Positions 1-64,000 of a stretch of 64,000 bases of DNA are shown here, piece by piece. The stretch's first letter is position 1; each line of letters opens with the position of its first letter. Source of the stretch: Rhodosorus marinus CCMP1338 (Eukaryota; Plantae; Rhodophyta). The notes beneath the pieces are model-generated. The model searched no databases, was not told the DNA's origin, and saw nothing but the letters and a program-made list of their open reading frames with translations. The stretch is from assembly GCA_029953675.1 (NCBI GenBank), contig JAMWBK010000001.1:1612001-1676000 (forward strand). Direction: 5' to 3'. Made by a program: the position numbers and the translations under genes.

Positions 1-228
1 AAGCCATAAAAATTGTCAAGTATCTCCAAGGTACAAGGGATCTAGCATTGCGGTTGGGTGGAGAGAGTGTGAACGGCACAAAGTACCAGGTGACAGGGTA
101 TTCTGACTCAACTTGGGCTGACGGCAAGGTCGATCGAAGGAGCACTAGCGGGATGCTGGTCACTCTGACACATCAACCGTGCTGTACGGGTCGTGGAGGC
201 AGCGCTCAACCGCGCAATCGACAACCGA
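1..228 (+). mobile_element. Ty1/Copia LTR-retrotransposon remnant (end of RT, start of RNase H), frameshifted and truncated
   Basis: Translates as AIKIVKYLQGTRDLAL...VTGYSDSTWADGKVDRRSTSGMLVTL, then after a frameshift VLYGSWRQRSTAQSTTE. This matches the Copia motifs KRILRYLKGT, GYSDADWAG-DRRSTSG and SW-KQ-VA-STTEAEY. Similarity stops where the hAT fragment begins. Confidence 0.85.
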
Positions 229-1245
229 ACACAGTCTTTCAGAGCTACTAAGGTACAGATGGCGCGGTGAAAGGAATCTGCCCGGCGTTGCAACTTCAGG
301 ATGCCAGCGCGGCAACACCCGCAGTACGACGAGGTTAAGGGCAAGCTGATCTGCAAGCATTACGACTTACCGGTAAGAAACAAAGTTGAGCACCTCAAGA
401 AGCACCTGCAGAAGTGCGATCGGTACATGATCGCAGATGACGCTCCCACGGGCAGCAGACGATCCGGTTCAACTCCAGAGTCCGGCCGTTCAAGCGTCGC
501 TTCGAAAAGCGGAAAGCGCGAGGGAGCAGACATAAGTGACGATTGTCCGACGATTAAGAAAGGAAAGCAAGCAGAAGAGCTCGACGTTAAGCTCGCGAGG
601 ATTATGGCGGAAAGAAACCTACCGTTTCGGCTGGTTGAAGACCCAGAGGTGCGAAGGTAGGTTTGAGAACTCGTACTCGGGCTAGTCGCGTCCAGTATTC
701 TGTGCAACAGGCGCTGAGTTTCACAGTGTTTTTTCCAGTTTCTTTAAGATCTTAGGATATCGGCTACCCAAAAGGAGAGATATCCCGGAGCTGATCGAGC
801 TCAAGTAGCTCTTCTATCCATACCATGTGGATCCCTTGTCCAATTCGAAATACTCCTTGAACCCTCAGCTTTAAGACGGTAGGGGGAGGTGCTAAGGCTT
901 TGTAGAGGCTTCTATAGATGCTTCACCTCCTCCGCAGAACTGCTTCCCCATCCTGTCAATGGACCGTTTTCCAATCCCCCAAGCTTCCCTCACTGTTGTT
1001 CTTGGTCTGCGGCGCTCCCCTCAAAGTAGGATTCTGAAAATCAAAAACCCACCATTGCCCTCGAAAACAGATGCATTTTCCAGTTACCCACTAAAAACCG
1101 GGACAGTCATTAAAATTTCATTGCCCACCAACCAAATATTCGACGGTCGCCTATTGCACACTTATATTGCCCACTTATTACCCGCTTATTGCCCGGGCCC
1201 TCCTTAAACCCGTCTGTTTCCGCAAGTATACCCACTTCTGTAACC
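229..1245 (+). mobile_element. Internally deleted hAT-like DNA transposon fragment, copy 1 (BED-finger plus transposase N-terminus)
   Basis: ORF 301-660 contains LICKHYDLPVRNKVEHLKKHLQKC (BED finger Cx2C..Hx3C with the second Cys changed to Tyr) and LARIMAERNLPFRLVEDPEVRR (hAT LPFxxVE motif). About 1 kb aligns by eye with 56820-57967 on the opposite strand. The right boundary is approximate. Confidence 0.7.
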
Positions 1246-1559
1246 CCAGACTATCGTAAGCAGCCAAAAACCCAACCCACTTGGCACAGCCCTACGCAAA
1301 ACATACCCTACCAACCCCCTGTCCAGGGATCTCATCTAAAAGCTAAAGTCTATCTAAACGAAATATTGGGAGATCATCGGGATCTTTCTCTAGTCCGGTT
1401 CAACTGTGCGCTGGAGAGATGTGCTTCTCGGTCATGTAGGTGCTTAGGCGCTGCCTGAAGAAATTCCACCCCGGCCTTACCCAGCCTTCCATACGTCTCT
1501 GGCAACGAACGGACTAGGATCACATCTTGTAACAGCGAACACTGTACTAAAGGAGTCCC

Positions 1560-3170
1560 TATTGTAGCCGGTGAGGAGGAAATAAGGAGTCTATCTATGC
1601 GTTAAAAAACCCTGAGTTGTGTGGCTACGTTCTACTACAGGGATGATCTCATAGTTCGTTTCGCAATTAGGGGCGCCGGCGTGGCAAGTAGTGCATTCCG
1701 TTTTCCACGAGGACCGGTTGAGTGTCGCGCGTACGTCGCTGACTTGTGTCGATAGGTGCTGCAAGTGCACAGTCACGTCTTTCAAGAATTCATCAGCTTG
1801 CTCACCCATCCTACCGAACGTCCCCACCCAGAAGGGCACGAAAAGGTCGTCATTGTGGCTCCGATCGCATCCCGGTATTTGGACTCTAAACTCTCGGTCT
1901 TGTTCGCAGATGATTCCCAGGACGCTTTGTGTAGGTAGGCCTTTAGCAGCGGCGAGGTCACTTTGACGTCGATCACGTACAACTTCCTGGTCCGAGGATC
2001 GCGTGCTAAAATGTCCGGTTGAAGGTAGCTTCCTGGGTAGTGTCCGCTCGGTTCCAGCGTCACCTCCAGTCTCCATTGTCTCAGTTTTGTAGCAAGAGCG
2101 TGCCAGACCATGTTGTGTTGCAGGGTCCAGCTCCCTGTAGAACCGGTGCAGTGGTACAGGTGTTGCATCCCTGCAGAGTCATCGGGTTGTGAACTTCTAG
2201 TACATGTACTCGAGTGTTCGTACCCCGGCATGGGCAATCCCAGCAGCTGCTCTCAGGCTTTGGTTCACTTCGCAGTGTTCAGACCGCGCGGGTGTCTCGA
2301 GGGTAAGTCTCGCAGCCAGGTGCGCCTCCTGATCCGGTGCAGGAACGGAGACGCGCACGTACCGTCTCACTAAAAAAAGAATTGATAGTAGTGAATAGTT
2401 CCTGGAGAGAGGAATCGTGGTAGCTTTTTAGTGGGTTTGGAGAGGTGGGTGGGAACGATGTGTTTTCAGACCGCGCGGGTGTCTCGAGGGGAAGTCTCGC
2501 AGCCAGGTGCCGCCTCCTGATCCAGTGCAGGGACGGACACGCGCACGTACCGTCTCACTAATCCCCGGGTCCTCAACCAATTCCTCAACGCCCGTCGGTG
2601 ACTTAAGTTCGATAGGAGTTTTTGGATGGCACCAATCATGGGGACTTGACATCGGGGATTTCCCCGTCGACGAGCCTAGTCTGTAGGTGACGACCGAACA
2701 GTTGGCATTTCGTCCGATGGAGTTTTGCTCCGGCAGGTGTTCTTCACTCCATTGCAATGCTTCCTTGACCTCAGGTAGGGGGCCAAGAAGGGTGATTTCG
2801 TCGTGTATCGCGGTCAGCGTAAGCGTTGGGTACCGATCCCGGAGTGCTCGCAGCAGCGGGGATAAGACCAGCGTGTGCAGGGCAGGTCCAAGTGGATCGC
2901 CTTGTTGGACGCCAGCGCAGGCCCGTAGGTGCAGCAGTCCTCGGCGTTCTGGTCATACCAGCCGAATTGATGTGGGGCCCTTTCGCCGTTGAGCCCACAG
3001 CTGAGTGTAATCAGCGGCTGCAGTTCAGGGAACGCCTGTTCGATGACCCGGTTTGCAACGCGTCTGTCGATCAGATTGAAGGCATTCTCCAAGTCGAACT
3101 TGAGGACTACTAACCCCAGAGTAACGACGCTCCGTTATAGAGCAGGAAGGCTTCGATGAATTTCAGGTAA
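1560..3170 (-). mobile_element. Degraded, 5'-truncated non-LTR retrotransposon with RT and restriction-like endonuclease (CRE/R2-group like)
   Basis: Minus-strand motifs across frameshifts: VLKFDLENAFNLIDR (RT), AGVQQGDPLGPA at ~2881-2916 (RT), a C-terminal zinc knuckle C..DDSAGMQHLYHC followed by QHNMV, EPSGHYPGSYLQPDIL..LYVIDVKVTSP (PD-D/ExK RLE) and FVPFWVGTFGRMGEQADEFL. Boundaries are approximate. Confidence 0.8.
2278..2561. repeat. ~96-bp direct duplication inside the LINE remnant (2278-2373 and 2465-2561)
   Basis: Both copies run ttcagaccgcgcgggtgtctcgaggg...gcgcacgtaccgtctcactaa with only a few mismatches, separated by ~90 bp of unrelated sequence. Confidence 0.9.
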
Positions 3171-3367
3171 CTTGAGAACCAATTCGTGGTCCACTTTATT
3201 TCTTGCCATTTTGCCTCTCTTTTGAAAGGCACCGGGCACTCAGTGACCCGTCCGCAATAATAATTTCCAGTTTGAATCTCCAAGCAAACACAAACGCTAC
3301 TCTCTTCAAAGTACATCCAATTCACATAGTACGGACTTTTGCCTCCGACCTTTACTTGCGGCCGAGT

Positions 3368-5746
3368 CTACGCCGCTTCTAGTTTGTTCTCTACGATAAC
3401 CTCGCTGTCATTCAAACAATTGCTCCACTTTCCTGTTTTGGTGAAACTGTTCTGCAGAATGTCTGAATTAAAATTCTCCACAGTTCCATTCCTCCGGAGT
3501 TTCAAGCCGCCTCGCGGTAGTGAGAGTATCTCCAGCGCCTCAATTGATCGAGCTCGACTTAGAGCAACTACAATGTATCCACCGGAGGTCAAAAAATGGG
3601 ATTAGTACTAATTCTATGTATAGGTGCTGCAAAGTTAAGCAGCTGCATTTGGGCTCAACAAACCAATCCGGGTCAGTTCAGAAAACAAATTCCAATGCTT
3701 ACCATAAGCTTGCCCAAAATCGAAAGTTCCATCCAAGTTCACTTTGAGCCTGTCCAAAGTCATGCCCTGACTCTTGTGTACGGTTACAGCCCATGCTAGA
3801 GCTAGAGGTATTTGCAATCTGACGCAAGTACCAACACCGGGGATTTTCATGGTGAACTCCTCTGTTGACACCTCCTTACTCTGACCGTTCCGAAACCTCA
3901 CCACGGGGTTGCTAAATTGACAATAGCACAGAAGTAGCATATTAGCAGGTCATGTCTAGGACATCGATAAACAAAGAATGTTGACGCATGCCATTTACCC
4001 TGAATCCGCAAAACCTTGAACAACTCCCCTAGAACCATTGATCAGGTAAGCACCTCGTGTCTGCGAAAGGTTCTTCAAAAGCATCACTTGTGCTCCCTCC
4101 TTAAGAGCGAGTTTCGACGAGGCGCGACAGTTTTTCCAAAACGCATGCGCTTTGAGAGCTTTCTCATGCTTTACCTCCGACTCCTTCGGGCCGAATGGGT
4201 AGATGCGGTCTTTTGCTAAAAATTTTACTTCACGAGATGCAATTTGTTGCAGCTTTCGAAGATTGTGCCTATCGACAGATACATTGTGGCAGTAGAGAAT
4301 CGTGGACTCAATCCCATCGACTGGCTTCGGTAGCTGCCTTCGAACCTGACGTAGCAAATTTTGAAACCTGGGAGTGTCCTCCCCTCTTCTCAAATCCGCC
4401 AGGGCGAGAACAAACTCTGAATCCCTCTGCCGATGAACCTCTGCCAAGTCCACAACCTTCAGGTCACCACTCTGCCACGCATTGCTTTCGAAAGCGTAAC
4501 CAAGGTTGTTGAAAGCCTTGGCACTCTTCACAACTTTTGATTGCCTAACAGGCGGCAGCTGGTAAAAGTCACCAGAGAAAAGCACTTGAAGACCGCCAAA
4601 GGGTTTGGGGGAATGACGAACCTCCTTCAACTCCTGGTCGATATAGTCCAGCATCTCACCAGAAAGCATTGATACTTCATCGATAATTAGCAAGTCAAGT
4701 CTTTGCAGTCTTCTACTATTCGACTTGTTACGCATCTTCCCGAAGTCCTTCCTCTCGTATGGAACGCCAATTCCCAGTAGAGAATGCAGAGTGCACCCAT
4801 CCACGTTTTCGGCTGCAACACCTGTCATAGCGCAAACTCCCACGTTTTCCTCTCCAAGGATATTTGTCATTTGCCATATAATCTCCCTAAGTACCGTGGA
4901 CTTTCCCGTTCCTCCGCAACCAGTGAGAAACAAATTGTGCCCTTTTCGCACGTGCTCAATGGCTGCCATCTGCTCCTCGTTAAACTGTACTCCAGGCTGC
5001 GAGTCGCATGCCGGGTGCAACTCGGCCGAGAGCTTTGACGGCATGGTTTGCGACTCCTCGAGCCCAACCCCGCCGGTGAATTGCGCCATTGAGAAGAACT
5101 CCCTATCCCCGTTAGAGGAATCCTGGGTGGGCTCTTTTGGCTGGACAGCAAAAAGACTCTCTTTTTTCAATGATGACGCAGAGCCCGGACGTGCGAGCTC
5201 GCCCGACACCAAGGAACGATGATGAGATGGTTCGGGGCCCAATGGTTGCGCGTTCTCACACTGTGGTGCTCCGTCAAGCCTGTGCTTGGTTTCCTCCACA
5301 GAGCTACACGAATACCCTTTTGCATTTCGATGTCCTCTCACCTGCAAAGAGAAGAACCATCAGATCAGGAGTAGAAGAGGGAGTTCAACCGGGACTCCAA
5401 AAGGGACACGACACGCTAGCCAACACAATCAGGTCAGGTGAAATGAAAGGGAATGTATAGCCCACGCTAAAGTGACAATCCAAACGGTAGAGCAAGCGGG
5501 ATACTAAAGGAATCCAAACTAGGGTTAGCATCGTTAGCGCACTCCATCTTGCCTGCTGTTCAGATTCCTCCCACGAGCAGCCAACGCCACGTTTCCTCCC
5601 GTTCCGCGCGACGAATACAGGGTCCGACATAGGTTGGTAGAAATCGAGCGAGGATCATCCAGCGGAGCAAATGAACCGGAACGGGATTTACCCGAATTAC
5701 CTAGAATTCGCAAGCAGGAACTCTTCCCCAGAACACGGCTGAGCAT
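3368..5746 (-). CDS. PIF1: PIF1-family 5'-3' DNA helicase (multi-exon)
   Basis: Motifs LFLTGCGGTGKS (Walker A), IIDEVSM, PFGGLQVLFSGDFYQLPPV, LINGSRGVV, QIPLALAWAVTVHKSQGMTL and GQAY/VALSRAR (split by a phase-1 intron). The first exon (ATG 5746) joins in frame through a proposed intron at 5542-5342; that exon is less certain. Confidence 0.92.
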
Positions 5747-6164
5747 TGGACTCCGGGCAGTAAATGCTCAGTGACAAACAACCCAACCACTTTTCCCATT
5801 CAATCGAAAACCAACGGGAGCACTACTACCCTCACCCTCCGTGAAGCTCCCACCCACAGCACAGAGAGAAAAACGCCTCCTGTTAAAGAACTGAAGAAAC
5901 CTTTACCACCCTTCGTCTTGCTGGTACGAAACCCAGGACTTTTCCAACACTTGAGAACGGAACAACCCTGAACCTATTTAGGTTGAAATGTCCAGCCGAC
6001 TTCATGGGCAACACAAGGGTTTCGGTTTCTCAAAAACCGGCGCTGAAGGCAGCGGAATTAGGGACTGATCTAAGCGTTAGAGGGATTCACAAAAAAATCT
6101 CGACCTTTTTTTTAAGCGCCCCGCAGATGCAGAAAAGCCGGGTCCACCCCCCGGCCCGTCCTGT

Positions 6165-6198
6165 GGGGGGGGGTGGGGGGAGGGGGGATTTGCCGGGG
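6165..6198 (+). other. Canonical G-quadruplex-forming motif (G9-T-G6-A-G6-N7-G4)
   Basis: Four G-tracts of at least 4 G with short loops, read directly from the sequence. Folding in vivo is not shown. Confidence 0.55.
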
Positions 6199-6337
6199 CT
6201 GAGCCAGGGCAATTTTTTGCTGCGAGGAAACACGTGGATTTCAAGAAGAGAGTTTGAAAACAGAGAGGGTGTGTGCGGCGTAAATATTTATGTATCGTGG
6301 GTGCACCTCGCTGGAAAAAAGGCCATATTCCTTGGTC

Positions 6338-6466
6338 GGAAGGAAGAGAGAACGTCAAAGGCTCGTATACTTGGGAATTCAACTCAGCCTTTGAACTAAA
6401 CTATGCCTTAGGAAGGAAGAGAGAAAGTCAGTACTTTGGGATTCAGCTTCAGCCTTTCGAACTAAA
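6338..6466. repeat. Imperfect tandem direct repeat of ~56-63 bp (6338-6400 and 6411-6466)
   Basis: Both units start ggaaggaagagagaa and end tac-t(t)ggga-ttca-c(t)tcagccttt(c)gaactaaa. Confidence 0.75.
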
Positions 6467-6848
6467 TTGATCGGAAATCATATGAGCGCGGAAGACTTCG
6501 TACCGTCTAGATGAAACCTTTTCTTTGGTATTCGTGAAAACGCGGGAAAAGGTCCCGTTTGAAATTTTCTTAATATTTTGGGGGCGTTTGGTTGTTTCTA
6601 TCATTTGATTGCATATGAATTACGGTGGCGCTATCAAGCGTATACCGACATCCATATCGCTCACTATGCTCTACGTTGCCAACGGCGCATGTGGAATGCT
6701 CGCAGGTCTTGGATAGGTGGGTAGCTCCGGTGATAACGGAAACAAAGCACCTACCGACGACAATTCGTTCCGGAATCTTATTTTGTGCAAGAGCTTTAAT
6801 CCATGATGCAGACCGAGGAAATCCCAAACCGCGTCCCTCTGTCGACTC

Positions 6849-8541
6849 CTACTCCTGCATCTCCGGCAACGAACAAGCACGTATATTTGCGTCCAGATCT
6901 GTGCAATACTTTTGGCCAAATGTGTGATACGCAACCCCAGGAAGCCATCGATCGTCGACGCTGACAGTCGTGTTGGCGGGATGCAGCCGCATAGCGTGGG
7001 CCAATCTCGCCGCGTTGCTGCTAAAAGCACAGACAAACACTTCACTTTCTGCCAGAATGGAAAGATCTAGCAGAAGCTCTACGGTGCTTTCAAATCGTTT
7101 GTAGCCTTTCAGCTTGTTGTGGGCATGTTGACTATGGCCAGAGCGCGCTTCCTAGAGAATCCAGCCAAAACACCTCGATTTTTGAGTTGGCCCGTTGGTA
7201 TTTGTAGGCTTCACCAATGACGAGCTCACTGGGGGCAAGGAGTCTTACAGAGGCCAAAGTGACGACGCGATATCCTGATGGCATAAGCAGCTTCCTCAGC
7301 TCCAAGGCCTGCCGAAAATCATCGGTTGCTACAAAAACCTCCCGACTGTCTTCTGATAAATTCTCAACCAATGTTGCATAAAGTTCAGTTGGCTGAAAAA
7401 CCACTTCTTTCACCTTGTCCCCTCGTCTCAAGTGTACGCCGATGTATGGGCCGTCAAAGTTTAAGGCCCGCCTGCGCTTGGAACAGAAGCACGATAAGTC
7501 GCCGCTTTCGGGCATCGCGAGCTGACCAATGTAGAGAATACTCCTTCGACAAGGGCGGAGCTTACCTAACCTTCGCGAGAAGGCTTTGGAGAGAAGGATT
7601 CAAATCGATGATTGCATGCGCTGCGCTCCTTACTGCGCTAAGCATTTGTGAACTTGGATCCTGGTACTCCTCCAAATACTGCACTAATTGCGTATGAACA
7701 AATCTCTCAGATTTCTCGCTTCCAGCAACCCAGCAGCCATCGCCAGTAGGAATCTCTTCAAGGGCGGAGTTACATGAGCCAAGTTCGAAGGAAGAAAAGC
7801 GTGCCTGAATCTAATTCATTGAGCACGGGACGTATCAGTCTGTGAAAAGGAATGCTGCAGTCTGAGTTCAAGCGAGGAAGTGCTGTCTTCGCCCTAGTAA
7901 ATCAGTCCGAATGAGCTTACTTGATGAACCTTAGAATCCTTCCCAAGACACTCTCCACGCAGATCTTCAAAGTAGCAGTTCCAGGTTTTGAAGTTACCGC
8001 ATCCATAGTTCCAATCCTTAGTCGTGGGAAGTACGAAAACCGCACCGACAAGGCGAGCCAGCACGGCCGCCTCAAGTACCCTATTCACCTGCGCACCAAA
8101 CCCGTTCCCTTTCTCATCCGCAAAGGCAACAATGCGGTCACAGCTCGGAAGAACGTCATACTCGCTCCTGGAATAGTTCACATGGGCTATGCGAAGCTCG
8201 TCCTTCTTTTCACTAACCGATTCGGGGAGGTTGCTGAAGGAGTGCGCAACCGAAGCCAGCAGTACTCGTAGGAACACGACAACAACGCACGAACACCAAA
8301 GAAAGGCTACGAGGACCATTCCAGTAGTTTTCCAGCGGTACGCCTTCCGCGTGCTTCTGTGGCTTCCGTGGCTGACGCACAGAGACGACTGCTCTCTTCC
8401 CCATTGCCTCATCCATTTCCTGTTCCATCGCGCAAAAGTCTTCCTCGCGCGTTGAACCATTCCGTCTTTGAGGAAGCCGCGCTCTCCATTCAGTTCTGAC
8501 CCTCCATCTGGCCTGGGAAAGCTGTCCACTTCACTCCCCAC
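6849..8541 (-). CDS. GT23/FUT8-like alpha-1,6-fucosyltransferase (type II membrane protein, multi-exon)
   Basis: N-terminal TM segment (MVLVAFLWCSCVVVVFLRVLL), GNGFGAQVNRVL..WNYGCG..WNCYF, YIGVHLRRGDKVKE (cf. FUT8 HVRRTDK), VFVATDD and FVCAFSSNAARLA (cf. VCTFSSQVCR). The 3' end is uncertain. Confidence 0.75.
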
Positions 8542-9279
8542 CGGCTAGCCCAAATTGTTAGGAGGGCCTAACTCGAATTGTATGTATGATGCGGGCTGCC
8601 GGTGCAAGCTGCCGGTGCAAGCCTAGTCTGCCGTAATGCGACAGCGTATCGAGATACCCTACGAGCATGTATCCTTGCGTTTGAGGCTGGACCAATATTC
8701 TGTCGCGTGCAGTAGCTGATGGAGTTTCTCAAGAAGCTTCAGGCGATTTCTTCGGGAGCGGCGATTGAATCAAATCAACCATTGGACGTTGCCAATAGGA
8801 AACTACGGGTGAAGCGGGGAGAGGGCGGTCTTTAGCATGGAAATGCGCCTGGCATAGTCCAGACCCAGAATCCTGCATTGATTCATTTCCCAAGGTATTG
8901 CAGAGGCTAAGACAAGTTATGGGTTACCTTAATGAGGCGATGTCATTGCCTATGCTTCAAATTCACCATTCTACTCTACACACTATCCCTAATTCCGTAA
9001 CCTTCTATAGAACCATCCGACTCTTCAATGTGGTATGCGCATTGTTGCCCTCAAGAACCCTAAAGTAGGCGTCAATGCAACAAGCCGACGAGACTCGATT
9101 TTGTCTCGTGCTAGTGGGCTGGTGCCTTTCCACGCAACTGCCCTTTCCCAACCACATCACAAACCTCAGCAACATACCGGAACCGGATTATTCCAAAGCA
9201 ATACCCCCAACCTGTCTATTGCCTACTCTCTATTGCACAGCGACCTCTTCAGCCCCAATGGAATCTTGTCAAAGCGTCA

Positions 9280-10565
9280 CTAGTCAGCACGATTCTCGGT
9301 AATAATACTGTGACTAACTGCGTTTCCCTCCTTATCGAAAAGGCGTCTTATTCGCCGACGGCAACGCTCGTTGATGTAACACGAGAATTCACACCACCAC
9401 GGAGTACTAGGTGGGATACTCAGCGGTGCTGAAGCATAGGAACCGCAGTTCAACAAGAAGCTGCTCCTTTGCTCAGGTCCACCCCAACCGATAGCGGTTA
9501 GATCCCCTTCGTCGTCGACCCTGAAATCAATAGATACTGCCAAGTCAGCAAGTGATTCCGCGAACACTCAAAAAGAGTACTAACTACCATAAACAACAAG
9601 TGGCCGATTTCTTGCGCAGGCATACAATCCGTAAGAGGTTATCTTATCAACGATCTTTCCATCCTTGTTCGCCGTGAAGGATTCCCGTACAGTATCATCC
9701 GCGGCTTGCCACAAGAAGCTCACCGATGAATCGTAGGAGATAATTCCAGCTCCTAGAGAAGGTAGCCGGGCGGACTTGGTTTCTCCATGCCATTTACCTA
9801 CAAGCGATAGGAGCGATGTCGGATACCGATCTTCCCACAGATCGTCCTGGACCTCGTGTAAAAGAACTACTCTCCTGAGAACCGACTCAAAGTCGTACAA
9901 CAGAAACGATCTCAATCTCTCCGTTGCTGAAATTGTCAGGCACATCTCAACTGCAAGCCGGGATATTGGAATATCAGCAACTTCCAGCATCTCATGCTCA
10001 GCGCAATAGCTTCCGTCCTCAAAGACGTAGAAACTGGGCATTCCAATATTGTAGGCTACTTTCCAGTCCCATCCGTCCCCGCTCATGGTACCTGTAACTC
10101 TCACATCCCGATTCGAGAATGTCGCATCACTCATGCTCCACGAATACTCGTCCAGACGGACTTGGGCCATTGTTCTAACGTCCACGTGTGTTGATCTCCC
10201 GGACCACTTTCCCATATGGCGCCCCTTAAACCGCTCCCATGCCTCATCACGATCCATTCCAAAGGTGCTCAAGGACAAACGCCCATACGCACGACGTCTG
10301 CTAAAACACCGGACTTCAACGCGAACTCACAAAGCGGCAAGTGACAAACAGCCGTGCAAGCGTTACCTAGAGGCTTGCAGCAACCCATCAACGATCGATC
10401 CCTAAGTCTCCGTTCTCCTGTGTTCGTGACGATCCTTGATGACGCCACGGAGTAAAGCATTATACTCCCCCCGTTGGCTCCCGAGGCGCCAGTGCACCCC
10501 ACGAGCAGGAAATAGTGACGGAGGTTGCTTTTTGGTTTACCTTGAGGTGGTGTTCTCTGAGGCAC
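9280..10565 (-). CDS. DUF3598/BFA1-like tandem beta-barrel protein (multi-exon, start uncertain)
   Basis: Two similar halves, WERFKGRHMGKWSG...ERLRSFLLYD..LRRVVLLHE and LLSLVGKWHG...RRRIRRLFDKEG..SHSIITE, match the DUF3598 architecture as recalled. Last exon 9280-9567. The 5' exons could not be resolved. Confidence 0.5.
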
Positions 10566-10809
10566 ATCTTGAGAGGAACGCTTGTCCCAGTGACCTTCAA
10601 TCGCCTCAATTGTTGATCACCTCAACAACGACGAAAGGATTAGACTAATCAATTCTTCAAACACCTTTCTCGCGAAATTTTTGAAATTTGATGGCATCAA
10701 ACTGAGACGCCTGTTGAGTTTGTCGTGGTAGGGCCGTGTTGACAGGAACTCTGAGCGAAGCTGCTGTGCGGAAACGCATCGAGGAAGATCGAGTTCGTTA
10801 AGAATTACT

Positions 10810-12038
10810 ATGACAATGGAGCTCAGTTCAGAGATACTTGGATTTGTGCATTGCGCAAATCTTGGATCCTCCCAACGGAAAGGAGCAATCCAAATGAGAT
10901 ATGCGCCGGTGCCGATTGGAGCCAAGTTTAGCTTCGGCGATCGTCGGGTGGGGGCCGTGGGATTGGGAACCTGGTCTTGGGGCAATAAGCTGCTCTGGGA
11001 TTACGACGAGAAGAACGATCCTGTCCTAGCTGAGCTATTTGACGAGGCTTTGAGGTGTGGTGTTGGGCTATTCGATACCGGCAACTCGTACGGAACTGGG
11101 AAAATAGAGGGACGGGCTGAGCAGCTTCTCGGAGACTTTTCAGAACAGACCTTGTATAGTACGCTAGCTGACCAGGCTGTCTTCGCAACAAAAATTGCGC
11201 CCTACCCGTGGATACTAACTCGTCAGAGCTTTGTTGAGGAATGCAGAAAGTCATGCAGAAGACTTAGGAGGACGAAGATACCGCTCGCGCAACTACATTG
11301 GTCCACAGCAAACTATTTCCCTTGGCAAGATAAAATTCTTTGGGATGGTATTTGCGATGCGTTCGAGCTTGGCCTGATTGAGACTGTGGGCTTGTCAAAC
11401 TACGGACCTAAACGACTTGAACAGGCTAGTTCATACCTCCTCTCTCGAGGCGTCCAAGTTGCATCCTGCCAGGTGAGGATAATGAACTAGGCCGGAGCTG
11501 CACAGCTGCGTTGATCTGTCTGCGGAAACTGGACTGTGCATTGATTTTATCCGGCAAAGTCTGATGAGGAATCTCGGCTCTTTTACTCTGGCAGGTACAG
11601 CTATCGCTACTGTGCAGGGGTTCTCTGGAAAGTGGACTTCTAGACCTCTGCGATTCTGAGGGCATCAATGTGATCGGCTACAGTCCAATGGCCCTGGGAC
11701 TGCTCTCCGGAAAATATGGTATCGCAGAAAGCAAGAAAAGGCTATGTGGTTTCCGGGCAAGGGTCTTCGGGGATAGAAGTTTGCGGGAGATCCAGCGCCT
11801 GCTTTCGCTGTTAAGTGAGATTGCGTCAACCCGGGGAAAGACAGTCTCTGAAACCGCTATCAACTGGACACTATGCCAAGGCTGCTTGGTTATCGCTGGC
11901 GCAAAAAGTGCGGAGCAAGGTCGATCAAACTTCTCCGCGATGAATTGGCGTCTGAGCGAAGCAGAAGTAGCCGAGCTCGAAGCGGAAGCGAAGAAATGCA
12001 ATTTCAATATTATTCAAAATATTTTTCAGACCTCATAG
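10810..12038 (+). CDS. Aldo-keto reductase, plant pyridoxal reductase (PLR1)-like
   Basis: LGTWSWGNKLLWDY..LFDTGNSYGTG..AEQLLG, FATKIAPYPW, QLHWS, VGLSNYGPKRL and YSPMALGLLSGKY. An intron at ~11473-11593 restores ASCQ|VQLSLL. Confidence 0.85.
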
Positions 12039-13174
12039 GCACGATAGACTAAATTTTCTGCGACAAGAACAAATTGACGCCGTGCTAAGTTATACAGTCC
12101 CGTCACTTCTGTATCGGCACACCCTCATGCGGAATCAGCAACATGCTCACCAGAAATATTGAGCGTGTACAGAGCTTCGTCATGCAGAAGTTTAGCGGTA
12201 TGAAGAACGTAGTTACAAATCCGAGAAAAAAATTGGGTACCGCAGAATTGCCTGAAGCACAGATGGTGCTGGGATGCCACACGCGTATGGGGCTCGACCG
12301 TGTGCGGTCTTGTGTCGTAAGTCTACTAGTATCCGTCATCCTATAGGCAGTTTTTCAGGCACGATTCGGTTACACAAGTTAAATCCTGCCTTCTTGAGCA
12401 AGTGCACCATATCCACAGACGCCTTCTTTCCTGCTCCACCCTATCTGGATGAAAGTTTGTCTCAAGGCTTACTGTAGATCCAGGCCACGGTTCCTCCCAA
12501 CCCGGGTTCAATCCTCGGTTGTTCGTTTCAGTAGGACTCGCATTGCAAATAAAAATCCTCGCTGTACCATTGCAGCAGGTGCTAGCTTGACGCTCTCCAA
12601 ATCTGGAAACTAAGCGCAGTCGTGATTCAAACCACTATCGTCACGAGCAGCGCTTCTCCACCAAAAAAAAAAAAATGTGTTTTTGCCAACGTTCCGCAAC
12701 CACCAAGAAAAGTTGCGATGGAACGACCTCTCACTCTACTGCACGAGAGTTTCACTTTGGAGCTCAAAGTTCTCAAACAACCAGGGTCGTAGGAGGCTGA
12801 AGGAGGAGTCGTATTCGGATAGTAGTTCTAGGCGGGATGTAGTTTTCGAAACGAGTTCTGGTGATAATGACGAAGGTTCAATGGAGCGTTGAAGCGGGTT
12901 AGTAGTGGCATACCTAACCTGATAGCTCGTTGAATTCGCACCGATCAACGCAATGCCTTCAGTTCGTTTGCGGATACGTTGGCAGCGCAGCGTTCAAGGT
13001 GAACCGTTGTCAGCAACGCTGGTCTTTTTCATATTCGGATGAGGAATTAATATGAAGTAGAGAGCCTTCACTCGCATTCGAGCTGACGTCTGCCTTCATT
13101 CGCCTCCCAAGTTCTAGCGGAAGTCCGATCAATCAGATAAACGGGTCGCGCATGAGTTTCAATTAGGGACGATT

Positions 13175-16100
13175 ATGAGGCGCGCGAAGGAGATTATCAC
13201 CTTGCTGGACGGTCTTGTAACCTCCGAGGAGGCACGCCCGAGAGGAAGGCGGGAGCGTCTAGTTGATGCCACCGCTGTTATCAATTTAATCCGCAACGAG
13301 GTTCTTATTCAGAGTCTGGACTGGGGTGCAGCTACGGTACTCGCCGTGGACGCGATCGAAACAGAATGCAGGGACGCCCAGAAGCGGGCTGGAGTCCATC
13401 CCAGGAAGCAATTTGCTGGGCTTATCAGAGCGGTGAGTGGGATTCAGCTTGACCTACTGGACTCTATCTGGACACGCTAGACGGTTTACTAGCCCAACCC
13501 CATCGATCAATTCCTGTGAAACGTGGCCTATCCAAGCGCGTCAGGATTGTCAGCATCTATCGCTCACAACAGGAATCTAACGACTCAAAGATGAGTCCCG
13601 TAACGCGCTTGTTGTGTGACTTACAACGGGCTTCTTCCGACTGACCGATTTCGTAGGTTGTTTCAGCAGCGCCAGTAGGGTCCCTAAACAGACAGTGCCT
13701 GATATGCTTGCGCCTCGCGGATGCTTGTCTTAAAGATGAGTATCGGGCCGCCACTCTCGGGGAAGACATGTTTATTCTGACGCGGTCGATTCTGGAAGTC
13801 GAAGTGTATCGTGATCGCGTCACCAGCTCGCTATCAAGAGCTCTAGTGCGAAGGTGTCAAGAAGCGGCCCTCTCCGGAAAGTTAGTCCAGGCATCCGATA
13901 GAGTAGCCTTGCGTATCGGTGTTGCATTCACAAAACTGATGTTCTACTTTGTGCTCGATGTGTAGGAGCAAGTCACTACTCAACGTTCAACGAGTCCTTC
14001 ATCTGCTCGTAACACCAACTGCAAGTCGGGAGTTGACGGTCAATGGAGGAGATCGAGTTGCCCATGTATTCGAGTTCATTTCAGAGGTCATATTCATGTT
14101 GAGCGCAGTCGATTACTATTCGCGATGAGATCTGACAAACTCTGTTCTACGCACAGGCACTGGACAAAGGAGATCTTTCGAATTCTATGCAGATGGTGCT
14201 GATATCAACCCTTGCGTCCGTCACAAAGGGCAATTTGTTCAACTTCCTTACTCCGGAGTTTGTGCATATTCTGGAGGTTGGTGAACAAGCACACTCTCAC
14301 GTTCCATCCCTCAAAGCCCGTTCTTTTGGGTCCTGTCGGAACTGAGATATATACGTTGCTCATGGGTCACTTGACGCTTTGTCGTGAAATCCAATCCACC
14401 CTCACAGCGAATTATCCCAATGTGCGTTGGACTTTGGGCTGAGAGACGAATTCGAGCAGAAATCCTTCGATTAGTTCAGCACGCCTGCCGTACGGGCATA
14501 TTATCGGAAGCGAATCTGGACAGTATCAAGTTCCGCGTGGAGGAAGGTTCGAATCCCCTCAATTCATTCCAATATTACATATCGGTCGGCGACCGAGCTT
14601 TGGGTCGTCAATGAGTTGGTCCTGCTCCTGATTATCGAGAGCTTTGCCCTCAATCCGGACACGTCCTATTCGATTTAGATATTCGGGTTATTACACTCCG
14701 AAAGCATGCGCTTGTCGAGATTGAGCATGAGGTTTATGATGTGCTGTCACTACTATTCTCAATAAGTCACCTCGAAAGGAGGGCTTTCGAAGATTCGACA
14801 TCACCGTTATCGGCAGCGTGGTTGCGTGCGCTTGTTTTAAGACTGAATCGAGAGTCTCGCCAACGCTCAGAAGAGCTGCTGGACAGGGTTGTTCTCAGAA
14901 TTGCCAACAACCTGTTGAACCCGGAGCTCTTTGGCTCGGGAGGTGTTGTTCTGCACGCGCTTGAGACGGTGAGAGCAAGACCTCCTACCCACCACCTCCT
15001 ATTTGAACTAATTGCTAGCCTCTGAAATTGGCCTGAAATTACTTCGGCTCTTCCTTCTACAGATACTGGAAATACATGGCTGTACCCTGCTCGAAACTAA
15101 AACAGTGGAACGTCTGGCCGAGAGCCTTCGCTACCACCTCAATACTTTGTCGGGATCGCAGGAACAGTCCGTTCGAGTTCTCAAGGCAATTAGCAAACTG
15201 TTTTCTTCCGACGACGTAAATGGCGCTGTGCTTCTAAAAAAGTTTGAAGGTACGCGAGCGCTCTCGATACCACCTGCGTCGCCCTTGGCAGTAAGAGCCA
15301 TGCTTGCCCTACTTGAACCAAGGGGTGTCTACATTCGTGACGTAAGCAAGTCGCCGATGATGTGGTTACTTAGCGGCCTGCAAGTATCGGACTCCGAGCC
15401 CGAGATTATTGCCCAGGCTGCGTTGGGAGTGCTTGGCTATCCATGTGGAACTCCTTCGCTTTCTGCGAAACCCGTGGATCAGACCCTAGCAGCTATGGAT
15501 GCCTTTAACCACCTCTATCGTGAACGCATAGATTGGAACCGAGAAGGGCACATAGCGGAAGAGTTAGGAAAGGTTCTTCAGTTTCCCGGGCCTGTTGCGA
15601 AGGTGAAAGCGTCCAATGGTTGCCGGCTACAGACGAGTGACAAATCACGAGATAAGATCTACGAGCTCATTGAATGCGAGATTTCGAGGAGGACAATGGT
15701 CTTTCATGAAATGTCCGGTGACAAGGATCCCACCCCCGAGGCAAATAGTCTTGGAATTCCAGGTGTGCATGTACCCACATGTCTTCGCATCCTTCGATTT
15801 GTTGCGGATCTGTCGGTTGGATTGAGCTCCTCCAGGTTTGAGAGAGTATTTCGCAGACTCTTCAGCAGGTTGTGTGGGAGCGAGGCAAGTGACCTGTTCG
15901 CGACTGGGAACACGGTAGAGGCGATTTCATCTCTCTGTTTTGTCCTCCAGGCCGCCATAGAGGTCTTCAAGTCGAGCGAGCACGACCTAATCGACGCAGC
16001 AGATACCCTGCTGAGGAAGCTCCTTTTGCTAGTGCAGCGCTACACCCGTCAAATAGTCAAGGCAAAGGACATGAACGGGAACGGGAGCGCAGGGCACGGG

Positions 16101-19100
16101 CCCAAGAAAAGGAGGCGAAAAGAAACTATTTCCTTTGATTCGGACAGTGATGAAGACGGCGAAAGAGCCCGCTTGGCTACTGATCTCAGGGAGAACGTTA
16201 GCGTCTATCAGGCACATACCCAGTCGCTCCTAGCGCCACAGGAGCTTGATCTCGAAAAAAGTGGTACGATCTCCATTTGCACAGAGTTTTCCCGATATCG
16301 ATCTCGAATAATGTACCTGAAGTCTCGTAACCCTCTTAAAGGGACAACCTCTCATCAGCAGAGAAGCGACGACGTACTCCACGCACTGACCAGTCTGGGC
16401 CATCTAAGCAAGCTTTCAGTGGAATTTCGGAAACTTGTTGGTAGCTGCTTTTCTTCATTGCTAGCCAACCTCAGTGATGCGGAACCCGATGAACTGACGC
16501 TGTCCGTCAGGGCAACAGTGTGGACACTCCTTCTCGAATTTGAAGGAGGGCCCAGAGCTGCTCTACGCGACTCACTTGCAGCTTGCGATCAGGCCTACTC
16601 GTCTCAGAAAGAAGGAGCCTCGCTTGTGTACGAGAAGGCGCTGCTGCTCTTTAGGGACGCAATCGGTCTGTGCCAGAGCAAGCTTCTACCCATCAAGAGC
16701 GTTGCAGTAGAGCTGCAAAAAGTGGCGGACTTTGTTTTTGTCAACAGCTCGCGGGGAACAGGTCGGATATCTTTTAACAGAGACTCCAGAATAATTGTGA
16801 TCCATATTGTGCAATCTCTTCGGGAGCTAGAAGCGCTCCATAGTTTCGATTCATGTAGCTTCGTGTCGACCTACCTGTATGACCACGACTTCACAGTGCG
16901 ATGCGTGGCATCAAAAGCTTCTCCGAATATTACTGACAGAGGTCAGCTAATGTCGTGCTTGAACCGGTGCACCGTGGACCCCAAACCGTTGGACAGTTGC
17001 TCGATTTGGTGGACGAAAACGATTGCAGCTGGTAGGATAGTTGTCCGCTTCCAGACTCTGTCGCTTGCTCCGTATGTGTCTTGAATTGTTTTCGGAAGGT
17101 TGCTCCGGAGACTGACAAGATTTTCCGGCTTCTATGCACAGGGGAACTTGCTATTCACGGTACGTGTGCCAGGGAGGAGTGTGTACTTTGGATATATTGC
17201 CAAAAAATCATTTGGGAACCGGCTTCGAGGGAGGTAGGAATTAGTGTTTTGGACATGATCGGGGCGGAAAGTAAGACAAGAAACCGACGAGGTTTATTCT
17301 CCTGCTCGGCTGGACTCTTTCTCAGCCTCTTCTGCCAAAGCGGGAAGCTGGTATCGGACTTCCCAGTAGAAGCTGTTGCTTACTCTGCCGCAGAACGGAA
17401 GAAGTTCTTGTCGGAGTTCGCCGGAGACATAATTCCAACTGCATTGTTGCTTGACTCTGATGCTCATGGAAAACATGTACTGGACGTTGCACGTGTGTTG
17501 CCCTTAGCCAATAACCATACTTGGAAAACCGTGAGATTTTAAGCTACTCGGGCTTCTTCTTTCGCAGGCGCTCTTGAAATGGACTGCGGTCAGTATCTCC
17601 GTGACAACGTACAGCATGTTTGGAGAATGTTTCCGCTGTTCTACTCCGAAGACAGAGCTAAAGCCCATAAACTCTGGACATCTTTGCAGCAAATGTTACC
17701 TGGTATGGAAAGGCTCGAACCCTTGCTGCTCGAGAAAGTGGTGACCGAGTTGCTGTTGAGCGTCGCTCCTGCGTAAGTTCGTGCCTAGTTGAGTAGCATT
17801 TTAGGACAGGGGAGAAACCTTTATGCAATTTTCTAACTAGTTGGTATCTTGCAGTTCACCGAAGCCGAATCCGCCAATGTACAATACCGAGACTGTGAAA
17901 CACGCACTTTGGAAGTTTGCGGGAAACGGGGACTCAAACGTTGCGTTCAGAAAGCTTGTGTCTGGAAAACCGAATAGATGCGCGAACTTAGGTCTGCAGA
18001 TCTGGCAGGTGCTGTCTCGGAAGTCGGGACAAGGCACTTCTCGCCCGTTGTGGACAATAGCAACTGGGCTATTGCTGCTAGTACAGCAGGGGTGCCAGGG
18101 TATGGACGTTGGCCCATGCAGAATTCTTTGCCACGTTGTGATGCAAGCAGCCCGCGATGCACGAGAAAAGGGTGACCGTGATGCTGAGAGTGTATGCAAG
18201 GAGGTCCTGGGAAGTTTATTCGACGGTCAACCAAAACTTGCACGCACGGTTCTGAACGCTTTGGTGTTGGAGCCTTCCTTCCATGACGAGGACATAATTC
18301 GCCTGAAAGGATTAGCTGGAGCAGACCCGAAGGAGACCACACTTGTAGCTATACTGGAATCAGAGCGCAGACTGGGTCGTCTCGGACTGACTATGGACTT
18401 CAAACCGCTCTATGGCTTCTTGCAACTGCTTCGTGAAAGTGCGAGTCTTCTCTCCCCCGAGCTGTCCAAGCAGGCGAGTGATGCACTCCTAAGAGCAAGC
18501 ACGAATTCCACGTCGAACCATGATCTGGGGCACCTGTCGGACTGCTTACAGACCTATTGCTTGGTTGATTCATATGCAACAATTTTGGATGTCACACTCG
18601 AAGAGAAGTTGCCTCACGTTTCGCAAGAAATGGAGTTGGTAGGGACTTTTCCAGGGCCTGTTTTTCATTCACAGAACGCTTGTGATTGAAACTGATTGAA
18701 CTTTATTCATTCGTCGTCTCAGATACGCTTCAAGAAGTGCACAGCGTTTGAGAGCTTGTACGCGATGTTAACTGACGAGCACGTGAACATTTCTAGGGCC
18801 AGTCTCGATGCTGTTCGTGCTATCGTGAGTGACGAGGAGAGAATGCAGAGTTGGGATACTCGATACGTCAACCAAGAAACTTTACGAGAGGGACAGGCGT
18901 TCCGCTTGTCAAGTGAGGCGTTAAAGAAACTGCATAACTCTCTGGAAACCGTTAGAAGAGCTTTGAAGAGCAAGCCTCTTGACGATTCGGCTCTGTGGGA
19001 CCTAGCTGTTGAGAACGTGAGGAACATAAAAGGGTCCTGAATTCTTACGAAGTTAATGCCATCTGCAACTCTGCCCTTAGAATTTTTGACTGAAACTGTT

Positions 19101-22100
19101 CAACTCTGCGCAGGGGGATACGTGGGTACAACGATTTTGCGAGCTCGTTGTCGCAAAGTTCTGCTGGGACGACGATTTTTTGCCTTGCGTTGCTGTGCTC
19201 TGTGGAATTTCAACCAGTTTTGCTAGAGCGGTTCTTCCATGGGCATGCGCTGTTGCGGCAACGAGAGATGGTACGAGATTGAAGCAAAGCTCAGGCCCTG
19301 ATATCCTTTGTCGAGTTTTACATAACATCTAGCCTCTCATACGAGCATCTGTCGTTGCAAACCGTTCCACTGTTCAGCAGACTTTCCGGCGACCCTCGGG
19401 CCGCTTCTAGAAGGCAGAATCTTCCGGAGGTGCAGTGCCTCTTGCAAACGAGCCGCCGTTACAGCCCTGGCGATTCTAGAATTCTCCAGGAACTGCTTCT
19501 TTACTAATTCCAGGAAGAATTCTGTAAGAACTGGTGCTCGCGGAACTGCCGGGGAGCTGTATGTCATCGTTAACCCAATGCTAGCAGCGGAAGCAGCACT
19601 CCAATGCGAGAGGTACTTCGATGCAATCCTCTATTTAGAGACATACTTGCAAAGGATCCGCGTTAACTCCTCACATGGTGGAAGCGGTGTTCGGAGATCT
19701 TCTACCGCAACGGTTCTTGAGGAGGGGCATCGTGACGACGATGCTTTAAGGCTACTCTCCGAAGCCTTGAGCAAGATAAGTGAGGTATGTTGCCAAACAG
19801 ATTACACGAGTTTCCGGTTTACATTCTAGATATCCGCTGTTACTCAAAATGCCTGCACTTTCCGTTCCACAGCCCGATGCAATCTATGGGTTACCAGGGA
19901 TTACCGAGATGGGATTTGCAAACCCTGCACTGCGGGAAAGAGAAGGAGATTATCTCGGGTCGTTGAGATCGTACGATGTACGGTTAACGCGGGGTGTGGA
20001 GCAGAACGTCGTTGGAGGGGTTGCGCGATCTTTGAAAGGAATGGGACTCTTCAACACGGCTGAAGCTCTCTGCGCGGTAGCAGAGTGCTCCTCGTTGGAG
20101 ACGGAGGAGCTCAACGAAACTCGCTTCGAATCTGCGTGGAGAATGTGCCGGTGGGATTTACTCGAGCTAGGAAGCATCAAGTCGAAGACCTTCCACGCGA
20201 ATGTGTTCAGGGTACTCTCGTCACTCAATTGTGGTCAAGTCGAGCATGCGGGAGAAGAGATTGTAAGGTCTACTCTTAACACGATACGCGCGCTAGGTTC
20301 AGCGGTCGAATCTAAGTCGGCTAGAGCTGTTCGCGAGTATGTGACAAGATTGCGCATGTTGCAAACCCTCACGATGGCAAAAGATCCCGAAGCTTCGCAC
20401 TACGTGTTCGAACAGTTTAGTCCAGCGAAAGACAGGGATGAAATTGATCTAGCTCTTCTCCACTCCCTCTCGGATATTCTGAAGAACCCAGACATCAAGT
20501 GTCGGACTGCCGTAATCCTGAGCGATAAGATACGGGACTCCAAGTCTCTGGACAGCGCCCACCGAGCTATGAGCATTCTGAGCGGAAGTGCTGATGCACT
20601 CGTAGGCCTGAATTCCCAACAGCTTTCCGGGCTTGAAGACGCAGTAGTGCTTTTGGTATTCTGCAGAATCTAACCTCATGTTCTTTCCTGTTCACAGCCC
20701 AATGTCTCATTGAAGACCAGAGCGAAATGGAAACTGTGTGAGGCCAACCTTCTATGGGACATGGATGAGAGAAGGGCGGCGGCTCGGGCGGCGTGCGAAG
20801 TTGTCTTGTTTCTCGGAGGTTCACCCTTGGACATGCAGTGGAAACAAATGACAGGATTCGCAGACGCGGACTTGGCCCCGTTACGCTCCAAGGCTTGTCA
20901 CGATGCTGCCCGCTGGACATCTGAGCTGAGGAATCACCATGAGGAAGAAACAGCGAAGGAGTATTTGGAGCTTGCTACTAAAGCTTTTGCGGACGTTACT
21001 GACGACCTCGGCGCAAGCAGCTGCTTCGTCCGGTTGGCCGAGTTTGCGGACCGAAAACATGCATCCCTCAGAGAGAGGATGGGAACAACAGAATTCCGTC
21101 AATCCGACACGCTGCTACGGAAGAAAAAGGAAGAGCTGGAAGCGTGTGAGGGCGTTTTCCAGCACGGCAAAAAAGAGGAGGGAAGAGATGACTTACGAAG
21201 GCACATCGCCGCGTTGAGAAAGCAGATACTTGTCGAACACCAGGAACTCGAGAATTTTAAAGAACAGCTTGAAAAATGGCTGCTTATTTCCGTAGTGCAG
21301 TATTCCAAAGCGTTGAAAGCTGGATCCGCCAATATCAAGGTTGCGTTTCGTTTAATCGCTCTGTGGCTTGCGTACTGGGCAGAACCACGTGTAAACGAGG
21401 TAAGTTACCTGAAAATCAAAATCAGGATGACACGTCTGTTTTGCTTATCTTCGGGAGAGAGTCGTTGAAGAGCGAATATCTGGCCTTTTCACTGTTTGCT
21501 TAAGAAATTTGATGATGAGATCCGAGACGAGTTCCCATGGGGGAAGCTGCTTCCCCTTTCTTACCAGCTAACTAGCCGGATCTCGGTGCGTGACAAATCG
21601 ACCTTTCAGAGGACCCTTAAGTCAATCGTGAAAATACTATGTACAAGACATCCTCACCATTGTCTATGGCACATCTGGGCACTTGCAAACGGCAAGCGTA
21701 TACCAAAAAGACAGAGGGGGGCTTCTAGATATGTCGCGGACGAGGACAAGGTTGGCCCACATCAAATCTAGCTACATCCTATGCCGGGGACAAGGGCAAA
21801 CAGTCTGACAAAAGTTCTGCGTTTACTTTGTTGGAAATCGCTAGGTAGATGCTGCTGAGAAGCTCTTGAACGAGCTGCGAATTGTCCATGGGCCTTTACT
21901 TGAACAGATGGAAAGGCTCAGCGAAGGATACATTGAGCTCGCCGAGGCGGATTTCTCGTCGAACTCCGGACGCACTAGCTTCCGGATGGAAAGAAGCCTC
22001 CTCGGGAGAATTGGCGAACTGTTTCTTGTTCCCCCGTTGACCCTCGCCCTCCCACTTCAGGGGTTTGAACACGATACAGGTACTCCGCACGTGATGGGGT

Positions 22101-23665
22101 TTCGGGGTTCAATTGAATTGGTCGGCGGCATCAATGTCCCCAAGGCCATTTACTGTGAGTGCTCCGACGGTGTTGAAAGAAAGCAACTCGTCAAGGGTGC
22201 GGATGACTTGCGACAAGATGCTGTGATGGAGAACTTATTTTGCATATTGAACGAGCTCATCGCATCGGATAGCGAAGCGTCAATCAGGAAGCTACGAATG
22301 AGAAACTACAGGGTGGTGCCATTGACACCGTGTACTGGGTAGGTCATTTTCGCGAACTCTCTATAGATGGAGCCAGGGCTTCTGTCGTTTTCCAGTAGTT
22401 CAATTGAACAGCCGTTCAGTATGTGTACCTAATTGAAGCATAGCTGGGCTAGATGTCTAACTGTGTTTTTGTTCATATTTAGAGTACTGCAGTGGGTAGA
22501 AAATACAACTCCGCTGTCCGCATATCTCGTCGGTCGAAATGGAAAAGAGGCGAACAGCGCGCATCAGAGGTTTCGACCTGCAGACTGGCTAAGTTACGAT
22601 TGCAGACAGCGACTTCGGAACGCACCTGGCACTATGAGAGAAGTGGTTTATGAGGAAATCTGTTCGAATTTTGGGCCAGTGCTGAGTAATTTCTTCTTGG
22701 AGCGATTTCACAAGGCGTCGGATTGGTTTGATAAGCGCCTGTCATACACTCGGTCAGTTGCTGTCAGTTCAATCATAGGATACATAGTCGGGCTTGGCGA
22801 CCGTCACGGAGCAAACATTCTGCTTGATCTGGACACCGCCGAAGTTGTTCACATCGACCTTGGCATCGCATTTGAGCAAGGAAAGTAGGTTTTCGGTGAA
22901 GGCTGCAAGGGTTGAGGAATTCCACGGGCTAACGCTTGGTATCTCCTCATACAAACACAAAATTCCTTGATCTAGAACGCTAAGAACCCCTGAACTCGTA
23001 CCTTTCCGCTTAACACGCGACGTTGTTGACGGGATGGGCATATCCGGTGTTGAGGTATGGTGGATGAGTGCAACACATTTCACTGTAACGAACCCGGAGA
23101 TTTGATTCTTCTCGAGGTCCCTGGTCGTAAAAGAGTTGTTTGGGCAGCGAAGGAATCGTAATACCATGCTTTCTCAAAAGTTCTCTCTGATTCCTAGGGG
23201 GTTTTTCGTCGATGCTGTGAGGTGAGCCTGAGGCTTCTGCGCGAGAACAAGGGTTTGCTGATGACAGCCATGGAAGTTTTCCTCTATGACCCTCTGTTCA
23301 AATGGTTGCTCTCACCCATTGAAGCCTTCCAGCTACAGGCAAACCTGGGCGAGGAGACTCCTATAAACCGTTTTGGTTGGAAAGTGGTGGAGACACAAGA
23401 CAGAAGCGATGACATCATTCATCTGAACAGCGAAGCTGCAAAGGCCTTGTTGCGAATCAACGACAAGCTGCAGGTGATGCGAGCAGAGCAGAAAAAGATC
23501 TTGAATGCTACATATCCGTTAACATCTTCTATCTGCCCGTCCTTCCAGGGCTACGATGGGAACGAGGTCACTACCGTGGAGGGCCAGGTGCATACGCTCA
23601 TTACAGACGCCTCGGATCCAAAACTCCTGTCCCACATGTTTGATGGGTGGGCTCCTTGGGTCTAG
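13175..23665 (+). CDS. ATM: ATM/Tel1 PIKK serine/threonine kinase (many exons; start approximate)
   Basis: [85 protein letters not shown] and [34 protein letters not shown]. These are preceded by ~8 kb of helical and FAT-type exons (e.g. [15 protein letters not shown]). Confidence 0.93.
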
Positions 23666-23821
23666 GCTTCAGGAATTGAAACGTATCGATGGGTGCTGGG
23701 TTGGGAGGGGGTCCAGAGAGTCCCGATCAAACGTGCTAAGAGCTGACGATTTGGTGTCTTATGCACATAGAGTAACCAACAAGGTTAAACAGGAGCAAGT
23801 GTTTTTTCGCTATAGTTTGCG

Positions 23822-23845
23822 GTTTGGTCCATGCTTGGACCAAAC
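23822..23845. repeat. Perfect 10-bp inverted repeat (hairpin) downstream of ATM
   Basis: gtttggtcca-tgct-tggaccaaac, followed at 23861-23887 by a tandem aaccaaactacag(c) pair. Confidence 0.8.
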
Positions 23846-24949
23846 TGGAAATTTCTGGTCAACCAAACTACAGCAACCAAACTACAGGATCTTGCCCTAA
23901 AACGTTTGAAGCCGCGAGCTCAGTCTACGAGTTTCGTCACCCCTTCTGCGTGGACCCATGGGCTGAGAAACAGTACCCGCTCTCCCCCCGGCGCAAAGGC
24001 TTAGTAGCCCTGTGGTATGGCTCGACAGCAGCGCCAACTTTCATGACCCAGCGCTGAGATGGGCAAAACTACCTGCATTCACTGCTCATGTCGGTCCTTG
24101 CGCATGGTGGATATTGTTTTACGTCGGAGACAGTGTAGATAGCCCTCCTACATCTTGTGCGCATTGAGACTGTCGTTGATTGGCCTTTTCAGAGGCCCAA
24201 AACCCCCCCAACTTAGAGACATGCAAGTGCTCTGACAGCGTTCTGTCTGGGAACACGCAGCACATTGCACAGTTGCCAATCGGCTCTCTGAACAAAGTGA
24301 CCTGAATTGGAAATTCAGCCTCGGCGAAACGAACGTCCATGGAGAAACGAGTCGAACAGAACTAACTGGCCGTCAGCACAAAACAACCCAGCGAGAGTAA
24401 CTGTATCCTTTATTGGTGGGCAGCTGCCTAATTTGCAGCGCCCACTAGTTCGACAATCATCTACGGAAAAGGATTGGGCTTAACCCCGCACTCCGGGGCC
24501 AACGTCGCCCCGGCGAAATTGATGGAATTGATTTAGTCCATACGTAATGCCGTTATACCTCGCGCGCGGCCTCTATATGTACTATGACTTTGCAACTGCT
24601 TAGGCTTCTCGTCCCTCTGTCTGTACCCCCCCCAACCAGCCATTCTCAAGGGTTGATAAAAGGAAAAATTGCGGGAAAACCGGTCAATTCTTGAATTTTG
24701 TTATTTTTAAGTGATTGGCCGCTTGCAAGCGGTCGGCTCTAATGCGCGCGGGGGGAAATCCGAATGTGGTGAGCAATTGTCGTAAATGTCCAAGCAAGCG
24801 AAAACCCTAACCATGATCATGTAGTCTGAGGCTGGACTAGAGGTTGCGGGGGGGGGGGGAAGAGATTTTCAGGTGGGTGCGGCTTCGGAGGTCTTTTCAA
24901 GCAGTCTGAGTCCCGAGATTACACTGGGAAATCTCAGCAGGAGGCGAGA

Positions 24950-27315
24950 ATGAAGTACGTGGTGGTTTCCGGCGGCGTGATTTCCGGCATCGGCAAAGGT
25001 CTTACGGCCTCATCCGTCGGGGTGCTGCTCAAATCCTGTGGGTACAAAGTTACAGCCATAAAAATCGACCCTTACATTAACATAGATGCTGGTACAATGT
25101 CCCCGTTCGAGCACGGAGAGGTGAACAAGAGAATTTTTTTCTGCTCGTCCTCAGTTTAGCTCATGTGTCCGGCTTGAACTGACCGATGTACTGCTCTGAA
25201 AAGGTGTTCGTTCTCAATGACGGTGGGGAGGTGGACCTGGATCTTGGCAATTACGAAAGGTTCCTGGATGTGACTCTTTCGAGAACGAGCAACATTACAA
25301 CTGGAAAAGTTTACCAGGAGGTACGCTTACACGGTTCATTCGTAGCTATTGATAGCAGACAGAGACCGGTATCATTAACCAAGGATGCTACCCCTTTTGC
25401 AGGTGATCGAGCGCGAAAGACGAGGAGATTACCTGGGAAAGACGGTCCAGGTGATTCCGCACGTGACAGATTGCATCCAGAACATGATCGAGAAATCCGC
25501 CGAAAACGCAGAGAAACCTGAGATATGTGTTATCGAACTGGGAGGCACTGTTGGAGATATTGAATCAATGCCGTTTGTCGAAGCACTCCGCCAACTCAAG
25601 TACGCAGTATTCTCTTAAGGACGAGCTTGCCATTGATGCTTCGTACTTCAAGAAAGTCAGAAATGCTTAACCCTCTCCTTCAAACTGGTCCAGATATCGA
25701 GTGGGGGATGAAAACTTCTGCTCGATATTCGTATCCCTCGTCCCGCAGCTCGGCGTTGTGGGAGAGCAGAAGACGAAGCCTACGCAACACGGAGTGAAGA
25801 ATCTCACCTCTATGGGGCTAGGACCGCAGATCATTGTTTGTCGCTCGGAACAGCCACTGCTGAACGAGACCAAGCGAAAGCTTGGATTATTCTGCCAAGT
25901 TCCACCTGAGGCAGTGGTTTCGGTTCACGACGTGAAGAACACATATAATATTCCTCTTATGCTACAAAGCCAAGGTGAATCTTCCGTCCCTCGCCGTGTC
26001 CGAATATCGTTTGGAAGTTTTTCCTTACTGACCTTCACACGGAACCCGATTGTACTAAATCAGGAGTTACCAACCAACTTATCAAGGCACTCCGCCTAGT
26101 TTGGAGACTTCCTTCCTTGTTGGAGGGCTGGTCGCAAATGGCTTGCTCAGTTGACGAAAGCGCCAAAGAAGTGTCGATCGCGCTGGTTGGCAAGTACACA
26201 GGATTGGCGGACTCTTACATCTCTGTGGTGAAGGCAGTTGAGCATGCGGGCATGGCTGTACGCCGGAAAGTCAGCATCAACTGGGTGGAAAGCAGTGCTT
26301 TGGAGTCAGTGCGTGAGGTACGTGCACCTTGAGTGAGCGCGAGTGCTGCCTTTTCATGTCTGTGTCCTCCGTCCCTATTGCTGTTTTCCACTACATGCGC
26401 TGAATAGTAGGTTGCAATGAACGCTTTAGGACGAGGATCCAGCGACACTGAAAGAGATGCAAGCGGCTCGGGAAGCCGCTTGGAAAACGCTCATGGAATC
26501 TGACGGCATAATTGTCCCGGGTGGGTTTGGTGATCGAGGTGTTGAAGGAAAGATGTTAGCAGCCAAGTACGCGCGAGAGAATCTCATACCATTTTTAGGA
26601 ATATGTCTCGGTATGCAGCTTGCGGCTGTGGAGGCCGCCAGGAATCTTCTGAAGATCCCGAAGGCGAACTCGGAAGAATTCGAGGCGAACGGGAAGGAAA
26701 GCGTGATTATCTATATGCCAGAAGTTGACCGAGAGCACCTGGGGGGGACGATGCGCCTGGGTGCGAGAAAAACTGTTCTTCGAGAAAGCGATTGCATGGC
26801 AGCGTGGTTGTACGGGAAGAGCGATATCTGGGAGCGCCATAGGTATGGTGATTTAGCAAGCTGTTTTGTTCGATCACGAAGCCGTTGGCCCTTCTAATGT
26901 ATAGTTCAATTGAACCTGACTTCTCAATCCTAGACACCGATATGAGGTTAACCCAGACTATGTCGAGAGACTTGAAAAGTGTGGAGTTCACTTCGTGGGG
27001 ACTGATGAAAACATGGTTAGAATGGAAATTCTCGAGAGGAAAGATCATCCCTTCTTCTTCGCAACGCAGTTCCACCCTGAGTACCTGACCAGACCTGGAA
27101 AACCGTCACCTCCTTTTCTGGGGCTTATTATGGCAGCAGCGAAGCTCCCCCTGGATCGGAACACGATCCAGTCGAGCCTTGAAAGAATTTCAAAGGAGGT
27201 TAGTCTGAGCTTTGCAGCGCAGTGCCAACGTCGAAAAGCTCGGCAACAGCGCTTACAGTTTCTCCTTTGCTTCCTTTCTTGTGCCCCTTTATTAGAATCC
27301 GTGGCTCGACGTTGA
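24950..27315 (+). CDS. CTPS: CTP synthase (multi-exon; 3' end approximate)
   Basis: [97 protein letters not shown] (split by an intron) and QFHPE. Confidence 0.97.
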
Positions 27316-27924
27316 GAACAAGAAGGATAAATGGTCAATTTAAGTTGTTTTGGTAATTAGCAGATGGTGAACATGGTGCGTTGTACAATTCTCGCGCAGC
27401 TAGTCAAAGACAATCGGCAAGGGGATCCGACGCATAGGCAGCTTCCGGAGCTGTTGAACATCAAGCTCTGACCGATGTACGACTGGAGTGAACTTTTTTT
27501 GATTTTTCGTAGACCTGCTCCGTTCAGATTTGCAGAACCACGTAGGGGAGAAAAACAAACCAGTTCTAGAAAGTGTAACAACTTTCGCTGCGATGTAAAG
27601 ATAAAGCCGTGGAGTCGTTTCCCACGGACAGCTTAGCCCTTTGTTTCCACTGAAGAGAATTTCACAGCGATCCCTTCGATATTTGAGTCCACCGGATCTC
27701 GTAGATGGAACAACACTAGGGAGAACGCCGCAATTATGGGGCTGTTTGATCTACCGAGTGAAAAAAAAAGGCTAGTTTCTCCTGGAGATTCTCCGAAGGC
27801 TTAATCTGTTTTGCAGCACCTCGCTTCAGAACCTCGGCTGCCAGAGACCTTACGCATTTCAGGGGTTCACTAACCAACAGGATCTGCGAGAATTAGCCGC
27901 TCTTCGGTGGCGCATAAGGATTCT

Positions 27925-28423
27925 ATGGATCCTGCAGCAGTGCAGCGAGAACCAACAGAAGCAGCGGACGCTGTCTTTAAGAAGAACGTTGAAGATTTAA
28001 CGGAGGTGGAGATGGAAAGGTAACACCTGCGAGTGAGAAAGCTCGCTCTGATCATCACACAGCCATCATGCATGAGTTCCCGCGACGTGTCTCAGGTCGT
28101 CTATTCTTCGTTTGTTTTGTACCGACTCTGATTCTCATGCGCGTCGCGAAGAGAAAAACAAGAACTCACCGTTTCCATTCAGAAGCTGAGAGAATCAAAC
28201 AAGGAAATCAAGGATTTCGATCCTCAAGGTATGCTTCAAACCACTGAATGCTCCTATTCCGTAAGAGGCTGAAGAACGCGACCCGCGTTTGTGAGCAACC
28301 GCAGGACAGGATGAAGAGCTGGTGATGGCGATCAAAGAAAATTTGGAAGTTATTGTGAGGAGAGAGCAGCGCCTCGAAAACATTGAAAAAAGGCTTGTGA
28401 AAGTCTCTGGGTTGGAACTTTGA
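27925..28423 (+). CDS. Small 3-exon coiled-coil protein (~96 aa), not in the ORF track
   Basis: Exons 27925-28019, 28152-28228 and 28305-28423 join through GT-AG introns in compatible phases to give MDPAAVQREPTEAADAVFKKNVEDLTEVEMEREKQELTVSIQKLRESNKEIKDFDPQGQDEELVMAIKENLEVIVRREQRLENIEKRLVKVSGLEL*. Confidence 0.7.
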
Positions 28424-29435
28424 GAGTCTGAATCAAGCTTGCAAAGGCTCTTCAACTTTGGCTACTGTCAGTTGGAAGGAGCGTAAAGATAAAAGTCTTG
28501 AGCAAGTGCGCGCACAACAGGCTGTTCACGGGCGGTTCATCCTTAGTCCCTGTAGATGCCCTTTGGCATGGATACGTCTCATCTCAAAACCTCATCATCC
28601 TACGTCAAGGCTAAACACGCAGTGGTGTTGCACCAAACGTGAGATGCGGCACGGACAGAACCGCATACCACATTAACACGCCGCGAACGCAGCGCCGGAC
28701 TCATGCCCCTGCCGAGAAGGGCACAGGAGCGTAGGCTTGATGCGACTCCAAACCTAGTCCCCTTCATGAGAGCCGATCTAGTAGACGCTCGGGAGCGGAG
28801 AATTATGCAGTCTGGGCCACCGCAACACAAGACCAGCAAATTTAGTCCGTACCGGAACTTGTACCTACGAGGCGCACTTTTGGTCAATCGTGAAGGTGAT
28901 CCATTCTCGTGGACATCGGCCAGACTCGACTGCCTGGTTCATTAGCCAGATTGGGGTTGCCCAGAAAGTTGGGTGGAAAGCTGGTTGTCCTGAGTAATGA
29001 ACCGAGCGCAAATATGGCCTTTCGTTGTCAACGCGTCCAGATGAGAGTGTAGTGAGTGCACCCTGGGTCCAGTCAGGCCCGGAGCTTGTTCAGCGAGAGT
29101 TTCAACCTCGTCCTCGCGGAATCCGACGGGGAGTCCGAATCCGTTTCTGCATCTGGTCACATGGATTTAAATTCTTTCAATTTACTCCGTGCGGCAACAT
29201 ACCCCCACACCGTAACCGTCCTCCTTGCAATGACGACTAGAAGGCAACGAGTCTTAATCCATTTCAAAAAAGCCCGTACACATGGATTCAAGTGCTTTCA
29301 ATTTACTTCACGCTGCAAACATAGACCGTTGTACCTACGAAGACCGTGACAAACTTATACAAACTAACTGCCAAGAGAGCACTAACCAAACCTCTATTAA
29401 CCGTGAAATAATATTTTAGCTTCCGGACGATCAAA

Positions 29436-30503
29436 TCACGTCCGTATGACATTCAGTACCATAGTGTTGTAGCCTTCACACTTGTGACACTTATGATACT
29501 GAGAATGGTGAGGAACTTCGGACTTCACCTCGCAGTCATTGCAGAAAATCTGAGACTTGAAGTCACTCCGACCAGTGCAGACACGACTGACCTTCAGCTG
29601 CTCGTCAATTGCCTTGTAGAATTCGGTCATGTCACCTAATGCCTTTCTACACAAGGGACAGGTGAAGTAGTGTTTCGTGTAGTCATTGAAACACATGTCG
29701 TGCATCGCGTGACCACACCTCATGAATATGACCCTCTCTGTGGAACTAAATAAAGGGTCGTGACAAACAGGGCAATTGCAATCCAAAGATCCTGCTACAC
29801 ACTTGTGGTCAGCTTTCGACTCGAGAGCCACACACGCGTTACAACGTGAACAGTGAAAATAGTCTTTCCCAATGCCCTTTCCAAGTCTGCAAATACCGCA
29901 ATCGTCACAATGATAAATGTCCTTCCCCGGCTCGTCCTCCCACAAATTGCATATGCCGCAAAAATGCCTTGCAAATCTGCTTCCACATCCTTTGCACTCC
30001 GCACACGGAGCTTGGAACAGCCCACACGTCATACACTGGATCTCCTGTGTCAGTTTTCGGTCCATGACGTGATCCTCGTTCTCATCATGACATCGTCGAC
30101 AAGTGTAGAGTTTGCGACAACAAAAGGCTACTACCCTACACCCTCTCTTGTAGTGTGAACAGCCCAGTACCCTAGACGACTCGTCATTGTATGTCCTTTG
30201 CACGGTCGACAGGTCCGACCCAGATGCGTGCTCAGAGTCAGTAGCAGAACCCTCGCAAGACACTTGGCTTCCAAGCCTGTATAAAGATTTCGAGACAAGC
30301 GCAAGCACATCTAAGAGAAGGGGAACACACGATTGGCCAGAGCCTGAAATTCAACCATACCCATAAGTTTGATCATCTTCATCGCAGCGATACGGATCGT
30401 TCAAACCCTTTTGCAGCAGAAATTCCTCCAAACACCTAGATGAGTTCTCTACGCCTTCAAAGCTTTCTCGTTCGATTAGCAACGCCAACGGGTAACCAGA
30501 CAT
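29436..30503 (-). CDS. RCHY1: CHY zinc-finger/RING E3 ligase (RCHY1/PIRH2-like)
   Basis: GCSHYKRGC..CCRKLYTCRRCHDE (CHY), HCDDCGICRLG (CTCHY), CPVCHD..CGHAMH..CPLC (RING-H2) and a C-terminal CNDC..HKC..C..YNT ribbon. A short first exon from ATG 30503 is inferred. Confidence 0.92.
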
Positions 30504-32682
30504 CTCGCCAAACAACCGTTGCGTAGAAAGCTCTAACGCTCACAAATACCTTTCGCGGAGTAGAACGGACGCTCAAACGAGTGTCCAACGAAGAAGACCA
30601 AGATATGCACTCTCCATTTTGACGTAATACGTTGCAAAATCCTCTTCCCGATAAGCCCCGCATAAAAACACACAAACACAAACCACCCTTCTACGCCAAA
30701 AAAAAAATTTGGCACAAAGCAAACCCGTAGAACAGCGCCTGAGCCTCTACACGAAAAACTCGAAAAGTGCAATTAACGAACGCCCTCCTCACAGCTCCTC
30801 GGTCAACAAGCAAACCTTAATACTTAACCTGGGATTGACTGGCAAACGATAAGGTTTGACCTTTTTGGTGTCCCTTAGACGAGCAACGACTTCAGCACAA
30901 AGAAACAACGCTGCGAACAGGAACAGCACGGAACAATCACCGAAAAGCTCGCTCTCCTCCCTCCTTTTTTATAGGGTTCTCGTTTTTCGCAAACTCCCCC
31001 AACCCCATTCCTGGCGACCCCCACTGCCAACACACAGCTTCCCCTTCGGTTATAAATCCGACCCAAAGCCACAAACTTGTCTGTTTTTTGTTGTTTTTTC
31101 TGACTGGACCAAGAATTGAGAAAACAGCCTCTGAATCGTACTAGTTTGTTCTTGTTCTAGCCGAGCAAGCCACGGACGTATACAAATCAGGAACAACTTC
31201 CTTGCGGCTCGCAAATCCCTGTAACCATACTGTATTAGGCGATCTCGAGTCTTGGAACAATCGAAAGCCCCCCGGTGTTTTCTGTTTTTGAAATCGGGCG
31301 GGTCTATTCTTGGAAGATCTCTGTCGGAATTTCACTATCTAGGGGGTTGGAGTTGCTTTGCATGTTCTGACCCGGAAAGAAATTTTGCAAAAAAACCCAC
31401 GTATTATTTTGACTTTGAGCAATACAGGGTACAACTGTTGATAGATTCACTTTTCCCTAACCCCTCATCCGAAAAATCATGGTGCGGCGGCAAGTATGGC
31501 ATACTGGCTTTGCGTTCGCTACAACTTCACTGGTATCTTCTCAGAGGATTTCTGCTTTCCGGGAAACAACAACTTTTCATTTTTGTAGCCCTCACACAAC
31601 CCGCACCCCCTAAAGTTGTTCTCCATGTAACATCCGGGAAAACCAACCACGGGGCAGTTCTAATTCCAACATGCTAGAACACTTGATATCAAACCGATTT
31701 GAAAGTGGAAATCAGTTTGTTCAACATTTGCCAGGGGTTCGAGGACTGCCGGGAGACAGCATGCCTACCCCACCCCCTCCCACACAGATGAACACAAACA
31801 GATCCCCTCGGAACGTGCCAAAATTGAATCAAGTCCTGCATTGTTCGAAAACGGTAGTAAGAGCGGTGCTCGCGCATGAGTTTCGGTTATCAAATCAATG
31901 GGGTTCTACTTCCAACATGGTCGAAAGGATAAAAATATATTGCAATTATTTTTCCTCACTTTCTTGAAGTCGTCTTTTGATTGGCATGGTTGTCCTTGTC
32001 GGAACTTGTACCAAAATAAGCACCTGATTCGTTGAGTAGCGATTGACTTTAAGAGGGACTATCCATTTAAAAGACACCAATCACTTTTTGATATGCCATT
32101 CCGATCTTTTTTGATTGCCTCTCGGAGAGTGGCACTGGATTTCATTCTCTATCAATAAAGAGAGGAGATAGACAAACATGTTTTTCAAAATTTTATTGGA
32201 TATACGTCCAAATATCAATTGATATTCAAGATGAATTTCTACTTATTGGTGAAGAAAACTGGAGGCAAACTTCTGCTGCTTTGCCGTGTTTGTTTCGGCG
32301 ACATTTCGGCTTTTGGATGACTTCGAACGACCTCGAAGAGTTTTCTGCATTTGCATAAAGGAGAAGGCTCTGTGGCATAATTACCGGTGGGGATACGGGG
32401 TCATGCCCGGGCATGTTGGAACAAAGTTGAGGACGTGGAGAATATTGAAGGCTTTACAGTGGAAGATCACCATGGAGGTTTAAGCGTCAGCTTGCGTATT
32501 GCGTTCTGAGCAGTTGTGTTTTCGCACAGGCAACTTTTTGTTGAAATGAATAACCTTATTCGCGGTTTCCGTCATTGGCTGTTTACGAATCATCACAGAG
32601 ACTAGGGAGGAAGAAATTGGGTCGGTGTTATCGGCGAGGAGGAGGTGGTATAATTGCCGTTGGTGAAGTATCAAAGTTAGAC

Positions 32683-33174
32683 ATGGAGTTGCCGCAGGAT
32701 CTGGAGGGGAGGGTGAACAATATCATCGCCACCCTCAAGCGTTTTGCGAAGGAAACGCAAGCGAGAAATAAGCGCATCGGTGTTGTCAAGAAGATTATCA
32801 AAGAGCGGGAATTCTCGGCGAGAGAGCGTTCTAAGAGGATGCAGGCGTTTCTTTCTAAGTGCAAAGGCAATGGGGTTATGAAGACGTCAGTGAGGAAGTT
32901 CCAGAACAAGGAGTCTAGCGACCTCAAGGAACGAGTGCACGTGGAAGTAGTGAAGGAATACTCTTTGAAGTTGCAGAAGTTGTCGCAAATGAGTGCAGCG
33001 AGCTCCAAGACTCCGAACGAGGAAATCTGTAAGGCGGAGTTTGCCCAGCCCCAAACTGCGAAAGAAATCGATCTCCCGTTTATGCCAAACGGGTACTGGG
33101 AGCAAGATGTGGATGTTGGTGATCTGGACTTTGCAAGCGATGTGCAGGGTGGAGAAGATGTCTACGCACCTTAG
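32683..33174 (+). CDS. Hypothetical protein (basic helical N-half, acidic C-tail)
   Basis: Open 163-codon frame from ATG with protein-like composition; no recognisable family motif. Confidence 0.4.
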   Translation: MELPQDLEGRVNNIIATLKRFAKETQARNKRIGVVKKIIKEREFSARERSKRMQAFLSKCKGNGVMKTSVRKFQNKESSDLKERVHVEVVKEYSLKLQKLSQMSAASSKTPNEEICKAEFAQPQTAKEIDLPFMPNGYWEQDVDVGDLDFASDVQGGEDVYAP

Positions 33175-33280
33175 TTGTAGTTCTAGGGAGTCCGAAGCTC
33201 TTGCTATTTTTGCACGGGATGGATTGATTACTTTTGTCGCCGCTTTCAATGCCTTATCTTCGAAGAAATAAATTATCTAC

Positions 33281-33409
33281 GGAAGTGGAGAAGACATCGG
33301 AACCAAAACAGGAGGTGCACTTCCCGCCATGACTAGCACTAGAAACCCCAGACTGGAAGTGGAGAAGACATCGCGACCAAAACAGGAGATGCACTTCCCG
33401 CCATGACTA
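33281..33409. repeat. Two 55-bp direct repeats (period 74 bp), each containing a GGAAGTG...CACTTCC inverted pair
   Basis: 33281-33335 and 33355-33409 both read ggaagtggagaagacatcg..accaaaacaggag.tgcacttcccgccatgacta, with 3 mismatches. Confidence 0.9.
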
Positions 33410-33860
33410 ATGCAACACACCTGTCAAAACTGCTGGATTCTTTGGAAAATAATTCTGGGTTTGACTCTTGATCTGCATGTGACTGGCTGGGGTACGCTCG
33501 CTCCCGCAGCCCCCTATATCAAAAGAAACCTACATCAATAAAACGATCGCTGAGGATGTGCACCAACACGGACTACCGGTGGTGGCCTCGCCGCGTGTTG
33601 CTGCTATGCTTTTTTACTGGCGTTATCAATCCCAGTAGCGTCTGTGCTGGCCTCATGCAAGAACATGAGAGTGCGATGACGAAGTGAAGGTTATCCTGAA
33701 ACTCTGGCTATGAAATCTTGCTCAGTGCTAAGCAACAGCACTTGCGTGGCAAAAGAATTACTTGATCTACGATCGATGATCGTTTATCGAGTTGCCTCGG
33801 TAAGACAAGCATTGTAAAAATTCTACAAGAGAAAAGTTGCGCTTGTAGGAGACGGTGGCA

Positions 33861-34586
33861 ATGGACCTGGAGAAGTACTACTGGCAGCGCTATAGGTTGT
33901 TCTCAAGGTACGACGAGGGAGTTCTACTAGACAACGAGTCGTGGTTTTCGGTAACACCTGGTAAGCGCGTTGACTATACAAGTCAGAAGATAAGCCCGCA
34001 ACTCATCGTCAGTCAGTCCTTCTCTAATGTGATCTCGAGTTCAGAAAAGATAGCATGGCACATAGCGGAGAGATTTACCTGCGATGTTGTTGTAGACGCG
34101 TTCGCAGGTGCCGGAGGAAACACGATTCAGTTCGCGCGGACATGTAAACATGTGGTGGCCATCGAAAACAACGAGAAAAGGCTCCAGCTCGCAATGCACA
34201 ATGCGTCGATCTATCAAGTCGAAAATAGCGTTGAGTTCGTTCTGGGCGACGCTTTCGAGATGATGCAGGCTTTGGCCGGCATTGCAGACGCAGTGTTCCT
34301 GTCCCCTCCGTGGGGTGGACCACGTTACGCTGATGAAAAACTTTTTGATCTCAGCGCAATGAAACCTTACAGTGCCCTATTCGTTGTCAGCAGAGCTCTT
34401 GAGCTCACTCCAAACGTAGCCATCCTATTGCCAAAAACCACCACACAGAAACAGATCTTGCGCTTCCTGAAATTGAACTGTAGCAACGCACCAGATTCTT
34501 GTGAGGTGGAGTATAACTATCTTGGGAGTCGGCTGAAAACAATCACCGTTTATTTTGGGAACCTGGCCCGGGATACGTTCAAATGA
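33861..34586 (+). CDS. TGS1: Trimethylguanosine synthase (cap hypermethylase), short catalytic-domain form
   Basis: KYYWQRYRLFSRYDEG..ESWFSVTP|EKIAWHIA, VVDAFAGAGGNTIQFA and VFLSPPWGGPRY. One 84-nt intron at 33961-34044 with a ctaat branch motif. Confidence 0.95.
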   Translation: MDLEKYYWQRYRLFSRYDEGVLLDNESWFSVTPGKRVDYTSQKISPQLIVSQSFSNVISSSEKIAWHIAERFTCDVVVDAFAGAGGNTIQFARTCKHVVAIENNEKRLQLAMHNASIYQVENSVEFVLGDAFEMMQALAGIADAVFLSPPWGGPRYADEKLFDLSAMKPYSALFVVSRALELTPNVAILLPKTTTQKQILRFLKLNCSNAPDSCEVEYNYLGSRLKTITVYFGNLARDTFK

Positions 34587-34930
34587 GGGAAATGGCTCGC
34601 TTCCTCAATGCATTCTGTACCTGCTCAAACGGTTGTCGTTTTGCGGAGTTTTTATACGTAAGCGTAAAGTGGTATTACGGCAATGGCATACGCAAATGGC
34701 AAAACCGGCGACGGAATAAGCAAAGAAGCCTCCCCACCAACCCGTCTTTGAGCTGAGCAAGGCTTGAGGGTAAAGCCGTTTGCTCACGCTAGCTGCTTTT
34801 CCTGTACTGGCGGGGCTTGGATGGACATCTTTGATTTTCATCCAAAAAGTAAGCCACTAAACCGAAAGTTGTCTCACCGGGCTGCCCCATGGTCACAACC
34901 ACGAACGGTCATAAAAGAGGGCAAAGCTCT

Positions 34931-34980
34931 TGACCTCTGGTCGGCGTTGGCGCTCTGACCTCTGATCGGCGTTGGCGCTC
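34931..34980. repeat. 25-bp tandem duplication
   Basis: tgacctctggtcggcgttggcgctc followed by tgacctctgatcggcgttggcgctc (1 mismatch). Confidence 0.9.
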
Positions 34981-35084
34981 AGAGCGGATGGTCACTCGCA
35001 GATGATGCCTGACGGACTCCGGCAAATTGCTTGGTGTGTACAGAGGTTGGGTTTCTTTATTTTCCGCAAAGACTGAAGAATAGA

Positions 35085-37096
35085 TTATTGTCTCTCCTGT
35101 TTCGTCATCATCTCACTAACCAAGAACGCCAACTCTAGAGCCTGCGACGCATTGAGTCGCGGGTCGCATTGGCTCTCATACCTTTGGAAAAGATCCTCAT
35201 GATCAAGCTCCATCATTCCTCCAACACATTCTAGAAAACAACAAAGAAAAAGAGTCAGAGCCTTGGTCTCTTACAGGAGCTTGAACAAAGGAGAGATGAT
35301 ACGAATCAATTACCGGTGACGTTCTGGCCAGTCATCTCGAGATGAATGCCACCAGGGTAGGTGCCCATTGCCTTGTGAACTTCAAAGAACTCCTTCACCT
35401 CAGAAAGAACATTCTCAAAGCGTCGAGTTTTGTACCCAGATGGTGACGACTCAGTGTTCCCGTGCATAGCATCACACACCCACAGGACATTTCGACCTTC
35501 CTCCTTGATGGTCTCGATATGTCGGGGCAGGTGGTCCCAAACCTTTCCAGCCCCGACTCTGTTAATCAAGGTGATCCGTCCGGGCTCATTGTTAGGATCC
35601 AATATTTCAAGCAGTTCCAACAGGTCGTCTCTGGAAAGAGTTGGACCACTGCATATCCAGAATCCATTTAGAAAGGAGCAAGACCGATAAGCGACAGGTC
35701 AGTATATGTAGAGAGGCACCTGTAGTCTAGAGAGGCGAATTCAGGCTCTGCTCCAATCCCCAATGCGAGCTTTTCTACGCACACAACTCTTAATCCACTA
35801 GTTCGGAATACAGCGTACCACTTAATCCCAATTGGGTTCGCAATTCCACGAAGGAACTCAACGTGCGCACCGTTTGGCTGGCGGGTGCGGTCTCCTAGCC
35901 ATATGAAGTGACCAGACGTGGCGTAATGCTTCCCCGTGTTCTTGTCATAGCGAGTCATGGCCTCTTCATAGGGCAGCAGAAGGGCCTCGTGCGAAACATA
36001 GAATTCTGCTTGTCGAACGTCCGGGGAATCCGTCTGAAAAGTGGTTCATATGAAGGAGTCCAGAAAACGAACAGCCAGTCCTAACGGTTAGTAAACTCTG
36101 CGCGTAGCCCGCGCGGTAGAAAGTATTCCCCCATTTCGCACCGGAAGGCCGCAAGAACCCATAAAGGCAATGGCGTTGGTAATGTTATTTGCGTAGTCGA
36201 GAAACTGCTGCCCTTGTGGGGTTCCGTTCACGAATTGCAGATTGATGTCGTGAACTTTGTGCAGATCTAAATAACCCCCTGATGCCAGAGCACGCAGCAG
36301 GTTTATCGTAGCTGTGCTCTGGTTCAGAGCCCTGATCATGCGATCAGGATCTGGGACCCTCGCTCTGCAACAAAAGCACCAAACGAACGTCTCTTTAGGC
36401 GAACTAGGTTCCAAAAAAACAAACTTGTACCCAAAGCTACTCACTCCAATGTGAATTCTGGGCCGTTGATCATGTCCCCTCTATAGCTAGGTAGCTCCAG
36501 CTCCTGGTTCTTTGCCTTCTCCATGGGACTGCTCCGAGGCTTCGCAAATTGTCCAGCCATCCTCCCAATCTTCACCACCGGTTTCTTGAGTCCGTACATC
36601 ATTGCAATGCTCATCTGGATGAGCAAGGTGAACGTGTCTCTAATATTATCCCCGCCATACTTTTCAAATTCTTCAAAGCTCTCTGCGCAGTCGCCACCCT
36701 GGAGTACGAAGTGCTTGCCTGCCGCAGCCTTGGCAAGCTGGGACTTTAATCGTTCTACTTCACCTGAAAATACAAGCGGCAGAACGCGTCTAATTTGCTC
36801 CTCAACATCTTCCAACTTCTCCTTGTCTGGGTAGTCCGGAACCTGGCGGACGGGCATTTCCCTCCAAGATCCAGGGGTCCATTCCAGGTTTTTCTGCGAG
36901 GGAATTCGCAGAAAATTGTTGAGAGAAAGTTTGCAGACTACTGTGAAGCCACTCGCGACCTCGGTATACATACCCGATCGACCGAGGCCGGCTGTTCTGG
37001 AGCCACTACATTCCGACACGTTCGGACACCCCCAGACCTGCGACCTCCGACGACGGGCCCCGAACCACCAACAAACCCTAACTCAAAGGGCTCCAT
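35085..37096 (-). CDS. Class II DAHP synthase (phospho-2-dehydro-3-deoxyheptonate aldolase) with probable plastid transit peptide
   Basis: [106 protein letters not shown]|ECVGG and [15 protein letters not shown]. The N-terminus [13 protein letters not shown].. is Ser/Gly/Arg-rich and presequence-like. Confidence 0.95.
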
Positions 37097-39237
37097 ATCG
37101 CGCCAGCAAGAAGGTGAGGACTCCCTACACGGTTCACACTACTGTCACGGACACACTGCAACTCTATACCCCTCCTCTCGCTGCGAATACTTCGTTGCAA
37201 CCCCTTCTGCTAATAAATGCCTTTGCAATCCGAAGCCTATCCCTGCAATGGACTCACTACCCCCAGCTCAAGTGCGTCCCGCTCACAATTGCGTCTTTTC
37301 CAAAAAAAAAAAAATAATCGAAAAATAACGCAAATTCAATATAATCCGGCCTTTCACAAAAAAAAAAAAACAAAACGTCGTTGCCCACAAATGATTTCCA
37401 AGTCTCAAAGCGGGTTGTCTCTAAATCCTTTGCTAATGAATTAGTGAAGTTTATCAGTTGTGACTCGACCGGAACTCGCACGGTGGAACGACGACAAAAA
37501 AGCCTCCCAGACGATACGGGGCAAACCCCTCCCCCCTCGCGGGGGGAGGGATTCCAACCAGGACTGGTATACCCCCCCTTAGAATGGATCAAGCAAAACC
37601 GTGGTACGGATATTTCTATACGCGTCAAGGGCGCTAGGAAATTAGTACAAACGACAGAGAGTGAAAAGAGCTGTAATATACTTCTTTTTATGGACATGTT
37701 CCAATATGCAAAAAAGAGGATATCCAATCCGCCATGTGCTAAAAACGGTGAGGGTAGTTCCCTGGAATATCTTGCACCCTCGGCCAGGGCTGAGTCGTAA
37801 CTAGAAAAATCTGTCATACAGCTTGTTCTAGGCGAGGGGGGTGGAAATTCTTGAGAAAGGTCAAGTGCGCCCTCAGAATCTTCTCACCGAGACCTGCCCA
37901 CATCGGAAACAGCAAAAAAAGAAGAAATCATATTCCGGCCGCACCGAGCACAAACTCAATTGGTTAAGCCCGGGCATAAGTGAACTTCTATCCAATCAAG
38001 AATCTGTAAAATATTTGAAATAAGATAAATAATATCGTCTTCAATCTGAATGACGCTTAATGACTGAGCACGAGTTTTTTTTTCTTAACAATGCTCAAAT
38101 ACAACCGCGTGATTGAGGCATATGCCCCAACGGCCGCCTTGAAAGAATTTTGACGGGCTTGCTGCCTCCTTGCCCAAGCAATATCGGCGATTCCACCCTG
38201 GACTTAGATATTCTCATGCCTCATATCTGCCCCAACACTTGCCCCTATGTATGTGTTGGGGGAGGGCTGGTTCCAGAAGGTTAGATGGGCTGAGGGCTCT
38301 CATATATGTCGAGGTCCCCTGTCAAAGGGGCTGCTGCTACTACTCAAGAAGCACGTATATCTGCATCGATATAATGATTTTTAATGACGCTTCAATTTAT
38401 TTTCATTATACGAATGGCTTCGCGATTTTAGTTGTCTGAAAGCATATGATAATGGGACAATTTTCATGAATATTTAAAATAAATTTGACATGGGGCATAT
38501 CCGCTTTGGGAACGTGCCCCAAAATAAAAATGACCCATCATATTTTTATCCTCATCGCATTGGGGCCCGCCCCCTTCAGGATGGCATGCCTCAATCCGAC
38601 AACCCCTATTGCCCAAGCCACATCTTCCCAGGCCCACCTCAGAAATGTTTACACAGAGAGTTTCGTTGCTTTGCACGATACAAGTTGCTACAAAGAGTCC
38701 ATCTCCGCTAGCGTGAGCTCAGGATACGTGATGAGTTTGTTGAAAGACTACGTCCAATCTTTGGCAAAAAGTATACAGCTGTGCCGACAACAGTCGGTTG
38801 CAAACAGAGACGTTGCCGTTACGGCTGTATGGTTCTACCTCCGCTTCCGTCAGCGGATTCCTCCCGGTGTTCTCTTAAAACTTAGCAGCTCATTCAGCTA
38901 TTATAAGTACTCCGTTGCAGTCCAATGGCTCCGACTTGCAGTCTCGGCCGCGATCAAATCTGCATTTCTTGATTTGCGCCAAAACTTTTTGCATCTCACA
39001 AAATAGTACTATGGCAAGCACAGATGAGGGTTGGCATTCTCCGTATTCCAATTGAAACCGAAACGGGTGCGACCAATATTCGAATCCATCCGGTTGATAT
39101 GCTCCCGCATATGGGCACTAAACGTGCTGAGATATGGACAAAACAGAGTTTCTTTATCTGAAAACCCAAACTCCCACTTGACCCAAATCGAAGTACGAGC
39201 AAGCCAGAATCGCGACCAAATTGATTTGATGCCAACC

Positions 39238-41070
39238 TCAGCGGAAATGCCAAAAAGCAGAGAATGAGAGACCCATCTGCAGACTGGCAAACGTGTTAAT
39301 TATTGTTTTTTGGGCGTCGTTTCCAAAGCACTTTGCTCTGGCATTATCTCGATCAACGAGCTGCAGGTGATGCACACGCTCGTCAGAGCCCATAGTCACT
39401 GCATCGTCCCAACTGTCTGCATCGGATGACTCTTCGACCAGCTTTGGGACAACCACGTATGACATCAAGTCCGCAGCTTTAGCGGCATGTGCAAACACCG
39501 CGTCGATCTTTGCCTGAGAAGGAGCCGCAGTGAAAAGGCTGCAAATTGTCAACAAGAACACAGAGAAACACGTGGAGAAGAAAGCGAAGTAGAGGAAGTT
39601 TGAATAGACACTAATGGAGAGAACTGCGTTCTTCGGAGGGTTTTCCATTATCTTAAAAACGCTCTCCACAACGAAGCGAATAAGGCCTATTAGACCTCCG
39701 GAAAACAGTGTTATAGTGGCCGCCCTTGGAGTCGCTCCCTTCCACAGGATTCCAGCAAGATACACTACTGCGATAGGCGGGGCCACGTACGAGATAATGC
39801 TCTGGATGTAGAGGTACAGACCGTCCCCAGTTTTCGAAATGACTGGGATCCAAAGGATCCCGATGATGGTCAGAAGTACAATAGAGACTCGACCAACAAT
39901 TACCAAGGAACGGTCAGTAGAACGTGGGCGCAGCCGCTTGTAGAATTCATAGGATATGATCGCAGACGTCGAGTTGTAAGTTGACGCAAGAGATGACATG
40001 AGTGCAGCGAGCATCGCCGCTACCATAAGCCCTAAAAGGCCATGCGGCAGTATGTTTGACACGATCGTCGGAAACGCAAGGTTGGAATTCTCCCGCACCT
40101 CAGGATACAAGACACGAGCGCATAGTCCAGGTAACACCATTATCGGCGGAATGAGGAGCTTCGCATAAGCGGTTAACACGCATCCACCCTTCGCATGAGC
40201 AACAGACTTCGCCGCCAATACCCGCTGTGTGATAACTTGGTCAGTGCACCAGTAGAAGACCTCCATAGCAGGGAGGCCCAAGACTATCCCTGGCCAAGGG
40301 AACTCAACCCAATCGGGCCCGTTTGCAGGTTGAAAGAGGTGCAGCATCCACTTTCGATCCGGAGATTCAGAAACTATTGCCTCGGACATGCTGCTCCAAC
40401 CGCCAGCTGCTTGAATCGACAAGACCGCTAATGGCAGCCCTCCCAGGAGCAGAACAAATGCCTGCACAATTTCCGTCATAATAACAGCTTCCAACCCGCC
40501 GATAACGGTGTAAATACAAGTACCGATCACAAGTGATAACAGCGATACCCAGGGTGACCACCCGAGCAGGCTTTGAAGTACGAGCGATCCGGAGTATAAA
40601 GTTACGCAGATCTTCACAACCACGCCAGTGAAAACGGTAACAATGGCGATGTAGACCCTCGCCGCAGTTGAGAAGCGTATACTGAGAAATTCTGGAACAG
40701 TTGTAATCCTCGTTGACAGATAAAACGGAACGAAGAGGTATCCAAGAACTAGAGTTATGAAAACAGAAGCCAGCCACTCGAAACTGGCTACTGCCAGTCC
40801 ACTGTTGGCCCCAGAACCCGCAAGGGCCACGAAATGTTCAGATCCAATGTTCGACATGAAAAGCGAGCATCCTACTCCGACCCACGTTGCATTCCTCCCC
40901 GCGAGGAAAAAGTCCTCTGAGTCTTTTACGCGCAGTCCGTCCCCATCATCTGAGGCCTGAGATGCTCGGACCTTCTTTCTCCAAGACAGGAACCCAAGGA
41001 GAAGTGCTAGCAAAACAAAATATCCAACAACGATGACGACGTCGGCTGAGTTCAGTACAGCGCCTGTCAT
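39238..41070 (-). CDS. Intronless sodium:solute symporter (SSS/SLC5, SGLT/SMIT-like)
   Basis: FFLAGRN..VGCSLFMSNIGSEHFVALAGSG..GLAVASFEW, GGLEAVIMTEIVQ, YWCTDQVITQRVLAAKS..HAKGG, GLMVAAMLAALMSSLASTYNS, with many hydrophobic spans. The first ATG is at 41070. Confidence 0.92.
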   Translation of the reverse strand: MTGAVLNSADVVIVVGYFVLLALLLGFLSWRKKVRASQASDDGDGLRVKDSEDFFLAGRNATWVGVGCSLFMSNIGSEHFVALAGSGANSGLAVASFEWLASVFITLVLGYLFVPFYLSTRITTVPEFLSIRFSTAARVYIAIVTVFTGVVVKICVTLYSGSLVLQSLLGWSPWVSLLSLVIGTCIYTVIGGLEAVIMTEIVQAFVLLLGGLPLAVLSIQAAGGWSSMSEAIVSESPDRKWMLHLFQPANGPDWVEFPWPGIVLGLPAMEVFYWCTDQVITQRVLAAKSVAHAKGGCVLTAYAKLLIPPIMVLPGLCARVLYPEVRENSNLAFPTIVSNILPHGLLGLMVAAMLAALMSSLASTYNSTSAIISYEFYKRLRPRSTDRSLVIVGRVSIVLLTIIGILWIPVISKTGDGLYLYIQSIISYVAPPIAVVYLAGILWKGATPRAATITLFSGGLIGLIRFVVESVFKIMENPPKNAVLSISVYSNFLYFAFFSTCFSVFLLTICSLFTAAPSQAKIDAVFAHAAKAADLMSYVVVPKLVEESSDADSWDDAVTMGSDERVHHLQLVDRDNARAKCFGNDAQKTIINTFASLQMGLSFSAFWHFR

Positions 41071-42583
41071 ACCAGATCGAGACTTGGTACGATCTGATCG
41101 TTGGAACAATCCCAACGGCTCGAATTGGGTCACACCATTATGTAGGAATGAGAGCAAAGCCTTCCCGCGTCTGGACTATGGGCTCCTCCCTAACGCGTGC
41201 AAAACTGGGTCGATGAACTCCCGGCTCCCGAGTACTACCGCTTATAAAGCAAATGCTCCCTTGTCCACGTAGCTTTCTCTATGAAGACTCCAGAAAGCTC
41301 TCTCCGACGAGCGATGCATTCAACACAAAAGGACCGCGTCGACCCGCAGCAAACAATACTAGCACATCAGGCAAACCCACGTAGACTTTTAGTGGGTCTT
41401 CACAAGGCACCTCAAAATGTCTTCCCCCAAGTGGGAGGGTGTCGTAAATAGCATACACCCCACTACATTCCGAATTGTTGCTTCCGTAGGTGAGGATTCA
41501 TTCGCAAGGTTCCAGAAAGAGGAAAAACTTGATCTCGCATTGCCGGACAGTTTTGTTCAGCAGCCATAGACGCCGTTTCGGGGTTCAATCGCAGGCTCTT
41601 AGGATGCACAGATTGAGCGTCTAGCAAAACTACTTCGCAAGACTTGCAGTTCCTTATAAGAAACTCTGGCAGTTTTCGGATCACCTTTGAATAGGCCACA
41701 CATAGGCGATGCTCATCGCCTAGTCATTCCCTTAATCCAAACGCGCCTCTGCAACATTTGATCCCTGAGTGGGGTCGTAATTCACTGTTTGAAGGGCCGA
41801 AGTTTTGATAGTCGATGCCCCTACAAAAGCAAGGACGCGAGCTTGACTCGGGCTCTTCGCCTTGAGTCAGAAACCCCAGAACGGGTATTCTCCGTTTTAT
41901 CGCCAGCACCTTGTAGCCGGCCGGACCCGAAGTTTCTTCGATAAGGTCAAACCCTTTCCAGTTCTAACCTGAAAAACTTCAGCGCATGATGGGACCAACG
42001 TCTCTCTCGTGTGGAAGATCAAGAGACAGCGTCATTCGCTGTCTTCCCTGAGGCAATAGCTCGGTTTGTGGCCTTTGGAACAAACTGTGGCTACCCAACT
42101 TTCCGGCGCTGCAAATGCTAAGCTTCTAAGAGGCCTGTCTGGCTGTCCAAGGCATTGAGGTGAGATTGAACTCTTGTCCGTCCTCCTCTGAACATTCTTC
42201 TGGATTGTGGCGTGGGAACGGTATCTTGCATTCAATAAGACGAGTTCAATGTCAGGCTACTCTTTCGCATCGTCCCCTATATCCCAGCTGAATAGTGCCT
42301 TTGACGAAGCGATCATTGTTGCACCCTCACACACGCTGATTTTCAGGGCTATGACTTTGAATGCGGTTGCGCATAGAGACTGGGTGTCTGTGGCAAGAGT
42401 CGGGTAAGAGTACTATGAAAGCAAGCCAGTGGTTGGAGGGGCCACGAAGAAGTGAGGAGTCCTACGAATCCGATGACGAGCTTGCATGCGTTGGGAGCAG
42501 ATTCTGGTTTCGTAGGCTTTGGGTTTCAGGTACATGATATGAAATAGGAATTCGGCCGAGGGCTTGTTAATTCCTTTCGCCTA

Positions 42584-44238
42584 ATGGAGTGTTTCCATGC
42601 GGCAGCCGCCGCTGGAAAGCATCCAACGATGATGGTTGGTGAGAAGCCTAGGGCAGAGGTGAATGGGGTGACGATCTCCGAGGATGCGAGACAGTTAAAG
42701 AATGGAGGCTTGGTTGTGACGACGCATCGGCTTATTTTCTGGTCGAAAAAACTCTGCGTGGCCGCGAAAATATCGGATGTGCGAGCGGAGCCTGAGAAGT
42801 CCAAGGGCCTCTTAGGTCTGCGAATCACCCTCACGCTCGGGGTTGCCAAACGAAGGGTGAAAGTTGACTTTTCGAGTAAGAAGGACCGCGATGTTGCGAT
42901 AGCGGCGATCTCAGACGCCCTCCGAGAGGAATCCTGGAAGTCAAAGAAGGCGGCTCCCGTTGCGAATCCGAAGCCAAAGGAAGAAAAACAAACTGCTAAT
43001 CCGCAACCAGCGTCATCTAATACTCAAGCCGTGTATCAGCAGACCGCCGTTCAGTCGCAGAGTTACCAAGCATACCAACAACAGCAGCAGGCTCCTCCCA
43101 ACCAGTGGGGATATCCAGGACACTACCAGCAACCATATGGACAGCCGGCACAGTACAATAACCAGTTTCAACCATACGGATACTATCCGCCGCCGAACCA
43201 GGCCTATCCACCCTCGCAAGCCTATCCAACATCCCAAATGCCGAACCAGTACGTAAGTGGTCCTCCGTACTACGCTCAGCAGCAGCAATACCCGCTTGGG
43301 AGTGGACCAGGCAACCCTTCGCCAGGAAATTATGGCGGGGCTCAAGGCTATGCAGGACCAGAAGCGCAGAATCAGACGGCAGGTGAAGGGGGATTCAATC
43401 CCGTTCAGATGGGGGTGGGGGGGTTGATTGCGAGGGAAAAGCAGAAAGAGTACGATAGAGGCAAAGCCCTGAACGCTGCCTTTACTGACCTGGACGGGTT
43501 GATGAATAATGCGAAGGAGTTGGTGATTATTGCTCAAAAATTCAAAACCCTGCGGGCACAAGAATCGGACATAGCGCCGGAGGACGAGGAGTTTCAGGCG
43601 ATGATGGCAGAGATAGGGATTGACGATCCTGTCAGTAAGACATCTATAGGCAACGATCGTCAGAAGTATTACGATGAACTATCCAAACAGTTGGGCACCT
43701 TCCTCGTAGAACCATTGGACCGAATGGGAGGTGTGCTGACCTTGACAGATGTGTACTGCGTCTACAATAGGGCTCGAAATAGCACTGAATTGGTGGCGCC
43801 CGAAGATGTCTTTAAAGCCTGCGAAAGATTTGAGATGCTTGGAGTTGAACTCAAGCTTACGAAGCTCGACTCTAACGTCCTCATCGTTGAATCAAGGGAC
43901 TTCAGGGGGGAAAAGGGGGCACAGAGGGTTTTAGAAGCCACAGAAGAACGGTAAGTGTGGCGCCCAAATCGTGGTTTTTGGCTCTGGTTCTGTGTCCCAT
44001 GTTTACCAAGCCATCTGTTGACAAAAAAAATTGTGTGATTCCGTGAATGTGCAGAGGGAGCTTGAGCCCAATGGACCTCGCCAATGAAAGCAACATTCCC
44101 CTTGGACTGGCGCTGGAGCAACTTCAAAACGCAGAAAGGCTTGAGAAGCTATGCCGCGATGAAGGAGGGTTAAATGACCAGGGTGTCCTCAGGTTCTATC
44201 CCAATCTCTTCCACACCCAGTACGCCAAGAAGAACTGA
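42584..44238 (+). CDS. VPS36: ESCRT-II subunit VPS36 (GLUE domain, low-complexity insert, winged-helix region)
   Basis: GGLVVTTHRLIFW (GLUE), GVGGLI..AFTDLDGLMNNAKELV, IGIDDPVSK, YYDELSKQL and GGVLTLTDVYCVYNRAR..ELVAPED..ACE. One intron after 43951; last exon ends VLRFYPNLF. Confidence 0.9.
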
Positions 44239-44570
44239 AGTTTGAAAACCCAATCCTGAGCTCTGCACTAGAACCCGAGCGACCTTCCAAGGCATGAGAA
44301 CTTCTGGAGTAGGCGAAAGTTAAATGTGCAGGGTCTGTAATCCGAGAATACCGAACACCATCTAGAACTAGTTTTCACCGTGTAAATACGTAATATTAAA
44401 CAGAGAGAAGCCAGAGTGCACCAGTAGCTCAAGGCCTGGGGCTAAGGCGCGTTCGTAAAGGAGAGACCTTGCTCCATCTATTAATTGCCAACCTACAGTG
44501 TTTTTCGACGAGCAAATCGGCGACAAAATCTAATCAACACCCATTGGGAGGGTATCCAACTTTCGACAGC

Positions 44571-47500
44571 TCATGAAGTAGACAACACCTTCGCACCAGC
44601 GATCTCAAGTTGGGATTTTGATTTTTCTCGCCGCAGGTGCTCGTCGTTGAACCATGTTTTCCAACGTTGAGCGCTGGCTGATTCATCTGGCTTGCGCTTC
44701 TTCGCCGGCCTCCACTGGATTGCTGCGTCCTCCTTTCCCCCAGTGAACATCAGTCGACCACCATTAACAATTCTCATTTCAAGCCTATTTAACATCTCGC
44801 AGCTCAGCGTCATCTCCTCCCGTTTCCGCTTGGAAATCTTCGACTCGCAGCTCTTCAACCACCGAGAACTCAAGCTCTCGTCTCCCTCGCTCTCGTTGTC
44901 AGTACTCTGTGCACTAGCTTCCAAGGTCCTACCGAAACCGGCATTATCAACACCAAGAAGATGCATACGTACGAGGGAACGGTTTCCCGCGGTTCCGAGT
45001 CGGTACATGGACACCTTCCTCTCCTCCGCAAACCGATTACTCGCAGCACGATGATAGATTTCCTCTGAACTTTCACTGCGGACTCCTTGAATTGCATCGT
45101 GCTCGAAGAACAACCTTGCTAAGTAGTTGGAAATCGAGTTGCTGTTGTGTCCAAAAATGTGAATGACCTGTCAAGAGCAACGAGACAATCCCGTTTTCAG
45201 TCATCGGCACGTCCATATCAAGAAACGGGTGATGCCAATTCCTCTATTGGATCTCTCCCATCTCACCTGCTTTCCAAGCTTTCTAACGTGCTTGTCCATC
45301 GTGAACAAGAGATAGGAAGATGTTCCAAGGATGCCACGACATCTATCATCATAGCGGACAGCATCTATACTATTGTTCAGAAGGCCTGTCAGCGACAGTA
45401 CGTATTCCCTGAAGAGATATTTGGGATCGGTTGACGTCAACCGAAATGCGCCGTTCCCATATTCTGCAGTCTGCCCTAAGGAGGACGGTCTACTCATGAA
45501 TTCAATAAGGGAGGATTAGACAAAGAAATAAATGACCTTCAGCTTGCTGCCACCCAGGAATGTTTCTCGTAACCATCTTCCCAAGCAAAAGACTTACAAT
45601 TTTTTCATTCCGTGTCCGCCAGATCCGTTCTCTGCTAGTTCATTTCGCTTTCTGCGTCTTTTCTCTTCTTCACTTTTCTCTACAGCCATTCTCCACGCGG
45701 CGCTCAGCCTTTCATGCACGATGTGTCCAAATCTGAATAATATATAGAGCATTTCATCGCAGTACATCACCATATCCTCGCGCAACCGCTTCTGACTATT
45801 CGAGTCCGCATCACCAGTAGCGAGTTGCGCCACAGGGATATCCTCCCCGAACCGGGGTTTCAATGTCGCCATTACATCGTCAAGATCAACATCTGAGAAT
45901 CCACGACCCTTCAGCCCAAACACGGAGCCAACCAGATGCCGGTACGCAGCAGTCATTCTGGCAGCCTCCGTTGAGTTCGAGCACTCGGTCGCCAGAAGGA
46001 GCTCAACAATATCCGCGATTTCCGAGTGCATTTCTGGTTGTGTATACGGCAACTCGATGCAGTTCGGCATAATCTTCGATACACGTGCCGCGGCTGAACC
46101 GTACAGCGAAAACCCGTCCAAGCCCGAGCCTTGCGAATGAATGGTATTGCTCGGGTTCGTATGACTGGAGCTAGCGTTGCTATGACCATCATTTGATCCC
46201 CGGGACCCGCCGTTCGCCTTGGCAGGATTCGCTGAAATCTCCTGGATCATGCTTTTCGCGCTCAGCTCCTTCTTATCAGCCTGCTTAAAGTAAAATGAAC
46301 GATGATCCAGAGACTTGTAGTAGTTCTTTTCGCACACTTCCCTCCAAATCTTGTTCATTTCAATTCTTGCTTTCCGCCACTGCTCGTCTTTTTGTTTTAA
46401 CCGCGCAAGAACAACCGGAATGGCCACAGATGGATTCAACTTAACCTGCTCAATAATATCGGATCCGTGGTCTCCGTAGATCCTTTCGATCGCTCGCACA
46501 TGCACGGGGCTAAGGGCCTCATCGGCTAAGGCGTGTCTCTTCATTTCGTCCGATGAAAGCTTTCCGATCGTTGCTGCAATAGGCTCCAGCTTGGCAATTA
46601 TAGCCGCGTTGGTTTCGATAACCATGTCGAGCTCATATCGATCGTCCTCACACCGGAAAAGATTGTCCTCGAATTGGTTCTTTCGAAAATGCTTGAATGA
46701 GTAGTCCTCACTGCCCATGGGCACACTAACCCAATAATCGTTGAGAGTTCTCTTCTCAATCTCAGATCTTCCCCTGCACACGGGAACCACGAAGTCCGGG
46801 GGAAGTCGCTTATACGACTCAGTACAGGTGATAGTACTCTCTGCGGCAATTTCCGACATAGGCCGGGACTTGTATTGCTGGTGCTTAGCCGACATCGTCT
46901 TCGATGCCACCGGTGAGCTCTCGAAAGCTGTATCGTCCCTCTGATCACTTTCCTCGTCCCCGAAGCGTGAAGTTGAACTCGTAGAGTACGACAGAGCATC
47001 CTGAACTCGGGATTCGTTCAAACCGCGGACAGCATCAGCTCCGTACGCTGAGCTGCTAGCCACGGCTCCGCTGTTGGTCATCAAATCAAGGCTGGACGGA
47101 GGTTGATCAGAGCCTGGCATTCCTGCGGAGGCATCTAAAAAGGCCCTGAACGCTTCCCGCAGACTTGGTCTTCCCTGGAACAGTTCTTCAGCCAGCATCA
47201 TTAGCTCTTGTCTAGTAATTATTTCCCTGGAGAACAAGGAGAGGCACTTAATAAACTCCTGGTACAAGTGCGTTCCAGACTGCCCCACTCGCTCCCTAAT
47301 GTCATCGAACAGCTTGACTTCATCACTTTCTCTTTGTGACATCGGCCCCTGAATGAAATCAACTGGTTTGTTCCCTGAGGCATCGAGCGCTCCGTGGCCA
47401 GACAACAATCCAGTTCCGCTAGACTGCCGCCGCGGAGAATTTTCACCTCGTTGCGAGGGGCGCAACATTGGAGGCGGCCCTGGCGGCTGCATTTTCATGG

Positions 47501-50500
47501 GTAACCGTGACTGACCAGTAATTCCAACACTCGCATTAGAACCGGACTGTATCACTGCCCCGGGTGACCTCGACGGGGGTGTGGGTCCAAGCTGTCCACT
47601 AGGAGATTGGGCTGGAACTTTGCCTTGAATGACGTGCTGATGCCCAGAGGCCGGAGGGCCTTGTCCTGCCATTCCCATTCGCACACCAGAACCGCGCGAG
47701 CCCGCCATCGCATCCTTGCCATCGCTGGCAGACGCTCGCTTACGTTTCGACGGTGGACCTTTTGAGGGCTTGCTTCTTGGAGGGGTGGACAATGGAGCGG
47801 AAGAAGATGTAATAGCACCCTTAGGCACCCTGCCAAAGGCGGGGGGTGTACCTCCGGTCCCATGCACAGGAGACTTGGGGCCTGCTCGCCTATCCCCGGC
47901 ATCAGCAGTGTGAGGAGACGAATCCGGGAGAAACCGCTTAAACTCCTCGAGCAAATCCGGATCATCCTTGAAAAGCTCCTGCACTTGTGCGTAGACCTCT
48001 TTGATTGACTTCTGGTCCTTTTGATAGTTCTGCAATATTTCCAAAAATTGCTTGTACACCTCCTCGTGCTCCCGAAAACGACCTTTGATCTTGTTCACGT
48101 AACTAATTGCGTTCTCAAACTCGAGATGGTTTCCAATCGGCTGTTCGCCCTGACTTCCCATAGCCCCTACTCCAATAAAGAACATGGGAGTGGACGAAAT
48201 TCTCAGTACGGGTTTCTAGTATCATCTCAGAATATGAGGAAGGGTGAGAACAAGGAGACGCCGCAGGCACAAGCCCGAACTCGCTCCATGTTGCCCATTC
48301 GCGTAGTTCCGCAAGACTGAAACCGAAAGTTCTGCAGCGAGGGAGGTGTCATTACCTTGTCCAATCGGTGGATACGGTCCCATACCTTTCCCTCCAGACA
48401 TCATCGTTCCTTGGCCTGGGACGTTCATCATTGGACCTCTGTTTCGCCCAGCCATCTGGGAAGGCCCGCCATGCCCTTCAGCAACCGCTCCAAGCGCAAC
48501 ACCTGCTGAGTGAGGCCCTCCGCCATTTTGAAAAACATTCCCCGAGCCCATTATAGCACTACCCCTCTGCTGCTGTCGCTGTTGTTGACCATGAGGTCCC
48601 GGCGACAATCGCGTCTGTCCCATCGCCATCGAGTTGTCCGCTGGGAACTGAGCCATCCCCATCGCACCCCTGGACCCGTTAGGATTCTGAGACTGCGCAC
48701 CTAGCGTCGTCTTTCCACCTCCCGGTGACGTTCGTCTCTGCTGCGATGTCATATTCGAGCTCGACGAGGGGCCTCGAAGCTTTTCCATTCCTGCGCCGAG
48801 CGGATCCTGAGGCCCTGCCTGTAGTTGGGATGACATCGAGGATGCGCAACTGGGCTCTTAGTATCTAAAATGAGTCTCTGACCACTTCCGTGAGGTCCAG
48901 AAGCTGGTCGAAGATTGTAGCATATGCCTTGTTAATTGGTTTTGGACTCTCTGCGCAAACGAACCTGAGAATTATGCTCTGGGGGTCCGGGTGAGCGAGA
49001 GCGCTGCTTATTGGCCTGTTTATGCGAATGTCGCTGCTGTTTCCCTTGCGAGGCCTGGGATTGCTGCTGTTTCTGCGCATGCTGTCTCGGCGTGTGGACG
49101 TGAATGTCTCGGTCAAGTCCAAGATTTTGACCGCTTTGTCCGTGATGAACAGCTAACAAATTCTGCGCCTCCCTTGCCGGGAATGTTGGAGCGGGCCCGG
49201 CAGCGGCTGAGCCTTCTTGGGCAACCTTTCCTCTGCCCTTTCCTCCCGCACCTCTAGGCTTCTGCCCACCGATGCTCGGCTCAGCAGGGAGACCGGCGTT
49301 GTTCTGATGTGCAAAGACAAAAAAGAAGAAAGCACGAAATTCGACTTTCGATTCAGAATCGCTTGTGGTCGCCGGAATGACAACGGCATGCTCCTGAGCA
49401 ACCAAGCTCTACAATCGTGAAGCAGTAGTCCTAACTTCAGGTAACACAAGGCTCACCTTGCTCATATACCGCGGCTTCTTGTCATACGACTGATTGTCAC
49501 CGCCTCCGTCGAAGGAAACTCCTGAAGCATCGTGCGAAGGGCCAAGGCCAGAGCCTTTGCTACCATAGGATGCACCCGTCTGCTTTCCCCCACTAGCCTC
49601 AGTACTGCTTGCCCCTCCTCCGATGGGAGTTTTCTTAAAGCCATGTGGAGTCGAATACGTTGTTGTGCACTGTCCGGTAATTGGGTCGTCGCGCATACCC
49701 TGAATTCTGTACCCCGGAGGCAGGAACGTGTCGAAAGCAAGGATCAGCTCGGTGTGCCCCCTGAACAGCTGAGAGACTCGTTCGATGACTCGATTTGTGT
49801 CAATTAGCTGTGCCTTGAATTCCTTCATGATATCCAGGAATTGATTGTACACGCTTGGCTTGTCATGGAAACGGCTTTTTACGTGTTCGAGGTACGCTAA
49901 AGCGTCTTCAACCTGTAGCTCAACACGAGACGGAGATGAGCTCAGCACTAATCCTTGGGAGGAATCACAAGTTCAAACAACCCGTAGAAAAACGATCTAT
50001 ACTTTGCCGATATAACACGTACCCTTAGCAGTCGGCGATCGCTGTTGGGAGGGTAGTTCCCTTGTTCCACTCTCGTGCTTGGAGAACTCACTGGGGGAGA
50101 TGGTGATGGTAGAGTTGCTCCGACGTTCGATCCCACTGCGCTATTAAAGCCTCTTCCCCCCTGGGAAACCTGCAAGTACATTTCACACCAACCATTAGCT
50201 CATGGTAAAGGCTTACGCGAGGGACGAATTCAAGATTTATTTGCTCAAAAAGCTGCTCACCCTCCCAGAGTGCTCCTGATTTCCTTGCGGGAATGGAGGG
50301 CCCGCGGGATTCGCAACAGGCGCAAGAGGCACGGCTCCCGACTCCCCAACTTCACCAGCACGCGGCTGACGGGTCACATGAGGAAAAGCTCCAGCGCTTA
50401 GTCCAGGAAGCGGTGCTTGAGCCTGCTCCGAGCCTCGCCGAGCGATCCCAGAGCCGCGCGATTCCGCGTCGATTCGATCGGTTACCTTAACCGCTTTCCC

Positions 50501-52296
50501 GTCAGCGGGGTTAACTCGGCCAATGCTCACCGCCGGTACGTTCTGTACTAACGAAACTGGAGGGAGATTTGCGCTCTGCGTATCCTTCCCTTGGGGTTCA
50601 TCAGCTTTGGGAGCATATCCATCTACAAAGTGCTTGCCTTGTTGCTTCTCATGATCCTCGGAGAGGGGAGCTTGAGTCCTCTTTGTCTGCGCTTGCGTCG
50701 TCTGCATTCCTCTCGCCGACCCTGGTTCGTCATGCTCCCCTCTTTGCTTGGCACCACCCCAGTGCTGCTTTACGGCTACAGTTTGCGGTCCGGGCAACGA
50801 CTGAGCACCCGGTAGCGCTTGTGCACCAGGAAGAGACTGTGCCCCTGGAAGCGCCTGGGAACCCGGAAGTGGTTGATTTCTAACCAGAGATTGTCCACCT
50901 GAAAGCCTTTGCACAGGTGAAAAGCTTTGAGGCCCTTTCGCCATATGACCGTCGCGTTCGGTTGGTAGAGTTGATGGAACTGGCAGAGACTGCGCGCTAG
51001 GCAAGGGCTTCGCCTCTGTAAGCGATTGCAGTTTCGGGGGACCAGGCAACGCCTGGGATCCGGGTAAGCCCGGACCACGTGGAAGTGTATGCGCTCCCGG
51101 CAAACGGGGTCCTCCTTTTAGCGTCTGAGGACTAGGCAAGGTGTGGGCTCCTGGCAAACTCCGAGGGCCCTCAGCCTTGAAGCCATCCTGCGGAGTGGAC
51201 CCGTCATCAAAAGCTGCACCGCTCTTGCTCATGTCAATTTCGGGTGCTGCAGATACCATGCTCTCCTTTGCGTTCGACAGTCCGTCCGATATCGATTCCG
51301 TGCGCGTTCCCCTCGAACCGATCACCCTGTCGCTATTGATTGCACCAGACCTACCCTCCTCGCCTGAAAACCGAGTCACGTTATCCTCGCCAGCTGGTTT
51401 GGAACTGGTTCTACCTGCCCAATCACTTGATCCAATTAGCGATTCCGCCTGCCCTTTACCCTGAAATGTATCCTTCTTGTGCGTAGGCTGCCTCGAGCCA
51501 GTATGCTGTTTAGCCACGTCCTGAAGATTTGAATGATGACGAGCTTCATTCTCTTTTAATCTATGTACAAGTGGACTCTCCCCAACCGCTCCCAGAGCGC
51601 CCTTTGACACGTCTAGCGCTTTGTCACGGGAGGACTCCTTCAAGTCATCACTACCTCCACCTCCCTCACCCCTACTCCGAGCAAAATGCCCACCGGCAAC
51701 TGCACTCCCTACAACAGGACCGCGAGCGCTCGCAACATCACCGCTTAGGTATGATCCGTTTGAGCTACCGAAACCTTTCCGAGTAGCACTGCGCCCGTCC
51801 GATTCCCGGCTTGGAGACACTTTTCCAGGCCTCTTTTGAGCAGATTTTCCGTCGCTCACCACACGGGGCTTTGGCTCCATGCTCAGCTCCTGAGCCTTTG
51901 CTTCCGCTTTCCCGGAGCTCCTCTCGCTCTTCACTGCTGCCTCTTCCCTTCGATCGAGATTGTCATCAGTCTCTTCTCTCGAGGCACTAGGACGCGGCCT
52001 TTCAAGTATTCGGGAGTCACCATCAGCTGGCGCTGCTCTCGGTGGATCCTCGCGTTTGTGGATCGACTTATCCAGACCAGCTTGGTTTCCTTTATCAGTG
52101 GGAACTTCGGCTGAAGTGCTGGCCTGCCGCGGCGTTTCTGCTGTATTGGGTTCCGGTTCCGACCCACCGGTTCCTATCAATTCCGTAGAGAGTAACAATC
52201 GTGAGTTTTCAATCAGCTGGCCTAGACGTCATCGGGTTCGAGGAAGGCTCTGAAATCGGGAATACCTTTCTTCGCATTGTCAGAAACGGAGTCCAT
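44571..52296 (-). CDS. SIN3: SIN3 corepressor (PAH1-3, HDAC-interaction domain, C-terminal domain) with a very long N-terminal extension
   Basis: PAH1 [27 protein letters not shown]2 [26 protein letters not shown]3 [49 protein letters not shown], and C-terminal SYLLFTMDK. The upstream exons (52296-52266, ~52174-50251, ~50169-50023) splice in frame to DRRLLR|VEDAL. Confidence 0.9.
50780..51158 (-). repeat. Coding hexapeptide repeats LPG(A/S/P)(Q/H)(A/S/T) in the SIN3 N-terminal exon
   Basis: Five contiguous units [30 protein letters not shown] at 50780-50869, plus looser units (LPGAHT x2, [12 protein letters not shown]) up to ~51158. Confidence 0.85.
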
Positions 52297-55200
52297 TTTC
52301 AACTCGCGCCCACTCCCAGATGACTTGAAACGGCTTGTCTGAAAAGCGCAAGATAGTCTACCGAGCTCGCTTGACCACTTGCAAAGGCTGTGAACCTCAC
52401 TTCCTCAATAGGCTCAAGGCCCCGTTCCATCCGCAAGTAGCTATATCCAAGAATCCGCACATCCCTGAACAGTGAGAAGCGAGTCATTTGAGCATTAACA
52501 CAATGACGTCCTGTCCCATTACATCAACAAATCACTCTGAAAAACAGGGTTGAATCGGTCACCAAGCCCGTACCGAGATGGCAAACGCTCCCTAGAAAGG
52601 CAAACCAGTCAGATTGGAACTCCTGGTAGACAATGACAGGCAGAAAATGTACTAGCTCCTCGAGAAACCTTCACAAAACCTCTGAACGACGCCAATCTAC
52701 AATCCTGAACAGGTTACAAATCACCAGATCTTTGCATATCGAAACATCTCACAAAACCCGGAAGAGGACCCTCGTCTTCCCTGCCCGAACCGTCCCGTTG
52801 TATTTCACCTGCCCTGCATTAAGCCTCTTAAGGACCGTTTTGATTCTTCCGTTTTCTCATCCATTTAACCGCTCACGCCAATTAGCTGCTAAACTCTACT
52901 CTTACCACTTCCTCTGGAATCCACCTTGTCTACGCCGTTTTCAACGCCCCTTGCGCGTGCATCCAATTTACAGCATGAGAAGAGATTTTCCCCCCCTTAT
53001 GCAAACACTATTTCTTCAGAAATCACTTAAACGTCAGAGTTCCTAGTGCAGACTCGAATCTACCGTAACTGATTCACGTTGAGTATTTTCACCGGGGGGT
53101 AACCGAAATGTTACTTTTCTCTGAGTTCCGGATCCCTTCTAAGGCCGTTAACCAATTCCCCACGAGGATTGCTTAACAGGAATTTTTCCCACCCCTGCGG
53201 TTCTTTCTTGTACGGGAGAAGAAAGATCCGGACTCGAATTTAGGGATTCTGATACGCCTTGCGAAAATCGGCTACCCCTACACTTCATTTTCAACACGCA
53301 TTTCCAAAATTCCTAAACACCCTATAGGGGGGGGGAATTTCCAATCCCAGCAACAAACAAATAATCTCATGATTTCCATTTTTCCATGATTTTTTTCAAA
53401 GCGGTCCAATGAGACATAAAACAAATGCCTCTTCATCAACTTATTGCGGGTGTCCAGAAAGCAAGGGTTTGCTAGCAAGGGAAAATCACCGCTCAACCCA
53501 CCCCTCGTATGGATGATTCCGGAACTGCGAAATCCGGTCTTAAAAAATAAAAAATCAGCTCTTGTATGAATCTGAAGGGGGGCTTCGTCACCTGTTCCTG
53601 AACTCCAGGGGAAGTCTGAAGCCTCACCTTCAAAGTTCGCGAGGTCAGAATTCGGTGGGCACTAGCTAGGTCAAGCAAAGGCTCGGAGAATAGCAATAGG
53701 CAGAGCTTCTGACGAGGATGGAAATCGTCTCTCATGTTTTGTTCGGAACCAACCGAGAGCTAGATAGCTCTAGCGAGGTATCTACCTCGCTAGGGTCTTC
53801 AATCTAGACAATTTTGTGCCGGAGGAGCTTTATATAAAGGGGTGCTGATCGGAGGAGGTGGTGGCCGCTTTCTTCGCATTGTTAATCCAAACAGTTTGAG
53901 GATGCCTACCGGACCATCCGATTTCTAGTCACACATGCGGTAACCCTCAACGAGAATCTAGGTTGCGGTGCGTGGTGACTGGCTTCCACTGTGGACGACT
54001 GTGAGCAGGCAATCGCGATGGCCCTGGAAACGAAGTTGTCGATACACAGAAGATTGATTGTAAAAGATACAGCCTTCAAATGGAAGCTGGACACGGAGCC
54101 CACTGAAATCTCGTGAATGAGTGCTCTAATGGCTCAGGCTCAAAGTGTGCATGGTGACGGACCTCATGTTGTCAGTTGATCATTGATGCTTTGGAGGCTG
54201 GCTACAGATGGTCATTGTTCAAGGGACGGTCGATCTCGAGGAAATCCATGATCGCTTCGTAGCCAACTCGAGTAGGCCTTTGTTTACGTTTCATATAGAT
54301 CACAGTTTATACAGGCTCATTGTCCGCGTACTACCGATTTTCGCAGCGCTGGCCGCTTTTGGGAAATGACCAGACGCTCCCGTAGGAAAGTAGTCAGAGA
54401 CATCTTTGGACGACGACTTCCTAGCCGATGCATACCTAGAAATTGGTGTGAGTTGCATCCGCTTGAGGGTTCTCCTTTTAGCCACTAGTACAATCCAATG
54501 AATCCGGTAGTAGTATGTTATACTCGGGATCGTTTGCGACCCGGTTGCCACCGCGTGCGCTAGTTTAGAACCTGTGCAAGTACATGTTGCGACTGTACAA
54601 TAGACCTGTCTCCCGTATTTCTTTCAATTTTTGATTTACGGTTAACTTCTTTTGAGGTTCTCCAAGTCTCTCCTCACACCCAATAGCACTTGTTGGCACA
54701 ACCCGCTTTCCAAACTGTGCGGGACACATTCAGGGTGATCATGAACTGGGTGGCAGTGATTTTCTTTGCGTATTCTCTAGCACGTGAAACAGGAAGTGTG
54801 GGTTCCTGGATTCAGTATGCTGAAAACCCAGCACGTTAGAATCTTGATCGGAGAAGGCGACGTTAAATGACAGGCGTAGGAAAGGAAAATGCGGTAGAGT
54901 TTGTTCCCAACCATTTAGCAGGGAGCGTACAAGAGTAGTATTTGACAACCTCAGGTATACACTTAGGCTGCGGCTCTCTGGACTGTCGTGAAATGGAAGA
55001 CCGTTCACTACGCTCAGGAAATTTCGCGGCGATGCATACATGCCAACCCATGCGAGCTATGAATCCATTCACAGGTCGTGCCGAGGAGCAAAACTCCGGT
55101 TCCATTTGTCAGAATTGATCCCACTCCTTTCGCAAGCAAAATAACTGCCCTGCCCAGGTTAGAGTGACATTCGCGGTCATGCTTCTCTTATAGTGGGAGC

Positions 55201-56360
55201 ACCGAATGAATTTATTTATTCGGAGGCTAGAAGAGTAACCGAGGGGAGCAAAAGGGACTACCGAAGCTGTAAAAATCGCGCCCCTCCAGCACCAAGCAGC
55301 ATTCATTCGCCACAATAGAAAACTCAACCGGGTAAACAGCGAGGAAAGCCTAGATTTAGCGAAACCGCAACCTTTACTCGGCAGCTGCCTATTACAGCGC
55401 AGCACTTGCTCCATCACTGTCTAAGGGGAAAGGTCAGACTGACCCCGCTACCGGGGTCTTGCGCTAGGTTCAGAAGAACCCTAGAGCGGAGCATCAATAG
55501 CATAGCTGGTCTTCAAGTTGTTGGATCCTCTCATCACGTCGTTGGGTCGAAATGACTGGTCTTTTGAGTTCAGAATCCATTGGTAGATACGCAAAGGAAG
55601 GGTCTCCAAGCTAAAAAGCTCATGGACGTGGCAGCTGTCAACTGGAGCTATTACTGAGGCAAATCCGGTGTCAGTCCCGCACCTTTGAGTGTGTTCCACA
55701 CGAACTAACCAGGATCCTGTCGGCAACTCTTTCTAAGCATCCTGAACGTTGTTGAATTCGACGGCATCTTCGAAAACCGTATCGGTTTCTTTCGATACGA
55801 ATCCGTTTAGACGTACAAATCTAGTCCTGGCCTCTGCGGGCAGGGTCTCCGCGGTGTTCCGGGATGCGTTTTGCATTGGTAGCCTTGTTTGCACAGATTT
55901 TTACACTTTTTTCTACAGTTTTACAATGTTCTCATCAGTTTACGCACATTCTTGCATATATATTTTTTCGTATTATTCAGTGTGTTGCCGAGGAGTACTA
56001 GGTTATAGCAAAAAAACCAGCACAACTGGTGTTTGTTAGAGGGCAACCTGAATTTCTAGGATTCGATCAGTATCTACTCTTAGAGTCGTCTAAGCCAACG
56101 ACTCTGAGAGCATTATAAATGAAGGCCAATCCGAAAATCGCCAGCCACCGACAGGCCCAAACGAACTAAACATTTTTCAGTCAGCAGAAGCGAAAGTCGC
56201 TATAATCCGCCATCAACAACAAATCGACATCCGATGTTGATTGATCAAATCCGCGATATTGACTGAATTCGGTAGTCGATTTTGGCCCTCACCACTAGCG
56301 GGGCACAATTCCATCTGCGAATCGAGCAATTAGTTACGGAATGAGAACACCCGTCTTGAG

Positions 56361-56614
56361 GAATTACTCATCAACCAGAATAACAATCAAGCAATCCTCG
56401 GAACAGCACTCACAATACTCTTGGCACCACCTTCAGAATAATACCCTGACATGAATACGCCGAAGCAAGCTTCAACATAGATGAAAGTACCTATGGAGCC
56501 ACCTTCTGCACACTCACAGGACTGCATGGACTCCATGTAATAGCCGGAACACTCTACCTAGGCATAGCAATGACCAGAATCAATCTGCACACTTTAGCCA
56601 GAGAACGCCATATA
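56361..56614 (+). pseudogene. cox3: Fragment of cytochrome c oxidase subunit III, probable nuclear insertion of mitochondrial DNA (NUMT)
   Basis: Translates ELLINQNNNQAILGTALTIL, then after a 1-nt frameshift near 56420 LGTTFRIIP(TGA)HEYAEASFNIDESTYGATFCTLTGLHGLHVIAGTLYLGIAMTRINLHTLARERHI. This matches the cox3 stretch TILLGxxFT.Q..EY.EA.F.I.D..YGS.FF..TGFHGxHV..G. It has no start codon and ends before the YWHFVD motif. Confidence 0.85.
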
Positions 56615-56819
56615 GAATCCGTGCTTATAGCAAAATAGCTGTGTTTGTTCGGGATCGAGCGTTGAGGCCGCTGCAGCCGCTTCTTCATACCAGCTCATAT
56701 GCTGGTATGTTTCGCCGATAACCACCAATTAAATGAAATACCAGGTGTTTATTTCCCTCGGGACAACCTTACTAGTACTTGGGTCGTGCCGAGAGGGTCC
56801 GGCTTTTCGCCGTTTACGA

Positions 56820-57967
56820 CCAAGAAGTGGCTAACCCTAGGAAACTGGGGGGTTTTAAGGGAGGGGGGGGGGAAGGGGGCAAGAGTGGCAATATAGGCAA
56901 TAGGCAATTCCAATGCGTACGTGCAAAAGGCGGGCAGTGAAATTTTAATGGCGATCGCGGGTTTTTAGTGGTTACGAAGAAAACGCACCTGTTTTCAGAG
57001 GTACAGGGGGGTTTTTGATTTTCAGAATCGGAGTTCATGGGAGCCGGGCAGAGCACGAACCATAGTGGAGGCAGCTTGGGCGATTGGAAACGGTCTTTTG
57101 ATAGGATGGGGAAGCAGTTCTGTGGAGGTGGTGATACAGAGGACAAGGGATCCACAGGGTATGGGTAGAAGAGTTACTTGAGCTTGACTCGGGCTTGGGA
57201 ATTCTCCCCAGTTTGCAGATGATTAAATTTCTTGCAGGAAGTGGGATCATCGTTCTTCTCACAAGAGCATTGGAAGCCCGATTGGGCGAGCCATAAAGTA
57301 GAAGCGGAGGCAATAACTGCTAGCTTTACGTACGTGATGAGGGTTTGAACTTTTGAAGCCTTGATAAACTTTTCCTCCCCTCTCTTCTCTCTTTTGAAAG
57401 CGCTGCTATCAGCTCCGGGTTATCCGTCCTTTTGGGCACCTGATGTCCTAAGATCTTCAAAGAAACTGGAAAAAAACTGAAACTCAGCTCCTATTGGAAA
57501 GAAGGTACACGACTAGTAGGAGCACGAGTTCTCAATCCTACTTTCTCACCTCTGGGTCTTTCAACCTGCCGAACCAGTAGGTTCTAGTGAGGCCATTGTC
57601 CTTGCAAGCTTAACGTCGAGCTCTTCTACTTGCTTTCCTTTCTTGATGGGCGCGTAAACTCAGTTATGTCCGCTCCCTGGAGCTTTCGGCTTTTCCAAGC
57701 GAAGCTTGAACGGGCGGACTCTGGAGTTGAAGCGGATCTCCGGCTGGCTGCTGGAGCGTCACCTGCGATGATGTACCGATCGCACTTCTGCAGGTGCCTC
57801 TTGAGGCGTTCAAAATTGTTGCTTACCGGTAGGTCGCAATGCTTGCAGATCAGCGTAGCCTTGACCTCGTCGTACCGCGGATGCTTCTGCGTTGGCATCC
57901 GGAAGTTGCAACGCGCTGCAGTCCTTTCTCCTCGACATCTGTATCATAGTAGTCTGCTAGACTGTGT
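56820..57967 (-). mobile_element. Internally deleted hAT-like fragment, copy 2 (inverted relative to copy 1)
   Basis: LICKHCDLPVSNNFERLKRHLQKC (intact BED Cx2C..Hx3C). Colinear similarity to 229-1245 including the non-coding part, with a ~200-bp insertion at ~57200-57400. Confidence 0.7.
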
Positions 57968-60022
57968 GAACGGCGCATACAGTCTACTCTTTGACCTCGT
58001 CGCATCCTAGCTGCAGAATATGTCAACCCATGGCCATCCGTACCGCGTTTCCACTTGCAAACCTTCTATCGACTCCCGCCGCTCCAAATATATTGAAAAA
58101 CGGGGGAAAAATATTTGCAAACTGTATGATGACCAATAGAAGAGGCTTCCGGTTCATTTTCAGCATTCATAATCATTGGTAGTTACTGTTCTAATTAACC
58201 AATAAAAATAGACTATCCCTTAAAATACTAATTTATACAATTTCATTTTTTTTAGTTTATCCAATGCATTGCCGTAAACTTGCATATTGGCCAATCATTG
58301 AATTGCCAACAAATTCAAAGCCTACCCAAGATGGGCTTTGTTTTCCAAGCATAGTCGATTCCGTGCAATGAAGAAGGGTGGGAAACGCTTTTTTGCCGGG
58401 GTGGGCGGTAAACGTGTAGTTCCACGCTGGTTGGGGGAAAGCTTTATGTCCCATCGAGCTTGGGCAAATGCGAAATATTGCCCAGCTATCTTCCTCCCAG
58501 GGTGGGCAATTCGATTCAGTTTCCACAACCCTAGTAGACTGTCGACACATAGCACATTGGAAAACGACCTAAACCGCATTCCCACAAGTCGCGGATAGAA
58601 GCTTTGTTGACTTAAGCATGACGACAATCAATTCGAAAAACCTCAATCAATATTGAGAATGTCAAGGCAGGCTGTGTTAATACGTTCGTTTTTAGAGTCG
58701 ATTTACAAAGCTCAAACTCATCGTTTTTTTGCTGGTTCTACACTTTCCCCGCCGCGTCAATCACAGTGGATCGGTTTGGAACCCTTTTACCCCCTCTTGT
58801 TGTATGTCTCCGAGAAGGTGTTGTGGATTTACTTTGCGGTACTATTTGTACGAATGAACGGTCAAAAGTTTTCAGCTTTTCTAGGTCAGTTCTTGGACAA
58901 ACAATCTTTTGGAAGAAAATGTAAGAAAACGGAAATTTCCCAAAAAATTCTTGTTCAAAATTTATCAGTTTTTCTAGTACTTCTTCTATGTCAACACCGT
59001 CAATCTTCCGTTCAGATAGGAACCGTGATTTCAGATGTAGAACTTTTGAAATTGTAGGGGTGGGAGATGGTTTAACGCAAAACCAATTTCGTAGTTTTTC
59101 GAAATTAAAATTGACCTGTTCCTGATTTCCGCACAATCAAGGCGTTCATTGACACCACCACTCACCGTTGGAGAAGCAGCTTTGTATTGTCCCGAATATG
59201 ATAGAAAATGGTACAGTGTATCTTGAGGACAGACGACCCTGGGTAACTGACGAAAGCGTTTGACAGAGCGAATGATTGAGAACCCTCTGACGATCACTCC
59301 CCCCGGGGCCCCCCACGTTACTGGATTTTTTTCGCAGGAACAACTCTTTTCCAAGAGTCGAGGGGGGGGGGGGGTAAAACAGTTTGCCCGAATAGAGGCT
59401 GGCTCAGATGGCAGAATTTTGGTTTTACCAAAAGAAAGTCGAAGATCGTCAATCAATACTTTGTAAAAATTTCCAAAATCAAACCCTGCCAACGTCGCGA
59501 AAGCGAAAACGGGGGAAACTGGTGTTTACCAGAGTGTGCCTTAGTCTATCAGGTTTTGTTTTGTTTTGGAAGCCCTTTTTTCTTTCAAATTTTTGAAAGG
59601 AGGATGTCGTGGGAGTCATGGTGGTGGGAGCGTGTTGCTGGGGTGGCGTGTTGGCGATAGAGCGTTGTATCAACTGGCGAGCTATACAGCGAAGGAGAAT
59701 TACTAGCGTTTTCGAGATGTACGCGATTGCATTCATCGAGCAGTCGAGAGGACAAATTTTGGGGGTGCGGGGAGGGTTTTGCTTCTACTTTTTCTTTGTA
59801 TAGGAGACGTTGAGATTTCCAAGCTCGATCGTTTTTGAGGCGGAGTGGGTTCACTAGTCAAGGGTTGCTTGCTTGTCAAGGTTGTCGAGGAAAATCGTAT
59901 CCCCAGTCCACACTCTGCTTGATGCAGTGGTGAATTGCCGTTCCGCTTTGACAGCTTTTTTGCCTTTTAAAGGTCTTCGGTGGTTTCGGCGTACTCCTTA
60001 GCGTGCGATTCACGATTGGGGT

Positions 60023-60628
60023 ATGCATGCAGAGGTGGATGTGGTGAGGTTAAGTTCTGTGGGCATGCGCCAAGGGCGAGCAGAGTCAAGTGGAGGTGAG
60101 TCGCTGGTATCGCTTCTTGACGCGGACGGAGGGATGTTCGAGGGTGGATTGGACCTTCTATGCTACGCGGTGGACCTCGAGTGCAACCGTGACCCTGTCC
60201 AACGGGAGCTCAGTCCGAGGGTCAAGGGGCCCTGGAGTCCGTCGGAGGATAGGCTGCTAGTTGAACTGGTTCAAAAGTATGGTGCACGGAGGTGGACTGA
60301 GATTGCTACGCATATCCACGGAAGGACTGGAAAGCAGGCTCGGGAAAGGTGGTTAAACCAATTGAATCCGCAGCTGACGAAAACTACTTGGAGTGAGAGT
60401 GAGGATAGGGTGATAACAGAAGCGCACGCCAAGCTCGGAAATCGATGGGCGGAAATTGCAAAACTGTTGCCTGGCCGCACTGATAATGCAGTGAAGAACA
60501 GGTTCAACACGTCTCTGCGGAGGCGCCGTCCGCTATCACCACCTGTAGACCTCTACAGCGTGAAAAGATCCAAAAAGGAGCACAGCGCCCAAGAACAGCT
60601 TGTACAATTTTCTCAGCTAGAATCGTAG
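60023..60628 (+). CDS. Intronless R2R3-type (c-Myb-like) MYB transcription factor
   Basis: [85 protein letters not shown], followed by a basic NLS-like LRRRRP. Confidence 0.92.
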
Positions 60629-60929
60629 GGCTGGAGACTGACGTTTCGTCTCCAAGAATCCGCGGGTTCATGAGAACGCAGCCGCTGATTTTTGCGATAC
60701 AAGCTGATGGACGGGTCTACACATCTGTTTATTTTCGACGTGAGTGCTAAGGATTGCACGCAACTCACAGGGTGTGCCCATTGGCTTAGTAGGAGACTAG
60801 GAACAACTAATCTTAGGATCATAATAGAGGACTCCGAGGCTGTGCTGTGGTAAGCCCTGCTCCTCTTTTTTTATTTTAACAACCAAGGATAATTTGAAAA
60901 AGAAATACGGTAAAGATTTTCTGTGCAAC

Positions 60930-61280
60930 CTATGCGATTTCAAGTCCATGCTGCCCTGCTAAACGTCATCCAGCCCTTCCTCAAGGTCTGCCAACGGGTT
61001 TCACTTTCGATCCTCCGCTCTGATCTTCAACAATTGTCGTACACGACACTAGGTGGATGCCTAACAAAAGGTTCCGGCCACATACCAGTCACTACCCCAT
61101 TTCCGAAAAAGTCGCATGTGGTGAATCGCGACCTCGGGCTTCGGTAGGCCTTGTTAGCGGCGATCAGGATGCGTGGACTAGACTGAGCCTGGCGGGATAA
61201 CGGGAACGTAACGTTTGCAGGATCTACATCATCGGTATTTGCGTTATCCTCAGTGTCTTTTGTTGTGCCCACGAAATAGG
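60930..61280 (-). mobile_element. Possible decayed PIF/Harbinger (DDE_Tnp_4-like) nuclease remnant
   Basis: Minus frame gives ..GTTKD..RILIAANKAYRSP..PFVRHPPSVVYDNC*RSERRIESETRWQTLRKGW, which loosely follows GSxHD..llgDxaY..tP..yN..R..iE..f..LKrrW. It has a stop codon and a D-to-N change. Weak, by-eye match only. Confidence 0.3.
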
Positions 61281-61435
61281 TGGGGAGGCGGTTGTGACCC
61301 GCGCGGAAGAAAACACAGTTGCTCTAGGAACAGGTGTTGGGGCACGAGGGTCTGCATCGGAGCTGGGGGTCGGAGCGGTTAGCAGTCGATCTCTAAGTGT
61401 ACATACTTGCAGCCCCAGCTGAGCTCGAATCTGGA

Positions 61436-62418
61436 ATGAATTCTACAAGCCATTCTGATGTACCACGAGGGGAGGCGGGGCGACCAGTTGGACGTCATCA
61501 GTTAAATTCCAGGTTCCATTTCTCATTCATGAAGCGAAGCGCGACAAGCCGGAACGAAACATACGGCTCCTCGATAAAGGAGATAGGAAGCTTTGGGTCT
61601 ATTGAAGACTTTTGGTGCTTCTATACGCATCTGACACGACCCAACGACCTCGCGGTGAACACTGACTACTACGTGTTTCGGGAACCGGTCAAGCCTCTAT
61701 GGGAAGACCCTGAGAACAAGGTACGCCCAAAAGCGAACATGAAATTGTCCCCTATTGGAACCTGCTCTTCCGACCAAATTCGTTATCATCGTTTGAAGCA
61801 TTCAGCTCAATCTTATGTGACCTCGCAGAACGGAGGCAGGTGGACAATCAGGCTGAAAAAAGGGATCGCAAATCGGGCGTTTGAGGATATGTCAATCTGC
61901 TTGATTGGCGAACAATTTGATGAGTATGAAACCGTAAACGGTAGGCATACCTGTACGCCGGAATACTGTCCCTAATATCCATTTCGTGGAGTAATTCTCA
62001 GAGAAAGTTTCCTTCCAGGGCTTGCGCTGTCCGTGCGGTATCAGGAGGACGTCTTGGTAAGTAAAGCGTTGTTTCCCTGGGCGCATGCAGAGAGTATAGA
62101 ACAAACCCTTCCCCCTCTAATGCAGATCTCTGCCAACTTCTTTCTTGGAAATATTCCTCGCTGCGACAGAGCCTTTGGACAAGAACATCAGACGAGCAAC
62201 CGAGACTCGACTCGATTCGTGACGTGGCCCAAGCTGCCATGGTAACAACTCTATCGGTAACGCCTGATTCGCATCCGTTGGTGATGACTGAGCACAGCCT
62301 CTCCTTTTTCGTTCGCGAGCAGGAGTACCTGCCGACCATGAAGAACACGGACTGGGAATACAAGAGGCACGAAGTCGTTCTGGATGCAATGCTCAAGAGT
62401 GATGCCGCACCTAGATGA
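61436..62418 (+). CDS. EIF4E2: Class II eIF4E-family cap-binding protein (4EHP/nCBP-like), multi-exon
   Basis: HQL..TYGSSIKEIGSFGSIEDFWCFYTHLTRP (Tyr at the W56-equivalent is a class II trait), KPLWEDPENK|NGGRWTIRLKKG, LIGEQF, G-LALSVRYQEDVL|SLWT and WEYKRH. Confidence 0.85.
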
Positions 62419-64000
62419 ACATGAAATTGTAGAGCTGGCTCGCTGGGGGGTGGGAAGAGAAAGACACACTAGTCCAGGCGCCGTTGTCGGGCAAACGGAT
62501 GGAGACAGCCGCGATGAGTTCATTGCCCGATGGCAATACTCTTCTTCAAGCTTATGGTCTCCTCAAGTGATGCGGGAGCTTCTTCAAGCGCCTCCCAGCT
62601 TTCCTATGAATCATCGGGTCGCCTCCGCGGAAAAATGGCCGCGACTTAAGCAGTTTTGTGAGTGCAAAGCGGTGTGTTGGCCATCTGCCTGTGACTGGGC
62701 GACACTCTAGGATCTGGAGTCGGATGCTGGTGCCTGTTCGACACTAGAAGAATTCACCTCAACTAGCAATCCTTTCTTGTCTAAGCACGCTGGTCAAGGG
62801 TGACAAACATATCTTGTACTGAGCATTGGCTGAGGACTCCAGTGGTCACACCCACTAACAGCTTGTCGTGTTGTAAACTAAAGCGCAAAACAATGGAGTA
62901 GAGGTCTCAAGGCCGCAAGTATATGTACCTGAATACTTGAAATTCATGATCGCAATCTTTTTACTTGCAATCTTCTTGAATCAGGTAGCTACGTTGCCAA
63001 ACCCAGGTCTGAGCATTGACTCCACACAATCTCTAAAGGGTTCAACAGGCTACTGTGGGTGAACGGATTGGCTGTCGCCTATAGCGCGTCCAACCTCCTC
63101 ATCGGCAACGATTTGCCGCCTGTTTGTTTCTTGAAGGCAGGTAAGAGGCAGTGCTTATTGATTGATTTTTGTTGATTATGAAGTAACGGCTTGGGTGAGC
63201 AAGCGAAAAAGGTTCCAGCATACCCAAAACCACCACCCACGGAAGTCTTGACCGTGCTGATGTCCGTAAATGGAGAGCCAATGTTTATAGATCTACGACA
63301 ACTGCAACGAAGTTCACGAAGACTAGATTTCCAGGCTTCCGGGAGAGCGACAATTTTCGTTCGATTTTTTTAACCGCCTGCTCTGGAGATCCGGTAGCGA
63401 CTGAAAGTTGCCTGCCGTATCCGAATATTTGTTGTGAACGCCTTTACTAGAGCCCCGAACGAGTTCGATTTCAAATGCCATATAAATGAATCACATGAAA
63501 TAGATTGAGCTCGTTCCGTAGCGGCAGTATTCCACTTTCGACCGCGTTTCCCTCGTTGTTTTCAAAGGTTTCTGAGTCCGGAAGTCTCGCTTCATTGATT
63601 GAACGACAGGAACCTGAATTGTACATAAATCGGGGCTATGTGGGCGGGACGCAACTCAAAAATCTGTGTCACACCGGTTCGTTCCGCCTGCTGTCGAGGT
63701 CATCGAGAGTTCCGGGGCGACCTGGCATGAGGACTGTTTTAGCGATCTTGAGACTCACACGCGTTTCCTGTCTTGGTTGAGCCTTATGCTGTGGGGTTCG
63801 AATGCGGCATTAGTTCTAGAGTCCCGTTCTCTCGGTTTAATCTAGCCCTTTCCCTCTCAGAGCTGTTCTCTCTGCATAAACGATGGTGATTATAAAAGTC
63901 ATACTCGTCCACAGTTCCTCGGATGTGCAACCTGATTTGTCCCGAAGAGGTAGTGCCTGGAATGGTTTTGTACAACAGAGGAACGTGAATCCAGACAGTT

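Follow-up and report, generated by a model that had tools for sequence, protein, structure and literature searches.

Mitochondrial DNA is known to be captured in nuclear chromosomes at repaired double-strand breaks, and end joining at such breaks is an established route to the resulting inserts (NUMTs). The closest described system is that of the red alga Rhodosorus marinus itself. Lee et al. (2023; Nat Commun 14:3363, PMC10250338) deposited the nuclear genome of this species as a Nanopore-based assembly, and compared the complete mitogenome with it by BLASTn. NUMTs proved abundant: of the 14 red algal genomes compared, this one had the highest NUMT fraction. The abundance was ascribed to the copy number of the mitochondrial minicircles and to non-homologous end joining (NHEJ). 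The gene cox3 is still encoded on a minicircle in this species, at ~420 copies per copy of nuclear sdhB by qPCR (Lee et al., 2023). The study gives totals and length distributions but no individual loci, and its NUMTs are mainly non-coding DNA. In the literature searched beyond that paper, we found no mention of Rhodosorus NUMTs.

The locus described here is a single one from the same assembly (GCA_029953675.1). It belongs to the same feature class, fragments of the minicircular mitogenome lying within nuclear contigs, but it is derived from coding sequence. It lies on the 3.8-Mb nuclear contig JAMWBK010000001.1, within a stretch of 64,000 nucleotides that was analysed as a whole and is called the window (record coordinate = window coordinate + 1,612,000). 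Judged by its sequence, the segment 56367-56621 is very probably a genuine NUMT from the cox3 minicircle of R. marinus, persisting as a dead, non-coding fragment in the DNA of a nuclear chromosome. As such it is an ordinary dead insertion, of a class already described and in a genome already analysed (Lee et al., 2023); a 255-bp match at ~90% identity would pass the BLASTn threshold of that analysis.

The insert also resembles classical NUMTs (Lopez et al., 1994) in being a short internal fragment of an organelle gene, inactivated by a difference in genetic code and by indels, and residing in gene-poor, repeat-bearing DNA. It departs from them in its source, a multipartite mitogenome of minicircles whose coding strand is unusually rich in A and C and whose GC is elevated. 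Whereas NUMTs are usually AT-rich, this insert, at 45% GC, does not stand out from nuclear DNA of 49% GC, because of those very properties of the source. The features of the locus and its surroundings are these:

56050-56348 (+): upstream flank, mildly A/C-rich, with a 13-bp-stem hairpin at 56077-56110 and no detectable homology
56349-56366 (+): 5' junction zone, uncertain; TRLEEL against mitochondrial TRAHHE, two matches and then four mismatches in a row at the conserved AHH motif
56367-56621 (+): core of the probable NUMT, cox3-derived, 255 bp; codons 153-239 of 264, with 77 of 85 amino acids identical to mitochondrial COX3 of R. marinus (91%)
56426-56427 (+): 1-nt deletion between these positions; one A lost from GCA[A]CCACC (GCA ACC ACC), frame passing from +3 to +2, where the mitochondrial protein has LLATTF
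56447-56449 (+): in-frame TGA directly 5' of HEY, aligned with Trp181 (IIQWHEY) of mitochondrial COX3; a stop in the nuclear code
56528-56583 (+): stretch matching R. marinus cox3-minicircle primers, 56528-56547 at 19 of 20 nt and 56562-56583 at 19 of 22 nt
56614-56615 (+): 6-nt deletion between these positions; two codons, Gln236-Ile237, gone relative to mitochondrial ATA CAG ATA GAA, flanked by ATA direct repeats
56781-57967 (-): nuclear repeat, called the hAT copy in the earlier note on this DNA, 71-82% identical to window 229-1292 (+); context, outside the NUMT

The cox3 signature that the earlier note had picked out from the letters is indeed present. In a six-frame reading of 56050-56700 under mitochondrial code 4, two stretches join, ...LINQNNNQAILGTALTILLA in frame +3 and TTFRIIPWHEYAEASFNIDESTYGATFCTLTGLHGLHVIAGTLYLGIAMTRINLHTLARERHIES in frame +2. 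The signature peptide HEYAEASFNIDESTYGATFCTLTGLHGLHVIAGTLYLG lies in frame +2, which reads TTFRIIPWHEY... after the frameshift. The joined peptide matches the Pfam family COX3 (PF00510) at E = 5e-14; its score of 53.2 bits lies above the gathering cut-off of 23.8, and the match is confined to profile positions 157-230 of 258. Among PDB chains it matches mitochondrial and alpha-proteobacterial subunit III (best E = 3e-11). On these matches, the nuclear piece is homologous to the COX3 family as a fragment and not as a complete member. An Rfam search of the cox3 region gave no match.

The limits of the fragment are narrower than first thought. The earlier note had placed it at 56100-56620, but cox3 homology is demonstrable over 56367-56621 only, possibly from 56349. 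The core was bounded by tblastn under genetic code 4 with the COX3 protein P0284 and by codon-by-codon alignment, the 3' end being set by the primer rmar_cox3_out_F; the 5' boundary is not fixed to a single base. Since the four consecutive mismatches of 56349-56366 cluster at the conserved AHH motif, we treat this segment as a junction zone, and it is probably not cox3-derived.

The source gene emerged from a profile search that included stylonematophycean sequences. The protein found, "cytochrome c oxidase subunit III [Rhodosorus marinus]" (P0284, 264 aa), is 83% identical to the conceptual peptide, and the next best match is 55% identical. When P0284 was compared with the window by tblastn under code 4, its residues 147-172 fell on 56349-56426 (frame +3) and residues 171-236 on 56420-56617 (frame +2), both at 85%, and there was no further match anywhere in the 64,000 nt. 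Codon-by-codon alignment raises the agreement to 91% from Leu153 onward. The fragment is closer to the mitogenome of its own host than to anything else: when the uninterrupted 62 aa were compared exhaustively, by HMMER, with 1.84 billion representative proteins, identity was at most 57% among the matches listed, and 52% for the top-scoring one. The next best named matches among those listed were COX3 of Chroothece mobilis and of Stylonema alsidii, both Stylonematophyceae. A word-indexed protein search with the fragment alone returned two distant cox3 proteins only (39-44%) and missed P0284, and a scan of JGI metagenomes gave nothing above 46% identity. The proposal of a NUMT from an unusually divergent stylonematophycean mitogenome is thus borne out. 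The description of the fragment as very divergent holds against cox3 of other organisms and fails against its own source gene. The best match, which according to the earlier note might have turned out bacterial or foreign, is the R. marinus mitochondrial protein.

One contig from the Logan collection (L002; SRR25569785_2449013, 983 bp) carries a full-length cox3 at 100-900, with several in-frame TGA codons for Trp. It was among the top matches of the exhaustive search; its cox3 is closest to stylonematophycean COX3 and is 52% identical to the NUMT peptide. As a minicircle of R. marinus it was ruled out, with only 77% identity over 44 nt. It is another stylonematophycean-like cox3, possibly a minicircle fragment of an unsampled relative.

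At the DNA level, the source gene is represented by six primers within the gene on the cox3 minicircle, given in Supplementary Data 2 of Lee et al. (2023; PMC10250338). All six, translated under code 4, are exact stretches of P0284. Two of them agree with the nuclear fragment at 38 of 42 nt (~10% difference), and the DNA comparison covers these 42 nt. A third, rmar_cox3_out_F (ATA CAG ATA GAA TCC GCA GTA TG), exposes the 6-base loss between 56614 and 56615, and against it the homology stops after G56621, where the nuclear DNA has TGCTTATAGC and the gene has CAGTATG. Half of the eight amino-acid differences (four) cluster at residues 227-230, a segment variable among Stylonematophyceae, so that some of the divergence between nuclear and mitochondrial copies may have arisen on the mitochondrial side. 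A match to a cox2 qPCR primer at 56726-56745, with 4 mismatches, was set aside as chance: similar 4-mismatch matches occur elsewhere in the window, and the site has no extended COX2 similarity and no Pfam match.

The reading of TGA as tryptophan, suggested earlier for the codon just before HEY, agrees with the source gene in two places. At the protein level, the nuclear TGA aligns with W181 of P0284, a position where a mitochondrial residue other than Trp would have spoken against the suggestion. In the mitochondrial gene itself, the primer rmar_cox3_southern_F (CCC TGA CCC CTA CTA ACA) encodes PWPLLT, residues 15-20, and TGA there stands for Trp16.

The codon composition of the fragment had likewise been described as A/C-skewed and foreign to the nearby nuclear genes, and the counts agree. 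Third codon positions hold A 42, C 39, G 6 and T 13%, against G 27-35% and A 16-23% in five nuclear ORFs of the window. Overall the fragment has A.35, C.28, G.17 and T.20, and the sense strand of 74 published R. marinus gene primers (72 of them mitochondrial) has A.32, C.27, G.17 and T.24. GC at the three codon positions (GC1/GC2/GC3) is 48.8/41.7/45.2 in the fragment vs. 48.3/43.0/52.1 in published R. marinus cox3. The A+C richness of the cox3 piece puts it in the top 0.8% of equally long windows. The skew is the signature of the coding strand of the R. marinus mitogenome.

In sum, the nuclear copy is like the mitochondrial cox3 of R. marinus (P0284; its minicircle is among OK643888-OK643898) in protein sequence, codon bias and the use of TGA for Trp. 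Unlike that gene, it is truncated at both ends, frameshifted and short of two codons, and it carries replacements at two conserved residues, Q179P (Gln179 to Pro) and Y200C (Tyr200 to Cys). The frameshift, a loss of one nucleotide, had been noticed from the letters, as had the absence of the piece from the ORF track: no ORF longer than 49 aa in the ORF list covers the cox3 region. The piece would have no function, because it is internal to the gene, has neither a start codon nor a C-terminus, and contains a Trp codon that the nucleus would read as a stop.

The setting is nuclear. The fragment has nuclear genes and members of a nuclear repeat family to its left and right, in what is locally a gene-poor stretch of the contig. 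The window has a GC content of about 50% and includes genes for Sin3, Vps36/EAP30, a Na/solute symporter, a CHY-RING protein and a PIF1-like helicase. The symporter ORF ties the window to its contig: it includes, without a single residue changed, a 610-aa NCBI protein encoded on JAMWBK010000001.1, and it shares 94% identity with an R. marinus transcript (MMETSP0011). The nearest neighbor is the repeat, said in the earlier note to lie ~200 bp away; its edge facing the NUMT is at 56929 by strict alignment and at 56781 by sensitive alignment, i.e., 300 or 160 bp distant. Both copies of the repeat contain a CxxC...HxxxC zinc-finger ORF, at 301-660 (+) and 57626-57898 (-), followed by a ELDVKLARIMAERNLPFRLVEDPE motif. 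In Pfam this ORF reaches zf-C2HE at sub-threshold level only (26.1 bits vs. 30.1). The RepeatMasker table for the R. marinus genome lists one DNA/hAT-Tag1 family (Lee et al., 2023; PMC10250338), and the hAT label for the two-copy repeat is plausible, the Pfam match being sub-threshold. The stretch 56800-56885, past the NUMT and short of the strictly aligned portion of the repeat, is a purine- and G-rich run (GGGGGGTTTTAAGGGAGGGGGGGGGGAAGGGGGCAAGAG) with strong positive GC skew.

Several other accounts of the cox3 piece can be weighed against a NUMT. That it is a functional or nascent nuclear cox3 produced by endosymbiotic gene transfer, or a CoxC/CyoC of foreign or bacterial origin that came in by horizontal transfer or contamination, has next to no probability. 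Nothing beyond the COX3 homology itself speaks for it. A nuclear gene would offer a complete ORF that can be read through in the nuclear code; the locus has codons 153-239 only, lacks a start codon and contains a frameshift and a TGA, while cox3 still resides on a minicircle. The alignment to R. marinus COX3 already refutes both ideas, and bacterial-type subunit III chains score far below the host protein. That genuine mitochondrial reads were misjoined into the nuclear contig is extremely improbable. Such a chimera is conceivable in a Nanopore-based assembly from reads in which minicircles outnumber nuclear DNA by a factor of hundreds. What argues against it is the distance of the segment from the present mitochondrial gene: ~10% of the DNA (4 of the 42 nt shared with primers), the 1-nt and 6-nt deletions, and 8 of 85 residues; moreover, it is only 255 bp long and internal to the gene, with non-mitochondrial sequence on both sides in a contig of 3.8 Mb. 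It is also very improbable that the adjacent hAT-like element, or another transposable element, carried the piece in, or that the piece is filler DNA from the repair of an excision break. The decayed repeated element at 160-300 bp makes one think of capture, but its other copy (229-1292) carries nothing cox3-like, the homology of the two copies ends 160 bp short of the NUMT, the hAT identity is unconfirmed by Pfam, and neither terminal inverted repeats nor a target-site duplication surround the cox3 fragment.

A further account extends the NUMT reading without contradicting it: the insertion may span ~56050-56621, its left 300 bp being mitochondrial as well, a separate piece linked to that of cox3. 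Mosaic NUMTs of this kind are common in other organisms. The left piece could be a minicircle non-coding cassette, a constant region or part of another minicircle. The composition gives some reason to think so, as A/C richness begins near 56050 and the block 56100-56250, with 63% A+C, is in the top 2.6% of windows; the flank 56050-56366 as a whole, however, is only in the top 8-10% of equally long windows. The fold of 56050-56350 is more stable than that of 100 of 100 shuffles (z = -3.07), mainly through the hairpin at 56077-56110 (CTCTTAGAGTCGT / ACGACTCTGAGAG, 8-nt loop), and this too favors a mosaic. Homology does not help it: over 56050-56366 there is no cox3 match (tblastn, both strands), no Pfam match in six code-4 frames, no match to PDB chains (phmmer, three forward frames), no Rfam match at E <= 1, and no match to the 77 mitochondrial primers published for R. 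marinus. The near-palindrome reported earlier at ~56222-56242 does exist (at 56223), but at chance frequency, with seven as good in the window vs. 6.65 expected from shuffles. Finally, an exact 11-nt direct repeat, TTATAGCAAAA, occurs at 56003-56013 and 56625-56635, each copy followed a few bases on by GTGTTTGTT. The pair encloses the whole A/C-rich block together with the NUMT, and the second copy begins 4 nt past the end of the cox3 homology. This position suggests a duplicated target, but the repeat has no statistical significance: an equal score is reached in 158 of 2000 shuffles, and over shuffled and genomic control pairs alike the share is ~7-8%. As a target-site duplication, TTATAGCAAAA...GTGTTTGTT was rejected (p about 0.07). 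Taking both sides together, we regard a second mitochondrial piece on the left as possible but rather doubtful. The more specific version, a 570-bp mosaic that joins cox3 either to non-coding DNA of a minicircle (constant region or cassette) or to a minicircle variant that has since died out, is less likely again. If true, the mosaic would be a snapshot of a fast-evolving minicircular mitogenome as it stood ~10% divergence ago, and such dated nuclear "fossils" could polarize and calibrate the evolution of mitochondrial genes and constant regions in Stylonematophyceae, which is unusually rapid and raises their GC.

For the NUMT proper, i.e., the cox3 core, a likely course can be sketched. A fragment of the very high-copy cox3 minicircle would have reached the nucleus, presumably as DNA rather than through an RNA intermediate, and would have been ligated into a chromosomal double-strand break by NHEJ. 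Thereafter, the 1-nt deletion, the 6-nt deletion of slippage type and ~10% substitutions would have accumulated. The fragment resembles R. marinus COX3 far more than it does other stylonematophycean COX3, and its entry into the nucleus therefore probably postdates the split of Rhodosorus from the other sampled genera. Those genera all already have minicircles, and the insertion would thus belong to the minicircle era; by the same comparison, the idea of a fossil from before the minicircles was rejected.

A single small NUMT carries little weight alone, as the high NUMT load of this genome has been reported and explained by minicircle copy number. The locus is useful as a worked example of a nuclear assembly whose mitochondrial inserts are, very probably, real and diverged and not the product of chimeric joining. 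From the nuclear side, it also adds independent evidence for TGA as the Trp codon of the source gene at position 181. The mitogenome evolves too fast for comparison with ordinary outgroups, and this locus, taken with the remaining NUMTs of the genome, could help to polarize its substitutions.

Some other contents of the window may be recorded here. On the minus strand, a series of long ORFs runs from 45594 to 52198 (45594-48185, with Sin3 PAH and corepressor domains, 48222-48836, 48932-49405, 49409-49948, and 50237-52198). The series looks like one large multi-exon gene of the Sin3 family, whose N-terminal region is of low complexity and rich in proline and glycine. The PIF1-like helicase ORF at 3635-5347 (-) is 450 aa long (Pfam PIF1 E = 1.3e-35, plus a Pif1 2B domain), and the ORF 3635-3940 adjoining it resembles a helicase C-terminus; the helicase could be a cellular PIF1 or belong to a Helitron-type element. 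Comparison of the window with itself revealed two local tandem duplications of ~94% identity, 2275-2373 with 2462-2561 and 33281-33335 with 33355-33409.
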